DNA of 64,000 nucleotides from Promethearchaeota archaeon (GTDB lineage: Archaea; Asgardarchaeota; Lokiarchaeia; Sigyniarchaeales; SOKP01): positions 192,001 to 256,000 of the forward strand of contig JAEOUA010000001.1 of assembly GCA_016839555.1 (NCBI GenBank). Direction: 5' to 3'. The notes under the pieces were generated by a model. It was given only the letters and a program-made list of their open reading frames with translations. It ran no database searches and was not told the DNA's origin. Made by a program: the position numbers and the translations under genes. Shown here one piece after another: positions 1-64,000 of the stretch (its first letter is position 1; each line of letters opens with the position of its first letter).

Positions 1-553
1 CTAAATCTCCTGGGATTAAAATCTTTTTGTTAGGTTCATAATAAACGATGGACCCTTCAGAATGCCCGGGGGTATGAAAAATCTGAAATTTAAAGTTTGA
101 AGCAATGTTAACGGTGTCAGAAGGAGTTAATTCAATCACATTAAGAGGTTTAATATCCACACCAAACATTTCTGGGGTAATACCTAAATTACCCGGAAAA
201 ATCTTATTTCTTTTTCCTTCTTGTAAAATCTTTGCCGTTACAGTATAAGCAAAAATCTCAGGAGGGTCATTTTTCAATATTTCCATTAATGGATATAACC
301 CAAGCACATGGTCTATATGCTCATGAGTTAAATATATTTTTGTGATATTTTCATAGGAAAATCCTAATTTTTTCATCCCTTCAAATAAACTATTAAGAGA
401 TTTACCGTTTCCTGCATCAAAGAGAATTAATTCATCATTTTGCGTATCGTGCATTAAATATTGATTACAATCTAACATTTGATTTTCTGAAAAATAATAT
501 AAATCCTTAGTGACTTCTTTACCAGTTTTAGTTGATTGTCCAATGAAAAACAT
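1..553 (-). CDS. MBL-fold metallo-hydrolase (runs off the window start)
   Basis: Manual translation from ATG at 553: MFFIGQSTK...LFDAG...LTHEHIDHVLG...HTPGHSEGS...IPGDL. Contains the HxHxDH, H and GD motifs of the metallo-beta-lactamase fold. Not in the supplied ORF track because it is truncated. Confidence 0.85.
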   Translation of the reverse strand, partial: MFFIGQSTKTGKEVTKDLYYFSENQMLDCNQYLMHDTQNDELILFDAGNGKSLNSLFEGMKKLGFSYENITKIYLTHEHIDHVLGLYPLMEILKNDPPEIFAYTVTAKILQEGKRNKIFPGNLGITPEMFGVDIKPLNVIELTPSDTVNIASNFKFQIFHTPGHSEGSIVYYEPNKKILIPGDL

Positions 554-623
554 GTTTGATTTTAAGACCCATACATTTACAATAAATATTAATAATGTAA
601 AAGTGTATTCATTTTAATTTTTT

Positions 624-634
624 ATCGTTATATA
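624..634 (+). promoter_or_regulatory. Possible ModE-type operator half-site (ATCGTTATATA) overlapping a TATA-like region
   Basis: Matches one half of the bacterial ModE palindrome (ATCGNTATATA-N6-TATATANCGAT), 40 bp upstream of a ModE-like gene. The second half is poor and the background is AT-rich. Confidence 0.25.
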
Positions 635-673
635 TTATATAATTATAAATAATACTACAATATTTTACATTAT

Positions 674-1039
674 ATGAAGAATTTTCATGAAATCGAGAAT
701 CAGAAGAAAAAGATTGGCTATGGGGTAAAAATTTGGCTTACATTTGAAGGAAAAAGTGTTTTAGGCGCTGGATGGGCGAAATTATTGGAAATAATTGATA
801 AAGAAGAAATAGGTTCTCTAACGCAGGCCGCTAAGGAATGTAATTATTCATATAAGTATGCATGGAATATATTGAAAAGAATTGAGGAGAGGACAAATAT
901 TCCCCCCGCAATAACAAGTAAAGGCGGAAAAGGAGGTGGGGGATGGGTAAAACTTTCAGATTGGGGACTTTTACTATTACATAAATATAAAACACTAGCC
1001 CAAGAAATAGAAACCTTAAAAAAGCGATTATCAATTTAA
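674..1039 (+). CDS. ModE-family winged-helix transcriptional regulator (DNA-binding domain only)
   Basis: KIWL...LGAG..KLLE.I...GSLTQAAKECNYSYKYAWNIL...GGKGGGG is the ModE N-terminal signature. No TOBE/molybdate-binding domain. Confidence 0.85.
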   Translation: MKNFHEIENQKKKIGYGVKIWLTFEGKSVLGAGWAKLLEIIDKEEIGSLTQAAKECNYSYKYAWNILKRIEERTNIPPAITSKGGKGGGGWVKLSDWGLLLLHKYKTLAQEIETLKKRLSI

Positions 1040-1229
1040 AAAACGAAAGTTAAATAGGAACAATACATAATGTTTTTTAGATCTAAAAAAGAGCAACTGC
1101 TAATAATAAATAATATAAAGCAATAATATAGTGGTTAAGGTAAAATAATATTTAATTAAAATAATTCTTATTATTATTATATTATTTAATGACTTTACTA
1201 ATAATTACAAATTATAAGGATTCATATAA

Positions 1230-2732
1230 ATGTCAAAACCTCCCCAAGGCGCTCCGATAATTCTGGATATTGGTTCAGGATATGTAAAGGCAGGATTTGC
1301 TGGTGAACCAAATCCAAGTCATATCTTTCCTTGTATCACAGGAAAGAGAAAATATAAATCGGTGATGGTCGACGCTGGAACGCAAATGCATGATATATAT
1401 GTAGGTGATGCGGCTATGAAACTAAGAGGTGTTTTAAACCTAAATCATCCAATTCAGAGAGGCATAATAACTAGTTGGGAGGATTATTATGAGATCCTTA
1501 ATCATGTATTTTATACCCTTTTAAGGATTGAGAACCCACAAAATCATCCTATTATATATGTAGAATCCGTGTCCGAACAAAAAGATATTCGAGAATATAT
1601 AGCAAGAGTTCTATTCGAAACCCATCAATTCCATAGCATAATTATGATTCCGAGTCCCCTCCTTTCTTGTTTTTCCGTGGGATTAACCACAGCTCTTGTG
1701 ATTGAGAGTGGAGTTGGGATTACATGGATAGTACCTATCATAAATGGGCAAATAATATATAGAGCGATTCAGAGGTTGGAGCTTGCGGGGATTGATATAA
1801 ATCATAATTTAGAATTACTTCTCATGCGTGAGGGAATAAGTTTAAGCTCCTCAGCATCAAGTGAAATTTTAAGACAAATAAAAGAAGAAAATTGCTATTT
1901 CGCATTGGATCCAGATAATCCTAATAAAACGATTGAAAAAGTAAAATATCCCTTACCAGATGGATCAATGATGGAAATCGCTCCACATATCTTATATCAA
2001 GCACCAGAAGTGATATTTGACCCTTCTATGATCGGTTCAAATTCACCAAATTTACCCGAAGCTATAATAAAATGTTTGAATTCGATAGATAAATCTTATT
2101 GGGGAGATTTATTAACACATATCATATTGTCAGGCGGTAATTTTCTTCAAAATGGATTTAAGGAAAGATTAGAATTGGAATTAAATTCTCAGATCTCTCA
2201 ATATGGACCTATACCTAAACCTCACAAAATTGAAACAGAAAGACAAGTGAAGACTCTTCAACCAGTGAAAAGCACTAAAAAGTTTCATGATACCTGTCCA
2301 AAATGTGGAAGGATTGTAGATCTCTCAGATGGAAAAATAGAATGTCCTGAATGCGGAGCTTCTCTGCAAATCACTCAAATCGATATTGAAATTAAAAATT
2401 TAGCCCCATTAAAGTGTCCTTTATGTAATAAGGAAATAGATGATAAAACATCACTTTTTTGCCCATATTGTGGACATAAACTAGCAAAAGATAGACCAGA
2501 AGTGCTCTCATCATCTGATAAAGTTCCAGAAATTCTTGAATATTTTGAATCCTCTTCAAAAATATTACATTTTTTCTTACCAGATAATTTACAAACAGCT
2601 ATTTTTAAGGGTGCTTCAATTTTAGGCAGTTTGCCTTCCTTCGATCAAATTTTTATTACTCACGCACAATATCAACAGAATAGAGAAATATTATCACGGG
2701 ATATCAGCGAAATATTTTCTTTACATTTTTAA
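1230..2732 (+). CDS. Actin-related protein with inserted double zinc ribbon
   Basis: ILDIGSGYVKAGFAGE (phosphate-1), HPIQRGIITSWED, VIESGVG (phosphate-2), LSGG (adenosine), AIFKGASILGSL. Insert carries four CxxC pairs. Confidence 0.93.
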   Translation: MSKPPQGAPIILDIGSGYVKAGFAGEPNPSHIFPCITGKRKYKSVMVDAGTQMHDIYVGDAAMKLRGVLNLNHPIQRGIITSWEDYYEILNHVFYTLLRIENPQNHPIIYVESVSEQKDIREYIARVLFETHQFHSIIMIPSPLLSCFSVGLTTALVIESGVGITWIVPIINGQIIYRAIQRLELAGIDINHNLELLLMREGISLSSSASSEILRQIKEENCYFALDPDNPNKTIEKVKYPLPDGSMMEIAPHILYQAPEVIFDPSMIGSNSPNLPEAIIKCLNSIDKSYWGDLLTHIILSGGNFLQNGFKERLELELNSQISQYGPIPKPHKIETERQVKTLQPVKSTKKFHDTCPKCGRIVDLSDGKIECPECGASLQITQIDIEIKNLAPLKCPLCNKEIDDKTSLFCPYCGHKLAKDRPEVLSSSDKVPEILEYFESSSKILHFFLPDNLQTAIFKGASILGSLPSFDQIFITHAQYQQNREILSRDISEIFSLHF

Positions 2733-2961
2733 TATATTCTCAATAAATTTTATAAATATATGCCAATTGCAGATTTATCCCATAAACATTCTATAATATA
2801 CTTTTAAATATATAAATATAATGGGTTTAATCTTCATTCAAAGTTATCCTATAAAATTCTATTTCAATCATAATAATATATTCAAACTTTGCTTGAATAC
2901 TTTACTAAGTTTTAATTCTAATGTTTTTATATTTTTAAACTTCGAAATATAATATTATAAT

Positions 2962-4353
2962 ATGTCTCGAAAAAAATCTGATGAAATTGGTTTAGAGACT
3001 ACTTTTGGAACACGTGTTGCTTATGCGAATGGAACTTTGGCAGACAATCTTTCTTTGCAGAATTTTTTATTTCTTGGATTCACATTCTATTATACAGTTA
3101 TCGGACTTAATGTTGTTTGGTACGCTCTGGCATTCATTATTTATTCAATCTGGGATGCCATCGATGATCCTATAATTGGGGTGTTATCAGATCGAACTAA
3201 AACAAAATGGGGAAGAAGAAAACCGTGGATTTATCTTTCAGCAATCCCGCTTTGCATATTGATGGTATTAATTTGGACACCACCAACCCTGAATGAATTC
3301 TTTACATTCTTATATTTAACCATAATTCTAATAGTGTTTGATTTAATATTTACAACCTACACAGTAAATTTCAATGGTTTATGGCCTGAAATGTTTCTTA
3401 CAGTAGAAGATAGAAGTTCACTGGGGATTTGGAGAAGCATTTTCACCATTTTAGGAGTTGGACTCGCATTTTTACTCCCCGAAATTGTGATTGGAGATCT
3501 TGTAGCTGCAGATCCTGGAGGATATGTAATAAATGGAATTATTGCAGCAATAATAGTAGGTGCAACAATTGCAATCATGATAAAGTTTGGATGTTTTGAA
3601 AGGAAAGAATTTTCTAAGGATGTGGAAGGTGCTCCAAGTTGGAAAGAATCGTATAGAATAACTTTTAAAAATAAGGCATTTATGATATACTGTGTTATAG
3701 CACTTGCTATCTTTATTGTTTATGGTATCCTTCCCACCGTTCTCCCGCTCTATGCTAAACATATACTTGGTTCAGAGGATCCTGGTTTAATTCTCCTTAT
3801 TGGTTTATTGGTTTCCGCAGCCTCAACACCCTTATGGATGTATTTAAGAAAGAAATTAGGGGTAAGGATATCTTATATAATTTCAGCGTCGTTCTGGGCT
3901 GCATCGTTATTATTATACCTTTTAGCTTTTAATGAATTAACAGGTTATATCTTCATCATTTTTATCGGCATCGGTTTAGGAGGCTCTCTCTATATTTACG
4001 ATCAAGGTATAGCAGAATTAATTGATGACGATGAACTTCGTTCTGGGATTAGTGTTAGAAGAGAAGGTGCTTATTACGGGGTAGTTGCATTATTTAATAG
4101 ATTATCTGGAGCAATTAATTTGATTGTCCTTTCTATTGTGTTTGCAGGTGCAGGCTGGGGGGATTATGAGCTTGCGGATCCTGCTCAGGCGCCTATTATT
4201 CTCCCAATAGTTCAGATTTTCTGGCCAGTCTTCATATTAATAATAGCCGTGATTCTTTTATATTTCTATCCATTAACCAAAGAGAGAGTTGAAGAAAATG
4301 AAAGATTGAAGAAGCAATTACATGATAAAAAAAGAAAAGAAGTTTCTATATAA
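2962..4353 (+). CDS. MFS transporter, glycoside-pentoside-hexuronide (MelB/MFS_2) family
   Basis: WDAIDDPIIGVLSDRTKTKWGRRKPW and RREGAYYG motifs; about 12 hydrophobic segments. Confidence 0.9.
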   Translation: MSRKKSDEIGLETTFGTRVAYANGTLADNLSLQNFLFLGFTFYYTVIGLNVVWYALAFIIYSIWDAIDDPIIGVLSDRTKTKWGRRKPWIYLSAIPLCILMVLIWTPPTLNEFFTFLYLTIILIVFDLIFTTYTVNFNGLWPEMFLTVEDRSSLGIWRSIFTILGVGLAFLLPEIVIGDLVAADPGGYVINGIIAAIIVGATIAIMIKFGCFERKEFSKDVEGAPSWKESYRITFKNKAFMIYCVIALAIFIVYGILPTVLPLYAKHILGSEDPGLILLIGLLVSAASTPLWMYLRKKLGVRISYIISASFWAASLLLYLLAFNELTGYIFIIFIGIGLGGSLYIYDQGIAELIDDDELRSGISVRREGAYYGVVALFNRLSGAINLIVLSIVFAGAGWGDYELADPAQAPIILPIVQIFWPVFILIIAVILLYFYPLTKERVEENERLKKQLHDKKRKEVSI

Positions 4354-4462
4354 TAATAACTAATTTTTTTTCAATTTTTATTCTATTTAATAGATTTTAT
4401 AGATTTTAGAACTAAGAAATTTAGAAAAATAAAATGAAAAATGATGATAGAGTGAGTAATGA

Positions 4463-6433
4463 ATGAGATTAAAATGTGGAGCAGCAAAAGCAAAAATCAA
4501 TCCTCCTGAAGAGGTAGGAGATACTTATATTGCGGGATATCTAACTATGATGGCTCCAAAAATAAAAGATATCCATGATTCCCTTTTTGCTCGAGTGATT
4601 GTTTTATCCGAAGGAAATAATAAAATTGCATTAGTTTCATTAGAACTCATTGGTCTGTTTGCGGATGTTATTGAAAAAGTGAAAGATAGATTATCTGCAT
4701 ATGGTTTTCCGTATAAAAATGTGTACATCTTCTCAACTCATACCCATGCTGGACCAGATACAATGGGTTTATGGGGGCCAATAATAGGAAAATCTGGAAT
4801 TAATAAGAAATATATGATATTTCTTATAGATACTATTATTCAATTAGTTCTGGAAGCAGAGAAGAAGTTGGAGGAAGTTGATGTATATTTCTCAAAATCT
4901 GAACTGCCAGAATTAATTGAGAATTATCGAATAAATGCAATGGTGAATGGAAGTCTTAAATTTGTAAAATTTCTTTCAAATGATAAATTAATTGCGAGTC
5001 TTTGGTCTTATACTGCTCAACCCGAAATTACAACACGAGAAAATCTTTCCATCTCAGGAGATTATCCAGGGTTAGTTTCAAGAATGATTGAAGAAAATTA
5101 TGGAGGAACATCATTATTTGCCCTAGGATTATGTGGTGCTCAGTCTCCAATCTATTGTGAACAAGGATATGATAAGATGGAAATTTTTGCTAAGGAAATA
5201 TTTTCTAAAATCAAATTAATTTACGATAATCATAAGAAAATCAATATATCACCTATAGAGATACGATTTAGAAAAATTAAATTAAAATTAGAAAACCCCG
5301 ACTTCCAATTATTATATACCTTAGGAATTTTCGATAGAGAGTATGAAAATGAAAAAATTGTAAGTTCTGTCAGTAAAGTTAGAATAGGCGATCTTGATTT
5401 AATTAATATCCCAGGAGAACCGTTTCCAGATCTTCTTTCAGATATCTTAAATAAGCAAAAAGATATAGAAACTATTATTTTTAGTAATTCCAATGATTCA
5501 TTAGGTTATTTTATTCCTTTAAATCGATGGTCTTTAAAACCTCAAGTGTGGGTTGATTATATAGAAAATGGCAAATTCATTGGCCATGAAACAGAGTCAA
5601 TTGGTGTAGAAGCGGGACAAATTATTAGGAAGACTATAAAAGATTTATTTATCTATAAAACTGTATTAGCTATTGGCCCTCATGCTGATGATTTAACCAT
5701 TTGGGCAGGAGGGACTTTAAAAAAATTATCATCAGAGGGAAATGAATTAATTTGTATAAGAATTACCGATGATTACGCCGATTGTGTGGGATTAACCAAG
5801 GAAAAAGGGATAAAAAGAAACAGAAAAGAAGTCGAAAAAGCATATAGGACTTTAGGAGCAAAGGAAATTATCCATCTTGACTATCCAACAGATACATTAT
5901 CAACAGCAGATTATCATGAATTAAGAGGTAAATTAGTACGCTTAATGAGAAAATACAAACCGAATCTAGTCGTGTCTTTCGATTTGAATGGAACTGATGA
6001 GGAAAATATGGATCATATAATTACCGCTCGAGCTGTTAATGAAGCTTGTTGGCAAAGTTCTTTTGATCTATTCTATACTGAACATTTTGAAGAGGGATTA
6101 GAAATTCATACAGTTGGAGAACGATATTTATTTGCCAGAAATCCAACAGTGTTAAATTTCTATGTTGATATTTCAGATTATATCGAAGACAAAATAAATG
6201 CTATCAATCATCAAAAAACTGTAATGGAGAATTGGTTTCACCAGAATAAATTATTAGCAAGAGCGAATAATTTATATGTTGAGTTATTGGAAGAAGATGT
6301 ACCAAATGCTATCAGAGTGACTTTACTTGTCAAATTAGTGTATGGAGAGATGGGAGAAAAGTATGGTGTGAAATATGCCGAAGAATTTAATAGAATTGAT
6401 GCAGGAATGCTAAAAGATTTAGCAGAGGAATAA
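4463..6433 (+). CDS. Fusion of neutral/alkaline ceramidase-like amidohydrolase and PIG-L family deacetylase
   Basis: N-part has HDSLFAR, STHTHAGPD, ISGDYPG and PGEPF (ceramidase family). From about residue 400: AIGPHADD...GGTL...DH...YAEEF (PIG-L/MshB/LmbE). Confidence 0.85.
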   Translation: MRLKCGAAKAKINPPEEVGDTYIAGYLTMMAPKIKDIHDSLFARVIVLSEGNNKIALVSLELIGLFADVIEKVKDRLSAYGFPYKNVYIFSTHTHAGPDTMGLWGPIIGKSGINKKYMIFLIDTIIQLVLEAEKKLEEVDVYFSKSELPELIENYRINAMVNGSLKFVKFLSNDKLIASLWSYTAQPEITTRENLSISGDYPGLVSRMIEENYGGTSLFALGLCGAQSPIYCEQGYDKMEIFAKEIFSKIKLIYDNHKKINISPIEIRFRKIKLKLENPDFQLLYTLGIFDREYENEKIVSSVSKVRIGDLDLINIPGEPFPDLLSDILNKQKDIETIIFSNSNDSLGYFIPLNRWSLKPQVWVDYIENGKFIGHETESIGVEAGQIIRKTIKDLFIYKTVLAIGPHADDLTIWAGGTLKKLSSEGNELICIRITDDYADCVGLTKEKGIKRNRKEVEKAYRTLGAKEIIHLDYPTDTLSTADYHELRGKLVRLMRKYKPNLVVSFDLNGTDEENMDHIITARAVNEACWQSSFDLFYTEHFEEGLEIHTVGERYLFARNPTVLNFYVDISDYIEDKINAINHQKTVMENWFHQNKLLARANNLYVELLEEDVPNAIRVTLLVKLVYGEMGEKYGVKYAEEFNRIDAGMLKDLAEE

Positions 6434-6477
6434 TATCAGAACTATATATATAAAATTTTTATTTATTTTTTTTATTA

Positions 6478-7521
6478 TTATACTGATTTTATAAATTGAA
6501 TAATTTTTTTTATCTTATTCTGATTTAGGTTCAATCTAGGAGAGTTATAAATCGAATACATTAAATTTTCTTGCCTAACATAATCTTGGATTTTTTTAAA
6601 AGATTTTTTTAAAATTTCAGATGAAATTTCAAGAGATTTTGGAGATATATCCAAGTTAATGTCATTAAAAAATTCTAGAATTTCTTCAATAGAAAATTCA
6701 GCAATATCTTCTTGTAAATAGAGACTGATTAAAATATTCATTCCAATGATTTGGCCATGAATATAATGAGAATGTGTAATAGATTCGATACAATATGCTA
6801 GAAAATGCTCGCTCCCTTCTTCAGGCCTTGCATTTCCCCATTTATTACATAAAGTTACTTCTCGAAAAAATCCTTCAACCAACGCTTTTATTCCTTTATC
6901 ATTAACATCTCTAATATCATTTTTTGATTTCATTAGGTCTTTTGCAATAGTTTTTGCTTGATCAAAAGTATCTTTATCAAATCTTTCATGATTTTCTTTA
7001 TAGGCCAATTTCCAATCCCCCAGAGCAGAAGTTATAGATATCGTATCTGAAACACCTGCTCTATTTAAATATTTGGGGGCCTGCTTTATAAGATCATAAT
7101 CAATTATGATTTTTTTGGGAGAGCTTTCTCCAATATAATTAACGTTATTGTCATATCTCACTGCAATTGAAGAACATAAAAACGCATCCACAGAGATGAT
7201 TGAAGGAACTAATATTAAATCTAATTCAAGTCCAACTTCTTCTTTTAATTTCCATGATAAATATTTAGCGGTATCACAAGAAGTACCCCCTCCTATTCCG
7301 ACAATAGTATAAGAATCATTAAACAAATCTTTTAAGCTGAGATAGAGTTCTCTGAGATGTTTAATATCCATAGAATTATTAAAGCTAACTTTTAAGGGAA
7401 TATTACTAATTTTTGGCTTTAGGATATCCCAAGGTTCCTTCATAGTGACTATTAAACACTTATCTAATGCATTTAATGTCTCTACTGCAATCCCTTTTCC
7501 ATAAATAGGTTTGATAACCAT
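6478..7521 (-). CDS. Glycerol-1-phosphate dehydrogenase-like protein (DHQ synthase / Fe-ADH superfamily)
   Basis: GIGGGTSCDTAK, VPSIISVDA, AGVSD, GSEHFLAY, HGQIIG resemble EgsA/AraM motifs. Confidence 0.75.
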   Translation of the reverse strand: MVIKPIYGKGIAVETLNALDKCLIVTMKEPWDILKPKISNIPLKVSFNNSMDIKHLRELYLSLKDLFNDSYTIVGIGGGTSCDTAKYLSWKLKEEVGLELDLILVPSIISVDAFLCSSIAVRYDNNVNYIGESSPKKIIIDYDLIKQAPKYLNRAGVSDTISITSALGDWKLAYKENHERFDKDTFDQAKTIAKDLMKSKNDIRDVNDKGIKALVEGFFREVTLCNKWGNARPEEGSEHFLAYCIESITHSHYIHGQIIGMNILISLYLQEDIAEFSIEEILEFFNDINLDISPKSLEISSEILKKSFKKIQDYVRQENLMYSIYNSPRLNLNQNKIKKIIQFIKSV

Positions 7522-7711
7522 ACTTAAATAAAATTTTAGTAATTACTAAGTTCTTTCATTCTTTAAATGTTTAAATGATTTCTTATTCAAAAAAATTAAT
7601 TTGTATTTTTTAGTTATAAATACTAATTTATAAAGAATTAAATGAGTAAATGAAGAATTAATTATTAAAAGTTCATAGCAATTTTAAAATTAAATTTTAA
7701 ATGTGATTTAA

Positions 7712-8758
7712 ATGAAAAATATTAAGGTTGGAATCATAGGCTCTGGATTCATAGCCGAACATCATTGTTATGGATATTCTCTTTTACCAAATGTTGAAAT
7801 AATTGGAGTTTCAGCCTTACATAAAGAAAATCCATTGAAATTAATAAAAAAATTTGACTTAAAATGTGAGTGGTATAAAGATTATCATGAATTATTAAAG
7901 CAGAACTGCGATGTGGTTTCGATTTGCTTACCAAATTATATACATAAAAAAGCTACTATTGACAGTTTACATTCAGGAGCCCATGTGCTTATAGAGAAGC
8001 CTTTAGCTAGAAATCCAGAAGAGGGAATTGAAATGATAGAAGCAGAAAAATCTTCTAATCGTCGAATTTTCTATTGTGAAAATAATATGTATGCCCCCTC
8101 TTTTATTAAAGCCAAAGAAATTATTTCTGAAGGAGCTCTTGGTAATATTTATATGGCAAGAGGAAAAGAACAACATTCAGGTCCGCATTCTGCCTGGTTT
8201 TACAAAAAAGAAAAAGCTGGTGGAGGTGCATTAATAGATTTAGGAATTCATGATATTGCCTGTTTGGTATGGTATTTAGATTGTGAGGTTCTTGAAGTCT
8301 TTTGTCAAACTAGAACTCTAAAGACTGAAAGAGAAAAATTCGGAAAGTGTGAAGTCGAAGATAATGCAGTAGGGATTTTATTATTTGAAAATGATGCTCA
8401 AGTTATTATTGAGGAATCATGGACTGCTCCTGGAGGATATGATATGAGATTCGAAATATTTGGCGAGCAAGGACAAATTAAAGTGTCGCCCACATTTAGT
8501 AATTTAATTAATGTCTACAGTAGGAATGGTTATGGATATGCTCTCGAAAAAGCAGAATCCACTCAAGGGTGGACATTTCCCGTTCCCGCCGAAGCTTGGA
8601 ATTTTGGATATCCACAAGAGATACAGCATTTTATGGATTGCATTATTAATGATAAAAAAACTATAACAAATGGGGAATATGGATTAAAAATTTTAAAAAT
8701 AGTTGATGCAATGTATAAAAGTTCAAGATCAGAAAAACTTGAATCTGTAATCTATTAA
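7712..8758 (+). CDS. Gfo/Idh/MocA family oxidoreductase
   Basis: GIIGSGFIA, CLPNYIH, IEKPLA, GGGALIDLGIHDI. Confidence 0.92.
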   Translation: MKNIKVGIIGSGFIAEHHCYGYSLLPNVEIIGVSALHKENPLKLIKKFDLKCEWYKDYHELLKQNCDVVSICLPNYIHKKATIDSLHSGAHVLIEKPLARNPEEGIEMIEAEKSSNRRIFYCENNMYAPSFIKAKEIISEGALGNIYMARGKEQHSGPHSAWFYKKEKAGGGALIDLGIHDIACLVWYLDCEVLEVFCQTRTLKTEREKFGKCEVEDNAVGILLFENDAQVIIEESWTAPGGYDMRFEIFGEQGQIKVSPTFSNLINVYSRNGYGYALEKAESTQGWTFPVPAEAWNFGYPQEIQHFMDCIINDKKTITNGEYGLKILKIVDAMYKSSRSEKLESVIY

Positions 8759-8841
8759 AACAATTTTAAGAGTTTTATTTAACTTCTTTATTTCTTTTTA
8801 GAACTGTTTATATGTAGTTAAAAAAGATATTTCGATTAGCA

Positions 8842-10047
8842 TTACTTTTTTAAAGAACTTATAAAATCAAACACTTTGTCTAATGCTTTTTTCTCTGATA
8901 ATAATATTCTCTGTGGAAATTCAATGCAACGAGAATAAATATCTGACACAATAGGGAAGTTTTTATTATTGCTTTTGAGATCTCCCCAGTTAGCGTTTGA
9001 ATAATCAATACCTTTTCGAAGCTTTATTTCTTTAAAACATCTTAAACTATGAAGTGGAGGGTAACAATTGTCTGTAGGAATTCCATTCTGATTTAATAAC
9101 TTAAAGAACTTCTCTTTACTAATACCTCCAAATTTTTCGGGTCTAAATACGATAGGAAAAATATACCATCCTAATTCTGTTGTTCCAGGAGTGGGCTTCA
9201 TTGTAGTGATCCCCTCTATTTTATTCAATCTTTCTGAAAAATATGTTGCAGTTTCATTTCTTACCTTATGCTGTTTTGGAAATTTTTTCAATTGAGATCT
9301 TAATAAGGCCCCCAAAAATTCACTCATTCGATAATTTGTTCCGTAAACAAAATGTGCATAAGAAAAATGATTTTTCTTTCTCCCACAATCAATAATTGAG
9401 TAAATTTTATCAGCTAATTCGTCATCATTACATATAATTGCGCCCCCTTCTCCACTCGTTAATACTTTTGAGGCTTGAAAGCTAAAAGTGCCAGCATTTC
9501 CCCAATTTCCTGCCCTTTTCCCTTTATATCTGCTACCTTGAGCATGGGCACTATCTTCCACGATTTTAAGATTATTTTTTTGAGCAATATCCACTAATTT
9601 ATCCATCTCTACGGGATTGCCTCCAAGATGAACTGGAATTATTGCTTTAGTTCGTTTGGTAATTAAACCCTCAACTTGATCTACATCCATAACAAAAGTC
9701 TCTGGATTAATATCACAAAAAATTGGTACCGCATTAGCTGCAACTACTGCAGATGCAGAAGCTACAAACGTAAAATCTGAAACAATTACTTCATCACCTA
9801 ATCCTATTCCTAAAGCTAATAATGCGGCCTCGATAGCAACAGTACCGTTAGCTACAGCAATACAATGTTTCGCTTCTTGAAAAGAAGCAAATTCCTCTTG
9901 AAATTTCCAAATATTTTCTCCAGAATGATCTCCTGGAGATCCCGCCCACCATTTGCCAGATTTAACTACATTAGACATTGCTTCAATATCATTTTCATCA
10001 AAAATAGGCCACTCTTGAAAATTCTTCTCTCTTTCTTTTTTAACCAT
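8842..10047 (-). CDS. DegT/DnrJ/EryC1/StrS PLP aminotransferase (RifK/BtrR-like)
   Basis: ANGTVA, FTFVASA, EDSAHAQG, SFQASKVLTSGEGG (PLP lysine), GTNYRMSE. Confidence 0.92.
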   Translation of the reverse strand: MVKKEREKNFQEWPIFDENDIEAMSNVVKSGKWWAGSPGDHSGENIWKFQEEFASFQEAKHCIAVANGTVAIEAALLALGIGLGDEVIVSDFTFVASASAVVAANAVPIFCDINPETFVMDVDQVEGLITKRTKAIIPVHLGGNPVEMDKLVDIAQKNNLKIVEDSAHAQGSRYKGKRAGNWGNAGTFSFQASKVLTSGEGGAIICNDDELADKIYSIIDCGRKKNHFSYAHFVYGTNYRMSEFLGALLRSQLKKFPKQHKVRNETATYFSERLNKIEGITTMKPTPGTTELGWYIFPIVFRPEKFGGISKEKFFKLLNQNGIPTDNCYPPLHSLRCFKEIKLRKGIDYSNANWGDLKSNNKNFPIVSDIYSRCIEFPQRILLSEKKALDKVFDFISSLKK

Positions 10048-10275
10048 AATAGATTCCCATCATTATCTTATTTTAAAATTTAAAATTATTTACACTATTT
10101 TTAATTTTTTATAAAATCCTAAAATAATCTCATATTCATATAGAAATGCTTCAATTTAAGCAACAAATTAAGATTAATCATATATTCCTTTTTCTTTCTA
10201 ATTAGTATAAAAATTTAAAAAGATCTTTCTGAAATTTAAAGAAATTAAACAATAATGAGAGAAAACATTCAGGAT

Positions 10276-11136
10276 CTATTTTTTAATCCATTTCTCATAT
10301 AAAAAATATGTATTATGCAGTAACATAGCGACGGTCATGGGTCCAACTCCCCCCGGAACAGGAGTGATCTTTTCAACTTTTTCTATAACATCATTGAAAT
10401 CAACATCTCCACATAATTTATCTCCTACTCTATTTATCCCAACGTCTATAATTATGGTGTTTTTCTTTATTTGCTTTTTTTTTATGAAATTTGGTTTTCC
10501 TATTCCAACAATAAGAATATCTGCTTGAAGCGTATAATTTTCAAGGTTTTTTGTATAAACATGACATACTGAAACTGTAGCATCTCTATTTAAAAACATT
10601 TGTGTTAAAGGTCTTCCCAACAGAGTTGAGTGGTTTATAATTGTAATATCTTTTCCTTTAATGGGAATATTATAATGATTTAATAAATTTATAATTCCTT
10701 TTGGGGTGCAAGGAGCCAATTCCTCATTATTATAATAGAGATTACCTAGATTAACGGGATGTAAGCCATCAACATCTTTCTGAGGAATTATATATTTAAT
10801 AATTTCATGAATGTCATTTTGTAAATCGATTGGTAATGGTAATTGCAGCAATATTCCATGAATGTCTTTATTTTGATTTAATATTTTAATTTCTTTTATT
10901 AGTTCTTGTTTAGCTGTATTTTTATCCAATTGAACGATTTTAGTGTCGATCCCAATCTTTTTACATGTCTTCTGTTTGATATTAACATAAATTTTAGATG
11001 CAGGGTCTTCTCCCACTAGAATAGTCGCTAATTTGGGTGTAATACCATATTCTTTCTTTGCCTTTTTTATTTTATTTTCAAGAATTGAATTTAATTCGTT
11101 TGCTATCTTTCTGCCATCAAGAATTTTATTTTCCAA
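10276..11136 (-). CDS. folD: Methylenetetrahydrofolate dehydrogenase/cyclohydrolase
   Basis: ILDG, LVGEDPAS..YV..K, GILLQLPLP, KDVDGLHP, PCTPKGI, DVGINR, PVPGGVGPMTVAML. Confidence 0.95.
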   Translation of the reverse strand: MENKILDGRKIANELNSILENKIKKAKKEYGITPKLATILVGEDPASKIYVNIKQKTCKKIGIDTKIVQLDKNTAKQELIKEIKILNQNKDIHGILLQLPLPIDLQNDIHEIIKYIIPQKDVDGLHPVNLGNLYYNNEELAPCTPKGIINLLNHYNIPIKGKDITIINHSTLLGRPLTQMFLNRDATVSVCHVYTKNLENYTLQADILIVGIGKPNFIKKKQIKKNTIIIDVGINRVGDKLCGDVDFNDVIEKVEKITPVPGGVGPMTVAMLLHNTYFLYEKWIKK

Positions 11137-11306
11137 CCTTTTCTCTTCCTCTAAAACAATCTTACGAATAAAAATATTTTTTCTTTAATGTTTTTAAGTA
11201 AATTTATTAAAAGAATAATATAAATTAATATCTAGTATTAATCATCAATTCATAATATTGAAACTTTAGATTGCGCAGAATAATAAATTATTGGAAATTC
11301 TAAAGC

Positions 11307-11774
11307 CTATTTTATGAAATGAATTCTTCTTTTATCGGTTCTAATAAATTGTTCAAACACAAGATTATTATCTGGAATATATTCCCAGAAATCTTCGTAA
11401 ATATCCTTTAAATTTTGATTCTCTTTCTCATCCTTCAAAGGCTTCGGATAAAAAGTTACTTCATTTCCATTAAGTATTAAATTCTCAAATAATAATTTGT
11501 CTTTTTCAGTTTTAGCATCTTTTCCCTTTTTACTTTCAAATTCATAATCAACTAATTGGTATCCGCGAACTTTATAATTCTTATCAACAAATGCTTGGAA
11601 GGAATGCTCACAAATTAATCCTTTTGGAATTGAAATAGTGGTTAAATTCCTTGCATTATCGACCACAGATTGTGGAAATGATAAACTGTTCGATTTTTTA
11701 CACTTTGGACAGATAAATAAAATTTTGACCGTTTTATATTGGAAGGTTTGTGCTGTGTTTTTAATATTACTCAT
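11307..11774 (-). CDS. Hypothetical Zn-binding protein (CPKC...CEH)
   Basis: Clean ORF with CPxC...IPKGLICEHSFQAFVDKN..VRGYQ pattern; function unknown. Confidence 0.65.
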   Translation of the reverse strand: MSNIKNTAQTFQYKTVKILFICPKCKKSNSLSFPQSVVDNARNLTTISIPKGLICEHSFQAFVDKNYKVRGYQLVDYEFESKKGKDAKTEKDKLLFENLILNGNEVTFYPKPLKDEKENQNLKDIYEDFWEYIPDNNLVFEQFIRTDKRRIHFIK

Positions 11775-12083
11775 TTTACTTTCTAACTAATGATCTTTAT
11801 TATTTTTTAAAAAAAAGGTTTAATATTTAAATATAAATAGACTTAGAATTTAGTAGAACATTAAATAATTAAAGAATAAAATAAAATTAATCAATTACAT
11901 CTATATTAAACAGAAAATTGGGGATTTAAAAAAGATATTATCTAAAAGCCCTCTTCTCAATAAAATTATAAACATAAATATAAATAAAAATATAAGTGAA
12001 AAGTTAATTTATAATTATAAAACTTATACAAATTTTATTTTCAATAAAATTATATTAAATTAAAATTAAGATATCTTTAATTA

Positions 12084-12557
12084 GTGGTGATTATACTGGC
12101 GATTTTGGAAGTTGGTATTAATTTAAGCAATCGCAACATCTTTGAGATTAAGTTTTATACTGATACAAAAAATCCACTAGATGCGGACTTAAGAGCAGGG
12201 TTTTTAACGGCTCTTGAGAGTTTTACATCAGAGATTTTCAATGATGATATAAATGTAGTGTCACTAGCGTCCTTTAAAATGGTTTGTTATACTGAGATTA
12301 TTCGCCTTCCCCTTTCCGAAGAGGAAAATAATGCACAAACCTTAATTTATTATGCTATAATTGAAAAAGAAACAGAAACAGAAATCGTAAAAAAACAGTT
12401 AAAGAAGATTAGCAATCACTTTTTAAATCGCTTTCCGCTTAATGATATTTTTACTAAAAATAAGCAATATTTCAATAAAAAATTCTCAGATAGGGTTAGT
12501 GAAGTCTTGGGCGATTTAAAATTGAAAACAGAAGATAGATTTCGCTCTATTTTTTAA
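12084..12557 (+). CDS. Longin/roadblock-like domain protein
   Basis: Beta-beta-helix (LRAGFLTALESFTSEIF)-beta-beta-beta-helix pattern typical of Asgard longin-like folds. Confidence 0.6.
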   Translation: MVIILAILEVGINLSNRNIFEIKFYTDTKNPLDADLRAGFLTALESFTSEIFNDDINVVSLASFKMVCYTEIIRLPLSEEENNAQTLIYYAIIEKETETEIVKKQLKKISNHFLNRFPLNDIFTKNKQYFNKKFSDRVSEVLGDLKLKTEDRFRSIF

Positions 12558-12696
12558 ATTTTAATAAACTAATAGAAATCTTAATTTATAGTTATATCTT
12601 ATAAATTCTAGATTAATTAAAGAGTTTAGATTATTAATACTTATTACTCTATTATAATTATAGATTAAATTTGCTTTAAGAGAGCACTTGATTTAA

Positions 12697-13875
12697 ATGT
12701 CTTCTAATATTGGTCCCGAGGCGAAAGCAGCTTATGAGAAATATTTAGAGGCAAGCTCATTAGAAGAAAAAATAGAACGCTTGGAGCGATTTATTTCTTT
12801 AGTACCTAAACATAAAGCTACAGAAAATATTGTTGCTTTAAATAAGACAAAACTTGCGAAACTTAGAAAACAACTTGAAGAGAGAAAAAAGAAATCTGCT
12901 GTCAAGGTTGTAAGTCCTTTCTCAATAAAAAAGGAGGGACTTCAAATAATCATTTTAAGTGATTATCATGTTCCAGGAGTGGGAAAAACTTCATTATTAA
13001 ATTATTTAACGGGGGCAGCCGAAGAAAAAATCGGAAGATTTAATTCTCTTCCGGAGATTGGCATTTATGATTATAAAGGGATTAGATTCCAAATAGTTGA
13101 TATGCCTTCCTTAATGGAAGGAGCATCACGGGGAAAAGGGAATGGTAAAGAGATATTAGCGCAAGTTAGAGCATGCGATTTAATTTGTATATGTATAGAT
13201 CTCTCTCGAGATATCGATATTCAAATGAATTTAATTTTAAATGAATTAGAGAATGCTGATATCACAATAAATAAATCGCCCCCTCCTATTGATATTGAAA
13301 AAACAGGTTCTAATAATATTCAAGTTCTTTTTCTAACTAAAGAATCTAGGGCTCATATTGAATTATCAGAAAAGATAAAAAAAATTGTATCCGAAACAGG
13401 GATTCAAAATTGCATAGTAAAAATATATGGAGATTTTAATCTTGCTGCTATTTATGAAACTTTAAATCCCTCTCTAGTATATAAGAAGGCAATAATAATT
13501 GCCACTAAAGGGGATCTTCCTCACACTGAACAGAATTTTGAGAGGTTAAAAAATAACTATTCCAATATGTTTCCTATTATAATCGGTAGCAGTATTGAAA
13601 AAAAGGTGTTTCCAGATAATTTTGGAAGTATAATTCTACAATTCCTTAATAAAATTAAAATCTATACTATGGATGCTGATGGAATTTCTGATAAACCATT
13701 GCTCCTAGATAAGGGAGCAAAAGTAAAAGATGCTGCGATTAAAATACATAGAACGTTTGTAGATAATTTTGAGTTTGCAACGATTATTAGAGAAGATGCG
13801 AAACAAACGAAAAAACGAGTAGGTCTGGATTATAAATTAGAAGATAATGATAAATTAGAAATTCATACCTATTAG
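12697..13875 (+). CDS. DRG/OBG-family GTPase with C-terminal TGS domain (divergent)
   Basis: PKHKATE, GVGKTSLL, QIVDMP..EGAS.GKGNGKEIL...R.CD, ATKGD, RVGLDYKLEDND. Confidence 0.88.
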   Translation: MSSNIGPEAKAAYEKYLEASSLEEKIERLERFISLVPKHKATENIVALNKTKLAKLRKQLEERKKKSAVKVVSPFSIKKEGLQIIILSDYHVPGVGKTSLLNYLTGAAEEKIGRFNSLPEIGIYDYKGIRFQIVDMPSLMEGASRGKGNGKEILAQVRACDLICICIDLSRDIDIQMNLILNELENADITINKSPPPIDIEKTGSNNIQVLFLTKESRAHIELSEKIKKIVSETGIQNCIVKIYGDFNLAAIYETLNPSLVYKKAIIIATKGDLPHTEQNFERLKNNYSNMFPIIIGSSIEKKVFPDNFGSIILQFLNKIKIYTMDADGISDKPLLLDKGAKVKDAAIKIHRTFVDNFEFATIIREDAKQTKKRVGLDYKLEDNDKLEIHTY

Positions 13876-13876
13876 T

Positions 13877-16576
13877 TTATCCCTCATTCCCCGTTTTTCG
13901 TATTTTTTGTATTATGATGGGGATATTAACCAATTCAGTTTTATAAGACGCATTAAGATCTTCTATTCCATCTGCTATATTTCTCACACTTTCAAAGGAA
14001 TAAATCAAATTTTCAAGATAATCAATTAAATCCCCCTTAAATACTAAAATCTCGTAATATTCTTTCAAATATTCATGAATTTGATCCACTGAAAATCCTT
14101 GTTCGATTCTTAAATTAAGAATAAATGATTCTAAATTTAGTCTGCCACATTCACAATAGGGACTGTCCTTACAAGAACAATTAAATATGTCATTGATCCA
14201 CTTTAACACGAGATCAATAAATTCTCGTGAAAATTTTTTCCGCTTCTTAATATATTCAGCGTCCATAAGTGAAAGAACAGAAGAACTGAAAAAATTATTA
14301 GAAAAATATTTCATATTTACGTTTTTGGAAAGATCGGCAACCACAGCTCTTGATAAATAGACATTTTTTAAGGGTCTCAAATTTAAAACAATCTGTTTAA
14401 TACTTTGCTTTTGATGCCTAATTAAGTTAATAATTTCAAAACTTTGTTCTATAGTTAAAAATGATTTGGCTATAGCTCTTGCTAATCCTGTTGCCTTTAG
14501 CCTATTATTATCTTCTAAGGTGATCAAATTTTTATTTAATAAGGTCTGGATTAAGGAATTTAGTTCATAATATCCGTTGATTAAATTATTATAAAACAAA
14601 TAGAGATTTTCTTTCGCGGTTCCTTTTTTATATATTGAAATAAAAGCAAGAATTTCTGTGAGAATTCGATCTTCATTTGGCTCCAATTCAAAATCTTTAA
14701 TTTTTCCATTTAATAATCTAATTGAAATATCTTCTTCAGTTTTTTCCATCGCAGGCGAATAGACTTTCTCTGGTTGCACTAATAAATAAGCTCTTCCAAT
14801 CTCATGCTTTTTTAATCTTCCCGCTCTACCAAGCATCTGCTCAAATTCAGCAACGCTTAACCATTTAATTCCCATTGCCAGCGATTCAAAAATGACTTGA
14901 CTTGCGGGAAGATCAACACCTGCCGCTAATGCAGCCGTTGCAACAACTCCTGCTATTTTTTGTGATTGAAATTCTGATTCAATCTGCTTTCTTTCAGGAT
15001 TAGTTAATCCTGAATGATATGCTTTTATATTAATACCTATTTTCCCTAAATTTGCCGCAATCAGCTCACATCTCTTTCTTGCATTAGTGAAAATGATTGA
15101 TTGCCCCCTATATCCATATTCTGAGATCTCAGAAAAAGCGGCCCTCACTAAATTTCTTATAGTTTGCAATTTTGTTCTTTCATTTTGGCATAAAATTAGG
15201 TGTCTTTCAATCGGAACTGGCCTATTGGTGTATCGAACTAAATTGCTATCAAGCTTTTTTGCTAGGATTGCTGGCTCACCGACGGTTGCGCTTAAGTAGA
15301 GATATTGTGATTCGGGATAAACTGCTTTTAATCGTGATATTAAACCATCTAATAAGAATCCTCGTTCTGGGTCTATAAGTGTTTGTATTTCATCAATAAT
15401 GATGGTCGAAATCTCACCTAATTTCTCCTTTTTTCCACTTCTCAAAATATAATCTATTGCCTCATAAGTAGCTATAATTATATTCGCATCCTTCAAGTCT
15501 TTCATTTCATAATCATACTCTTCTGTATCCAATAATGATTCCCCCACTCGCTTTATTACTTTTAAACCTAATTGATTATATTTTTCTTGAAATTCTATAT
15601 GTCTAATATTTGCTAATGCTACTATGGGGACTAAATATAGCATTTTTTTAACTGGATCAACAAGAAGTTTTGAAACACCTGCTAATTCGCCGATTAATGT
15701 CTTCCCTCCTGATGTAGGGGCCATAATTAATTGATTAGTATTTTCCGATAATAATCCTCTATCAATAGAAAGCGCTTGAATGGGTAAGAGAGTTGAAATT
15801 TTTGCCTTTTTAAGAAGTTCCTTAAATTCATTAGGTACATTTAAGTCTCTTACTAGATAATTCAAATATTTTTTGTTTATGGGGGTACTTTTTTCTATAT
15901 CATATAACGTAATTTCTCTATTTTCCTTATTTTTTACTGGATTAAAATTTGGTTTAAACGATTTAAGCACTTTTTCAATATCTTTGAATTTTAAAATAAG
16001 ATGGCGGAAAAAATTTTTTAGTTTACCAGAAATTTTTTCGGATGAAACCAAGCCCATAGCCTGAGCACGTCTAAGAACAATTTTCTCGGCACAAGTTGGA
16101 CAAAGAATCTGATTATTGAATGAGTTTATTTGGTGTCCTTTATTCAATATTTTAAATTTTTTTTCATGTAAACAGGTATTGCAAAAAGTTAAATTAATTA
16201 TTTTTTTTGTATCAAACTGAAAACTCTTGAACATTTCCAAAAACGGTTGTTTTTCTTCAAATGAAGCTTGATTTGAAAATGCAACATATTTATTATTCGG
16301 TGAGATTAAGAATTCTTTAAACAGATTGGGATCTATTGGTCTTAATTCATCATTTTCTAATCGTTTATCAAACTTTAAAACGCGTATTTTATCTTTAAAA
16401 TCCAACCCTAAAATAACGGTTCCTTTAAAGAATGGTATAGAGACAAAAGAAAAAGAATGTTTTTTGCTGTCCGTAAGTGATTTAAGATAAAATAGATTAA
16501 TATCATATAGTAATTCTTTTTTCGCTTTCTGGTCTCTATTTATAACTATGAAATAATCTCTTGTTAAAGATTTCAT
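13877..16576 (-). CDS. Archaeal SF2 DEAD/DEAH-box helicase with C-terminal Cys cluster (DUF5814-type)
   Basis: LLPIQ, APTSGGKT, IDEIQ, LSAT, YHSGL, TAALAAGVDLPA, QMLGRAGR; C-terminal CSCKDSPYCECG. Confidence 0.9.
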   Translation of the reverse strand: MKSLTRDYFIVINRDQKAKKELLYDINLFYLKSLTDSKKHSFSFVSIPFFKGTVILGLDFKDKIRVLKFDKRLENDELRPIDPNLFKEFLISPNNKYVAFSNQASFEEKQPFLEMFKSFQFDTKKIINLTFCNTCLHEKKFKILNKGHQINSFNNQILCPTCAEKIVLRRAQAMGLVSSEKISGKLKNFFRHLILKFKDIEKVLKSFKPNFNPVKNKENREITLYDIEKSTPINKKYLNYLVRDLNVPNEFKELLKKAKISTLLPIQALSIDRGLLSENTNQLIMAPTSGGKTLIGELAGVSKLLVDPVKKMLYLVPIVALANIRHIEFQEKYNQLGLKVIKRVGESLLDTEEYDYEMKDLKDANIIIATYEAIDYILRSGKKEKLGEISTIIIDEIQTLIDPERGFLLDGLISRLKAVYPESQYLYLSATVGEPAILAKKLDSNLVRYTNRPVPIERHLILCQNERTKLQTIRNLVRAAFSEISEYGYRGQSIIFTNARKRCELIAANLGKIGINIKAYHSGLTNPERKQIESEFQSQKIAGVVATAALAAGVDLPASQVIFESLAMGIKWLSVAEFEQMLGRAGRLKKHEIGRAYLLVQPEKVYSPAMEKTEEDISIRLLNGKIKDFELEPNEDRILTEILAFISIYKKGTAKENLYLFYNNLINGYYELNSLIQTLLNKNLITLEDNNRLKATGLARAIAKSFLTIEQSFEIINLIRHQKQSIKQIVLNLRPLKNVYLSRAVVADLSKNVNMKYFSNNFFSSSVLSLMDAEYIKKRKKFSREFIDLVLKWINDIFNCSCKDSPYCECGRLNLESFILNLRIEQGFSVDQIHEYLKEYYEILVFKGDLIDYLENLIYSFESVRNIADGIEDLNASYKTELVNIPIIIQKIRKTGNEG

Positions 16577-16770
16577 GCAAGAATAATAGACGAACTTTTT
16601 ATTTCCTACTATAGTAAATCATTTCATATTAGTAAAGTTTTATGGTAAAGACTTTAAAGACGTTTTACAACGCAAAAAAAAAGTTGATTTTATTTAAATA
16701 AACAGAATCTTTTTAAAACTATATGCTTAATTGATACATATTAATTAAATAAATTAATAGTAATGAGAAA

Positions 16771-17565
16771 ATGTCTAAAAAAGAATTTAATATACAAGTA
16801 AACGATGTAAAAATTGCATGTTTAAGATGGGGGGAGAGAAATAAAACTCCTATTATGCTTGTTCATGGCTGGACTGGGTTTAAAGAGTTGTGGGATTCCT
16901 TCGCTCCTCAGTTAGAAGAAAAGGGATTTGACGTAGTGGCTCTCGATCTAAGAGGGCATGGTGATTCTTCCAGACCAGAAATGGAATATACCCATGAGGT
17001 TTTTAGTAAGGATATCCTTGAATTAAGCAAAAAGTTGGGATGGGATAAATATTCATTATTAGGGCAATCGATGGGAGGATATATAGTGCTCGATTATGCT
17101 TTACGATTCCCTGACACTCTTACACACGTTATAAGCTCGAACACCTCAGTCTATTTATCAAGAACGTTTATTTCGAAAATTGTGTGGAAATTGACCGTAT
17201 GGATGTATAAAAGAAATCCAGAAAAAATGATGCGAAAAATGTTTCCAAAATTCTTTATGAAACCTCCTCCTGAGGATATTATGGAAGATTTTGTTCAAAA
17301 CTCTTTAAAAACTTCTAAACAAGCAGGATTAAGCGCCATAAAGTACTGTCTTGAGAGAAATCTTGAACCTGAACTACATAAGATAAAAGTTCCCACATTA
17401 GTCATCTCATCGGAATATGATCAATCGACCCTAAGAAAAGCGACCCTTAACATTCATAAATTAATCCCGAATTCTGAACTTGTAGACATACCAGATACAG
17501 GTCATTTGCCCTTCATGGAGAATCCAGACGCATTTTTAAAGGCAATTGTGGATTTCATTAAATAA
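16771..17565 (+). CDS. Alpha/beta hydrolase
   Basis: VHGW, DLRGHGDS, GQSMGG nucleophile elbow, D, GHLP. Confidence 0.92.
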   Translation: MSKKEFNIQVNDVKIACLRWGERNKTPIMLVHGWTGFKELWDSFAPQLEEKGFDVVALDLRGHGDSSRPEMEYTHEVFSKDILELSKKLGWDKYSLLGQSMGGYIVLDYALRFPDTLTHVISSNTSVYLSRTFISKIVWKLTVWMYKRNPEKMMRKMFPKFFMKPPPEDIMEDFVQNSLKTSKQAGLSAIKYCLERNLEPELHKIKVPTLVISSEYDQSTLRKATLNIHKLIPNSELVDIPDTGHLPFMENPDAFLKAIVDFIK

Positions 17566-17726
17566 ATTAAATTACTCTTATCTTTATCATTCTTTTTTTT
17601 TCTAATGAAGCGAAATTCTTTCTGCTTATAAAAGATGATTTTTAAAACACGAGTTAAAAGTCATAAGCTAAAATTCTAAGCAAAAGGTTCTTATTAATTT
17701 TTCATAAATTTACCAAGAAAATAAGG

Positions 17727-17888
17727 TTAAAATCCAAATATTCTTTTGATTTTATCATAAACCTCTTTAATTTCTCTAAGCTTTTGTTCATTCTCTTGAT
17801 TCAAAAAGTACTCAATCCAATCTGCTAATCCCCCGTTCTCAATCCATTGGAGAAAATATTGTACATCTTGTTTTTCTTCTTCAGACAT
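17727..17888 (-). CDS. Small acidic hypothetical protein or gene fragment (53 aa)
   Basis: Manual translation MSEEEKQDVQYFLQWIENGGLADWIEYFLNQENEQKLREIKEVYDKIKRIFGF*; protein-like composition. Confidence 0.4.
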   Translation of the reverse strand: MSEEEKQDVQYFLQWIENGGLADWIEYFLNQENEQKLREIKEVYDKIKRIFGF

Positions 17889-18048
17889 TTTTTCGATATG
17901 AGTGTTAAATTATGTTAATTCTATAAAATATGCCAGCTTTTAAAAAGGTTTATTATTACAAATATTTAAATACTTATTAATAAAGGTTATAATTAAATAG
18001 AAATCAATATTAATCAAAAAAAATCAACAATTTAAATTAGCAATATAA

Positions 18049-18141
18049 AAGGTACCTTCCATACAACAAATCACAACCGGTGAAAAATTAATTGCAGCTC
18101 AACAATTAATAAACCAAATCTATATAGACGAAAAATTTTAA
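18049..18141 (+). pseudogene. Short fragment resembling the MoxR AAA ATPase lid region
   Basis: KVPSIQQITTGEKLIAAQQLINQIYIDEKF*; no start codon; resemblance judged by eye. Confidence 0.3.
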
Positions 18142-18184
18142 AATAGTTAATATAGATATTAACTAACAAAATTTTATTATTGTA

Positions 18185-19046
18185 TTATTGTATTTTTTGA
18201 TATTCTTCATCTTCAATCTCTCTTAATTCTTTAATTTCGGCATCAGATATTTTCAGCAATTCTATAATTCTTAGCTTTATATCTTTCGATAATGAGTCCA
18301 ATGAAAAAAAGTCGAGTTTAAAACAATACTTCAGTAATTCGATATTATTAAAAAAATAATGACCCTTATTAATAAACATATGATAATAATCATGCCAATC
18401 CTCTTCAAAATCTTTAAAATCTTCCACCTTACAGATATAATTACCCTTCGACTTGACAGTAAAATATTCCAAGTTCTGAATTCTTTTTGCAATCTTATTA
18501 ATTTCTTCGAGAGGACGATTTTCTGGAAAATAATCAGTGACTTCAAAAAAAAAACAAAAATATACGCTTCCATTTTTTGGCATAATGACCATATCTTTAC
18601 AATGAACAGACTCCGTAAGGATAAAGTATTTTTCTAGTTGATGGAGCATGCATGGTTTTTTTAAACTTTGATACAAATAATTTACGCATTTTGTTTGAAA
18701 TTTGATTCCATCTTCTTGGCGAAATAAAAAGATTTTCACAATGATGCAGAACAATTTGAGAAAAGCAATTTTTAAGCTCAGAATTTGATAAATTGTCTAA
18801 TCTGGAAAAAATATCTTTATATTTGTCTAAATGGGTTTCAGGAAAAAAAGTATAATATTCTTTCGCAAGAATACTTATCAAATAGGTAATTTCTTTCATA
18901 TATTTTTTCATTTTGAGAAAGAGTGTGCTCAATTCTGAAAACGATTCCGAAACCTCTTTAATATTTTTTTGGGTAATGCATGAAAAAACCTTTTTACTCA
19001 CTTTTCTGAGTGATTTATTCGATTTTAAAGGAGAAATATTTTTCAT
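18185..19046 (-). pseudogene. Hypothetical gene split by a frameshift (ORFs 18597-19046 and 18185-18754)
   Basis: Removing one base from the T5 run at 18769-18773 joins ...SELK to IAFLKLFCIIVKIF... into one reading frame. Confidence 0.55.
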
Positions 19047-19360
19047 CTTACTATTTTTTACAATTTTTTCTATATAAAGGAAAAATAAATTCGACTAAAA
19101 AATTATGAATTGAGAGAAAAGGATAAGATCGAATAAGTTTATATTACTCCAGTGCATATATATATACGGCGAACAATCATATGCAATTAATGGGTCGTCA
19201 AAAAAAATATGGTGTCCTTACTTTAATCCCTGGATTTTTGTCTTTTGGTGATCTACTTTATATATAGAAGTATTAAGTAGAAATCTATATTCTCCCTTTC
19301 TTTATATTATGATTGTAAGCGAGGACATCTATTTTTTTTCTCTTTTTATCTTTATTTTCC

Positions 19361-19573
19361 CTAGAGAAATTTTTGGTTTAGGTACTTTTTCTCGGACTTT
19401 TTCTCGGACTCTTTAAATAGAAACACCCCCAATTTGTTTTCAATAGTTTTTATAACCATATGGATATCATCTTTATCGCTCCAATTTGATGACCTAGCAA
19501 TTGCTTTTGGAATTGTAATAAGACTTTGTGATGTATCCTTATAAAATCTATATTTCACTATCTCCCCATTCAT
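19361..19573 (-). CDS. AbrB/MazE-like swapped-hairpin DNA-binding protein
   Basis: SQSLITIPKAIARSSNWSDKDDI matches the AbrB-fold Q..ITIPK.IA...W..GD pattern. Confidence 0.65.
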   Translation of the reverse strand: MNGEIVKYRFYKDTSQSLITIPKAIARSSNWSDKDDIHMVIKTIENKLGVFLFKESEKKSEKKYLNQKFL

Positions 19574-19691
19574 TTTTATCTACATTCTATATAGAATCGA
19601 AATATTTAAATATTAAACTATCTGTCAATTATGTGAGGTTAATTAGAACTCATACAAATAGTTGGGTATAAAGTTAGGTTAAGGGAATAAA

Positions 19692-20081
19692 TTGGAAAAA
19701 ATATTTATTGTCGAAGATGACAAATCTTTAAATTCCTTTTATAAAAAAGTTTTAAGATTAAACGGTTTTGAAGTAGTAGGGATAGCAGAGGATGGAGAAG
19801 AAGCAATTTCAATGTTTAAGGCATTCAAAAGTAAACCTCAAGTGATTTTGATGGATCATCATTTACCGAAAAAGAACGGCATAGAAGCTTCAAAAGAAAT
19901 TTTGCAAATAGATCCTAATATAAAAATTATTTTTATTACAGGGGATAAATCAATAGAGGGAGAGGCTTTCGCCTGCGGAGCTTTTTCTTTTTTAGAGAAA
20001 CCATTTACAATCAAATCATTGATACAAACTATCAAGAGAGCTATGAAAAGTTATAACTTACAAAACTATATCAGTCAATAA
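19692..20081 (+). CDS. Single-domain response regulator (CheY-like receiver)
   Basis: IVEDD, MDHHLPKKNG (phospho-Asp), FITG, FLEKPF. Confidence 0.93.
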   Translation: MEKIFIVEDDKSLNSFYKKVLRLNGFEVVGIAEDGEEAISMFKAFKSKPQVILMDHHLPKKNGIEASKEILQIDPNIKIIFITGDKSIEGEAFACGAFSFLEKPFTIKSLIQTIKRAMKSYNLQNYISQ

Positions 20082-20794
20082 GAAAAGAATTTTTGCTCTG
20101 TTTTATGAAAGTTCCTTTAAAATAAGGAGTATAAAAGGAGATGCCTTCTCACTCATTCATTTAAAAAAATTCATTTTGCTTTAAAATTTTACATAGATTA
20201 ATAGATGATTTTTATTCATAAGTTAAAACTTTTCGAAACAGAGTTTATTTAAAAAGATAAATATCAAGATGTAAATTAAATGTTTCAATTTTTAACTGAG
20301 TCTTGTTTAAAGATATTTTTGAATTTTCAGAATCACATTTATTTCGATCCCATGGAAAAGGTATGGGTGTGCCATTTGTTGGTCTATATTTAAAAACTCT
20401 GTTAGGAAATTGAATTTTCGCGATGATATTTTTGGGACCAATATTTGTTTTTATTCTAAGATCATTATCTAATGTGTTTGCTATTTCTTTATCAAGACCC
20501 TTATAATTTTATATTTATCTTTTAGGATTTGGATGAAATTACAATTATATTGAAAAATCTGTTTTATAAAGCTTAATTCAGATAAACTAAGTTTTAAATA
20601 AAAATACCAATATATCATAAATATAAAAAGATTGAAGGATGAATTTTTATTAACTGGGAAGAAGTGGAAATATAAAGCAGAAATATGGAAACTTGATTCC
20701 GGAAAATATAATTATAAGATACTTTTAAATCATGAAATAAAAAAAGAAGAATATCAAGAATATTATAAAACCAAAAAGTGTTTAATAAAAAATT

Positions 20795-20867
20795 TATTAA
20801 TGCTAAGATTGCGATCTCTCGAGAAATAGATTTACCAAGTACAAACTATTAATGCTAAGATTGCGAT
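20795..20867. repeat. Perfect 21-bp direct repeat separated by 31 bp
   Basis: TATTAATGCTAAGATTGCGAT at 20795-20815 and 20847-20867. Confidence 0.9.
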
Positions 20868-21661
20868 AATTGAAATTATAGTACCATTACTGAACATCCA
20901 AACAAAAATAGACAATACAAAGTATGGAATAAATGTATTGGTAAAAATCTTCAATTTTTGAGATGAATCTTCATAAAAGTTTTCTCATATGTGAGAAAGA
21001 TAATGATATCCTTTTAGAAATTGACAGAAAAAGATCTTTAAAAATTTGAATTGAAATTCAGATCTGAATCATTAGAACTATATTACAAATTCAAATATTA
21101 AAATTTCTGTGTTATACATTATTTTTGAGAGAAGAGAGCGGAAATTTTTTTTCGTGATATGAAAATAAAAATAGTACAAAGGGAAGGCAATTTTTCGACA
21201 ATATTGGAAGTATTAAATTTGTCTTTCTTTCATTAGAGAAAAATAGGCTAGACCGGTTATTATTTACAATCCCTCCTATAAAAGTCCTTTTCTTACGATC
21301 TTTTGAGAAATTTGAGCAAATTCCATCTTATATTCACTCCCATCCATCACCTTACTTTAGTTTATGGTTCCTTCTTAATTAAAGAAAAAAGAAGAAAAAT
21401 GAAAGATTTTTTACCATCACTTCTAAATATGGAAATGTGAAATCCTCAATTAAAATTTGTTAATTTTTTTTATTGCACACTCATGTACCATCCTTTTGTT
21501 AAGAATATTCTCTCAAATCCTTTATTTCTTAAGGAAATATTTATTCTTAATGCTTGGGTTCACCTCTTTCATTAGTTCTTTCCAATGAGCATATAAATAA
21601 GGAATATAATATTTATCTTTTGATAGTTTCTTATAATGATATATTATTTATATAATATACA

Positions 21662-21755
21662 TTCCCAACCTTCAAGAGAGTTGGATAGGGCTCGGTGCTT
21701 CTATTTCTCATTTTTTTGGAGTCGATAACTTAAGATCTATCCTAAAGGTTGAGAA
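21662..21755. ncRNA. Candidate structured RNA or MITE-like nested inverted repeat
   Basis: TTCCCAACCTT (21662-72) pairs with AAGGTTGAGAA (21745-55) with one mismatch; GGATAGG (21683-89) pairs with TCTATCC (21736-42). More GC-rich than its flanks. Confidence 0.35.
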
Positions 21756-21861
21756 AAACGCAAAACAAACTTAAGTTTTAATATTATAATTTTTATTAGG
21801 TATATGTAGTTAAATTTATTTTCAAAAAATTTAACAATAAATTTAATAACAGGTGATATAA

Positions 21862-22578
21862 TTGAATTTAAGTTTAATTGAATTTTTTAATGGTTTATTT
21901 AGCCTCTTAACTATATCAATCTGCTTTCTTGTTGGATTGATCATAGTGTTAAAATACTTTCAGTTTAAAAAAATAGAACTGTTATTCATCGGTTTAGCGT
22001 GGATGGGAGTATATCAACCTTGGTGGCCCTCAGCACTAGCATTTGTTCTCGCGTTGTTTAATATCGAAGTAGGACTGGTACTTTATATTTTTATTGGAAA
22101 CATATTTATTTCCCTTTCAGTGTTTTTATGGTTTATGGGTTTCACAGAGTTAATATTAAGCAAAAGGAAAAAACTCATTGTGGGAATCTATACAGCAATA
22201 ACAATATTAATGGACATTTATATTATTTACTTCTTATTTAATGATTATGCGGTAATAGGTCAATTTGAAGGGTTTGCGGATATCAAATATGAACCTCTAA
22301 TGTCGATCTATCTTATGTTTATTAATATTTCATTAGCTGTGTCCGTGAGCATAATGGGAAGAGAATCCTTAAAGTCAAATGAAAAAGATCTTAAAACAAA
22401 AGGTAAATGTTTAATCGCTGCTTCAATTTGTTATTTTTTGGGAGGCATTTTAGATGTAGGTGTGTTTTCAATGATTCCACCGGCACTAATGATATCCAGA
22501 TCGATTTTAATTTCGGGATCAATCCTATTTTATATGGGATTCTTATTACCTGAATTCATTAGAAAGAGGGTTCAATAA
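21862..22578 (+). CDS. Polytopic (~7 TM) membrane protein of unknown function
   Basis: About seven hydrophobic helices with short loops; no enzymatic motif. Confidence 0.75.
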   Translation: MNLSLIEFFNGLFSLLTISICFLVGLIIVLKYFQFKKIELLFIGLAWMGVYQPWWPSALAFVLALFNIEVGLVLYIFIGNIFISLSVFLWFMGFTELILSKRKKLIVGIYTAITILMDIYIIYFLFNDYAVIGQFEGFADIKYEPLMSIYLMFINISLAVSVSIMGRESLKSNEKDLKTKGKCLIAASICYFLGGILDVGVFSMIPPALMISRSILISGSILFYMGFLLPEFIRKRVQ

Positions 22579-23010
22579 CAAACTCTTTATATTTAAAGTG
22601 TTTGTTTATCATATTAAATGATTATTGCTTTTAAAGGGACTTAAAGGCATATCATCTTGCAGATTGACCTCATTAAATCCTCAGGTATTACCCACAACTA
22701 TATTATTAAAAGTTTTTATAGGTAGTTTTTTATATATATTTTTTGATTTTATGAGTAAATAAAAGATTATGAGATTAATGAATAAAACTTATTTCTATCC
22801 TAAGCCCTTATCTGGCTGGGTCGTTCATAAACATATAGACAAGATTGAATGATTAAAAATTCTCATTGTTTGAATCCTATATAGATACATTTTAAAATAG
22901 GAATCGAATAAATCAATAATAAAAAGTATTATTCTTTAAGAAAGGAGTATATAAAAATAATGCTATTAAAAAAAGTAAAAAAAAAAAATATTTCCAAAAA
23001 ATATAGAATT

Positions 23011-23253
23011 TTATGAATATTTTTCTTCAAATGATTTTAATTTTTTAGTAATTTCGTCTTTAAGTGATCCAACAATTACCTCTTTTCCTTTTTCTTTCAA
23101 ACTTTGAGCGTATTTCATAAAGTTATGTAGCACTGGACCTGAAGGTAATTTGTCTCTTATTTTTTCTATATAACTCCTTAAATCAATACTTTTAATATCC
23201 TCTTCTATTTTATTATAGAGATCTTTGAAAAATTCATATATCTCTGCTTTCAT
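23011..23253 (-). CDS. Helical domain, in-frame continuation of the 23305-25113 ORF
   Basis: Same frame as the upstream ORF, separated only by TAA (23305-23307) and 17 sense codons. Confidence 0.55.
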   Translation of the reverse strand: MKAEIYEFFKDLYNKIEEDIKSIDLRSYIEKIRDKLPSGPVLHNFMKYAQSLKEKGKEVIVGSLKDEITKKLKSFEEKYS

Positions 23254-23304
23254 TTTGGTTGTAATGGCAGATACAGAATTCTCTGATTCTGGAGTTGCTG
23301 AAAC

Positions 23305-25113
23305 TTATTCATTTTGGGAAATGGCATTCCTCCCCTTAACAATTACATTAGGTTCAGTCCTAGGATATTCCCCGCTTCCTGTGCACGTAAATTTTATCGC
23401 TATGGATTCATTTCCCTCCAATTCGGCAATTTGCGCTGATAATTCAGATTCACTTACTTTAAATTCGAGTTCTTCAGGATGGAGATTTATAACATCAAAC
23501 CCAGGAGGGATTTTATCTTTTACAACAATGTTTTCAAGCTCGACTTTTCCTTCATTCTGAATCCGAATAGATATATCAAATTCTCCTTCAGACGATCCGG
23601 GTCTGATGCTCTTTAGAGTCTTGAGTTTTCTTTTAACGTACTTAATTCTAATTTCTGGTTCTACTTCTGGAGTTTTAATAAATTCCTTACCCTCAATAAC
23701 AGAATTTGCTCCTATTTCAACCTGATTAATATATTTTGTTTCTGGTTTAGGATTTTTGGCTAAAAGAGGATATATCATCTTAAATTGAATATTTGGTTCA
23801 AAATCTTCTGCTAATTTTATTAATTCAATATTTATTCTGTGGGATTTATCAGGACTCATATCTTCAGGAGAAATTTCTAAGTTTTTAGCGTTTTCTTCTC
23901 GATTATGAATCTCAATGGTATCCGTTTTGCCAAATATTCTTAATTTTATATCTTTTATTTTAGGAGGAATAAAATCTTCCGGAAGTTCATCAGTAATTCT
24001 TAAAAAATCTATAGGAGCCGTGCCTTTATTAGTAATTACATTCTCTATTGTCATATCGGTATTAGCATACGCATTCACTTCTGGCGGATTTATTACTTTC
24101 TCAACCTCAGCATTAATCACTTTATAGATTGTTGACTCTTTATCAAGATTACCTTTTACTCTCCTAATTACTTCATATAATGTTGTAAATTCAAAAGAAG
24201 ATTCTAATCTTGGGACATTTTCAGATTCAACTTGAAAATCAAAATCCCATGATTCATCTGGAGCTAGAGTTAAATTAGGTTCTTCTAAGACAATATGTTC
24301 ACTCCCTGTAGGAATTTTTTGATTTACACCAACTTTTTCAAGTTTTACTTCAAATTCAGAATCATTTATAAACTCTACGTTACAATCCCATGTGCCAGGC
24401 GAGGCACTTTCATCTGTGGTAACTCCACTTAATGAATCTGTTAAACCTCTGATTTCAGGGTCCATCATTGTTAATTGATGATCTTTAACTAAGTAAGTAA
24501 CATTGGTAGGCCCAAGTTCTTTTTCTTCAATAGTATTCACAATTATTTTAAAATTCAATTCCAATAGGGCAGTTTCGTTAGCTTCAATAGAATCTATTGA
24601 CCAATTGACAATTGTTTTTTCAGCTTCTTCATTTAACTGAACACTTCCAGTTTCATTAGAGGCTATTTCAACCTTTTCTATAAAATCTGGGAGCGGTCGT
24701 TTCAAGTTAATTTCTGAAATAGGGAGATCCAAGGTATTTTTTAATTTAATAGTTAATTTGCAGAGATTTGGTTCATTATAGAGAAGAACATTATTTAACT
24801 TATCCGGAATTTTTCTATTAGTATCAAAAATTTCTTCCAATTCAAGACAAGATTGTTCCAGATTTTCTATTTTATAAGATTTTTCAAATTTCTTACCTGG
24901 ATTGATTATTCCCATCTCCATTATTTTTTCAATATTAGTGTTCACAATTTCTTTAAGGTCCAAGACTGAGTTCCATAATCTACTTGTTTTTGAAAGATTT
25001 TTAACGGCTATTGTTCCTGAGCCTTTAATTTGTTTTATATTCACAGAACCATTTAATAGAGGCTTTTCTTCATCAGTGATATCAATTTTTATCAAATTTC
25101 TAAATTCTGACAT
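23305..25113 (-). CDS. Acidic multi-beta-sandwich (Ig/DUF11-like repeat) protein without signal peptide
   Basis: Repeated units LKNTLDLPISEINLKRPLP, ITNKGTAPIDFLRITDELP, IQNEGKVELENIVVKDKIP. Confidence 0.7.
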   Translation of the reverse strand: MSEFRNLIKIDITDEEKPLLNGSVNIKQIKGSGTIAVKNLSKTSRLWNSVLDLKEIVNTNIEKIMEMGIINPGKKFEKSYKIENLEQSCLELEEIFDTNRKIPDKLNNVLLYNEPNLCKLTIKLKNTLDLPISEINLKRPLPDFIEKVEIASNETGSVQLNEEAEKTIVNWSIDSIEANETALLELNFKIIVNTIEEKELGPTNVTYLVKDHQLTMMDPEIRGLTDSLSGVTTDESASPGTWDCNVEFINDSEFEVKLEKVGVNQKIPTGSEHIVLEEPNLTLAPDESWDFDFQVESENVPRLESSFEFTTLYEVIRRVKGNLDKESTIYKVINAEVEKVINPPEVNAYANTDMTIENVITNKGTAPIDFLRITDELPEDFIPPKIKDIKLRIFGKTDTIEIHNREENAKNLEISPEDMSPDKSHRINIELIKLAEDFEPNIQFKMIYPLLAKNPKPETKYINQVEIGANSVIEGKEFIKTPEVEPEIRIKYVKRKLKTLKSIRPGSSEGEFDISIRIQNEGKVELENIVVKDKIPPGFDVINLHPEELEFKVSESELSAQIAELEGNESIAIKFTCTGSGEYPRTEPNVIVKGRNAISQNE

Positions 25114-25219
25114 TTTAAATTCTATACCAATTTATGGTTAAGTTAAATTTTTTATATACTTGCTAATCAAAAAATATATAAAAATCTTAAATTAAAAGCT
25201 TTAGTATCTAAAAAATCTC

Positions 25220-25426
25220 TCGAAAGTTCAAGAAATTGAAAGGGAGACAGAAATGGGCTTTACGGTAGCGGGTAAAAGAGTTACCGGAATCGGACTTTAT
25301 AGTTGTGATTTGAAGATTTTCCCAAAAGCAATAACCAATCTAAAATCACTCAAGCAGCTAATTTTAGCGCGTAATAATATTTCGACTCTCCCCAAATCAA
25401 TAAGCAATCTTACATCACTCGAATAA
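25220..25426 (+). pseudogene. Leucine-rich-repeat gene fragment
   Basis: MGFTVAGKRVTGIGLYSCDLKIFPKAITNLKSLKQLILARNNISTLPKSISNLTSLE* (ATG 25253); LxxLxLxxNxLxxLPxxIxxL units, truncated. Confidence 0.75.
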
Positions 25427-25582
25427 GGCAATAAAAAATGGGAAAGATTCTCCTATTAAAGAATGGGAAATTAAAAAATTAGAAAGAAAAATTGAAGATT
25501 TAGAAAATCAAAAGCAAAAACTTAAAAAAATTTGTCAAAATAATAATATTATAATTCCAATTGATTTGTATTGAATAAAATA

Positions 25583-25940
25583 TTACTTAGCTAAATCTAT
25601 TACCGAATTATTATTAAGAGTAGGATATATAATCGATTCCCATTTTTCTTTCGGCCAGTAATATAAATAAAGCTGAATTGAAGGCTCTTTCTTTAACTCT
25701 TCATTTAGTTCTTCAAATGCTTTTTTCTGGTTTTTAATTGTTGAGGCTTTGCTAATATTCCATCTAATAATTAGCAATTCGTAAAGTTTTTCTTTGGTTT
25801 TTTGATGTATTTTAAAAATTTTTATTTTTTCCCAAAGAATTTAATTGCTGATGAATTTTGTTAGTAAGAAAGATTTCAGAATAAAATACTCCCTTCTTGG
25901 AATAAAATCCCCTGATAATATGATTTTTTAATACATTATG
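25583..25940 (-). pseudogene. Decayed hypothetical gene (includes ORF 25583-25777)
   Basis: Protein-like frame continues upstream of the ORF through internal TAA codons. Confidence 0.35.
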
Positions 25941-26061
25941 TATAAATAAACACCCTCATTAATTAGCAAATAAGGACTTTTAAATAGAACAATTATAATA
26001 TTTTAATATAGAAAATGTAAGAGATAGTATTATTGAAACGCTTAAGTTTTAAAAATTATAT

Positions 26062-26481
26062 ATGTATGTTAAATGGTTAGATATAAAGCATAAAAATGAA
26101 GGAAAGAGAGAAATTTCTATAGCAGACCTTTTTCCAATATTTATTTTCAATTTTATGACATCAATACTGTTTTTTTTTATGCTAATTTTATTATACGCTT
26201 TAATTTGTACTGATCTTGGTCTAATTAATGATGGTCTTTATGAGCTAAACAAATATCTTTCATTTATTCCGCTTATACTTCCTAATAATGATAAATTTCC
26301 TAAACCAATTATCATTTTTAGATTATTAGATAAATTCAATTTTAATCCTATAATTTTAGGGGCTCTAATCATCAATCAGATATGTTCTTATCTTGTTTGT
26401 AATGTACTAATGGATTATAATAATATACAAGCATCCCATAAATATGGTATTATAACTTTAATAATAAACTCAATTTTATAG
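26062..26481 (+). CDS. Hypothetical membrane protein, probably truncated
   Basis: Hydrophobic segments; hydrophobic sequence continues past the TAG. Confidence 0.45.
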   Translation: MYVKWLDIKHKNEGKREISIADLFPIFIFNFMTSILFFFMLILLYALICTDLGLINDGLYELNKYLSFIPLILPNNDKFPKPIIIFRLLDKFNFNPIILGALIINQICSYLVCNVLMDYNNIQASHKYGIITLIINSIL

Positions 26482-26669
26482 TTTTTAACGCCATTTAGCT
26501 TAACTATTTCACTATTTTTCTACAATTTAACTTATGTAATTGTTTTGAGAGTTTCAAGAATTGAAATAAGAATAGATAGTAACTAAAATATTAAGAATGA
26601 AAATTTTAATTAAAATTCCCTCATCTATAAGTTTATATTTTTTAAAAAATCTAAAAAATATAGAGACAA

Positions 26670-26930
26670 ACGGAAAAGGTATTAAAGACTGCTAAATGAA
26701 TACTTATTATTGGTTTTGCATTTAAAAATCCCTATGATGAAATAATAAATTATTTATTAAGAACGAATATAAAGGAGAACAGTGAAATATTAATAACAAA
26801 TCTTTTTCCAAATGAGAAAATAATTAACGAATTATTACCCGATTGTAACATTTCTTATTACAATCCAGTAGAAAAATCCGATCTTGAATTTAATAACTGA
26901 ATTATCTCTTTCTCAAATTTTTTAACCTAA
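26670..26930 (+). pseudogene. Remnant resembling the C-terminus of a SIR2-like (SIR2_2) domain
   Basis: TEKVLKTAK*ILIIGFAFKNPYDEIINYLL... resembles the (L/I)xIIG(Y/F)SF.D motif; contains internal stops. Confidence 0.3.
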
Positions 26931-27268
26931 TTATTTTTTATCAAATTTATCCTTTAGTTCTTTTAATGTAGCGTATATCTCGGAATTATCCAAAATTAAA
27001 TCGAACCATTTCCCCCGTCTCATATTCTTAAAAGAGTAAATAATATCGTTCCAAAAAATCGTCTCAGAGCTGAATAAGTTGATTTCTTAAGGCAGAGTTT
27101 ACTTTATATCATTGGTTTTATATATGCTATATTTTTTCATATTATTAATTTTTCGCTTCTTAAGGTAAGAACGTCCTTCTGGTTCGATAACCTTCACTTC
27201 ATGTTCTCTTAATACAGTACGAAATAAATCTTGAAAAACAAAAAATTCTTTTACGGGAATTCTCTGAT

Positions 27269-27811
27269 TTATTTTTTATCTTTCTTTTTAAACAATTTTT
27301 TCAATGAACTTATCAAGCCTTCCTCCTTTTTATGCCGCTCCTTCTTTTCAACTTTTATATCTCCCTCTCTCTCTTTTCTTTTTCGTTGGAGGATATAATA
27401 GCACCTATTTTTACCGGATGTTAATATACATTCTTTTATATCAATATTATAGGAATACTCATGGTTCATCTCATTAAGAAATCCGATTGTGTATGGTAAG
27501 CATATGGATTGTTGGATAAGATCCTTCTTTGAGGGATTTAATTCACCACCTATTGGACAAAAATCTTCTTTATATAGGATTTTAATTTCAAATTCATTTT
27601 TTTTTACTTCTCTGATTTCGGGAGAGGCAGTAAGCACTTCATAACTTCTATGAAGCCCTGATTGAATATCATTTATACCTTTTTCTTTATAGACCGTCGC
27701 TAATTTTGCCCCTAAACCGGATGAGATTGACTTTGGAAGATTTTCCCCGCCAATTTCTATCAATTCTGAGATATACGCTTGGAAAAATTTTAACGCATCT
27801 TGTGTGGGCAT
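27269..27811 (-). CDS. V4R-like domain protein
   Basis: FCPIGG...ICLPYTIGFL...ECILTSGKNRCYY: Cys spacing of the V4R / H-NOX / Bet3 superfamily; basic tail. Confidence 0.65.
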   Translation of the reverse strand: MPTQDALKFFQAYISELIEIGGENLPKSISSGLGAKLATVYKEKGINDIQSGLHRSYEVLTASPEIREVKKNEFEIKILYKEDFCPIGGELNPSKKDLIQQSICLPYTIGFLNEMNHEYSYNIDIKECILTSGKNRCYYILQRKRKEREGDIKVEKKERHKKEEGLISSLKKLFKKKDKK

Positions 27812-28368
27812 CTAACTAACACCTTTTTAGAAATTCCTATAGGATATATGAAATTTTATATACTTAAATTTTTTTATTTTATTTATAAAAAAGGTTTCGC
27901 ATCAATCCCTCGCCATTAATTTCTTTATGCTGATTTGATTTAAAAAAGAAGATTGAATAATTCATGAATATATGAAAATTAACTTTTGATAAAAATTAAC
28001 CAAAATTTAGATCAATAAATGATTTTATATATAATACAGAAATAGAATATTTCTTGAATATAATATAATAAAGAAAAAGATTAAAATACTTATCTAGATC
28101 TCATATTAATATCCATTATATTTCCAAATTTAATATCCCCCTTATAAAGCTCTATTTCACCGATATATCTCATAAATTTCATCATCGCTTTCTTCAACCC
28201 ATTCCATACTTGGAGAGTTAAAATTTATTTTCAATCTTTCTATGGTTTAATTATTAAAATTTATTTTTAATATTGCACAGTTATTAGAATATCATACTAA
28301 GATTTTTTATCTTAGATTGCTTTATAAATAGTGGAATTCATAACAATTATCAAGGTGGATATTTTAAT

Positions 28369-29373
28369 ATGAAAGTCGGCTGGATATATAAAATCATTTT
28401 AATTGGCTCAAATGGTTCCGGAAAATCCGCCTTTATTAATTATGATAAAAATAATCAGAAACTTTTCAATAATCTCAGAGAGAACATTGGTCTGGATTTT
28501 TTTTTTAAAAGAGTGAAAGTAGACGATGATCTCCATTGTCAATTACAAATATGGGATGTTAATGTTGCCGAAAATTTTTATTTTTTAATTCCCTCTTATT
28601 TTCGGGGAACTGCTCTTTTTCTTTTATTTTTTGATCTCACAGATCCTCACTCTTTTATTAATCTTCCGATTTGGATAGACATTATTCATGCGTTTTCTGA
28701 GGAGGTTCCTATTGTATTAATAGGCACAAAATCCGATTTAAACCCAACTGTTCTCCATGAAGATATAATGAGTTTTGCTCATACTTATGACCTTATTGGT
28801 CCTTATTTCATTTCAATCGAAAGTGGATTTAATATAGATGTTATTTTTAATCATGTTGCCGAGATTTTAACCGGAGTGAATATCTTATCTAAAAGAGAAA
28901 AAAATTATTTAAGACGAAATCTCGGCAAAATCGAAGAATATTCTCAAATTGAAACTTCAGATCAAAGATATTTCAATCCAAACGAAAATGTTTCTATTTC
29001 TACTTCAAATTTAGATGATTTAACCCACACAAATGAGCTTCGTGATAATTTGCTAAGATTGAGGGATATTATGCGAGGAGAAGTGGAATTTCAAGCTTCG
29101 AAAAAAATCAAATTATCCTTAGGAAAGCGAAAAAAATTAGCTGAATTTTTAAATTTCTTTAAATTTTGCCCCATTTGTAATTCAAGAAATCATTCTAGTT
29201 ATCTTAAGCGTTTTTATTTTAGTAAAGATAAGAAAAAAATTAAAATTAAACAACAATTATTAGAACTAATGAGAAAATCAGTAGATTTTAAGAAAAGATA
29301 TTATAATCACATAACTTTAGGAATCCCGTGCTGTAAATGTTTCCAAAAATATTGCAAAACCTCTAAAAATTGA
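28369..29373 (+). CDS. Rab-like small GTPase (degenerate) with C-terminal Cys-rich domain
   Basis: YKIILIGSNGSGKS, IGLDF, LQIWD, YFRG, FDLT, LIGTKSDL; C-terminal CPIC...H...CCKC. Confidence 0.85.
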   Translation: MKVGWIYKIILIGSNGSGKSAFINYDKNNQKLFNNLRENIGLDFFFKRVKVDDDLHCQLQIWDVNVAENFYFLIPSYFRGTALFLLFFDLTDPHSFINLPIWIDIIHAFSEEVPIVLIGTKSDLNPTVLHEDIMSFAHTYDLIGPYFISIESGFNIDVIFNHVAEILTGVNILSKREKNYLRRNLGKIEEYSQIETSDQRYFNPNENVSISTSNLDDLTHTNELRDNLLRLRDIMRGEVEFQASKKIKLSLGKRKKLAEFLNFFKFCPICNSRNHSSYLKRFYFSKDKKKIKIKQQLLELMRKSVDFKKRYYNHITLGIPCCKCFQKYCKTSKN

Positions 29374-29490
29374 ATATAATTCTCAAAAAAATATAAATTC
29401 GATTTACTTCTCTTATTTATTTTCAAATAAAAATCTAATTTTGTATAGCCGAGAAATTTCTATATCAATTTATACTAAGAATACAATAAT

Positions 29491-29973
29491 TGTGACACGT
29501 AATTAAAAAATGTCACGAAAGTGGAATGAATTTGACAAAAACTTAATTACATTTCCGCAAACACGTAATTAAATTGATACTTAAAACTAATTGTTTTTTT
29601 CGCGTTTTTTCTTTGTCATTTTTAATTACAGATGTAATATGCATCCCAATTTTGTCATGGCAAGAATAGATAGAAATCCCTTTCTTAAGTAGAAATTTAT
29701 AGTATTATTCTCAGTTTAGTAATTTGATTTAAATTCTCTGTAGTAATTGATGTGGTGAAACATCATTATATTATGAAGAAGAATCCATCCATGAATAAGA
29801 AAAGAAGAAAGAAAATCGAATTTTGTAAAAAAGTGAAAAAATTGAATTATAATAAAGGGCTTTCTATTGAAATTCTAGCAGAACAATATGGAAAATCAAA
29901 AAGAACAATATATCGTTGGCTTAAATCAGCATCAGAACCATTAGATTTTGTGACATTTTGTGATAAAAATTGA
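29491..29973. mobile_element. Probable transposon remnant: repeated motif array plus truncated HTH ORF
   Basis: ACACGTAATTAAA at 29495 and 29561; inverted TTAATTACA at 29543 and 29622; AAAATGTCAC (~29507-29516) inverted against GTGACATTTT (29950-29959). Confidence 0.45.
29752..29973 (+). pseudogene. HTH domain resembling a transposase N-terminus, truncated
   Basis: GLSIEILAEQYGKSKRTIYRWLK; the ORF ends within the TGTGAC repeat; no DDE domain. Confidence 0.55.
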
Positions 29974-30147
29974 TTCCATAAAATCCTGATAAAAATATAT
30001 TATATATAACATAAAAAGAAGAAAAAGATTTATTTAATGAGTCAGTTCTTTAACAAGTTAGTTAAATGAATTCAAAAGAGAAGGAGAAAAACAAGAATTT
30101 CAATCAAATTATTTGTTGAAATTTATAATTTTAAGATTTAAGTTTAG

Positions 30148-31230
30148 TTATTTATTAATAAATGGAAAGTATTGAGAGATTAATTGGGCAATTCCTTCAA
30201 AATCATCCAAAATCCCATCCCAATTTTTGATTTTTTGTTTGTACTTTTTGATTAATGCCCGGGAAAAGGAATATAAAGTATTTTGTAAAAGAAAAGATGA
30301 TTGCCTTACTATTAAGCCCACAGATATCTCTTCCATAGTTTGAAAGAGTATTACGTGATCTTTCATTTTTATTTGATTAAAACCATGGGATGATTTAAAA
30401 ATTTTCATAAAAACTACTGAAAGTGCATTTAATGCCCCCCCAACTAAAATATCATCTATATCAGTAAATTTATCTTGAAATTCTTGAGAATATAAAGTTC
30501 TACCATCCTTATTTGTAATGATAAGATATAGTAAATGACTAGGATTCAAAAATACAATGTTGGGATATTGATAAAAACTAAGTCCTAATAGAAATAAGCC
30601 AATAGAATTAAAAATAAGAATCCATTCTCTATGATTGATAATTGTTGGAATTATCAATCCTATTACAATAATACATAAACCAATAAATAATAGATGAATT
30701 GCTCGCTTTTGAATTTTATGTTCAGATAATTTTCTAATCTGCCATAATGTTATTATATAATAAATAAAAACCGAGATTAGAAATGAAAAGATGAGTATTT
30801 GAATTATATAATTATATTCAAAATTATATATCCCTAAAGTTTCATCATAATAGAAATAATAGTTAGAGGGAATAAAAGCCATGAATAAATACCCTGTAAA
30901 AAAAGTACTAAAATAAAGGAAGCGGAAGAGCGGTGGTCGATCATGATTCAATAATTCTAAGAAAAGGTAAGTAATAAAAAAGGTAGCTATTCCAGTGATC
31001 CCGAATAACTGATATGCAATATATGGAAGATAAGATAATTCATTGGTAGGGAAATCGAAAATACTTATTATAATAATAGAGATGCCATTCAAAAAAACAA
31101 TGATGAAACTGCTTCCAAGTATTAATAATATTTTATTTGTTGATTTTTGATATGATATAAATGAAATTCCTAAATTAAAACAGCAAAAACCAATTTGAAT
31201 TAACCCAAGTATAAATAAAGTAAATTCCAT
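30148..31230 (-). CDS. Multi-TM (~7) membrane protein with C-terminal longin-like domain
   Basis: Hydrophobic for the first ~220 aa, then YLIITNKDGRTLYS...LVGGALNALSVVF...IKMKDHVILF...SVGLIV...FSRALIKKY. Confidence 0.7.
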   Translation of the reverse strand: MEFTLFILGLIQIGFCCFNLGISFISYQKSTNKILLILGSSFIIVFLNGISIIIISIFDFPTNELSYLPYIAYQLFGITGIATFFITYLFLELLNHDRPPLFRFLYFSTFFTGYLFMAFIPSNYYFYYDETLGIYNFEYNYIIQILIFSFLISVFIYYIITLWQIRKLSEHKIQKRAIHLLFIGLCIIVIGLIIPTIINHREWILIFNSIGLFLLGLSFYQYPNIVFLNPSHLLYLIITNKDGRTLYSQEFQDKFTDIDDILVGGALNALSVVFMKIFKSSHGFNQIKMKDHVILFQTMEEISVGLIVRQSSFLLQNTLYSFSRALIKKYKQKIKNWDGILDDFEGIAQLISQYFPFINK

Positions 31231-31454
31231 TTTTTCAATCTCTTATTATTTATTATATTATTTTATAAAATGTAATTTAAGGTTGATTTTATTTATTTTA
31301 TTTTTATAATGGTTTTGTATATTAAGGAACTTCATAAAATTAAATCATTAGGTTTTAAATAATTGGTATTCATCAAATGATTTTAAAAATTATTTAATTT
31401 TATATTCTTGCTTAAGGATAATTTTTCAACTTATGTGAAATATTTAGTTCCATC

Positions 31455-31742
31455 TTATACTATATTAGAATTTTGAGTATATAAAGGAAAAATTAATTTA
31501 ATGTAACAAAAAAATCTTTGATTACCTTGTTTTGATAAGGTTTCGTGAGATGCACTATAATGTCTATCAGGTTGATAGGGTTCTTGAGTAGAATGAGAAG
31601 AAACCATCTGCATTAAATCGCCAAGATTATAGTCTTGTTTCTGTTGAGAATTCCCACTGGGGATATCTAATTTAGTTCCACAAAACGGGCACACCTTTTG
31701 ATTAGGGGGTTCTATTTTTTCGCCACAGTATGGACAATTCAA
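31455..31742 (-). CDS. Zinc-ribbon protein, possibly truncated
   Basis: CPYCG...CPFCG followed by a Q/P/S-rich linker and an abrupt end. Confidence 0.55.
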   Translation of the reverse strand: MNCPYCGEKIEPPNQKVCPFCGTKLDIPSGNSQQKQDYNLGDLMQMVSSHSTQEPYQPDRHYSASHETLSKQGNQRFFCYIKLIFPLYTQNSNIV

Positions 31743-31899
31743 GTAGATTGCCTATTTCTTATAATTTTTGTATTCTATTAATATGTATATATTTGAGGTT
31801 TATAAAGATATAGCTTACTTTCATAAAGATTATTTGATATATAAAATTTTGAGAAGGAAAATAAAGAAGCATAAGATTAGCAATTAAGAAGCAGAGTAA

Positions 31900-32280
31900 A
31901 TTTTAATCATTACAAAGATAATTCAAACTCACCTGAAGCGGTTAAGACACCAAGTTTCCCAACTTTTAACCAGAATGGAAAAGCACGACCTAATCCAGCG
32001 AGAAGACACCCGACCCCAACTCATAACTATAATCCAGCTTGGAGAACAAAAGATTACGGATGAATGCATAAGTTCTTTTAAAACTTATTTACCTACATTA
32101 AAAATTGAAACCAAAGTAAATTCTCAACAAATACCACCCTCAAAACCAAAACCAGAATTGAGCTCAAAGTCAGATCCTAATCCTCAACCTGTAAAAAAAT
32201 CTATGATACCCCAAAAAAAAGATTCAAAAAATATTAACTCAGATCGAGCCAGAGATCGCCTCAGAATTGGAAGAGATTGA
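31900..32280 (+). pseudogene. Winged-helix protein fragment
   Basis: Frame is open upstream of the ATG: RHQVSQLLTRMEKHDLIQREDTRPQLITIIQLG (wHTH helix plus wing), then a Pro/Lys linker. Confidence 0.4.
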
Positions 32281-32453
32281 ATTACCTTATATATAAAAAT
32301 TGAATAATATATCACTAAATGCTAAATCAGAGAATTAAATGAAAATATTTTACCCATCATAAATTTTTATATAAGGTAATTACTATTTCATTATTATAAA
32401 CATTTCATTAAAAGTTTATATAATAATTAATTAAAATAAATGGTGATATCGAA

Positions 32454-33410
32454 TTGAGTAAAATACAAATTAAGGCTCCTAATACGGACGTTATTTTTGA
32501 AAAATGGAAACAACAAGCAAATCGAAAAAGAAAAAAGAAACTGGAAAAAGAATTTGGAGTAAAAGGAGCAGTTTTTAGCATAGACAATATTTCAGCTGGA
32601 GAAACTGTAAAAGATACAATGAAAGAAGCAGCCATCTATTTTGCTGTAAAAAAAACTATTGAACCTACTAAAGAAAAAGAAGAAGAAGTTATTGTTGAAC
32701 CAGAAAAGGTAAAAAAAGAAACTTTCTATGAATTTAAAAAAGATGTAATAAAAGATAATTGGAAGGGAGATGATAAAGTACCTATCTTTTCTACACTTAC
32801 TCCGAAACCTTGTCCTGAATGTAAGGGAAAAGGATTTATCGAAGAAAAATGCAAAGACTGTAAAGGAACTGGAAATATTGAGGAAGAGATGAAAATTTAT
32901 CAAGATGAGGAACAAAATAAAGAAAAAAAGGTCTTTAAATATCCTTGTGCGACTTGCTATGGAACTGGAAAAGTAAAAGAACGCTGTAAGGAATGCGGAG
33001 GCTCTAAAAATTTGTATGCCTATAAAATCAAACCTGTTCCATTTAAAAGAAAGGAAACTGGGATACCTATTTTACATAGTAGCGCCCAAACTAAATATGA
33101 GAAAGAAATCAGAGAAGATCTTCATAAATTAATAGATGAAGTAGAAGGAATTAAATTCAGTAATTTTAAAGACCTTGATAAAAAAGCAGAGCCCTCTCTT
33201 GGATATTATAACAAAAACATTAAAAAAACTACAAAAGAGGCTGGGAAAGATTATGATAAATACGAAAAAGATAAAGATACAAAAATTGTCAGTCAAATCT
33301 ATTTGTTCCCAATGATCCAATTATTCTGTGAAACGAAAAATAAAGCAAAGTCATTTGAGATTTATGCATTAGGCTCTGATAAGAATTTTATGATCTATTC
33401 AAATTTTTAA
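32454..33410 (+). CDS. DnaJ-type CxxCxGxG zinc-finger protein lacking a J-domain
   Basis: CPECKGKG, CKDCKGTG, CATCYGTG, CKECGGS; no HPD motif. Confidence 0.8.
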   Translation: MSKIQIKAPNTDVIFEKWKQQANRKRKKKLEKEFGVKGAVFSIDNISAGETVKDTMKEAAIYFAVKKTIEPTKEKEEEVIVEPEKVKKETFYEFKKDVIKDNWKGDDKVPIFSTLTPKPCPECKGKGFIEEKCKDCKGTGNIEEEMKIYQDEEQNKEKKVFKYPCATCYGTGKVKERCKECGGSKNLYAYKIKPVPFKRKETGIPILHSSAQTKYEKEIREDLHKLIDEVEGIKFSNFKDLDKKAEPSLGYYNKNIKKTTKEAGKDYDKYEKDKDTKIVSQIYLFPMIQLFCETKNKAKSFEIYALGSDKNFMIYSNF

Positions 33411-33592
33411 AATATAATCATAGTTTTTTTCTTTTATTTCAAGATTTAACTTTTTTTTATATTTTCATTTAATAACTATAAATTTAATATCAAAATATAT
33501 AAGTTTCATCTTTTATAAGTTCAAACTTATATTTAAATTATATGGTATATTTTATTATATAGAATCTTAAAATTAAAAAAAAGGTATTTAAA

Positions 33593-34222
33593 ATGGAAGT
33601 AAAGAGTGAAGAAAAGAGTTTTGAATCAAAGGGTAAAAAAACATTTTATGGATATTATTACCCTACAAATGCATTAGTGATCGCATTAATTGGAATTTTT
33701 GGAGCCTTAACATGTATTCTTACGATGATACCTCAAATTCCTGTACCTGCGACTCAAGGATATATAAATATTGGAGATGCTGCTGTTATGCTAACTGCTC
33801 TTTTATTCGGTCCAATAGTCGGAAGTCTTGCAGGAGGAATAGGTTCTGCTTTAGCTGATATTATTTTGGGTTATAGTATCTATGCTCCCGCGACCTTAAT
33901 AATAAAAGGTCTTGAAGGATTAATTGTTGGTTTAATAGCTAATCCAAGAAAAATTTCTAAACGGATTCATTATAGGGACATTATTGCGGTTGCTATAGGA
34001 GGATTAATTATGGTCTTTGGCTATTTCATATACGAAATTATTATATATGGACTCGCAGCAGCTTTGACTGAAATAGTTTTGAATGGTTTAATTCAATATG
34101 GTATCGGAATTGGCTTGTCTCTTTTAATTATCATTCCACTTCGAAAAAGTTTAAAAAATGCAATGCCTCAAGTCTTTGATAATGTTTTTATCTCAAGAAG
34201 TTCAGACTCTAATTTAGAATAA
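33593..34222 (+). CDS. ECF transporter S component
   Basis: IPVPATQGYINIGDA, GGIGSALADI..GY..YAPATLIIKGLEG. Confidence 0.9.
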   Translation: MEVKSEEKSFESKGKKTFYGYYYPTNALVIALIGIFGALTCILTMIPQIPVPATQGYINIGDAAVMLTALLFGPIVGSLAGGIGSALADIILGYSIYAPATLIIKGLEGLIVGLIANPRKISKRIHYRDIIAVAIGGLIMVFGYFIYEIIIYGLAAALTEIVLNGLIQYGIGIGLSLLIIIPLRKSLKNAMPQVFDNVFISRSSDSNLE

Positions 34223-35635
34223 AGCTATTAGCGTTTCTAACGCTTCTAACACTTTTTTTCCTTTATTTGTAATGGTGTAAAATACATTTTTACCTTCTTT
34301 TCTCCGCACAATTAATTCTTTCTCTTCTAACTCTTTAAGATGCTGATATATTGCCGGTAAACTAATAGTGCCCATCAATTCTTTTATTTTACTGCCATAA
34401 ATACCTTTTTCTTTAGAAAGAGAAATTTGAGATAAAATTTTTAATTTAGTGCTTAGAATCCCTCCCATTCCAGCTGTTTTTGCTCTTGATGAGAGAGCCT
34501 CAAGCATATATGGAGTTTTTAAGCCAGAACCAGTAATTAAACATACTATTTTTTCGTCTTTTTTAATTATTTTTTCTTGGAGAAGACTATTTAAAGCTGC
34601 GATAGTAAGAGCGGAAGCAGGTTCTGCAAAAATGCCCTCTTTACTAGCGAATTCTTCTGCAGAACTTAACATTAAATTTTCTTGAATTGCCAATGCGATT
34701 CCATTTGTTTCTTTTATAGCTTTCAATGCTAAATCTTGATAAAACGGCTCTTTTACAAGTATTCCTAATGCATAAGAGTTAATATTTTCATTGTTTTTGG
34801 TAATCTGTTCCTTAATTTTATTATATTTATTTACTATTGGCGAAGAAGTTTTGGTTTGAACTCCAATCATCTTAGGTACTTTTGAGATCTGCTTAGATTG
34901 CTTCAATTCTTTAAATCCTTTCCAGATACTTACTAATAAACCTCCACTCCCCATCGGTATAATAACCCCATCTATCTCTCCAATTTGATGAATTAATTCA
35001 TATGAGATCGTTTTTTGCCCCTCAATTGTTAATGGATTATATTCTGGAGTACATTGATAATAATTTTTATATTTTGGATTCAAAGCTTCTTGAATTGCCT
35101 CGTCAGAATATTTCCCTTTACTTTTTATTTTTGAATTATAGGCAATCATTTGAGCCTTTTTCCCCACATCTATTTTTTCAGGGATAAGATTTAGACATTT
35201 TATACCTTCAAGGGAGGCATAAGCTGCGATAGAGGCTCCTTGATTGCCATTAGATGCACACAAAACCTTGTTGTAATCAAGACTACGAGCATGTGATATT
35301 AAAAGTGCTGCAGCGCGATCTTTAAAAGAATTCGTAGGATTATGGGTCTCATCCTTAAAATATAAATTTTTAATATCCCATATTTTTCCTAATTTTTTTG
35401 ATGGTTTACATGGTGTTATCCCTTCTCCTAAACTTACAATAAAATCTTGATTTATTTCTGGAAAAATATCTCTAAAATCCCAAAAATTAGTAAATTTCCT
35501 TTCTTGATTAAAGAAATTTTGAACATTTACTTTAGGTGTTTTAACCCATAAAATCCCATTACAATTAGGACATTTATAGACAATGGAATTTAATTCAAAA
35601 CTCTTAGCACAATTAGTACAAATATAAGGTATCAA
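34214..35635 (-). CDS. thrC: Threonine synthase with N-terminal Zn ribbon and C-terminal winged helix
   Basis: SLGEGITP, PTNSFKDR, ASNGNQG, EGQKT, PMGSGG, EPASA, ITGSGLK; wHTH tail LPAIYQHLKELEEKELI. Confidence 0.85.
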   Translation of the reverse strand: MIPYICTNCAKSFELNSIVYKCPNCNGILWVKTPKVNVQNFFNQERKFTNFWDFRDIFPEINQDFIVSLGEGITPCKPSKKLGKIWDIKNLYFKDETHNPTNSFKDRAAALLISHARSLDYNKVLCASNGNQGASIAAYASLEGIKCLNLIPEKIDVGKKAQMIAYNSKIKSKGKYSDEAIQEALNPKYKNYYQCTPEYNPLTIEGQKTISYELIHQIGEIDGVIIPMGSGGLLVSIWKGFKELKQSKQISKVPKMIGVQTKTSSPIVNKYNKIKEQITKNNENINSYALGILVKEPFYQDLALKAIKETNGIALAIQENLMLSSAEEFASKEGIFAEPASALTIAALNSLLQEKIIKKDEKIVCLITGSGLKTPYMLEALSSRAKTAGMGGILSTKLKILSQISLSKEKGIYGSKIKELMGTISLPAIYQHLKELEEKELIVRRKEGKNVFYTITNKGKKVLEALETLIALF

Positions 35636-35778
35636 AGGAAGCTTTTCTCTTATTTAATTTCTTTAATTATTCCTATATTGTAAAATGTCTTAAAATATTT
35701 ATATTAATATAAATCTGGGTTTTTCTTAAATGGTAAGGATTACTTTTTGAAAGTATTTAGAATTAGAAAAAAAAGAAG

Positions 35779-36228
35779 TTAATAACTTGATTGTTCGCAA
35801 AAGCAAAATCGGGAGTTTAAAATAGTTTCTCCACATGGACATTCCTTCGGATGGCCATATTTTTCACATATTTTATTTATTGTTTCACAAGAGAATATAA
35901 GATTAAGCTTTTCGCTCTCTTCATGAGCCTTCTCTCGGCTTAGATGTATTTCTCGATATAATAACATTTCAATCAAATGTTTATGTCGCAAGATCTCTTT
36001 AGCTAACTCTTTTCCTTCACTTGTGAGTTTGACTTCATAATAGGGTTCATATTTCACTAAACCATGTGCCTTAAGTCTTCCAATACAACTTCCTAAAGTA
36101 GAATGAGGAACTTCCATTCTATTAGAAAGTTCTCCAATTTTTAGAAGGTTATTTGTTCTAAATAGAACTTTGATGACATCATAGTCTAGTTTTACCATCT
36201 TTGTTTTAATTTCTTTTTTCTTATCCAA
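35779..36228 (-). CDS. DtxR/MntR metal-dependent regulator
   Basis: GLVKYEPY..VKLT.EG...A..ILR.H.L.E, AHEES, GHPKECPCG; overlaps the ZIP gene stop. Confidence 0.88.
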   Translation of the reverse strand: MDKKKEIKTKMVKLDYDVIKVLFRTNNLLKIGELSNRMEVPHSTLGSCIGRLKAHGLVKYEPYYEVKLTSEGKELAKEILRHKHLIEMLLYREIHLSREKAHEESEKLNLIFSCETINKICEKYGHPKECPCGETILNSRFCFCEQSSY

Positions 36229-36976
36229 AGATAATTCTCACCATTAAAATTAATAATATTCCAATTATAAACGCAGAAAAATGTCCTAATCTGGTTAAAA
36301 ACGATTCACCATAATCCTCTTTTCCATGCTTTATTTCGGGAATTAAATCAGAAGCGGCAATATATATGAAATTTCCCGCGGCGAATGGTAGCAAAAAGGT
36401 TGTATCTATGCTTCCAGAAACAAAGAAAGTTATAATCCCTCCAGGAATTATAGTTAATGCAGAAATAAAGTTAAATATTAATGCATTTCTTTTTTCCCAC
36501 CCACTATGCAGAAGTACGCCATAATCACCCAATTCTTGCGGAATTTCATGAGCAGCTGCGGCTATCCATGTAATAACTCCAACTTCAAAACTAACCATAA
36601 ACGAACTTGCAATTGCTAATCCTCCAATAAAATTATGCACTCCATCTGCAACTAAAATTAAAAACCCCACAGGTTGTTTATATTCAGAAGGGACTTTATG
36701 TTGGTGTTGCCATTGTAGAAATTGTTCTAATAAAAAAAAGATAGCAAATCCAATTAGTAACCAAATGCATACAATAATAGGTTCACCGCCTTGATAAATA
36801 GATTCAGGTAATAAATGGAGAAACGCTCCGCCTAATAAAGCTCCCGCAGAGAATGCCACCAATACTAATAAAAGTTTCCGTAATATCCTTTCTTTAATAG
36901 ATAAAGTGATCAATCCTATCCAAGCTATTAGACTCATGAAAAACCCAAATAGAATTATTATAAAAAGAGTATTCAT
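36221..36976 (-). CDS. ZIP family metal transporter
   Basis: FSAGALLGGAFLHLLPE, ADGVHNF, HEIPQELGD, GNFIYIAASDLIPE. Confidence 0.93.
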   Translation of the reverse strand: MNTLFIIILFGFFMSLIAWIGLITLSIKERILRKLLLVLVAFSAGALLGGAFLHLLPESIYQGGEPIIVCIWLLIGFAIFFLLEQFLQWQHQHKVPSEYKQPVGFLILVADGVHNFIGGLAIASSFMVSFEVGVITWIAAAAHEIPQELGDYGVLLHSGWEKRNALIFNFISALTIIPGGIITFFVSGSIDTTFLLPFAAGNFIYIAASDLIPEIKHGKEDYGESFLTRLGHFSAFIIGILLILMVRIIFG

Positions 36977-37057
36977 ATAGTTTATAAGTATGAAAGTTAT
37001 ATAAATTTTACGCCATATCGTAAAAAATATTTTTTAAAAAATTAAAGTAAAAAATTA

Positions 37058-37534
37058 TTATTTCACTATTTCTTTTGAAGCAAAAGCTTTAAGAATTTTT
37101 CCATAGAAATAATGATGGCTACTAAGATCTGATTTACTGGTATCAATTACTCTGCATTCATAATTCAATAAACAATTTTTAAGTGTAGGCACTTTTATAG
37201 TTACTCCTGGAAGGGTTTCTAATCCAGCCTCATCAAACTTATTAGTATCCCTACCAGAATAGGTACCAGCAATACTTACTGCATTCCTATTAGTATCAGA
37301 GGGAATATTTATTGTAAATTGTTTCATACCTTCCGTTAATAGTTTATAAGTATATCTGCTATAAGCAACCTGAGCTCGTATTACTAAATCACCATGATGA
37401 TCTTCCATTTTTTTCCAGTCTAAAGCCATCACATTTTTATTCCCATTTGAATCCATCGAGACTAATAATGCGGTATTTTCTCTAAAATATTCAACATATT
37501 CCTTTGGATCTATTTCAATTCTATTTTCTGACAT
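37058..37534 (-). CDS. Flavin reductase-like (flavoredoxin) protein
   Basis: NVMAL.W, RYTY, FTINIP, GTYSGRDTNKF, YECRV, HHYFYGKI. Confidence 0.85.
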   Translation of the reverse strand: MSENRIEIDPKEYVEYFRENTALLVSMDSNGNKNVMALDWKKMEDHHGDLVIRAQVAYSRYTYKLLTEGMKQFTINIPSDTNRNAVSIAGTYSGRDTNKFDEAGLETLPGVTIKVPTLKNCLLNYECRVIDTSKSDLSSHHYFYGKILKAFASKEIVK

Positions 37535-37614
37535 TTTCTGTTTTCAATTTTCATTATAGGTAGTGAGAGTGATTATTGTTAAAAAATGAACTATCATTTA
37601 AAATTTTAGGACTT

Positions 37615-37938
37615 CTATTTAGGTGGCTTCATTCCAATTAATCCCATTGCTTCACCTAAATTGAAATAAACTTCCATTTCATATTGGTATCCTTCAATAT
37701 CGTGATAATCTATCATAATATTTTGCATTTTTATTAAAGCTTCATCAAGCTTACCGGTTTTTACCTCAATAACATTTAAAGATTTTATCACATTTCCCGA
37801 AACCTTAAGGGCCCCTTCTAGAATATTTTTCCTTAGAGATTTATCCGTAGGATATTTTTTTTTCTCTTCAATATAATGTTCCGCAACCTCTCTTGCTTTA
37901 TTAAAAGGAAACTGGGTTTTTATAATAATATACGGCAA
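37615..37938 (-). CDS. Hypothetical protein
   Basis: Clean ORF preceded by a GGTGA ribosome-binding-like motif; no recognised motif. Confidence 0.65.
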   Translation of the reverse strand: MPYIIIKTQFPFNKAREVAEHYIEEKKKYPTDKSLRKNILEGALKVSGNVIKSLNVIEVKTGKLDEALIKMQNIMIDYHDIEGYQYEMEVYFNLGEAMGLIGMKPPK

Positions 37939-38160
37939 ATTATCACCTTTTTTTTTAATTTTTTATTTTTTAAATTTAGATTATTTATGGTCGATTTTTT
38001 TGTTTTATAAAGATATCATAATCTAAGTAAAACTTTCATCTTTGTATAAGTTTTGATTAAAATTATTAATGCTGCTTCAAACATAGATGATTTAATAATT
38101 AAGCTGACTTTTTAGTAAATAGCTCTTTATAAATAATAATTATTGGAAAATTAGATAAAA

Positions 38161-39117
38161 ATGGTAGATATAATTTCTATAGGCGAACTTTTGGTCGAAA
38201 TAATGCGAGAAAAAGTCGATACCCCCCATAGTAAAATCGGCGCGATCTATAGAGGGCCATACCCGAGTGGGGCACCCGCAATATTTATAGATTCTGCCGC
38301 ACGGATGGCGAAACCCTTCAATATTTCTACAGGATTTATTGGTGTCGTTGGAAATGATCAGTTCGGAGAATGCATACTTCACAAATTAAAAAGGGATGGA
38401 GTTGATATTTCACAAATAAGGACTGCTAGCAATAAAACTACAGGGATTGCTTTTAATCAGTATAATTCTGATGGCTCACGAAAGTTTATTTTCGCGGCTG
38501 GTGCTGCAGGAGATACATCCCCAGATGATATTAATCCAACTTATTTTGAGAACATTAAAAATTTACATATTATGGGAAGCGCTTTATCTATTAGTGAAAG
38601 CTCAAAGGAAGCTTGCTATAAGGCTTTAAGAATTGCAAAACAAAAAAATCCAGATGTTATTATAAGTTTTGACCCAAATTTAAGGCCTGAGATGCTCGAT
38701 TTAGATACAATATTAAAGATTTCTAACCCAGTTTTGGAACAAACCAGAATTTTGTTACCGAGTGGAGAGGAGGCTGAGATGCTGGCTGGTATAAAAGGTG
38801 AAAAAAAAGCTTGTATTAATCTACTAGATAAGGGTCCCGAAATCATTGCACTAAAACAAGGAAAAAAAGGATGCACTATATTTTTAAAGGAAAATGAGCA
38901 GGGTATAAAGGTTCCTGCTTATAATGTAAAAGAGATTGATCCAACAGGTGCTGGAGATTCCTTTGGAGGTGGTTTTATAGTGGGATTTTTAAAAAATTGG
39001 GACTTAAAAAGAACCGCGAGTTTTGCTAATGCAGTAGGCGCATTGAAAGTACAATTTTTTGGACCAATGTCAAATACAACCTATGAAGAAGCAATTAAAT
39101 TGATGGAGAAAGATTAA
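38161..39117 (+). CDS. PfkB family sugar kinase
   Basis: PSGAPA, GVVGNDQFG, FDPNLRP, DPTGAGDSFGGG, ANAVGA. Confidence 0.93.
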   Translation: MVDIISIGELLVEIMREKVDTPHSKIGAIYRGPYPSGAPAIFIDSAARMAKPFNISTGFIGVVGNDQFGECILHKLKRDGVDISQIRTASNKTTGIAFNQYNSDGSRKFIFAAGAAGDTSPDDINPTYFENIKNLHIMGSALSISESSKEACYKALRIAKQKNPDVIISFDPNLRPEMLDLDTILKISNPVLEQTRILLPSGEEAEMLAGIKGEKKACINLLDKGPEIIALKQGKKGCTIFLKENEQGIKVPAYNVKEIDPTGAGDSFGGGFIVGFLKNWDLKRTASFANAVGALKVQFFGPMSNTTYEEAIKLMEKD

Positions 39118-39128
39118 TTTAATTCTTT

Positions 39129-41117
39129 TCAGTGTCCATTATTTTTAAGTTGAAGTGAATAAACTTGAACCTTGCTTATGAGATGGTTTTCCACTTTAAT
39201 AATGCGAAATCCCGGAGATTTAACTTTAAATTTTGAAGAAAGGGGTCCTAAGCCTTGCGTATGGAAAATAAAGGGCTTATTCGCTTCAAACCATGTTTTT
39301 AATTGAGATTCATTATTAAATTGTTCTATAGTATCTCTATAACGACTGGTATATATTTTACAAGGCATTTTAATGTAAATTGGTAAGAAATAAAAGCCAA
39401 AATTTACTCTTTGCATCTCTGATTCTTCAGCTTCTTCAATTCTAAATTCTTTTAAAGTATGAGTATGCCCGCATAAAACAAGATCTACCTTCTTTTTAAT
39501 AATTTCATCTGACCCTACTAAAATTTTCATTAGCGTAGCCCAACGATACATAATCGTTTGGTATTTAAAATATAAGATTGTTTCAAGTCTTTTGGAGTCT
39601 GTATATTTTGTAATATTTTCTTCATATAAATCAGCCCATTCAATATCTCTGTCTAAACCAAATTTTCTTTTTAATTTCCATTTTTTAATCCTATTGAAAT
39701 TAGGAGATAAAGGAGGAGCATGCATAAACACAATTATTCGTTTCCTGTTGGATTGTGTTATAAATGCTCTTAATAATTCTATTTGGAATCTCTTCAATCC
39801 TCTTGTGCTGGGAGCACTTCTCATTAAATCAAACAAATTTGCGATAGAATCCATTCCTGTATCTAAAAATAGTAGGGAATACTTCTCTCCAATAGATATT
39901 TTGTAATTTAAATTGGGATTGATAAGCAGCAGATAATTGTTAAGAAATTTAGTTCTGGAATATAAAGCTCTTAAATAATGAAATAATTTTCCATCTTTAT
40001 ATTCTTTAATATCTTTTCTCTTTAAACCAAATTTTCTATAAATCGTGCCGGTCTTAATACTATAAAATCCGGCTCGATAATCATGATTTCCAACAATGGT
40101 AAATATTGGAGCCATAATTTCCATTTTGTTTTCGAAATCTTCATCTTTTAATTCTGGGTCTCTATTTATTCCTAAGAGAATATCAAACAGAAATTGAAAG
40201 TTATTTTCATAGTGATCATCATAATTTGCGGGATCCACGTAATCTACTAAATCTCCCGTAAGCACAACAAAATCTAATTCATTTTCTTTAACTTTATTAT
40301 TAACATAGGAAATAAAGAGGCGAAGGTTTATATTAAAATTGAATTTTCCATGTCGAAATCGTTCTAATTTTTGTTCTTGAAATTCTTCCTTAAAACTAAA
40401 ATCTCGGTCTAAAATAAATGAATATGTTTGCACTTTTTCAACTCTACTTCTTTCCACTTTATTTAATGCTTTTTTCTTAAGAAAGCGAGTTATAAAGTCA
40501 TTTCTTCTTGCGATATGAGAATCAGAAGCATGAATAAACTGAAACTCTTTCCAATCTTTATTAAATAGGGCGATAGCATGAAAATTTACCTTCTCAGTAC
40601 CTAACTTGGGATAATTTTGGATTAAATCACACAATAGATTATTGCTCTTTTTTTCTTTTAAAATCTGAGATAGTTCACGACTTTTTTTAATTACTAATTC
40701 AATTTTAAATAATTGATCCCGTATTTTTCCAAAACCTTTCTTTTTTATAGCATGATAAATATCCCATAGTTCACATAATTCTTCTTTTGGATTTTCTTCT
40801 ATTCTAAAATCCTTATATTCTTTTCTTATAATCTTATTAAGTTCTAATGGAAACTTCTTTCCTCTTCTTTGATCAAAATTTCCAGAATCCATTAAAATTG
40901 GTTGAAGATAAATATTATTATCTAGTTGCTTCTGAATTTCATCTGATGATATTCCAGATTTAGCCAATAATATCGCATTAAATCTTATTTTTTTCGAAAC
41001 AGAACCATATTCATCTATATATTCCCTCAAATTAATTATTAAAGGCTGACCCAAATTTGGTTTAATAATTATTGGATATTTCTCATCAATATGGACTAAA
41101 TCTTTAAAATTATTCAT
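39129..41117 (-). CDS. Large calcineurin-like metallophosphoesterase
   Basis: DSH, TGDLVD, GNHD, MHAP and GHTH motifs. Confidence 0.85.
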   Translation of the reverse strand: MNNFKDLVHIDEKYPIIIKPNLGQPLIINLREYIDEYGSVSKKIRFNAILLAKSGISSDEIQKQLDNNIYLQPILMDSGNFDQRRGKKFPLELNKIIRKEYKDFRIEENPKEELCELWDIYHAIKKKGFGKIRDQLFKIELVIKKSRELSQILKEKKSNNLLCDLIQNYPKLGTEKVNFHAIALFNKDWKEFQFIHASDSHIARRNDFITRFLKKKALNKVERSRVEKVQTYSFILDRDFSFKEEFQEQKLERFRHGKFNFNINLRLFISYVNNKVKENELDFVVLTGDLVDYVDPANYDDHYENNFQFLFDILLGINRDPELKDEDFENKMEIMAPIFTIVGNHDYRAGFYSIKTGTIYRKFGLKRKDIKEYKDGKLFHYLRALYSRTKFLNNYLLLINPNLNYKISIGEKYSLLFLDTGMDSIANLFDLMRSAPSTRGLKRFQIELLRAFITQSNRKRIIVFMHAPPLSPNFNRIKKWKLKRKFGLDRDIEWADLYEENITKYTDSKRLETILYFKYQTIMYRWATLMKILVGSDEIIKKKVDLVLCGHTHTLKEFRIEEAEESEMQRVNFGFYFLPIYIKMPCKIYTSRYRDTIEQFNNESQLKTWFEANKPFIFHTQGLGPLSSKFKVKSPGFRIIKVENHLISKVQVYSLQLKNNGH

Positions 41118-41282
41118 CTTATATCGTAAAAATATATAATCATTCTAATATTTTTAATGATTTAAAAGATAAAATAAGATCTTTATTTGCAAATTTGTTT
41201 GTCTTATTAATTTATCAATTAATTTAATATTTTTTTATTATTTTAACTAAATATTAAAATTGCTATCCATGTTATTGTTAAA

Positions 41283-42767
41283 ATGAGTGAAAGATTATAC
41301 CAACCCGACTTTTCATGTATTTTTGGGAAACAATTTAGTAATGCATTTCTCTATGATCAAATAGATACGCTAGTATGGCCAATCTTTGAAGATGTCAAGA
41401 AATCAGATGCTTTAAAAGAATTACTTTCTCTTAAAAATCAAACAGGCCATCCTTATTTTTATTATCGAAAAATAACTCTCGAAGATCTCAAAGTAGAGTT
41501 AGAATGTGCTAATATTGATAAAGCTTTTCTTCAAGCTATGGATTTAGGAAAAAATTACGGAATTACAAATACCGATATTATCAACGCAATGGAAAAGGAA
41601 GCGGATCTATTTAAAGCTGTTTTATCTTTCGATATAACCGATGAATCTACAAATATAAAGAGTAAATTAGATCATTTCGCTAATCAAGTTGATGTAATTG
41701 GAATTGCATTATATCCCAGTTATATTAAATTAGATTTGAATGATAATGAGAATAATAATCTAAAGGATCTATTAAAATATTTGCACAAAAACAATTTATT
41801 TCTTAAAATTGATCTGGGAAATGGAAGTTTACCGAATTATCAAGGAGGGTTTCTTTCTAAGGAAATATTACAATCCTTTCTCTCAAAATACCCCAAAAAT
41901 ATTATTGTTTTAAGTGGATTAGATCTATCTGGAGATTTTAGACTCTATTATCAATTATTAAAATATTTTAATAATCTTTGGTTTGAACTCGATCCTCGTG
42001 CTATAGGTGGTATGACGCCAACATCCTATTTTCAGGAAATGTTTAAGTTACAAGGATTTATCCAAAATGCGTGGCATAGAATAATGATTGGAAGCGCAAC
42101 GCCTACTTTAGAAAGCTCTCAAATGCGTAAAGGCTTTTTAGAGGCTACAGATACTTTAGCCTTTAGTCAAAAATGTCTTTTGAGAACGTGGAGTTTCAGA
42201 AATAGTAATAGGATTAATCCAAAATTGTTCAAACTGAAAAGCCAAAAGAACTCAAAGATATATGAAACAATTCAGAATATTAATCAAAAACAAATCATAG
42301 AAAACAATAATGAAATAAATGTCAGATATGAAGTAAAACTTAGAAGTTATAGCATAACTCAGTTACTTTTCATTACAGACTTAATAAAACAATTAGTAGA
42401 AAAAACATTGACAAAATATCCCAAATATACTAATGGTGAGCTATTTCTTCGCACCTATCATACAACTACTTCATTAATAATAAATGAGCACGAATTTGGA
42501 AATTATCTTGATCTTCATTATAAATTTGCTGAGATCTCGAAACAAGATAGCACACCATATTTTCACACCGTTTCAGCTTTAGAGAATAGAGCAGATTTTA
42601 ATCGTTTCGATCATGATTTAGCTACTATGAATGGAAGAAGACGAATAATCCTCCCTATATTAGATGGAAAATTGGAAATAGGTAGTAGAGAAAACTTCTA
42701 TGTGCTGGTGACATTTGGTCCAAGAACTTTTCATCTATATTGCAATATCAAATTATTAAAACAATAA
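41283..42767 (+). CDS. Fusion of degenerate amidohydrolase TIM-barrel and YjbQ (UPF0047) domain
   Basis: IGIALYP, KYPKNIIVL, RIMIGS, NSNRI (Amidohydro_2-like); C-terminal HTTTSLIINE...LDGKLEIG...GPR (YjbQ). Confidence 0.7.
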   Translation: MSERLYQPDFSCIFGKQFSNAFLYDQIDTLVWPIFEDVKKSDALKELLSLKNQTGHPYFYYRKITLEDLKVELECANIDKAFLQAMDLGKNYGITNTDIINAMEKEADLFKAVLSFDITDESTNIKSKLDHFANQVDVIGIALYPSYIKLDLNDNENNNLKDLLKYLHKNNLFLKIDLGNGSLPNYQGGFLSKEILQSFLSKYPKNIIVLSGLDLSGDFRLYYQLLKYFNNLWFELDPRAIGGMTPTSYFQEMFKLQGFIQNAWHRIMIGSATPTLESSQMRKGFLEATDTLAFSQKCLLRTWSFRNSNRINPKLFKLKSQKNSKIYETIQNINQKQIIENNNEINVRYEVKLRSYSITQLLFITDLIKQLVEKTLTKYPKYTNGELFLRTYHTTTSLIINEHEFGNYLDLHYKFAEISKQDSTPYFHTVSALENRADFNRFDHDLATMNGRRRIILPILDGKLEIGSRENFYVLVTFGPRTFHLYCNIKLLKQ

Positions 42768-42803
42768 AAATATAAAAGAATTAATCGTATATAAGCAAAA
42801 TAA

Positions 42804-43280
42804 CTAAAAACGAATCTTTTTGGCAAAATGTTTTACCTTTTTAGTGCTTATTTTAAAAAATCCTCGAAAATTTTGAGTATATATGACCTTTGCTCCTTTG
42901 GCTTCAATTTTTGATTTCATGTACTCCACAGTACCTTCTCCAGTAAATCTTGCGGTAGAAAATATAATTATCTTCTTATCTTTAATATCTTTCATTCGCT
43001 CTAATATTTCATCAAAAACCTTAGGGGGAAGATTTCCATAAGTAGGCATCCCAATAAAAATTATGTCATATTTTTCAGAATCAAGAGAATTTAGAGTATC
43101 CTCCATCATAGAAAAATCTCTATTATTAAATTTTTCCACAATTTTTAACTTTTCACTAAGATTTCCGCTGAATTCAAAAGGAAGATACGCAATATCATAT
43201 TGGGGGAGCGCATCCACGATAGTTTGAGCAACTTTTTTGGTTCTTCCTCCCATTGTGAAATATATCATTAAAGCTTTCAT
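42804..43280 (-). CDS. Flavodoxin-like protein
   Basis: IYFTMGGRTKKVA, IFIGMPTYG, IFST. Confidence 0.85.
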   Translation of the reverse strand: MKALMIYFTMGGRTKKVAQTIVDALPQYDIAYLPFEFSGNLSEKLKIVEKFNNRDFSMMEDTLNSLDSEKYDIIFIGMPTYGNLPPKVFDEILERMKDIKDKKIIIFSTARFTGEGTVEYMKSKIEAKGAKVIYTQNFRGFFKISTKKVKHFAKKIRF

Positions 43281-43705
43281 AATAGAGAATTAATTTTAAA
43301 ATATAAAAAAATATTCTAGACCAATTTTTGTGTTTTTAACTAAATTAATTAAAAAACCTAATTTCTAAAAAATTAAGATAATAAATCTAAATATATAGAA
43401 AACGGTCTAAATACAACTTTTCCTTGATATGTGATTCCTTTTATGAATACCTATGAAATATTTTTAACAAAATATATGAAAAATGTATTTTTTTTCGAAG
43501 AAAAAAATTTGAAAAACCAAATTTAAATAATTAAAAACAATTATATTTGTTAAGGAAGAAGGTACAGAAAATTGATTTTATTCAAACAACTATTTGTTTA
43601 TTATAAGAGATCTTTAAACAAAAATTTTTGGAGATTTAATCACATCTATTTAAACTCCAATAAAGATTAAATTTATTTAAACTTCTTAAAAATTCAAACT
43701 AATTA

Positions 43706-45163
43706 TTGAAAATTGAGGCTATAATAGTGACACAAGAATCCAATAACGAGGAAAAGAATGAAAAATCTGGAAATGAATTAGAAAAAGTCGATAAAGAATC
43801 TCTAACGTCTGCTAAAGATTCACGCGATTTAATAGAAAAAAATTTGCGAATTTTTGAGGATAGTATTGAATCTATTGAAGAAGGATTAAAACAAAAAGAA
43901 AATACCGTAGAAATAAGTGCGGATAAGATTGACGAATTGACTAAAATAAAGGAAGCAATAGAAAATTTTAAAAATATTAGGAGACAAATTGAACAGAGGA
44001 CTGAATATCTAAAAGCAATAGAACAGAAAATTGCGGAACTGGAAGAAAAATATAATCGAAAAAATGATGATCTATCAAGCATTGAAGAGAGAATAGAAAT
44101 TGTTCAAGAAAGTAAACAGAATTTAGAAGAAGAATATCAAGAAGTAATAAAACGAAACGAACAGTTAGTAAATAATCTGGAACAACGACAAGTTGATTTA
44201 GTAGTATTATCTGATAAAGTTAAAGAGAAAGTTTCTGTCAGAGATGAATTAAGGAATGAAGTCGCAAAATTAAAGGATGAAATGGAAGATATAAAAGAAG
44301 AAACCGAGGCAAAAAAAGAAGAAATTGATGCTCTAGAATCAAAATTAAAAAGTCTTAATGCGGAAAATGAAGCGGTGAAAGTATCTATTGAAAAAAATAA
44401 AGTTGAACTAGAACATTCAAATAACCTCATTGAAGCAAAAGAAGATGAATTGAAATTATTAAATGAGCAAGTAGAGAGAAAAAAGAAACGCGCAGAAAAA
44501 TTAGATGAGGATATTCAAGCTTATAAAGAAGGTTTTCCAGAAATGGAAGAAAAAAAACGCACCTACCAAGAAGTGCTTGATAAATATAAAATCGAAATGA
44601 CAGAAAAACAACAAAAAATCGTCGATCTAGAATCTCGTATAGAGACATTAAATGATAAATTAAAAAATTTGAATGAAGAAATCGAAAAGAAAAAGGAATT
44701 GAACGAGGCAATTGAAAAGAGATCCAGGGAATTAAAGGACGTCATGGAATCATTAGAAAAAGAACATGATGAGCGGGAAGAAAGAGTAGACGCAATAACA
44801 GAAAAATATGAAGCTATTAATAAAGAACATGAGAGATTAGTAGCGGCGAATATAAAAATAGAGGAAAGCACCCGGGATTTAAAAGAGCTTTTTGAAAAAA
44901 TGAAAAGTCAACTTCAAACTCAAGAGGAGGAAATACGAGATAAAGAAAGTCGTATTCATAGGTTAGAAGTTTTAGGAGTAATATATCGTCTCTCTAAATT
45001 TTTTGGAGGGCTTTTAATATTTGTTGGTATTTTCTTCTTAATTTGGAGTTTAGGCACAATTTTCGGAATATTACCAAAAATTGAAGAGGCTCTGGTGTTA
45101 TTTTTGATAGTCGGAGCTGGTCTAACAATTGCTTCAGGATTATTTCACCTAGAAAAGTCATAA
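43706..45163 (+). CDS. Long coiled-coil protein with C-terminal two-TM anchor
   Basis: About 390 aa of E/K-rich heptads followed by two hydrophobic helices; no ATPase motif. Confidence 0.8.
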   Translation: MKIEAIIVTQESNNEEKNEKSGNELEKVDKESLTSAKDSRDLIEKNLRIFEDSIESIEEGLKQKENTVEISADKIDELTKIKEAIENFKNIRRQIEQRTEYLKAIEQKIAELEEKYNRKNDDLSSIEERIEIVQESKQNLEEEYQEVIKRNEQLVNNLEQRQVDLVVLSDKVKEKVSVRDELRNEVAKLKDEMEDIKEETEAKKEEIDALESKLKSLNAENEAVKVSIEKNKVELEHSNNLIEAKEDELKLLNEQVERKKKRAEKLDEDIQAYKEGFPEMEEKKRTYQEVLDKYKIEMTEKQQKIVDLESRIETLNDKLKNLNEEIEKKKELNEAIEKRSRELKDVMESLEKEHDEREERVDAITEKYEAINKEHERLVAANIKIEESTRDLKELFEKMKSQLQTQEEEIRDKESRIHRLEVLGVIYRLSKFFGGLLIFVGIFFLIWSLGTIFGILPKIEEALVLFLIVGAGLTIASGLFHLEKS

Positions 45164-45326
45164 TTAAAAAAATTAGAATTTTCATTCAAATCAATTTATT
45201 GCTTTCCTTTAACTGAATTATTCTATTTTTAAAATAAATCACAAAAGCTTTTTTCATTAATACTTATTATAAAGATAAATACTCCTCTCCAATGTTTTTT
45301 GTTATAGTAAAAAATAATGATATAGG

Positions 45327-45851
45327 ATGAAATGGAAAAAAAACCAAAAAAACCAAAATAAGAAGGAAAAAAAGGATACTCTTATAAAGAGGTCACTTAT
45401 TAAAAGCATTGTCTATCGAGTGATAACATTAGCACTGGGAACCTTAACAAGCTATATTTTTACTGGCGACATCGGTGTTGCTACTGGCCTTGCTCTTTTA
45501 ACTGAAACAGTTCAATCCGTTAATTATTTCGTCTTTGAAACGATCTGGAGCTACTATGAAAGAAAAAGATTAAGGGAGAAAATTGAAAAAGAGATTATTA
45601 GAGAAATAGATTTAAAAATAAATTACGAGTTTCTCCGTGAACTTTCTTATGAATTAAGCCGTTTTGATACATTTGTCGAAGAAATTTATAGATCTATTAT
45701 AAATTTCTATAATAAATTACTAAAAAATGAACAATTAGAAGATATGCATGAGGAAATTAAAAAACATAGAGAAGTATTTATTAAAGCCCATAAAGGAAGA
45801 AATTTTAAAGAAATTCCCATAGAAGAAGAAATTTATGAGGAGGAAGAATAG
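45327..45851 (+). CDS. DUF2061-like membrane protein with helical C-terminal extension
   Basis: RSLIKSIVYRVI...YFVFETIW. Confidence 0.7.
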   Translation: MKWKKNQKNQNKKEKKDTLIKRSLIKSIVYRVITLALGTLTSYIFTGDIGVATGLALLTETVQSVNYFVFETIWSYYERKRLREKIEKEIIREIDLKINYEFLRELSYELSRFDTFVEEIYRSIINFYNKLLKNEQLEDMHEEIKKHREVFIKAHKGRNFKEIPIEEEIYEEEE

Positions 45852-46666
45852 GTACGTAGACTTTCAATTTCTTGTTCTGTAAGAATAAAATCCGAGGCCC
45901 TTGCATTTTCTTTCAGATGGGAAATGGAAGAAGTTCTCGGAATTGCTATTACATTCTCATGATTAATAACCCAAGCTAAAGCAATTTGCATTGGAGAATA
46001 ACCATATTTATCTGCTAATTGATTTAAATAATTTTTTACCTCCTGATTTAGCCCATTGAGGTTTGCTTTAGCTAAGGGAGTATAAGCCGTCAGGATTATC
46101 CCCTCCCTTTTATAAAAATCTAAATTTTTAAGTTCTTTCTGTTCTATAATATTAATTTTAAGCTGATTGGTGATTAATTCATATTTTTTAAGATAAGTTT
46201 GTGCTTTTTGAAATTCTGAAACAGAAAAATTGCTTACGCCAATATAGCGTGTCTTTCCTAAGTCAATTAGCTTCTCAAAAAAATTCATAATTTTTTTTAT
46301 GGAACTATCACCCTCTAACCAATGGATTAAATAGAGGTCAACATGATTGACTCCTAATCTCTTCAGACTATTATCGATTGCTTTTTCCATTTGTGAATCT
46401 ATTTTATTTGAAGGAAGCATTTTTGTGGTAATGAAAATCTCCTCTCTTTCAAATTCTTTAAGTACTTCTCCAACGACTCTTTCAGAATATCCATCACCAT
46501 ATAATTCTGCGGTATCAATATGATTCATGCCTAACTCGATTCCTTTTTTTAGCACATTTTTCCAATTTTTATGCTCTTGTTCGGATTGACTGGAAAAAAT
46601 TCCATAGGTTCCTTGTCCTAAGATCGGGATTTTTTCACCAGAACTGGGGATCTTAATCTGTCTCAT
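45833..46666 (-). CDS. Aldo/keto reductase
   Basis: LGQGT, IDTAELYG, TTK, DLYLIHW, IGVSNF, AYTPL, IPR. Confidence 0.93.
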   Translation of the reverse strand: MRQIKIPSSGEKIPILGQGTYGIFSSQSEQEHKNWKNVLKKGIELGMNHIDTAELYGDGYSERVVGEVLKEFEREEIFITTKMLPSNKIDSQMEKAIDNSLKRLGVNHVDLYLIHWLEGDSSIKKIMNFFEKLIDLGKTRYIGVSNFSVSEFQKAQTYLKKYELITNQLKINIIEQKELKNLDFYKREGIILTAYTPLAKANLNGLNQEVKNYLNQLADKYGYSPMQIALAWVINHENVIAIPRTSSISHLKENARASDFILTEQEIESLRTYSSSS

Positions 46667-46744
46667 TTCATTAATGCTAAGATTATAGTAAAAAATTTAA
46701 TTATGATTATTATAAATTATTAAAACAAGAGGAGTATAGAAGGT

Positions 46745-47482
46745 ATGACTATTCCAAAAATCAATCTTCACATTCATTCCATCTATTCTGATGGTAGAAA
46801 TAAAATCGAAACCATCGTGAAAAGTGCTCATAAATTAAAATTTGAATTTATCGCAATAACAGATCATTTTTCTGATTCTTGGAAGGCAGGAGTAATAAAA
46901 ACCTTAGATTCTCATCAAAAAATAAATAATTATTTGGAAAAAATTTCTGCTCAAAATGAAGAATTGCGAGCTAAGAATAGTAACTTGAAGGTTTTAAAAG
47001 GAATTGAAATCGATTTAGGAAGTTCTCGAAGACATATTGAATCTTTAATCGATCCCAGCAAGTATGATTTAATTCTCCTCGAATATTTGCATTCTCCTGA
47101 GGCTATTGGCTTTGTAAGAAATATATTAAACAATTGGGAAGGAATTCTTCAAAAGCAAGATAAAAGCTTCCCTTTATTAGGTTTGGCTCATTTTGATCCC
47201 TCACAGTTTATATTTGGTAAAGTAGAAATTTTGCTTGAGTTTCTTCAACAATATAATATCTATTTTGAATTTAATTCCGCATATGCAAGCTATTATAGTA
47301 TCAAATATAAAGAAAGCTTTTTTGATAAATTCAATAATTTCAATATATTAGTTGGTATCGGTGCTGATGCACATTCTGTAAATGAACTCGATCTTATTCA
47401 TGAACCATTAGATATGATAAAATATTATAATCTGGAAAATAATTTAAAAAATTTAATAAAATTGTTAAAAAACATTCGCTAG
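46745..47482 (+). CDS. PHP domain protein
   Basis: LHIHSIYSDG, ITDH, GIE, LAH, GADAH. Confidence 0.88.
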   Translation: MTIPKINLHIHSIYSDGRNKIETIVKSAHKLKFEFIAITDHFSDSWKAGVIKTLDSHQKINNYLEKISAQNEELRAKNSNLKVLKGIEIDLGSSRRHIESLIDPSKYDLILLEYLHSPEAIGFVRNILNNWEGILQKQDKSFPLLGLAHFDPSQFIFGKVEILLEFLQQYNIYFEFNSAYASYYSIKYKESFFDKFNNFNILVGIGADAHSVNELDLIHEPLDMIKYYNLENNLKNLIKLLKNIR

Positions 47483-47604
47483 CAAAAATCTTTAAAAATT
47501 CCTTCTCTTTCTTTTAAAAATCGGACTATATAAAAAATATAAATCGATCTTTCTTTTATTTATATAATACAAATAAAATCATTTTAGAATAATTATAAAT
47601 AAAA

Positions 47605-48402
47605 ATGTATTGTCCTAATTGTGGGGAAGAAATAAAGTCTGAGGAACAAAAATATTGCGAACAATGTGGCGCTGAATTACCTGAAAGAAAACCTGAACCT
47701 GTTCAATCTCAAGAACAAGATGAATCAGTGGTTCAAAAAGGCGGGCTATTCGATCTGAGCCGTAAAATGTATGTTCTTCGTGAGAAGTATTGGGATTTCG
47801 GCTCTGGCGATATCTATGATAAAGAGGGAAAAATAATTGGAAAAATGGATCGAAAATTCTTCGATTTTAGGCGGACTATAAAATTAAGGGAAGTTGATGG
47901 AACTGTTGCTGCAACAATTCATGAGAAAATAATATCAATTCAAGGCGAAAACATTTTATTAGATGCGCAAGGAAATTTAATAGCACGCTTTAAGAAAAAA
48001 ATTACCTCATTTTTCCATCCTAAATTTTGGTTAGAAGACCCAAACGGTACAAGATGGTATGAAGCTATAGGAGAATTTATGGGCTGGTCATTTGGAATAA
48101 GAGAAATTGCTACGGGAAAAACAGTTGCTGAGATTGAAAAAGCAGATCGCTGGCGAGATATTTTTTTGGGTGGCTTTTTTGATTTTCAAGATACTTATGC
48201 GTTAAGAATTCTTGATAATGAAACTGACAGACGTATTCTTGTGGGATTTGTGTTATCAATCGATAATGTATTACATGATAATAGACATGGGATGGGGTAT
48301 CGGTTCCCTTGGGGTCTTGGACCATTCCCGCCTGGAAGAATGCCTTGGCCTCGTCGAATACCACCAGGAAGAAGACCCTGGCCTGCTCGATGGCCTTTTT
48401 AA
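47605..48402 (+). CDS. Zinc ribbon + LURP1/scramblase (tubby-C-like) protein with Pro/Arg/Trp tail
   Basis: CPNCG..CEQCG; YVLREK.W, IYD.EG, A.I..K, DTY.L.I...DRRILVGFVLSID. Confidence 0.75.
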   Translation: MYCPNCGEEIKSEEQKYCEQCGAELPERKPEPVQSQEQDESVVQKGGLFDLSRKMYVLREKYWDFGSGDIYDKEGKIIGKMDRKFFDFRRTIKLREVDGTVAATIHEKIISIQGENILLDAQGNLIARFKKKITSFFHPKFWLEDPNGTRWYEAIGEFMGWSFGIREIATGKTVAEIEKADRWRDIFLGGFFDFQDTYALRILDNETDRRILVGFVLSIDNVLHDNRHGMGYRFPWGLGPFPPGRMPWPRRIPPGRRPWPARWPF

Positions 48403-48570
48403 ATCTTTTTATTTTAATTTTAGTAAAACCATATTATTTCAACTGTTTATCACTGTTTAAATTTTCCAAATTGTTTTATTTTATATTGTTGAAAATTTTT
48501 CTTAATAAAAATAGGAAAATTATACTTACTAACCATTAAATCTTTTTAACTGAATATCTTATTAGTTATT

Positions 48571-49329
48571 ATGGATTTAGAAGAAAAAATAGAAACTGCG
48601 GCGCAATGGATTGCTGAAGCGGAGCATTTTGTGGCATTTACAGGAGCTGGAATTTCGACCTCAAGTGGACTTCCTGATTTTCGCGGACCTAATGGTGTCT
48701 GGACGAGGCGTGATAAAGGACTCCCTCCTCCGAAAATGAAAGTATCATGGGATCAAGTAAAACCTAATCAAGGACATTATGCCATTGTTGACTTATTAAA
48801 AATGGGCAAGTTAGATTATCTTATTTCTCAGAATGTTGATGGTCTTCATGCAAAATCTGGAATCCCATTTGAGAGACTCGCTGAATTACATGGAAATCAA
48901 TTCTTTATGAAATGTTTAAACTGCGGTAAAAAAATGACCTTTGAAGAGGCTGGTTGGGATAAAAATATTTGGGGAAATGGATATAGAACAACTCCAGTAC
49001 AAAAAGGACAACCGAAATGTCCAGATTGTAATGGAAGAATTATTTCAACTATTGTAAATTTTGGAGATTCTCTTCCTGAAGATGAGTTATATCAAGCCTA
49101 CATCCATTCAGAAAAATCGGATGTATTTTTTGTGATTGGCTCTTCACTTGTAGTGTCTCCAGCAGCAAATATGCCTGGTATAGCAAAAAAAAATGATGCA
49201 AAGCTGATAATACTTAATATGCAAGAGACACCCTATGATAATATCGCTGATTTAAGATTTTTTGAAGATATTAATGAAGTTCTACTTCCAATTGTAGAAA
49301 AAGTAAAAGATATATTAGGAAGTAGTTAA
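48571..49329 (+). CDS. NAD-dependent sirtuin deacylase
   Basis: GAGISTSSGLPDFRG, SQNVDGLH, ELHGN, two CxxC, GSSL.V.PA, ILN. Confidence 0.93.
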   Translation: MDLEEKIETAAQWIAEAEHFVAFTGAGISTSSGLPDFRGPNGVWTRRDKGLPPPKMKVSWDQVKPNQGHYAIVDLLKMGKLDYLISQNVDGLHAKSGIPFERLAELHGNQFFMKCLNCGKKMTFEEAGWDKNIWGNGYRTTPVQKGQPKCPDCNGRIISTIVNFGDSLPEDELYQAYIHSEKSDVFFVIGSSLVVSPAANMPGIAKKNDAKLIILNMQETPYDNIADLRFFEDINEVLLPIVEKVKDILGSS

Positions 49330-49346
49330 ATTTATAAATTTGATTT

Positions 49347-51020
49347 TTATTTCAGTTTCCCGTAAATATCTTTTTGTTGCTTATAGTTTTTTAAGATTTT
49401 TTTAGCTTCCCGATTTGAGAGGGATAGACTAATATCCGCATTTCTTGAAAGCGCACCTGTAAAAATTAATTTATTATCCGTAAAAACTTCAATATTATTA
49501 GAAGCATATTGCTCGGGTGCTTTAATAAGAATTTTGTTACGCTTTACTTCCACGTTAAGATTAATTTTTTCTCCAATTTGTTCCTCTCTCGGAAATGGGG
49601 AAGATTTTTCATAATCCGAAAACTTTTTCCTAGTCTTTATGGGATTAATAGGATTTAATACAACATCTTGTCCAAATGAATAGATTTCAAAAGCTAATTG
49701 ATTTGTCTCAAAGACTCTTACTTCAATAACCGGTCTTGCCAAATCTTTATCTCTAAAACCTGAAGGAACTTTAACCGTCATTCGTACAATTAAAACAGTT
49801 TCAATATCTCCTCCTTCGATAAAAATAATTGTATCAATTATCGATGGGAGCATTCCAAGTTCAACCCTTCCAATAAATCTTTGAATCGCATCAATGGCAG
49901 AAGAACTGTGTACTACTCCAATCATTCCAACTCCGGATAAACGAAAATCCTTATATATCTCAAAATCTTTAGTAGTTCTTACTTCATCAAATATAGTAAA
50001 ATCGGGGCGAACCAGCAAAAGTACATCAGCAGAATTTTCCAGATTGCCTTCAAGCTTAGTATATTGGGTAATTTCCGGGCGAACTTGTAAATCCCTCACA
50101 CTTTCCAAAGTTTTCACAATTTTATGACTTTCTAAGTAATAGTTGGCTAATGCTGCTGAAAATGTGGACTTTCCTGCCCCAGGAGCTCCGCAAACTAAAA
50201 TTCCTTCTGCCTTATCTAATCTTTTCTGAAGACGTTGATTTATTGAATAATCAGATAATTCTAAACTCACGAGAGGGCGTACAGCGGTGATTTCAACATC
50301 ATTAGAGAATGGAGGACGTGTAATTACAATTCGAAAATCTCTCATTTGAGCAACTAAAGCTCCTGTTTTTTCTATTTCAATAAAAGAATGTTGATCTTCT
50401 CGTACAAATTCTATTATTTCTAAAGCCACCTCCTCTATTTTTTGATTGGTTATTGGAATACTTGAAATCTTTTCAAGTCGCCAATTTCCCGGGGATCCTT
50501 TTTTAGCATAGGGTTGAATATTTCTTTTTAGATGAACGCTCATTGTTTCTTTGTCAAAAAATTCTAATAATTGTAGAGATAAAAGTTCTTTAGAGGTTGA
50601 AACATCTTTATCCTTTACATAAACTACCTCTAATCCTTCAAACTTACCAATATCTCCTTGGATACGATCTGTGGTTATTAAATGAGCATTATTTGCTTTA
50701 GCTTCTCGACGTATTAACGCATCTAACTCTCCTCCCGGAGATAATTTAATTTCCTCACGGGAGGGACGTTTTCCAGTTATGATTAATGTAATTTCTCCTT
50801 TATTATGAAGTTCCCGTAGAGTTTTTAAAATATCAATTCCAAAAAATCCAATCTCTTTTTTTATATTTGAGCGATATTCTATTTCAGCAATGACCACGTT
50901 CGGAATAATTATATTAGGTTTTTCTCCGAGGTCACCATCCTCTATCAACTTAATAATTTGCCCATTAAAAATTACAGATGTATCACATACAAATTTATCT
51001 GCCATAGCTTTTACTATCAC
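49347..51020 (-). CDS. PIN-domain / VirB11-type ATPase (PINA)
   Basis: VCDTSV PIN domain, GAPGAGKST, RPDFTIFDEVR, GVGMIGVVH, AIQRFIGRVELG. True start may be MADKF at ~51005. Confidence 0.92.
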   Translation of the reverse strand: MIVKAMADKFVCDTSVIFNGQIIKLIEDGDLGEKPNIIIPNVVIAEIEYRSNIKKEIGFFGIDILKTLRELHNKGEITLIITGKRPSREEIKLSPGGELDALIRREAKANNAHLITTDRIQGDIGKFEGLEVVYVKDKDVSTSKELLSLQLLEFFDKETMSVHLKRNIQPYAKKGSPGNWRLEKISSIPITNQKIEEVALEIIEFVREDQHSFIEIEKTGALVAQMRDFRIVITRPPFSNDVEITAVRPLVSLELSDYSINQRLQKRLDKAEGILVCGAPGAGKSTFSAALANYYLESHKIVKTLESVRDLQVRPEITQYTKLEGNLENSADVLLLVRPDFTIFDEVRTTKDFEIYKDFRLSGVGMIGVVHSSSAIDAIQRFIGRVELGMLPSIIDTIIFIEGGDIETVLIVRMTVKVPSGFRDKDLARPVIEVRVFETNQLAFEIYSFGQDVVLNPINPIKTRKKFSDYEKSSPFPREEQIGEKINLNVEVKRNKILIKAPEQYASNNIEVFTDNKLIFTGALSRNADISLSLSNREAKKILKNYKQQKDIYGKLK

Positions 51021-51621
51021 CCTCTATGTCTTTATTTAAAATTTCAAATTTTTTGACCTGGTAGTATATAGGACGACTTAATCGGTCTACAGTCGCCACA
51101 ATTAATTCTTTACGCGACCCTAGAGCCACCCTTGAGTTTCTATCTAAATCTCTTAATTGAATTGGACTTCCTTCAAACACAGGATAAATTAAATATTTTG
51201 CGGTATCTTTTCTAAAATCCGCACCTCGTTTATAGACCATAAAATCGATACCACCTCCAAAACCCGAGCGTACAATATAGCCCCTCCTTCTTAAGTCCAT
51301 ATAAATTATATATTTTTGCCATAGAAATTCATCATACTGAGAAAAATGGCTTAATAATCCTTCAAAATTATAGAGATCTTTAGTTTTATCATTATTTTCC
51401 CAGAGAAGTATCCTTTGTCGTTCATGGAGCAAGAGAACTTCAACAGGTTCTAAAACTAAAATTGTTTTATTATTTTTTTCTTCAATAATACCTATATAAC
51501 TTTGTTCATAGAATTCATTAATTCCTTCTTGATCTTCTACAAAAACTTTATTATTTTCGATGATGCCCTCTACTTGGATCTTTTCCTCATTATTTTCATT
51601 ATCGTGCTCATTATTAGACAT
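50995..51621 (-). CDS. endA: tRNA-splicing endonuclease subunit homologue
   Basis: L.PVE, Y.DLRRRGYIVRSG...DF.VY.RG, RVA...RKEL..A.VD...IYY. The catalytic His position appears to be Thr. Confidence 0.8.
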   Translation of the reverse strand: MSNNEHDNENNEEKIQVEGIIENNKVFVEDQEGINEFYEQSYIGIIEEKNNKTILVLEPVEVLLLHERQRILLWENNDKTKDLYNFEGLLSHFSQYDEFLWQKYIIYMDLRRRGYIVRSGFGGGIDFMVYKRGADFRKDTAKYLIYPVFEGSPIQLRDLDRNSRVALGSRKELIVATVDRLSRPIYYQVKKFEILNKDIEGDSKSYGR

Positions 51622-51688
51622 TTCCTAAGTAGAAGAAATATTCTCTCTCTAATGAATTTTATCTTTTTATGTTTATTACCAATTTTCA

Positions 51689-52666
51689 TTAAACTCTCAA
51701 AAATTCTTCTGGTTCGAGACTCGTTGCAAGCATAACTTGGTTTATGTCCTTATATTCGCTCCATTGTTGATAAATAACCCAATAATCAATTATATCTCGT
51801 CCTAAATCCCAATATGAGTGTAATTTTTTCAATTTTTTTAAAGCTTCTAAACCGATCGCCAATCCCAATTCTCGAAATGCGAGTGTATGAGTATTTTTAT
51901 TAAAAAGTTGAAGTCCGTATTTTACAGCATTTAAAATTTTGGAAATAAAATTTGGATTCTCATTCATCTGATGGAGTCGATAAGCATCTACAAGTAATTC
52001 ACCTATCCCCAGAGGATCTGTTGTGGGTAATCTTACAGATTGTGCTAATCTATGAATTTTTGCTATTTGTTCCTTTAAATTTACATCAACATGCTTATCT
52101 ATCACTTTAAAGGTAACATATCCATTTAGGGCATCATTTTGCCCCATAGATGGGATTAAAGGTCTACTAAGATCAATACTCATTTTCCAATACATCCGGT
52201 CATCATGAATAAATGACTCGGACGCTTTCATGAGGTCTACTGCCCATATATTATATTTTTTTTCTTTAGAAACTTCTCCCATTTTAATTAGAGCAATCAT
52301 CCATTTCGTTAGGTAGTGGAAATATTGACCATCCCGCTCCCATTCAAGAAACTCATTTAATTCCTCATTCGGCTTTCTTTCTGGTAACGATTTCCCTATT
52401 CTAAGACCCTTTCTTGTTGGATGGTCTTCATTGGAAAGCCACCCTTCACGATCATCATCTTTCCTATGCTTTCCAAGTATATCATGAACTTGATTTACTA
52501 AATCTATTGCCAATTGCTTATATGAAATATCTTCTGTCTTTTTGTATAATTGAATAAAATTGCATACAGCAAACGCATCTGTCCATAAATATCTCCTTGG
52601 AGGCTTATTGGAACTTAATCCTGTGCTTTCGGCAAATTCCAACATCAGAGTTTCGGCAATACTCAT
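51689..52666 (-). CDS. Conserved hypothetical protein, probable (alpha/alpha)-barrel glycosidase-like fold
   Basis: RYLWTDAFAV, GLRIGK, DGQYFHYLTKW, MYWKMSIDLSRPL, LAFRELGLAIGL. Confidence 0.6.
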   Translation of the reverse strand: MSIAETLMLEFAESTGLSSNKPPRRYLWTDAFAVCNFIQLYKKTEDISYKQLAIDLVNQVHDILGKHRKDDDREGWLSNEDHPTRKGLRIGKSLPERKPNEELNEFLEWERDGQYFHYLTKWMIALIKMGEVSKEKKYNIWAVDLMKASESFIHDDRMYWKMSIDLSRPLIPSMGQNDALNGYVTFKVIDKHVDVNLKEQIAKIHRLAQSVRLPTTDPLGIGELLVDAYRLHQMNENPNFISKILNAVKYGLQLFNKNTHTLAFRELGLAIGLEALKKLKKLHSYWDLGRDIIDYWVIYQQWSEYKDINQVMLATSLEPEEFLRV

Positions 52667-52753
52667 AATTTATGAATGTGAAGGGTAAATTATAAATTTT
52701 GGGAGTTCTTTACTCTTCCCACAATATATCCAAAATTTTAATAAAAAAAATAA

Positions 52754-54631
52754 TTAGTATAAATCTTTTACAACAAAACCTAAATCTAAACTATTTAGTG
52801 TTTCCTCCAGTGGATAGCCATTTTCTGGATTCCAACCCATTTTCTCGCAAAATCCCTTAAAATCAGATTTATAATCAATTTTCTTTCCACGATTAGGACC
52901 TGTTTCAAATGGAGGGTCTCCAACTACCCTTCCTGGCAATTCACTGTTAGCTAATATAACACCTTCTCTCAGCGTAAAAGCTTGTCTTAAATTCTGGATT
53001 CTTAAGCCTTTTTCTAAAATATCATCAATAGAGAGATCCCAACCAACAACTGCTTTAATAATTTCGAGTAAAGGATATGTTTGAAACCAGTAGGTGAAAT
53101 AACACATTCCAAGAGAATTAATACATTGATGGAACGCAGCGCACATCTTCATACCTTCATATCTAGCATCACCAGGTCTTTTAAATCCTCTTGGGAGTTG
53201 AAATTCTTTGACATATTTATTCCTATTCATAAAGCCTGATGATATGAAATGATCTAAACTGGAAGCAGTATGACGGCCTGGTGTTGGATCATACGCGTAA
53301 GTGCGAGCCATTGTGTTAAAAAATTTTGGATCATGCATAGCAAGTACTTGTCCTTTTGAATGCATCGCGAACTTTTCAGATCCTTTTCCTATAGTTTCTG
53401 CTGCTGATTTTGGACCATCTGCCAAAATTTTACCAAATCCTTCGTTATTAATTATTTTTTTAACAATTTCTATTATTGCATCCGTGTTTCCCCAAGTTAA
53501 TTCTATTCCATCGGTATCCTCTTTGTTTATTATTTGATTCTCAAAACATTCAACTGCAAATGCTACGCTCCCTCCAACTGAGATCACATCTAAACCAGCA
53601 CGATTACATAAGTCGTTTAAAATAAATAAGGAAATCAGGTCATCATTTAACAAGAGAGGACCGAAAGCCATGCATGTTTCATATGGAGGAATATGGGTCT
53701 CATCGATGTTTGCCTCCGGCACTTTCATTACAGCCCCACATTGAACTGGGCATGAAAAGCAACCATAATTTCTTACCCGGTATTTATTTATTTCATCCGC
53801 CACAATTTTATTCAATTTTTCCATAGGAAAATCTTCTGGCGTCCCTCCCCAGTTTTTTATTGGAGCATCTCCTGAAATAACAGAAGAAAAATTGAGACAA
53901 GATAATCCAAATTTATTATAAAGATACATCGCACCTGACTCGGCATTTTTAGCGCTAGTGTTATATTCTTTAGTGATTTGAACTAAGGCATTATTATTTG
54001 CTATTGAAAGTTTTTGATCTCCTTTAATTGCCAATGCTTTGAGTTTTTTAGAACCCATTACTGCTCCAAAACCAGATCTTCCAGCAGCTCTCATTTTATC
54101 GTGAATTATACACGATATTAACGAAAGTCTTTCACCAGCAGGACCAATCGCAGCAATTTTTACATTTCTGTGCTTTTCAATTATCTTATCTTCCGTTTCA
54201 TAAATATTTAATCCCCATAATTCATCTGCATCTAAGATTTGCTTATCATTATTGATAATCGTAATATATTTAGGAGTTTCAGCTACCCCCTTAATTAATA
54301 TCCCATCATAGCCACATTTCTTAATTTCTCTACCAAAATATCCACCACAATTAGAATCGCCCCAAGTGCCCGTTAAAGGAGACTTTCCTGCAAGCATAAC
54401 GCGTCCAGTTAGAGGAGCTATTGATCCCGTTAAAAGACCTGGAAAATACCCAATTATGGCATCAGGACCTAGTGCATCCGTTTTTTTAGGCATATTTTCG
54501 TAAATTAATTTTACAGCAAGACCATAACCTCCCAAATATTGCTGATATATCTCGTCTGGTAATTTTTCTTCTCTGAATGTTCCCTCCGATAAATCTATCC
54601 ACAAAATTTTTCCATGATATGCATTAGGCAT
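52754..54631 (-). CDS. aor: Tungsten-dependent aldehyde:ferredoxin oxidoreductase
   Basis: KSPLTG, IGPAGE, AAGRSGFGAVMGSKKLKA, CFSCPVQC, GLDVIS, HDP, LGMC. Confidence 0.93.
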   Translation of the reverse strand: MPNAYHGKILWIDLSEGTFREEKLPDEIYQQYLGGYGLAVKLIYENMPKKTDALGPDAIIGYFPGLLTGSIAPLTGRVMLAGKSPLTGTWGDSNCGGYFGREIKKCGYDGILIKGVAETPKYITIINNDKQILDADELWGLNIYETEDKIIEKHRNVKIAAIGPAGERLSLISCIIHDKMRAAGRSGFGAVMGSKKLKALAIKGDQKLSIANNNALVQITKEYNTSAKNAESGAMYLYNKFGLSCLNFSSVISGDAPIKNWGGTPEDFPMEKLNKIVADEINKYRVRNYGCFSCPVQCGAVMKVPEANIDETHIPPYETCMAFGPLLLNDDLISLFILNDLCNRAGLDVISVGGSVAFAVECFENQIINKEDTDGIELTWGNTDAIIEIVKKIINNEGFGKILADGPKSAAETIGKGSEKFAMHSKGQVLAMHDPKFFNTMARTYAYDPTPGRHTASSLDHFISSGFMNRNKYVKEFQLPRGFKRPGDARYEGMKMCAAFHQCINSLGMCYFTYWFQTYPLLEIIKAVVGWDLSIDDILEKGLRIQNLRQAFTLREGVILANSELPGRVVGDPPFETGPNRGKKIDYKSDFKGFCEKMGWNPENGYPLEETLNSLDLGFVVKDLY

Positions 54632-54810
54632 TATTTTTATCTAGTTTATTATATTATTATTAATTTATTATTTAGTCCATTTGCCTTAATAAAAGTTATG
54701 TTGAATGCCAATTCGGAATGAATTTAAATAAATGAGATAACATAAAATCTTTCTTATTTTTTAAAATTCTTTATAATACTAACTCTAACCACAAAAGTTA
54801 ATTAAAAATA

Positions 54811-55398
54811 ATGATTAATCCATTTGGTATGGAAGACTTATTTAATAAGCTTAAAAAACGCTTAAAAAACGCTGAAAGGATAGTTTTTATTGGAATTGGC
54901 GAAGTGAAGATGACTGATGATGCTGTGGGACCATATATAATAACGGAACTATTAGATAAAAAAAATGAAAGATTCCTTTTTATTAATGCGGGAATTGACC
55001 CATTAGCTAGAATTGACCAAATAATCGGATTTAAACCATCTCATATAATTATTTTAGACACCTGTACTTTAAATAAGGAACCAGGAACAGTAGCGATAAT
55101 TGAGCGTGAAAATATGACAGATCTGGTCCCAATTTCAACGCATACCATACCTATTCATATTGTGATTGATTATATTATAGAAAAAATACCTAATGTTGAT
55201 ATTTTTATGCTGGGATTCGTTCCTGAAAGCATAGATGGATTTACAATCTTGAAAATGTATGGGGAAGGAAAATATTCTATCCAAGAATTAAATGAAAATG
55301 AGGATCTACCCTTTTTCGGATTTCAATTAACGCCTACCCTTAAAAAAACCGCGAAACGAGTCATAGAAATAATTGAACAATTACTTCAAGTTATTTAA
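54811..55398 (+). CDS. hycI: Hydrogenase maturation protease (HycI-like)
   Basis: IGIG....DDAVG, INAG..P, IILD, ISTHTIP. Confidence 0.8.
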   Translation: MINPFGMEDLFNKLKKRLKNAERIVFIGIGEVKMTDDAVGPYIITELLDKKNERFLFINAGIDPLARIDQIIGFKPSHIIILDTCTLNKEPGTVAIIERENMTDLVPISTHTIPIHIVIDYIIEKIPNVDIFMLGFVPESIDGFTILKMYGEGKYSIQELNENEDLPFFGFQLTPTLKKTAKRVIEIIEQLLQVI

Positions 55399-55582
55399 AT
55401 TTTGATTAATATCTAACTATTTTCTATTTTATACCTTAATTGAACTGAGAAGGAAGTTCTTAGAAATTCAACTAATGATTAATTCTCGTATAAAACAAAT
55501 TTCTTTTCTTAAATGGAATATTTTATTTGGTTCTTCTTTTAACAATGATAAAAACTTTTTTACCTTTCTAACTTATTTTTAA

Positions 55583-56407
55583 TCATTTTCCTTTAAATTT
55601 AGGTGGTCGTTTTAATGCAAAAGCTCTTGTTGCTTCTCTGAAATCATGAGTTTTTGTTATTGTTTGATTGTTTGTATTCTCCAAATCCAATATTTTAGTA
55701 AGAATATCTTTAAAATACGTGTGAATAGTTTTTTTCATTAGCTTTATAGCAACACTAGGACCTTTCGGAGGTATTAAACGTAATGCTTGTTCCCTTGCAT
55801 ATGGAATAAGTTGCTCTGCGGGAAGAACTTTATTTACTAACCCTAAAGTTTCAGCTTCCCTTGCGGTGATCTTATCACCAAGATAGAGTAATTCTTTTGC
55901 TTTTTGAAGACCTATTAATCGGGGTAGAATAAAATGTGTACCAAGAATCGGTAAAACGGCATTTCTTATATAATATAATCCCATCCATGCATCCTCGGAC
56001 ATATAAATTAAATCTCCTCCTAAAAGACAAATACTTACTGCAGAACCTATAGCAAGCCCGTTAATGGCAAATATGACAAGCTTGGAGAAGTCCCAAAATT
56101 TAAGAGCTATTTTTTTTTCTGCAACGTCTAAAAAATCAATCTCATTTTTGATTTCTGGTTTAATGTCTTGAAAACTTCCAAAATAATTTCCGGAAGAAAA
56201 CGCATTAGCCTCTTCGCACCCAGTAAATATTAAAACATTAGCATTTTTATCAAGTTCCATATCATTTAAAGCGGTTTCAATTTCTAAGAAAGTGATTTTT
56301 GACATTGCATTTTTTCTTTTTGGAATATTAAGAGTTATTGTACAAATCCCATTTTCTTCTTTATTATATATTATTTCATTAAAATCTTCAATTTGCATAA
56401 TATTCAA
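55583..56407 (-). CDS. Enoyl-CoA hydratase/isomerase (crotonase) family
   Basis: ITLN.P...NA, AFSSG, AINGLAIG, LPRLIG...AKEL, A.EA..LGLVN, DFREA..AF..KR.P.FKG. Confidence 0.9.
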   Translation of the reverse strand: MNIMQIEDFNEIIYNKEENGICTITLNIPKRKNAMSKITFLEIETALNDMELDKNANVLIFTGCEEANAFSSGNYFGSFQDIKPEIKNEIDFLDVAEKKIALKFWDFSKLVIFAINGLAIGSAVSICLLGGDLIYMSEDAWMGLYYIRNAVLPILGTHFILPRLIGLQKAKELLYLGDKITAREAETLGLVNKVLPAEQLIPYAREQALRLIPPKGPSVAIKLMKKTIHTYFKDILTKILDLENTNNQTITKTHDFREATRAFALKRPPKFKGK

Positions 56408-56643
56408 TTCAATTATTTAATTTTTGAAATAAATTAAGATTATCTTTAGTATATTTATAACTTCTCTTTTTATCTATTATTAATTAAATCTTAAAAATTG
56501 AGGAAAATTGATTATCTTCAAAAAACAAAAAAAAATTTTGATAAGACGATAAGAAATTAAAAAAAATACCAAATAAATTCTTTTTATTTTTAGGAAAGTA
56601 ATTTTCTGGAATTCTACTTTGAATAATAAAGATTAAAAAAAAA

Positions 56644-56853
56644 TTAATCATCATTTTCTTCCAATTTTTCATTTTCTCCTAAAGTATTAATATAATCCAC
56701 TATTAAATTTATAGTTTCATTTACTACTTTTTTTTCCTTTTCTTCTAATAATTGTTTGAACGCCTCTAAAAATTTTACTGCTTTCTCTGCATCATGTATT
56801 TTCCTAAGATAATTAGTTCCTTTTTTGTTTAGTGAGCCTCCCCATACAGTCAT
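56644..56853 (-). CDS. Small hypothetical protein
   Basis: 69-aa helical ORF co-oriented downstream of tusA. Confidence 0.4.
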   Translation of the reverse strand: MTVWGGSLNKKGTNYLRKIHDAEKAVKFLEAFKQLLEEKEKKVVNETINLIVDYINTLGENEKLEENDD

Positions 56854-56927
56854 TTAAGAACAAAATCTATTTGATATGATTATATTTAATTAAGAAGATA
56901 AGATTTTTAAGAGTTTTTATCATAATC

Positions 56928-57155
56928 CTATTGCTTTTCGATCTTTAAATAATAAGTTTTTCCTTGCGTTTTGAATTCTAAAACTTTATCCCCATGAGTT
57001 TCAACATACCTTTGAATATTTTCTCCTGCTTCTGGGAAATCTCCTTCAATTTCAAGAATATCTTTAGGATTCATTTGACTTAATTCTTTTTTTGTTTTTG
57101 CAACAGGCATTGGACAAACCAAGCCTGAGCAATCTAACTTTTTAGATTCCGGCAT
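56928..57155 (-). CDS. tusA: TusA/SirA sulfur carrier
   Basis: LDCSGLVCPMP motif. Confidence 0.9.
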   Translation of the reverse strand: MPESKKLDCSGLVCPMPVAKTKKELSQMNPKDILEIEGDFPEAGENIQRYVETHGDKVLEFKTQGKTYYLKIEKQ

Positions 57156-57169
57156 TTTTTCACCTCATT

Positions 57170-57538
57170 TCATGCAAAAAGTATCTTGTCTGCTTCCTTA
57201 CACATTTCTAAGAAACCATGCATTGTTGTGGGGGTGCATCCCTCCATTAATTCATCTTCCTTCATTCCACGAGCTTTCATACATACACCACAGACTAAAA
57301 CTTTTGCACCTTCTTCAATAACGTTTGCAAGCCACTGTCCCACATTATCATAAGTTGTGGGGTCTTGATTTTTATGTCCTACCCATATTCCATCTTCAAC
57401 GAGAAAAATATTTATCTTATGTCCATCCAACAGAGCAGTGTAAGCAAATCTGAGCATAGTATAGGGTCTCTCTGTGGTGTATTGTCCAGATCCGATGGCG
57501 ATTGTGAATGTTAACTGTTTATCAGACAAATTTTTCAA
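57170..57538 (-). CDS. DsrE/TusD family sulfur-relay protein
   Basis: IFLVEDG, VCGVCMKARG; directly upstream of tusA. Confidence 0.88.
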   Translation of the reverse strand: MKNLSDKQLTFTIAIGSGQYTTERPYTMLRFAYTALLDGHKINIFLVEDGIWVGHKNQDPTTYDNVGQWLANVIEEGAKVLVCGVCMKARGMKEDELMEGCTPTTMHGFLEMCKEADKILFA

Positions 57539-57702
57539 CCTAATTCAATTTAATTGTTTATTATTAAGAAGGATAATATTAAATATTTATTAACCTTTTC
57601 GCTAATTTTTATTAATATAATCGATAAATAGCCAATAATTTACAAAAATTGTTTTTTTAATGAAGAGAAATTTATTTAAATAATTACATTGAAGGATTTA
57701 AT

Positions 57703-58524
57703 ATGAAAGAAAAAGAACTGAAAAACAAAATAGCGATTATTACTGGCGCTGCAGGAGGAATTGGAAAAGAAGTCGTCAAACTCTTTGACGAAAAAGGAAT
57801 AAAATTAGTCTTGACAGATGTTAATTTAGAGCCTCTAAAAGAATTAGAAAAGGAATTACACCAAGAGCCTCTCTTTATTTCTTGTGATATTAGAAACTTA
57901 GATGAAATTAAAGCTGTAATTTCAAAAGCAATTCAAACACACGGGAAAATCGATATTTTGGTAAATACTGTTGGAATTATTATCCCCTCTCTTTTTGAAA
58001 ATACTACTTATGAGGATATTCATAAACAAATTGATATAAATCTAATTGGCACTATTCAATTTACTAAAGAAATAATTCCTTTTATGAAGAAAGGTGGTGG
58101 AGGGAATATTGTAACTATCTCATCTTTAGCGGGAATCGTCCCTGAGACACATAGCTCAATTTATACAGCTAGCAAATTCGCATTACGAGGATTAAATTGG
58201 ACTTTGAATTTGGAATTAGAAGATCATGATATTTTTGTTTCAACAATTTTCCCCGATTCCGTCGACACTCCAATGCTCGAATATGAGGCTAAACATGGAG
58301 GTTCGCCTTTAACTTTCCTTCATGACCCAGTAGATCCTCAAAAAGTGGCGGAGGGAATTCTTAAAGCAATTTTAAAAAAGAAAGTGGAAGTATGTGTGCC
58401 GCATTCTGAGGGAATACTTTCAAAAATAATTATGTGTCTCCCAAGTCAAGTGAAGAGACTCTGGCCTAAATATGAAAAGAAGGGAGAAAAGAAACGAGAA
58501 GAATATCTAAAGAATTTAGATTAG
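57703..58524 (+). CDS. Short-chain dehydrogenase/reductase
   Basis: TGAAGGIG, SS.AG, YTASK. Confidence 0.93.
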   Translation: MKEKELKNKIAIITGAAGGIGKEVVKLFDEKGIKLVLTDVNLEPLKELEKELHQEPLFISCDIRNLDEIKAVISKAIQTHGKIDILVNTVGIIIPSLFENTTYEDIHKQIDINLIGTIQFTKEIIPFMKKGGGGNIVTISSLAGIVPETHSSIYTASKFALRGLNWTLNLELEDHDIFVSTIFPDSVDTPMLEYEAKHGGSPLTFLHDPVDPQKVAEGILKAILKKKVEVCVPHSEGILSKIIMCLPSQVKRLWPKYEKKGEKKREEYLKNLD

Positions 58525-58540
58525 ACATTACAATTTTTTA

Positions 58541-58780
58541 TTAATTTTATCGAGGCTAATAGTTGCTTTATAATCAGAAAGAGTAGAATCGAAAGAAAAT
58601 CTGGCAGACGATAATAATTTTATTACATTTTTTTTAATCTTTTCTGAATACTCTGAATTAAGGAACTAACTACAGGGGAAATCAAAAACATAATAAAATG
58701 AATTAGTTTTTGAAGTTGGTTTTTTAGACACGAATTTTCCAACGGTTTATGAACAAATGCTTCAAAAAGAGAAAATTTTT
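58541..58780 (-). pseudogene. Degenerate duplicate of the 3' end of the 59608-60912 gene
   Basis: Gap-free alignment to 59621-59860 (offset 1080 bp); about 47 mismatches in 240 bp by hand count; in-frame stops at 58666-68 and 58762-64. Confidence 0.9.
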
Positions 58781-58800
58781 CTATCTAAGTTCTTTTCAAG

Positions 58801-59604
58801 ATGATATTAATATATTTTAATAAATATTATAAAAATATCAATATGAAATCAGAAGTATATAAAAATATCAACAATATTAAGCTCCGAATGCGGATATTTG
58901 AGTCTAAAGATAGCGTATCAGAAGATTTAAAAGGAGCACTCATATTTCTCCAAGGATCTGGAGGTGCACAATTTTTTCCTCAATGCAAGTACTTTGCAAA
59001 GAGAGGTATGGTAACTCTTACAGCACAATTTCGTGTGCCAATCAGACATAAGAAATTTTGGCCATATTTTGAGAGTATTTCTGATGGAAAATCTGCCATT
59101 CGCTATATTAGAAGTAATGCTTCGAGATTTAATATTGATCCAAATAAAATTGCTGTTTCTGGTGCCTCTCAAGGCTCAATTTACGCATTAGGGTCCGCCT
59201 TAATCAAAGGTTTAGAATCTAAGGGTGAAGATCTTAATATTAGTTCAGAACCGAATGCTTTAATATTACTCAGTACGCCAATTCCATATTGGAAATTTAT
59301 TATTGATTACATTCATAAACGAAGACCCAATGAAATAACCCCTATACATCACATTAAAGAAGAACTCCCTCCTACAATTCTCATTCATTCTATCGAAGAT
59401 GCTATCGAAGATGTTAAGAAATTTACACGGAAAATGAAAGATTTAGGTGATGATTGCGAATTATTTTCATTCGAAGGTAAAGAACATGGATTTATCAAGC
59501 GTGGAAGGTCTGATGATGGGAAGTATGACAATAACCCTTATGAAAAATCACTCGTTATAATAGATAAATTCCTTTCAAGATTAGGTTATCTTATTGTGGC
59601 GTAG
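58801..59604 (+). CDS. Alpha/beta hydrolase (esterase/lipase, BD-FAE-like)
   Basis: D.KSAIRYIR.NA..FNIDPNKIAVSGASQG, PPTILIH...D, HGF. Start is probably MKSEVYK at ~58843. Confidence 0.85.
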   Translation: MILIYFNKYYKNINMKSEVYKNINNIKLRMRIFESKDSVSEDLKGALIFLQGSGGAQFFPQCKYFAKRGMVTLTAQFRVPIRHKKFWPYFESISDGKSAIRYIRSNASRFNIDPNKIAVSGASQGSIYALGSALIKGLESKGEDLNISSEPNALILLSTPIPYWKFIIDYIHKRRPNEITPIHHIKEELPPTILIHSIEDAIEDVKKFTRKMKDLGDDCELFSFEGKEHGFIKRGRSDDGKYDNNPYEKSLVIIDKFLSRLGYLIVA

Positions 59605-59607
59605 ATA

Positions 59608-60912
59608 CTAAAATTTTTTTTTAATTTTATCAAAACTAATATCCACTATATAATCAGAAAGAGTAGAATCAAAAGAAAATGTAGCAGAGGATAATACTTT
59701 TATCACATTTCTTTTAATCTTTTCTATATAATCTGAATTAAAGAACCAACTACGAGGGAAATCGAAAACATAATAAAATAAATTAAATTTAGAATTAGGA
59801 TTCTTAGATAAAAATTTTCCAACAATCTGAGAACAAGCGCTCCAGAAAGAAAAAATATCACCTTGAACTAAAGTAGATTCATTTACAGGCTCTCGGCGAA
59901 ACTCTTTCATAGATAAAATCATCATCAACGGCAAAGTGTATTTAAATTGAATTCTGGGGTGTTCATCTCCTAAAGAACTTTGAAATTGTTTCCAATCCGT
60001 TCCAATAAGAGCAAGACCTTCCTCAATTTTTGAATAATAAAAATTTTCCGTTAAATATGGTTTCACAGTAATAAATTGAAAAATTCTTAAGGAGCATGCG
60101 ATCCTCCATTTTAAATTCTGAGTATCTAATTGGAATAAAGATTTTTCAAGATATTTCTTCTGTGATTCTTCTTTTTTAACTTTGAAGCAATGTGTAAATA
60201 CCTCAGTTAAATTTGCACATATTTCATCATAATAATAGAAATAATGATCATAAATCTGGGAGTAATTATATCCCCATATATCAACGAACGTAAAGACTTT
60301 TAATGTTTTAAATAAGATTTGAATATGATAATCAGAAATTGGTTTATTATCATCTTTTAAATCAGAATAGAGCGCGATACTTCCATAATAACTGCTCTCT
60401 CCCGTAAAAATTGTACCGATTAGTAAATGATGCTTAATTGAGATTAAGATCAATTTTTTAATAATTTTAGAGAGATTAAAGCGGTCTAAAAAGTGGTGTT
60501 CTCTGATAAGTTTTTCTGATTCAATAGTATGCCACGTTCTATTAAAGGGACGACTAAGATCATGATATAATAAAATAAGTGGAAAATAAAGAGGCTGGAA
60601 TTCATATAATTCTTCCAATTGATTTCTTAAAATTATTATATTATTTTTATTGATGTCTTTTTCAAATTGATTATTGATGATTGAAAAATAGTTATAAAGA
60701 GCGTGAAAAGTATGTCGTAAAGTTCTAAATGCCTCATATTTATCTTGCTCTATCCCTTTTATCACAAAATCAAACCATTTTGGGAAGAGAATAGAGAGCT
60801 GTTTCACCTCTTCTGAATTAATTAGATCCGTCTCTGATATTTGCCAAATATTTAAGTTAGATTCTATAAAAATCTTTTCTAGTTTCTGATAGTAATTTTT
60901 TTCTAATTCCAT
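59608..60912 (-). CDS. HD-domain-like hypothetical protein
   Basis: LRHT...LLYHDLSRP...H...HH...D metal-ligand pattern. Confidence 0.6.
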   Translation of the reverse strand: MELEKNYYQKLEKIFIESNLNIWQISETDLINSEEVKQLSILFPKWFDFVIKGIEQDKYEAFRTLRHTFHALYNYFSIINNQFEKDINKNNIIILRNQLEELYEFQPLYFPLILLYHDLSRPFNRTWHTIESEKLIREHHFLDRFNLSKIIKKLILISIKHHLLIGTIFTGESSYYGSIALYSDLKDDNKPISDYHIQILFKTLKVFTFVDIWGYNYSQIYDHYFYYYDEICANLTEVFTHCFKVKKEESQKKYLEKSLFQLDTQNLKWRIACSLRIFQFITVKPYLTENFYYSKIEEGLALIGTDWKQFQSSLGDEHPRIQFKYTLPLMMILSMKEFRREPVNESTLVQGDIFSFWSACSQIVGKFLSKNPNSKFNLFYYVFDFPRSWFFNSDYIEKIKRNVIKVLSSATFSFDSTLSDYIVDISFDKIKKKF

Positions 60913-60927
60913 TATAAGCGTTTTAAA

Positions 60928-62160
60928 TTATAAAAAAATCCATAAAAAAACTCCAACAATTATTCCTATAATTATAAGGAAAAAAACCCCTGCCCAAGAA
61001 AACAAGAAATTTCTTACATAATTAATTTTAAAATCTACCGCTTCATAAGGGCACAATTCAGCACAACAATAACAAAATATACATTTCTTTCTTTCCCAAC
61101 TTGGAGTATTACCCTTCTTGATTATTTCTGGTGGAGTGATCGCATTACCAGGACAATTTTCCCAACAAGTAGAGCAAAGCCTGCATTTATTTGGATCAAA
61201 TTTTATCGTAGCTCTGAACACCACATTTCCCATATAATCTGCTAACCATGATGGTAAAGGTACAGATACTGGATGCTTCCTTGGTATTTTAAATTTGCGA
61301 GAAACATCTTTTAAATTTTCCCCTAAGAATTGAATTTCCGAGATATCAGAAGTCCCAAGATTTTTTTCTACTGCTTTCTCAATATATTTAACTTTTTGTG
61401 GATCGAGCCCAATAATTTTACATACAGCGGTATCTAAGGCCACACCATCAAATCCCGCTATAATTAAATCCAACTTAACTATCTCTCCCTTGCTGGGACC
61501 TTTTCCTTCTTGACATAAATACCCATCAATTACAGTTAATTGTGGATTTGATACAGAATAAATATCGGCTAAAGCTGCAGAAAATGCATCTAAGGTTGAA
61601 AATCTCGCATGTGTTTTTGCTTTATTTCCCAAAATTAAAGTCCCAAACATATTTTTTATGCAGCAGGTTAATAATGTTTGCCAGTGGGTCTTTATTTTCG
61701 GAATATTGATAATTAAATCAGCTTCTTTTAATAATGGAGAAGAGACAAATTGCTCGAGGACTAAGGGATTTTTGACATCATATTTTATACGTTCTGTTTT
61801 TTCAAATGGAGTCCAATTTACATTTTCTTCTTGACATATCTTTTTTATTCCGCTCCCTTCAAATGCTTTTTCAGTAACTCCTGGTGATGATGTACCGCTT
61901 GATTCAGCAACGATAATATCATTCTGGTTATGATGCTTTATCCATTTTATCACCGCCCTAACTATTTCTGGATGAGTTGTTACTGCCCGCTCTGGCTCTT
62001 TACTCTTCAAAATATTAGGTTTAATTACAATCTTCATAGCATTTTTATTAAATAATGATTCTGCATTTATTAAATCAAGAGCCTCAAAGACTGCACGTTC
62101 AATCTCATTGTTTTTAATCTTCACAATCGAGATCTTATTGTTTTTCATGGGAAAGTTCAC
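60928..62160 (-). CDS. DUF362 protein with 2x[4Fe-4S] ferredoxin domain and C-terminal TM anchor
   Basis: IKPN, TTHPE, PKIKTH, KNMFG, EGKGP; CRLCSTCWENCP and CIFCYCCAELCP. Confidence 0.9.
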   Translation of the reverse strand: MNFPMKNNKISIVKIKNNEIERAVFEALDLINAESLFNKNAMKIVIKPNILKSKEPERAVTTHPEIVRAVIKWIKHHNQNDIIVAESSGTSSPGVTEKAFEGSGIKKICQEENVNWTPFEKTERIKYDVKNPLVLEQFVSSPLLKEADLIINIPKIKTHWQTLLTCCIKNMFGTLILGNKAKTHARFSTLDAFSAALADIYSVSNPQLTVIDGYLCQEGKGPSKGEIVKLDLIIAGFDGVALDTAVCKIIGLDPQKVKYIEKAVEKNLGTSDISEIQFLGENLKDVSRKFKIPRKHPVSVPLPSWLADYMGNVVFRATIKFDPNKCRLCSTCWENCPGNAITPPEIIKKGNTPSWERKKCIFCYCCAELCPYEAVDFKINYVRNFLFSWAGVFFLIIIGIIVGVFLWIFL

Positions 62161-62247
62161 ATTTTAAATATTAATTCATTTAAATAACAACTTTTAAAAA
62201 AAATTCTTTTTTTATTTTGGTATAATTTTATAATCTAAAAAAATCAA

Positions 62248-62451
62248 TTGATTAAAAAGGAGATACTTATGAGTGTTAATATAAAAGAAAAAAGTGTAAA
62301 AATAATTGGAATCCTTATAGCTATTATTGGAGGTTTAATTGCTTTTATCGGTGGAATAAAAATAGGAAACGCTGTTGGAAACATATGGAATATTTTCGGG
62401 GGAATGGCTCTCGCAGCTATAGGAGGACATATCACCAACCTAATTAAGTAA
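62248..62451 (+). CDS. Small two-TM Gly-rich membrane protein
   Basis: Two hydrophobic helices; GGAG precedes the ATG at ~62269. Confidence 0.55.
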   Translation: MIKKEILMSVNIKEKSVKIIGILIAIIGGLIAFIGGIKIGNAVGNIWNIFGGMALAAIGGHITNLIK

Positions 62452-62708
62452 AATATCCTAAATTGCATCCTTTTTTTTATTTTAAATTTTTTATTAAGGA
62501 TAATAGAAATAATTTATGAAATATAGACAAGAATTTAATATATTCTCAAACTCACTTCTAAAATAAAAATAAGATTATTTAAGAAGAAAAATCAAGTACT
62601 AATTTATATAAAATAAGACCTTAGGTTTTTAATTATTATAACTATGTTTAAAAATTAATTTAGATTTTTATGATTACATAAAAAACAATTCAATAGAGGT
62701 GGAATTAA

Positions 62709-63260
62709 ATGAAACAAATGACTCAACAAAATTTAATAAATGCCTTTGGTGGCGAAAGTATGGCTCATATGAGATACCTTCATTTTTCAAATACAGCCCA
62801 AAAAGAAGGGTATCCTAATGTAGCGAGGTTATTTAAGGCGATTTCACATGCAGAATATATTCATGCTGGCGATCATTATAAGGAAATTAAACATTTAAAC
62901 GGAGGTTTTGTAGCTAATAGTATGGGTGCTTTTGGACCAGGAGATACTTATAAAAATTTAGGTTTAGGTATCGATGGGGAGACTTTCGAAATAAATGAAA
63001 TGTATCCCACTTATATTCAAACGGCTAAATTTCAAGAAGAAGGTGGAGCAGTCCGTACTTTTCAATGGTCTTTAAGCACAGAAAAAGAACATAAACGATT
63101 ATTTGAAAAAGCAAAAACTGCTGTTGATAATAATAAAGATGTAGAATTAGTTGATGTCCAAGTATGTAGTGTTTGCGGTTATACTTTAGAAGGAGGAGCG
63201 CCTGATAAATGTCCAATTTGTGGTGCTAAGAAAGAAAAATTTGTAACCTTTGAAAAATAA
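62709..63260 (+). CDS. rbr: Rubrerythrin
   Basis: AFGGESMA..RY, E..HA, GE.FE...MYP, E..H, CSVCGY...CPICG. Confidence 0.95.
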   Translation: MKQMTQQNLINAFGGESMAHMRYLHFSNTAQKEGYPNVARLFKAISHAEYIHAGDHYKEIKHLNGGFVANSMGAFGPGDTYKNLGLGIDGETFEINEMYPTYIQTAKFQEEGGAVRTFQWSLSTEKEHKRLFEKAKTAVDNNKDVELVDVQVCSVCGYTLEGGAPDKCPICGAKKEKFVTFEK

Positions 63261-63460
63261 CCAATAAACTTTTTATTTTTTATTTTAATAAATTTTGAAA
63301 TCTATAAAATTCTGTTTATACTCAAAAGATTTTAATTAAACAAAAATCAACATGATCTTATTAAATACTTATAAATATCCCATAGTTCTTTTATATAATT
63401 CTTTAATAAAGAATAAAAATTTAAAAAAATAGGATATACAAATCCTTATTGGTAAATATA

Positions 63461-63497
63461 TACAAGTTAAAATCATTTTATGGATTTATAACTTGTA
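63461..63497. terminator. Hairpin between the convergent rbr and bcp genes
   Basis: TACAAGTTA-AAATC...GATTT-A-TAACTTGTA inverted repeat. Confidence 0.35.
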
Positions 63498-63541
63498 GAT
63501 TTAACTTTTTATTTACCTAAAAAGAAACATACCCACAATAT

Positions 63542-63991
63542 TTAAGATTTTAATTTTATTCCATAATAGCTGCATAGTTCTTCATTATGCTTGGATGGAG
63601 AAACTGTCTCATATGTTTTTTCAATATTCCAATCTTCGTTAATTAACCATGTTCTACGTTTAACTCTGCCTTGAGAAATTGCCCCAAAAGCTTTTGCTGC
63701 CTTTTTTTCTGGATCTGATAATAAAGTAAAAGGTAAATCATATTTAGTTTGAAAATTTTTATGCGATTTCACGGAATCAGCACTTATCCCAATTATAGTT
63801 ATATCTTTTTCCTCATACTCTTTAATTGAATCTCGGAAATTTGTCGCTTCTGTAGTACAACCTGGTGTGTTATCTTTGGGATAGAAGTATACTACTAATT
63901 TTTTTCCTTTATAATCATTGAGTTTTACTAAATCTCCATTTTGATTCAGCAATTCGATATCCTCTGGTGCCGGATCTCCTTTTTTTAACAT
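63542..63991 (-). CDS. bcp: Peroxiredoxin Q / Bcp
   Basis: YFYPKDNTPGCTTEA, GISAD, LLSD. Confidence 0.93.
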   Translation of the reverse strand: MLKKGDPAPEDIELLNQNGDLVKLNDYKGKKLVVYFYPKDNTPGCTTEATNFRDSIKEYEEKDITIIGISADSVKSHKNFQTKYDLPFTLLSDPEKKAAKAFGAISQGRVKRRTWLINEDWNIEKTYETVSPSKHNEELCSYYGIKLKS

Positions 63992-64000
63992 ATATTTTAC

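Follow-up and report, generated by a model that had tools for sequence, protein, structure and literature searches.

The question raised by this locus is what an actin-related protein (ARP) does when one of its filament-contact loops has been exchanged for a module of putative zinc ribbons, and whether such a protein can still be built into a filament. The protein bears on the roles of the non-Lokiactin actin paralogues of Asgard archaea. The gene (1230..2732 (+), 500 aa) lies near the start of the window, which is the whole 64,000-nucleotide stretch of a Promethearchaeota archaeon genome that was analysed, and belongs to a single-copy orthologous family of one Lokiarchaeia order, referred to here as the zinc-ribbon ARP.

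Fold, insert and distribution

The zinc-ribbon ARP is a member of the actin family: the Pfam Actin model (PF00022) matched residues 9–324 (E-value 9e-73) and a second stretch, with a score of 245.7 bits against a cut-off of 27. The NCBIfam models for crenactin, MamK and BeeR reached 23–25 bits against cut-offs of 400–630, and no NCBIfam model for MreB was matched. The alignment with solved actins ends around residue 320 and is taken up again around residues 449–484, in the last strand of subdomain 3 and the helix that follows. The stretch bounded by the equivalents of R312 and W340 of actin counts 27 residues in Lokiactins and 145 in the zinc-ribbon ARP, a surplus of 118 aa. The insert (2208..2561 (+), net charge +1) stands in place of the actin 322–325 contact loop and is composed of a 29-aa linker, ribbon 1, a 20-aa linker, ribbon 2 and a 30-aa linker. 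An earlier sequence-only reading had described an ARP fold interrupted at 2211–2555 by an insert of about 115 aa, which was essentially right, and had recognized in it a double ribbon of four CxxC motifs. The latter was borne out by a match to the Pfam model DZR (PF12773; residues 356–415, 33.6 bits against a cut-off of 27.3) and by the motifs CPKC356, CPEC372, CPLC396 and CPYC411, mapped at 2295, 2343, 2415 and 2460, respectively. Both ribbons are of the CxxC-x11/12-CxxC type and would bind zinc, judging from their cysteines. Ribbon 1 (C356/C359 and C372/C375; 2295..2354 (+)) was present in all full-length orthologues examined, and ribbon 2 (C396/C399 and C411/C414; 2415..2471 (+)) was missing from family f4 and from the Lokiarchaeum genus, so that the term double holds for the source gene and not for the family as a whole, in which these two groups carry one ribbon. 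The C-terminal part of the actin fold (2562..2729 (+)) comprises the last subdomain-3 strand and the subdomain-1 helices, with the cleft equivalents of I345, L346, L349 and F352 kept. In an AlphaFold model built from 132 sequences, the actin core was intact (mean pLDDT 82.6) and the ribbons (pLDDT 72–78) were carried on disordered linkers of low confidence; compared with PDB actins, the model gave TM scores of about 0.9 (0.86–0.93 by target) and a complete four-subdomain fold.

A profile search of the order, which comprises 154 genomes, recovered orthologues in 143 (~93%), including single-contig genomes, and in two further genomes the gene was cut off by contig ends. Among 246 other Asgard genomes, with three candidates scored per genome, none rose above the Lokiactin level. 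A database search returned 119 homologues with 52–80% identity, most of the named ones from Promethearchaeota or Lokiarchaeota, all of which have the eight cysteines, and these cysteines were invariant across 120 close homologues. The length of the insert ranged from 97 to 210 aa within the family, and pN/pS among close relatives was 0.13 in the core, 0.30–0.32 in the ribbons and 0.44 in the linkers; the insert is thus conserved and under purifying selection. The survey of its conservation, with the same insert in the same place in 143 genomes, refuted the suspicion of a chimera that had accompanied the first reading. In a FastTree phylogeny of the insert-free cores, the family formed a single clade (support 1.0), distinct from Lokiactin and also from two further ARP families of lokiarchaea; the tree moreover contained eukaryotic actins and a number of divergent actin-like sequences, with no identified Arp2, 3, 4, 8 or 11 among them, and none of these grouped with this clade. 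By its core sequence the zinc-ribbon ARP is, therefore, a paralogue of its own outside the Lokiactin clade, as the view of a specialized Asgard ARP had held. Family f4, with one ribbon, was the earliest branch of the core tree. The Lokiarchaeum genus is nested among two-ribbon forms, and has therefore lost ribbon 2; one-ribbon members always retain ribbon 1.

Other actin relatives were also encountered. The source genome carries its own Lokiactin on C1 and, on C7, a second Lokiactin-like gene (L002:1495-2634 (-), G000:C7) that is 82% identical to the main copy and lies on a faster branch; a similar copy occurs in G048. In G074, a full-length zinc-ribbon ARP is accompanied by a 385-aa duplicate on a long branch (L054:3973-5130 (-), G074:C37), from which the insert is absent with both flanks intact. 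Two loci of G399 (L066:644-2902 (-) and L065:1-1713 (-), the latter running off its contig) encode the C-terminal two-thirds of the actin fold followed by an N-terminal segment with the phosphate-1 loop, which gives them the look of an actin in circular permutation or in tandem; the tail is long and acidic. In family f13 (L059:1230-2678 (+) and L060:1495-2958 (-)), divergent ARPs about 485 aa long carry at their N-terminus a Cys/His extension that closes with CxxC, and a zinc module may thus have been fused to an ARP independently in another Asgard class. ARPs of families f5–f7 (L061:1119-3548 (-), L062:955-3513 (-), L063 and L064) have C-terminal extensions of 100–470 aa, with an apparent winged-helix-like start followed by repeats. 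A motif scan for other actin-fold proteins with ribbons in the same loop found none beyond the family among the matches listed (best 150 representatives at 50% identity).

The fusion architecture was already catalogued in 2020, when DSAG12_03244 of Ca. Prometheoarchaeum syntrophicum MK-D1 was entered as a fusion of an actin-related protein with a double zinc ribbon (Imachi et al. 2020, PMC7015854, supplementary ESP table). This protein is almost certainly the L040 ORF (ribbons at 372–433), and hence an orthologue; the table gives the fusion, without the interruption of the fold at a filament contact, a residue analysis, the distribution or a function. In a literature search, with most subscription papers outside it, no paper describing the position or function of the insert was found. 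In Ca. Lokiarchaeum ossiferum, three non-Lokiactin 'ARPs' were reported, among them UYP44711.1, with transcription below that of Lokiactin (Rodrigues-Oliveira et al. 2023, PMC9834061), and a term search of the main text of that paper found no mention of zinc or of an insert. Both published qPCR primers for UYP44711.1 fall within the orthologous ORF (L039:5304-6803) of the 6.04-Mb single-contig genome, and the zinc-ribbon ARP is thus one of these three unnamed ARPs. UYP44711.1 differs from the source gene in having only ribbon 1 and a shorter D-loop. By monophyly, a shared insert site and a shared gene neighbourhood, the zinc-ribbon ARP is orthologous to both UYP44711.1 and DSAG12_03244.

Nucleotide site and stacking faces

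The residues of 32 diverse members of the family were compared with those of 37 Lokiactins. The phosphate-1 loop (1266..1289 (+)) is invariant, with D13, G15 and K20 corresponding to actin D11, G13 and K18, and the phosphate-2 loop is kept as E159–G163, with W166 for actin H161 (1704..1727 (+)). The equivalents of D11, G13, K18, G156, G158, E214, G301 and G302 were all invariant, that of K213 was found in 31/32 members, and the adenosine GG motif is retained in the family. Sensor-loop H73 is replaced by R77 (1458..1460 (+)) in 32/32 members and catalytic Q137 by S142 (1653..1655 (+); S in 24, T in 6 and A in 2 of the 32), and the H161 position is occupied by W in 115 of 120 close homologues (family f1) and is variable in distant ones, whereas Q137, H161 and H73 were Q, H and H in 37/37 Lokiactins. 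In actin, Q137 and H161 position the attacking water. The loss of Q137 and the replacement of H161, together with the preserved phosphate loops, suggest that ATP is bound and poorly hydrolyzed, and the zinc-ribbon ARP is accordingly regarded as a probable ATP-binding but hydrolysis-impaired protein. Human Arp8 carries the same H73 to R change, yet displays weak ATPase activity (PMC3510490).

The two stacking faces were evaluated at 15 contact positions each, taken from PMC7247010 and PMC7956362. On the pointed-end face, the D-loop (1347..1385 (+)) is Lokiactin-like, with K41 and Y42 invariant and M46 (actin M44) in 31/32 members, the RGVL stretch 66–69 (actin 62–65; 1425..1436 (+)) is invariant or nearly so, and the subdomain-4 contact PDG 243–245 (1956..1964 (+)) is invariant, being also present in other ARPs and partly structural. 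On the barbed-end face, the subdomain-3 patch (2088..2102 (+)) is remodelled, with D288 and R290 lost and a Y-W pair (290–291) instead, which adjoins the insert; the Y169 position has become Q, E or K, and the hydrophobic cleft (equivalents of F143, I345, L346, L349 and F352) is partly kept. Actin residues 322–325 contact residues 243–245 of the next subunit (PMC7247010), so that the insert replaces a longitudinal contact loop of the barbed face. The match to the Lokiactin consensus was 0.58 for the pointed face and 0.19 for the barbed face, with 0.37 overall (permutation p = 0.005), a statistic whose positions are not independent, are in part structural and were picked after the alignment had been viewed. 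The exclusion of Gly/Pro positions gave 0.55 versus 0.14 (p = 0.0005), and the pointed face exceeded the barbed face in 32/32 members; the clade to which the cultured strains belong had the lowest pointed-face match (0.47) and the least pronounced asymmetry. Of the controls, Lokiactin conserves both faces alike (0.86 and 0.83), and two other lokiarchaeal ARP families presented no asymmetry of the faces (p = 0.72 and 0.90). M44 (31/32), R62 (32/32) and V64 (32/32) are kept in the zinc-ribbon ARP versus 0/9 in ARP family B; ARP family B, too, retains K39, Y40, P243 and D244, whose conservation may be structural. On this residue comparison, the zinc-ribbon ARP has one intact and one degenerate stacking face.

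ARP family B (L003:1492-2607 (+), G000:C10, and orthologues) retains Y143, H173, D286, D288 and R290 but neither M44 nor R62; its Q137 position is occupied by D, G or E and its H161 position by R. Its pattern leans opposite to that of the zinc-ribbon ARP, with an asymmetry that was not significant (p = 0.38–0.88), and it occurs in families f1 and f3 and not in f4. An obligate heterodimer of the two ARPs was considered and rejected, given this non-significant asymmetry and given that ARP family B was not found in four f4 genomes having the zinc-ribbon ARP.

Cap, adaptor and other readings

The abundance of the orthologue was taken from the proteome and co-immunoprecipitation tables of L. ossiferum (bioRxiv 10.1101/2025.11.30.690169, Suppl. 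Table 2). The masses of GNAMCCOK_01003 (31.93 kDa) and 01004 (41.88 kDa) fit those computed for a FolD-like protein (31.95) and a membrane protein (41.9) encoded beside the ARP gene, and GNAMCCOK_01005 was on this basis assigned to the ARP. Lokiactin ranked 59th with a mean log2 intensity of 21.69 and the membrane protein 73rd with 21.46, whereas the ARP reached 16.12, which corresponds to an ARP to Lokiactin ratio of about 1:47, the type of intensity not being stated in the sheet. Such a ratio is what would be expected of an adaptor or of a protein at filament ends, and does not fit a bulk filament or a monomer buffer. The zinc-ribbon ARP is, with considerable confidence, not a filament-building subunit and would not polymerize by itself. 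The sequence-only reading had likewise set it apart from filament subunits, and the insert in a longitudinal contact loop, the lost barbed contacts and the roughly 47-fold scarcity relative to Lokiactin speak for that view, at least as regards a bulk subunit.

The best single mechanism, tentatively placed ahead of an adaptor and held at somewhat less than even chances, is that of a non-polymerizing, hydrolysis-impaired cap or anchor at the barbed end of Lokiactin filaments. A low-copy ARP would bind ATP, hydrolyze it poorly and be unable to extend a filament. Its Lokiactin-like pointed-end face (D-loop, 62–65 and 243–245) would dock on the terminal Lokiactin subunit of a filament, at the barbed face of that subunit, and its own barbed face, bearing the insert and devoid of the D-loop-receiving and subdomain-3 contacts, would admit no further subunit. 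The barbed end would thereby be capped or anchored, as a mirror image of dynactin Arp11, and the flexibly linked ribbons might bind a partner protein close to the membrane and so act as a tether. That the filament partner is Lokiactin, and that the ribbons act as a tether, is presumed here; the capping itself is read from a kept pointed face and a lost barbed face, by the one-face reasoning used for Arp11, whose pointed-end role this reasoning had predicted (PMC2174220). In favour of this reading are also the prevalence of the ribbon type on predicted membrane proteins of the source genome and the single-pass membrane gene that usually follows the ARP in the order. Absence of self-assembly, a weak ATPase and binding through the pointed face are predicted for the family. 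The Lokiactin co-immunoprecipitation, in which formaldehyde-fixed L. ossiferum cells were used, enriched five gelsolins and a profilin (bioRxiv 10.1101/2025.11.30.690169). The ARP (01005) was not among the ratio-sorted rows listed down to a log2 value of -1.06, and was hence either not enriched or not detected, in an experiment that covers one species and a one-ribbon orthologue whose low abundance limits sensitivity and whose gene identifier was assigned indirectly. This result counts against stable capping, although not decisively.

A more specific form of the cap reading, in which the ribbons anchor the terminated Lokiactin filaments to a membrane complex that possibly includes an abundant toroid-domain surface protein, is rather doubtful. 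The gene of this protein follows the ARP gene, within 500 bp (median 160), in 131 of the 139 genomes that have both, is present in 143/154 genomes of the order (e.g., L039:4056-5204 (-) and L021:186-1358 (-)) and is the sole neighbour conserved in all four families, in a region where gene order is generally stable. Its product passes the membrane once and has a signal peptide, an ectodomain of the prenyltransferase-like alpha-alpha toroid type and, in the cytoplasm, a basic tail of only about 5–8 residues that ends in R-I, and it is a candidate major cell-surface protein, being nearly as abundant as Lokiactin in L. ossiferum. The protein (01004) was not enriched in the Lokiactin co-immunoprecipitation (ratio -0.017, p = 0.97). 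As an obligate partner it was rejected: the gene has been lost in the source genome and its two closest relatives (one clade), where ARP and insert persist, it is unlinked from the ARP in G157, and its product exceeds the ARP about 40-fold in abundance in L. ossiferum. A distant homologue in another order of the class (L142:3634-4740 (-), G001; E-value 4e-44) has no adjacent ARP, and the toroid membrane gene may be older than its linkage to the ARP. RNA contigs from the L. ossiferum locus differed among four runs: two gave a single deep contig confined to the ARP and membrane genes (L039 ~4040-6830 or 7270), and the other two a contig spanning the whole region; being contigs from a single study, they show neither one transcript nor an expression level. 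In relatives, a FolD-like gene stands on the same strand after the ARP and the toroid membrane gene; in the window it is displaced and inverted (10276..11136 (-)). Between the ARP and this gene lies a cluster (2962–10047) that starts with an MFS sugar transporter and includes a 656-aa fusion of a ceramidase N-terminal domain with a PIG-L deacetylase and three minus-strand ORFs which, by eye, are dehydrogenase-, oxidoreductase- and DegT-type aminotransferase-like; the transporter and ceramidase/PIG-L genes also follow the ARP in G153.

The reading that survives best beside the cap is that of a monomeric scaffold or adaptor in a non-filament complex, similar to nuclear Arp4/Arp8, in which an ATP-bound platform would turn its pointed face to a non-actin partner and its ribbons to membrane or signalling proteins. 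This possibility, less probable than the cap, would agree with the lack of enrichment with Lokiactin, the low abundance and the conserved linkage to a membrane gene, as well as with the loss of Q137 and the change of H73 to Arg that is shared with human Arp8, a protein whose inserts explain its failure to polymerize (PMC3510490). It leaves unexplained, however, the identity to Lokiactin's own contacts in the D-loop and at 62–64 (M44, R62 and V64), and no partner was found to be co-conserved without exception. Much less probable is a filament or co-polymer of the ARP, in which the subunit interface would have co-evolved and the ribbons would sit on the outer surface. The partly retained hydrophobic cleft, the flexible linkers on which the insert leaves the core and the clean loss of the insert in the L054 duplicate are in keeping with it, but the pointed face has stayed Lokiactin-like while its would-be partners Y169, D288, R290 and M325 have changed and vary within the family, and the abundance is only about 1/47 of that of Lokiactin.

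The sequence-only reading had further proposed a protein- or nucleic-acid-binding module, of which the protein part is weakly supported, as a deduction, and the nucleic-acid part is not supported. The net charge of the insert had a median of 0 in the 120 close homologues and fell to -29 in distant ones, and nucleic-acid binding is disfavoured because the insert is neutral to acidic. The same ribbon type was found in 44 ORFs of the source genome, and a membrane helix was predicted in 31 of the 41 other ribbon ORFs scored, versus 429 of 2018 (21%) in a crude background; one such ORF in the window (47605-48402 (+), 265 aa) has an N-terminal ribbon of this type and no NCBIfam match. The simplest view, accordingly, is that the ribbons form a protein-binding tether near the membrane, and nucleic-acid binding by the insert is unlikely. 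A PDB sequence search of the insert produced matches at the CxxC level only, and an ESM Atlas feature search gave no usable match. A chromosomal or transcriptional role, with the ribbons bound to DNA or RNA, is regarded as improbable: zinc ribbons are known in TFIIB and RNA polymerase subunit P, but the weak matches to these reflect CxxC spacing alone. In families f1 and f3, the gene upstream of the ARP is usually a ModE-like HTH gene (36/50 loci; 674..1039 (+) in the window), which is probably a matter of synteny only. Marginally less probable again is a 1:1 heterodimer that sequesters or senses free Lokiactin monomer; a monomer might attach by its barbed face to the single intact stacking face, yet a protein present at about 1:47 cannot buffer the monomer pool, and the ARP was not found in the co-immunoprecipitation that recovered profilin. 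An assembly chimera or a functionless insertion, for which the frequency of similar ribbons in the source genome might be invoked, can practically be dismissed in view of the same insert with invariant cysteines in genomes that include single-contig ones, its pN/pS values and the detection of the orthologue as a protein in L. ossiferum.

Comparison with known systems

The zinc-ribbon ARP shares with Lokiactin and eukaryotic actin the fold, the nucleotide-binding loops and the pointed-end contacts, with 37–38% identity in the core, and differs from Lokiactin in the replacement of Q137, H73 and usually H161, in the lost barbed contacts and in the insert. Current models of lokiarchaeal motility name gelsolins and profilins as the only regulators (PMC13716822). 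One of these regulators, Loki 2DGel, bears a C-terminal Zn domain that is likewise a (CxxC)2 module on a lokiarchaeal actin regulator, and that does not bind F-actin and was proposed to bind a cellular feature (PMC9433394). Homology of the ribbons to this domain was rejected, as it has 28 residues between its knuckles versus 10–12 and only the CxxCG knuckle aligns.

Among nuclear ARPs, Arp8 and Arp4 also carry inserts at filament-contact positions, and Arp8 combines the H73 to Arg change with an insertion (V) at the barbed end of subdomain 3 (PMC3510490). Unlike the zinc-ribbon ARP, Arp8 has large inserts that cover the pointed end and the plug, has no zinc ribbons and is a member of INO80. 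A short insert in the same loop is found in Arp2 and Arp3. These are, similarly, substoichiometric ARPs unable to co-polymerize (PMC2199984), but they present their barbed faces to nucleate growth, the very face that the zinc-ribbon ARP has lost. The family was found in one order only, and so has no direct bearing on the ancestry of the eukaryotic Arps. Should the membrane-anchor form of the cap reading be correct, an actin-to-membrane anchor would have evolved independently from an actin duplicate in one Asgard order. A further parallel is dynactin Arp11, in which one intact and one broken stacking face were read as those of a filament-end cap (PMC2174220); Arp11 keeps its barbed face and lacks a D-loop, in contrast to the zinc-ribbon ARP, and no orthology is claimed. 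If the cap or anchor reading is correct, an archaeon would have turned a duplicated actin into a factor that binds filament ends, independently of the eukaryotes, which use Arp11 and Arp2/3 in this way.
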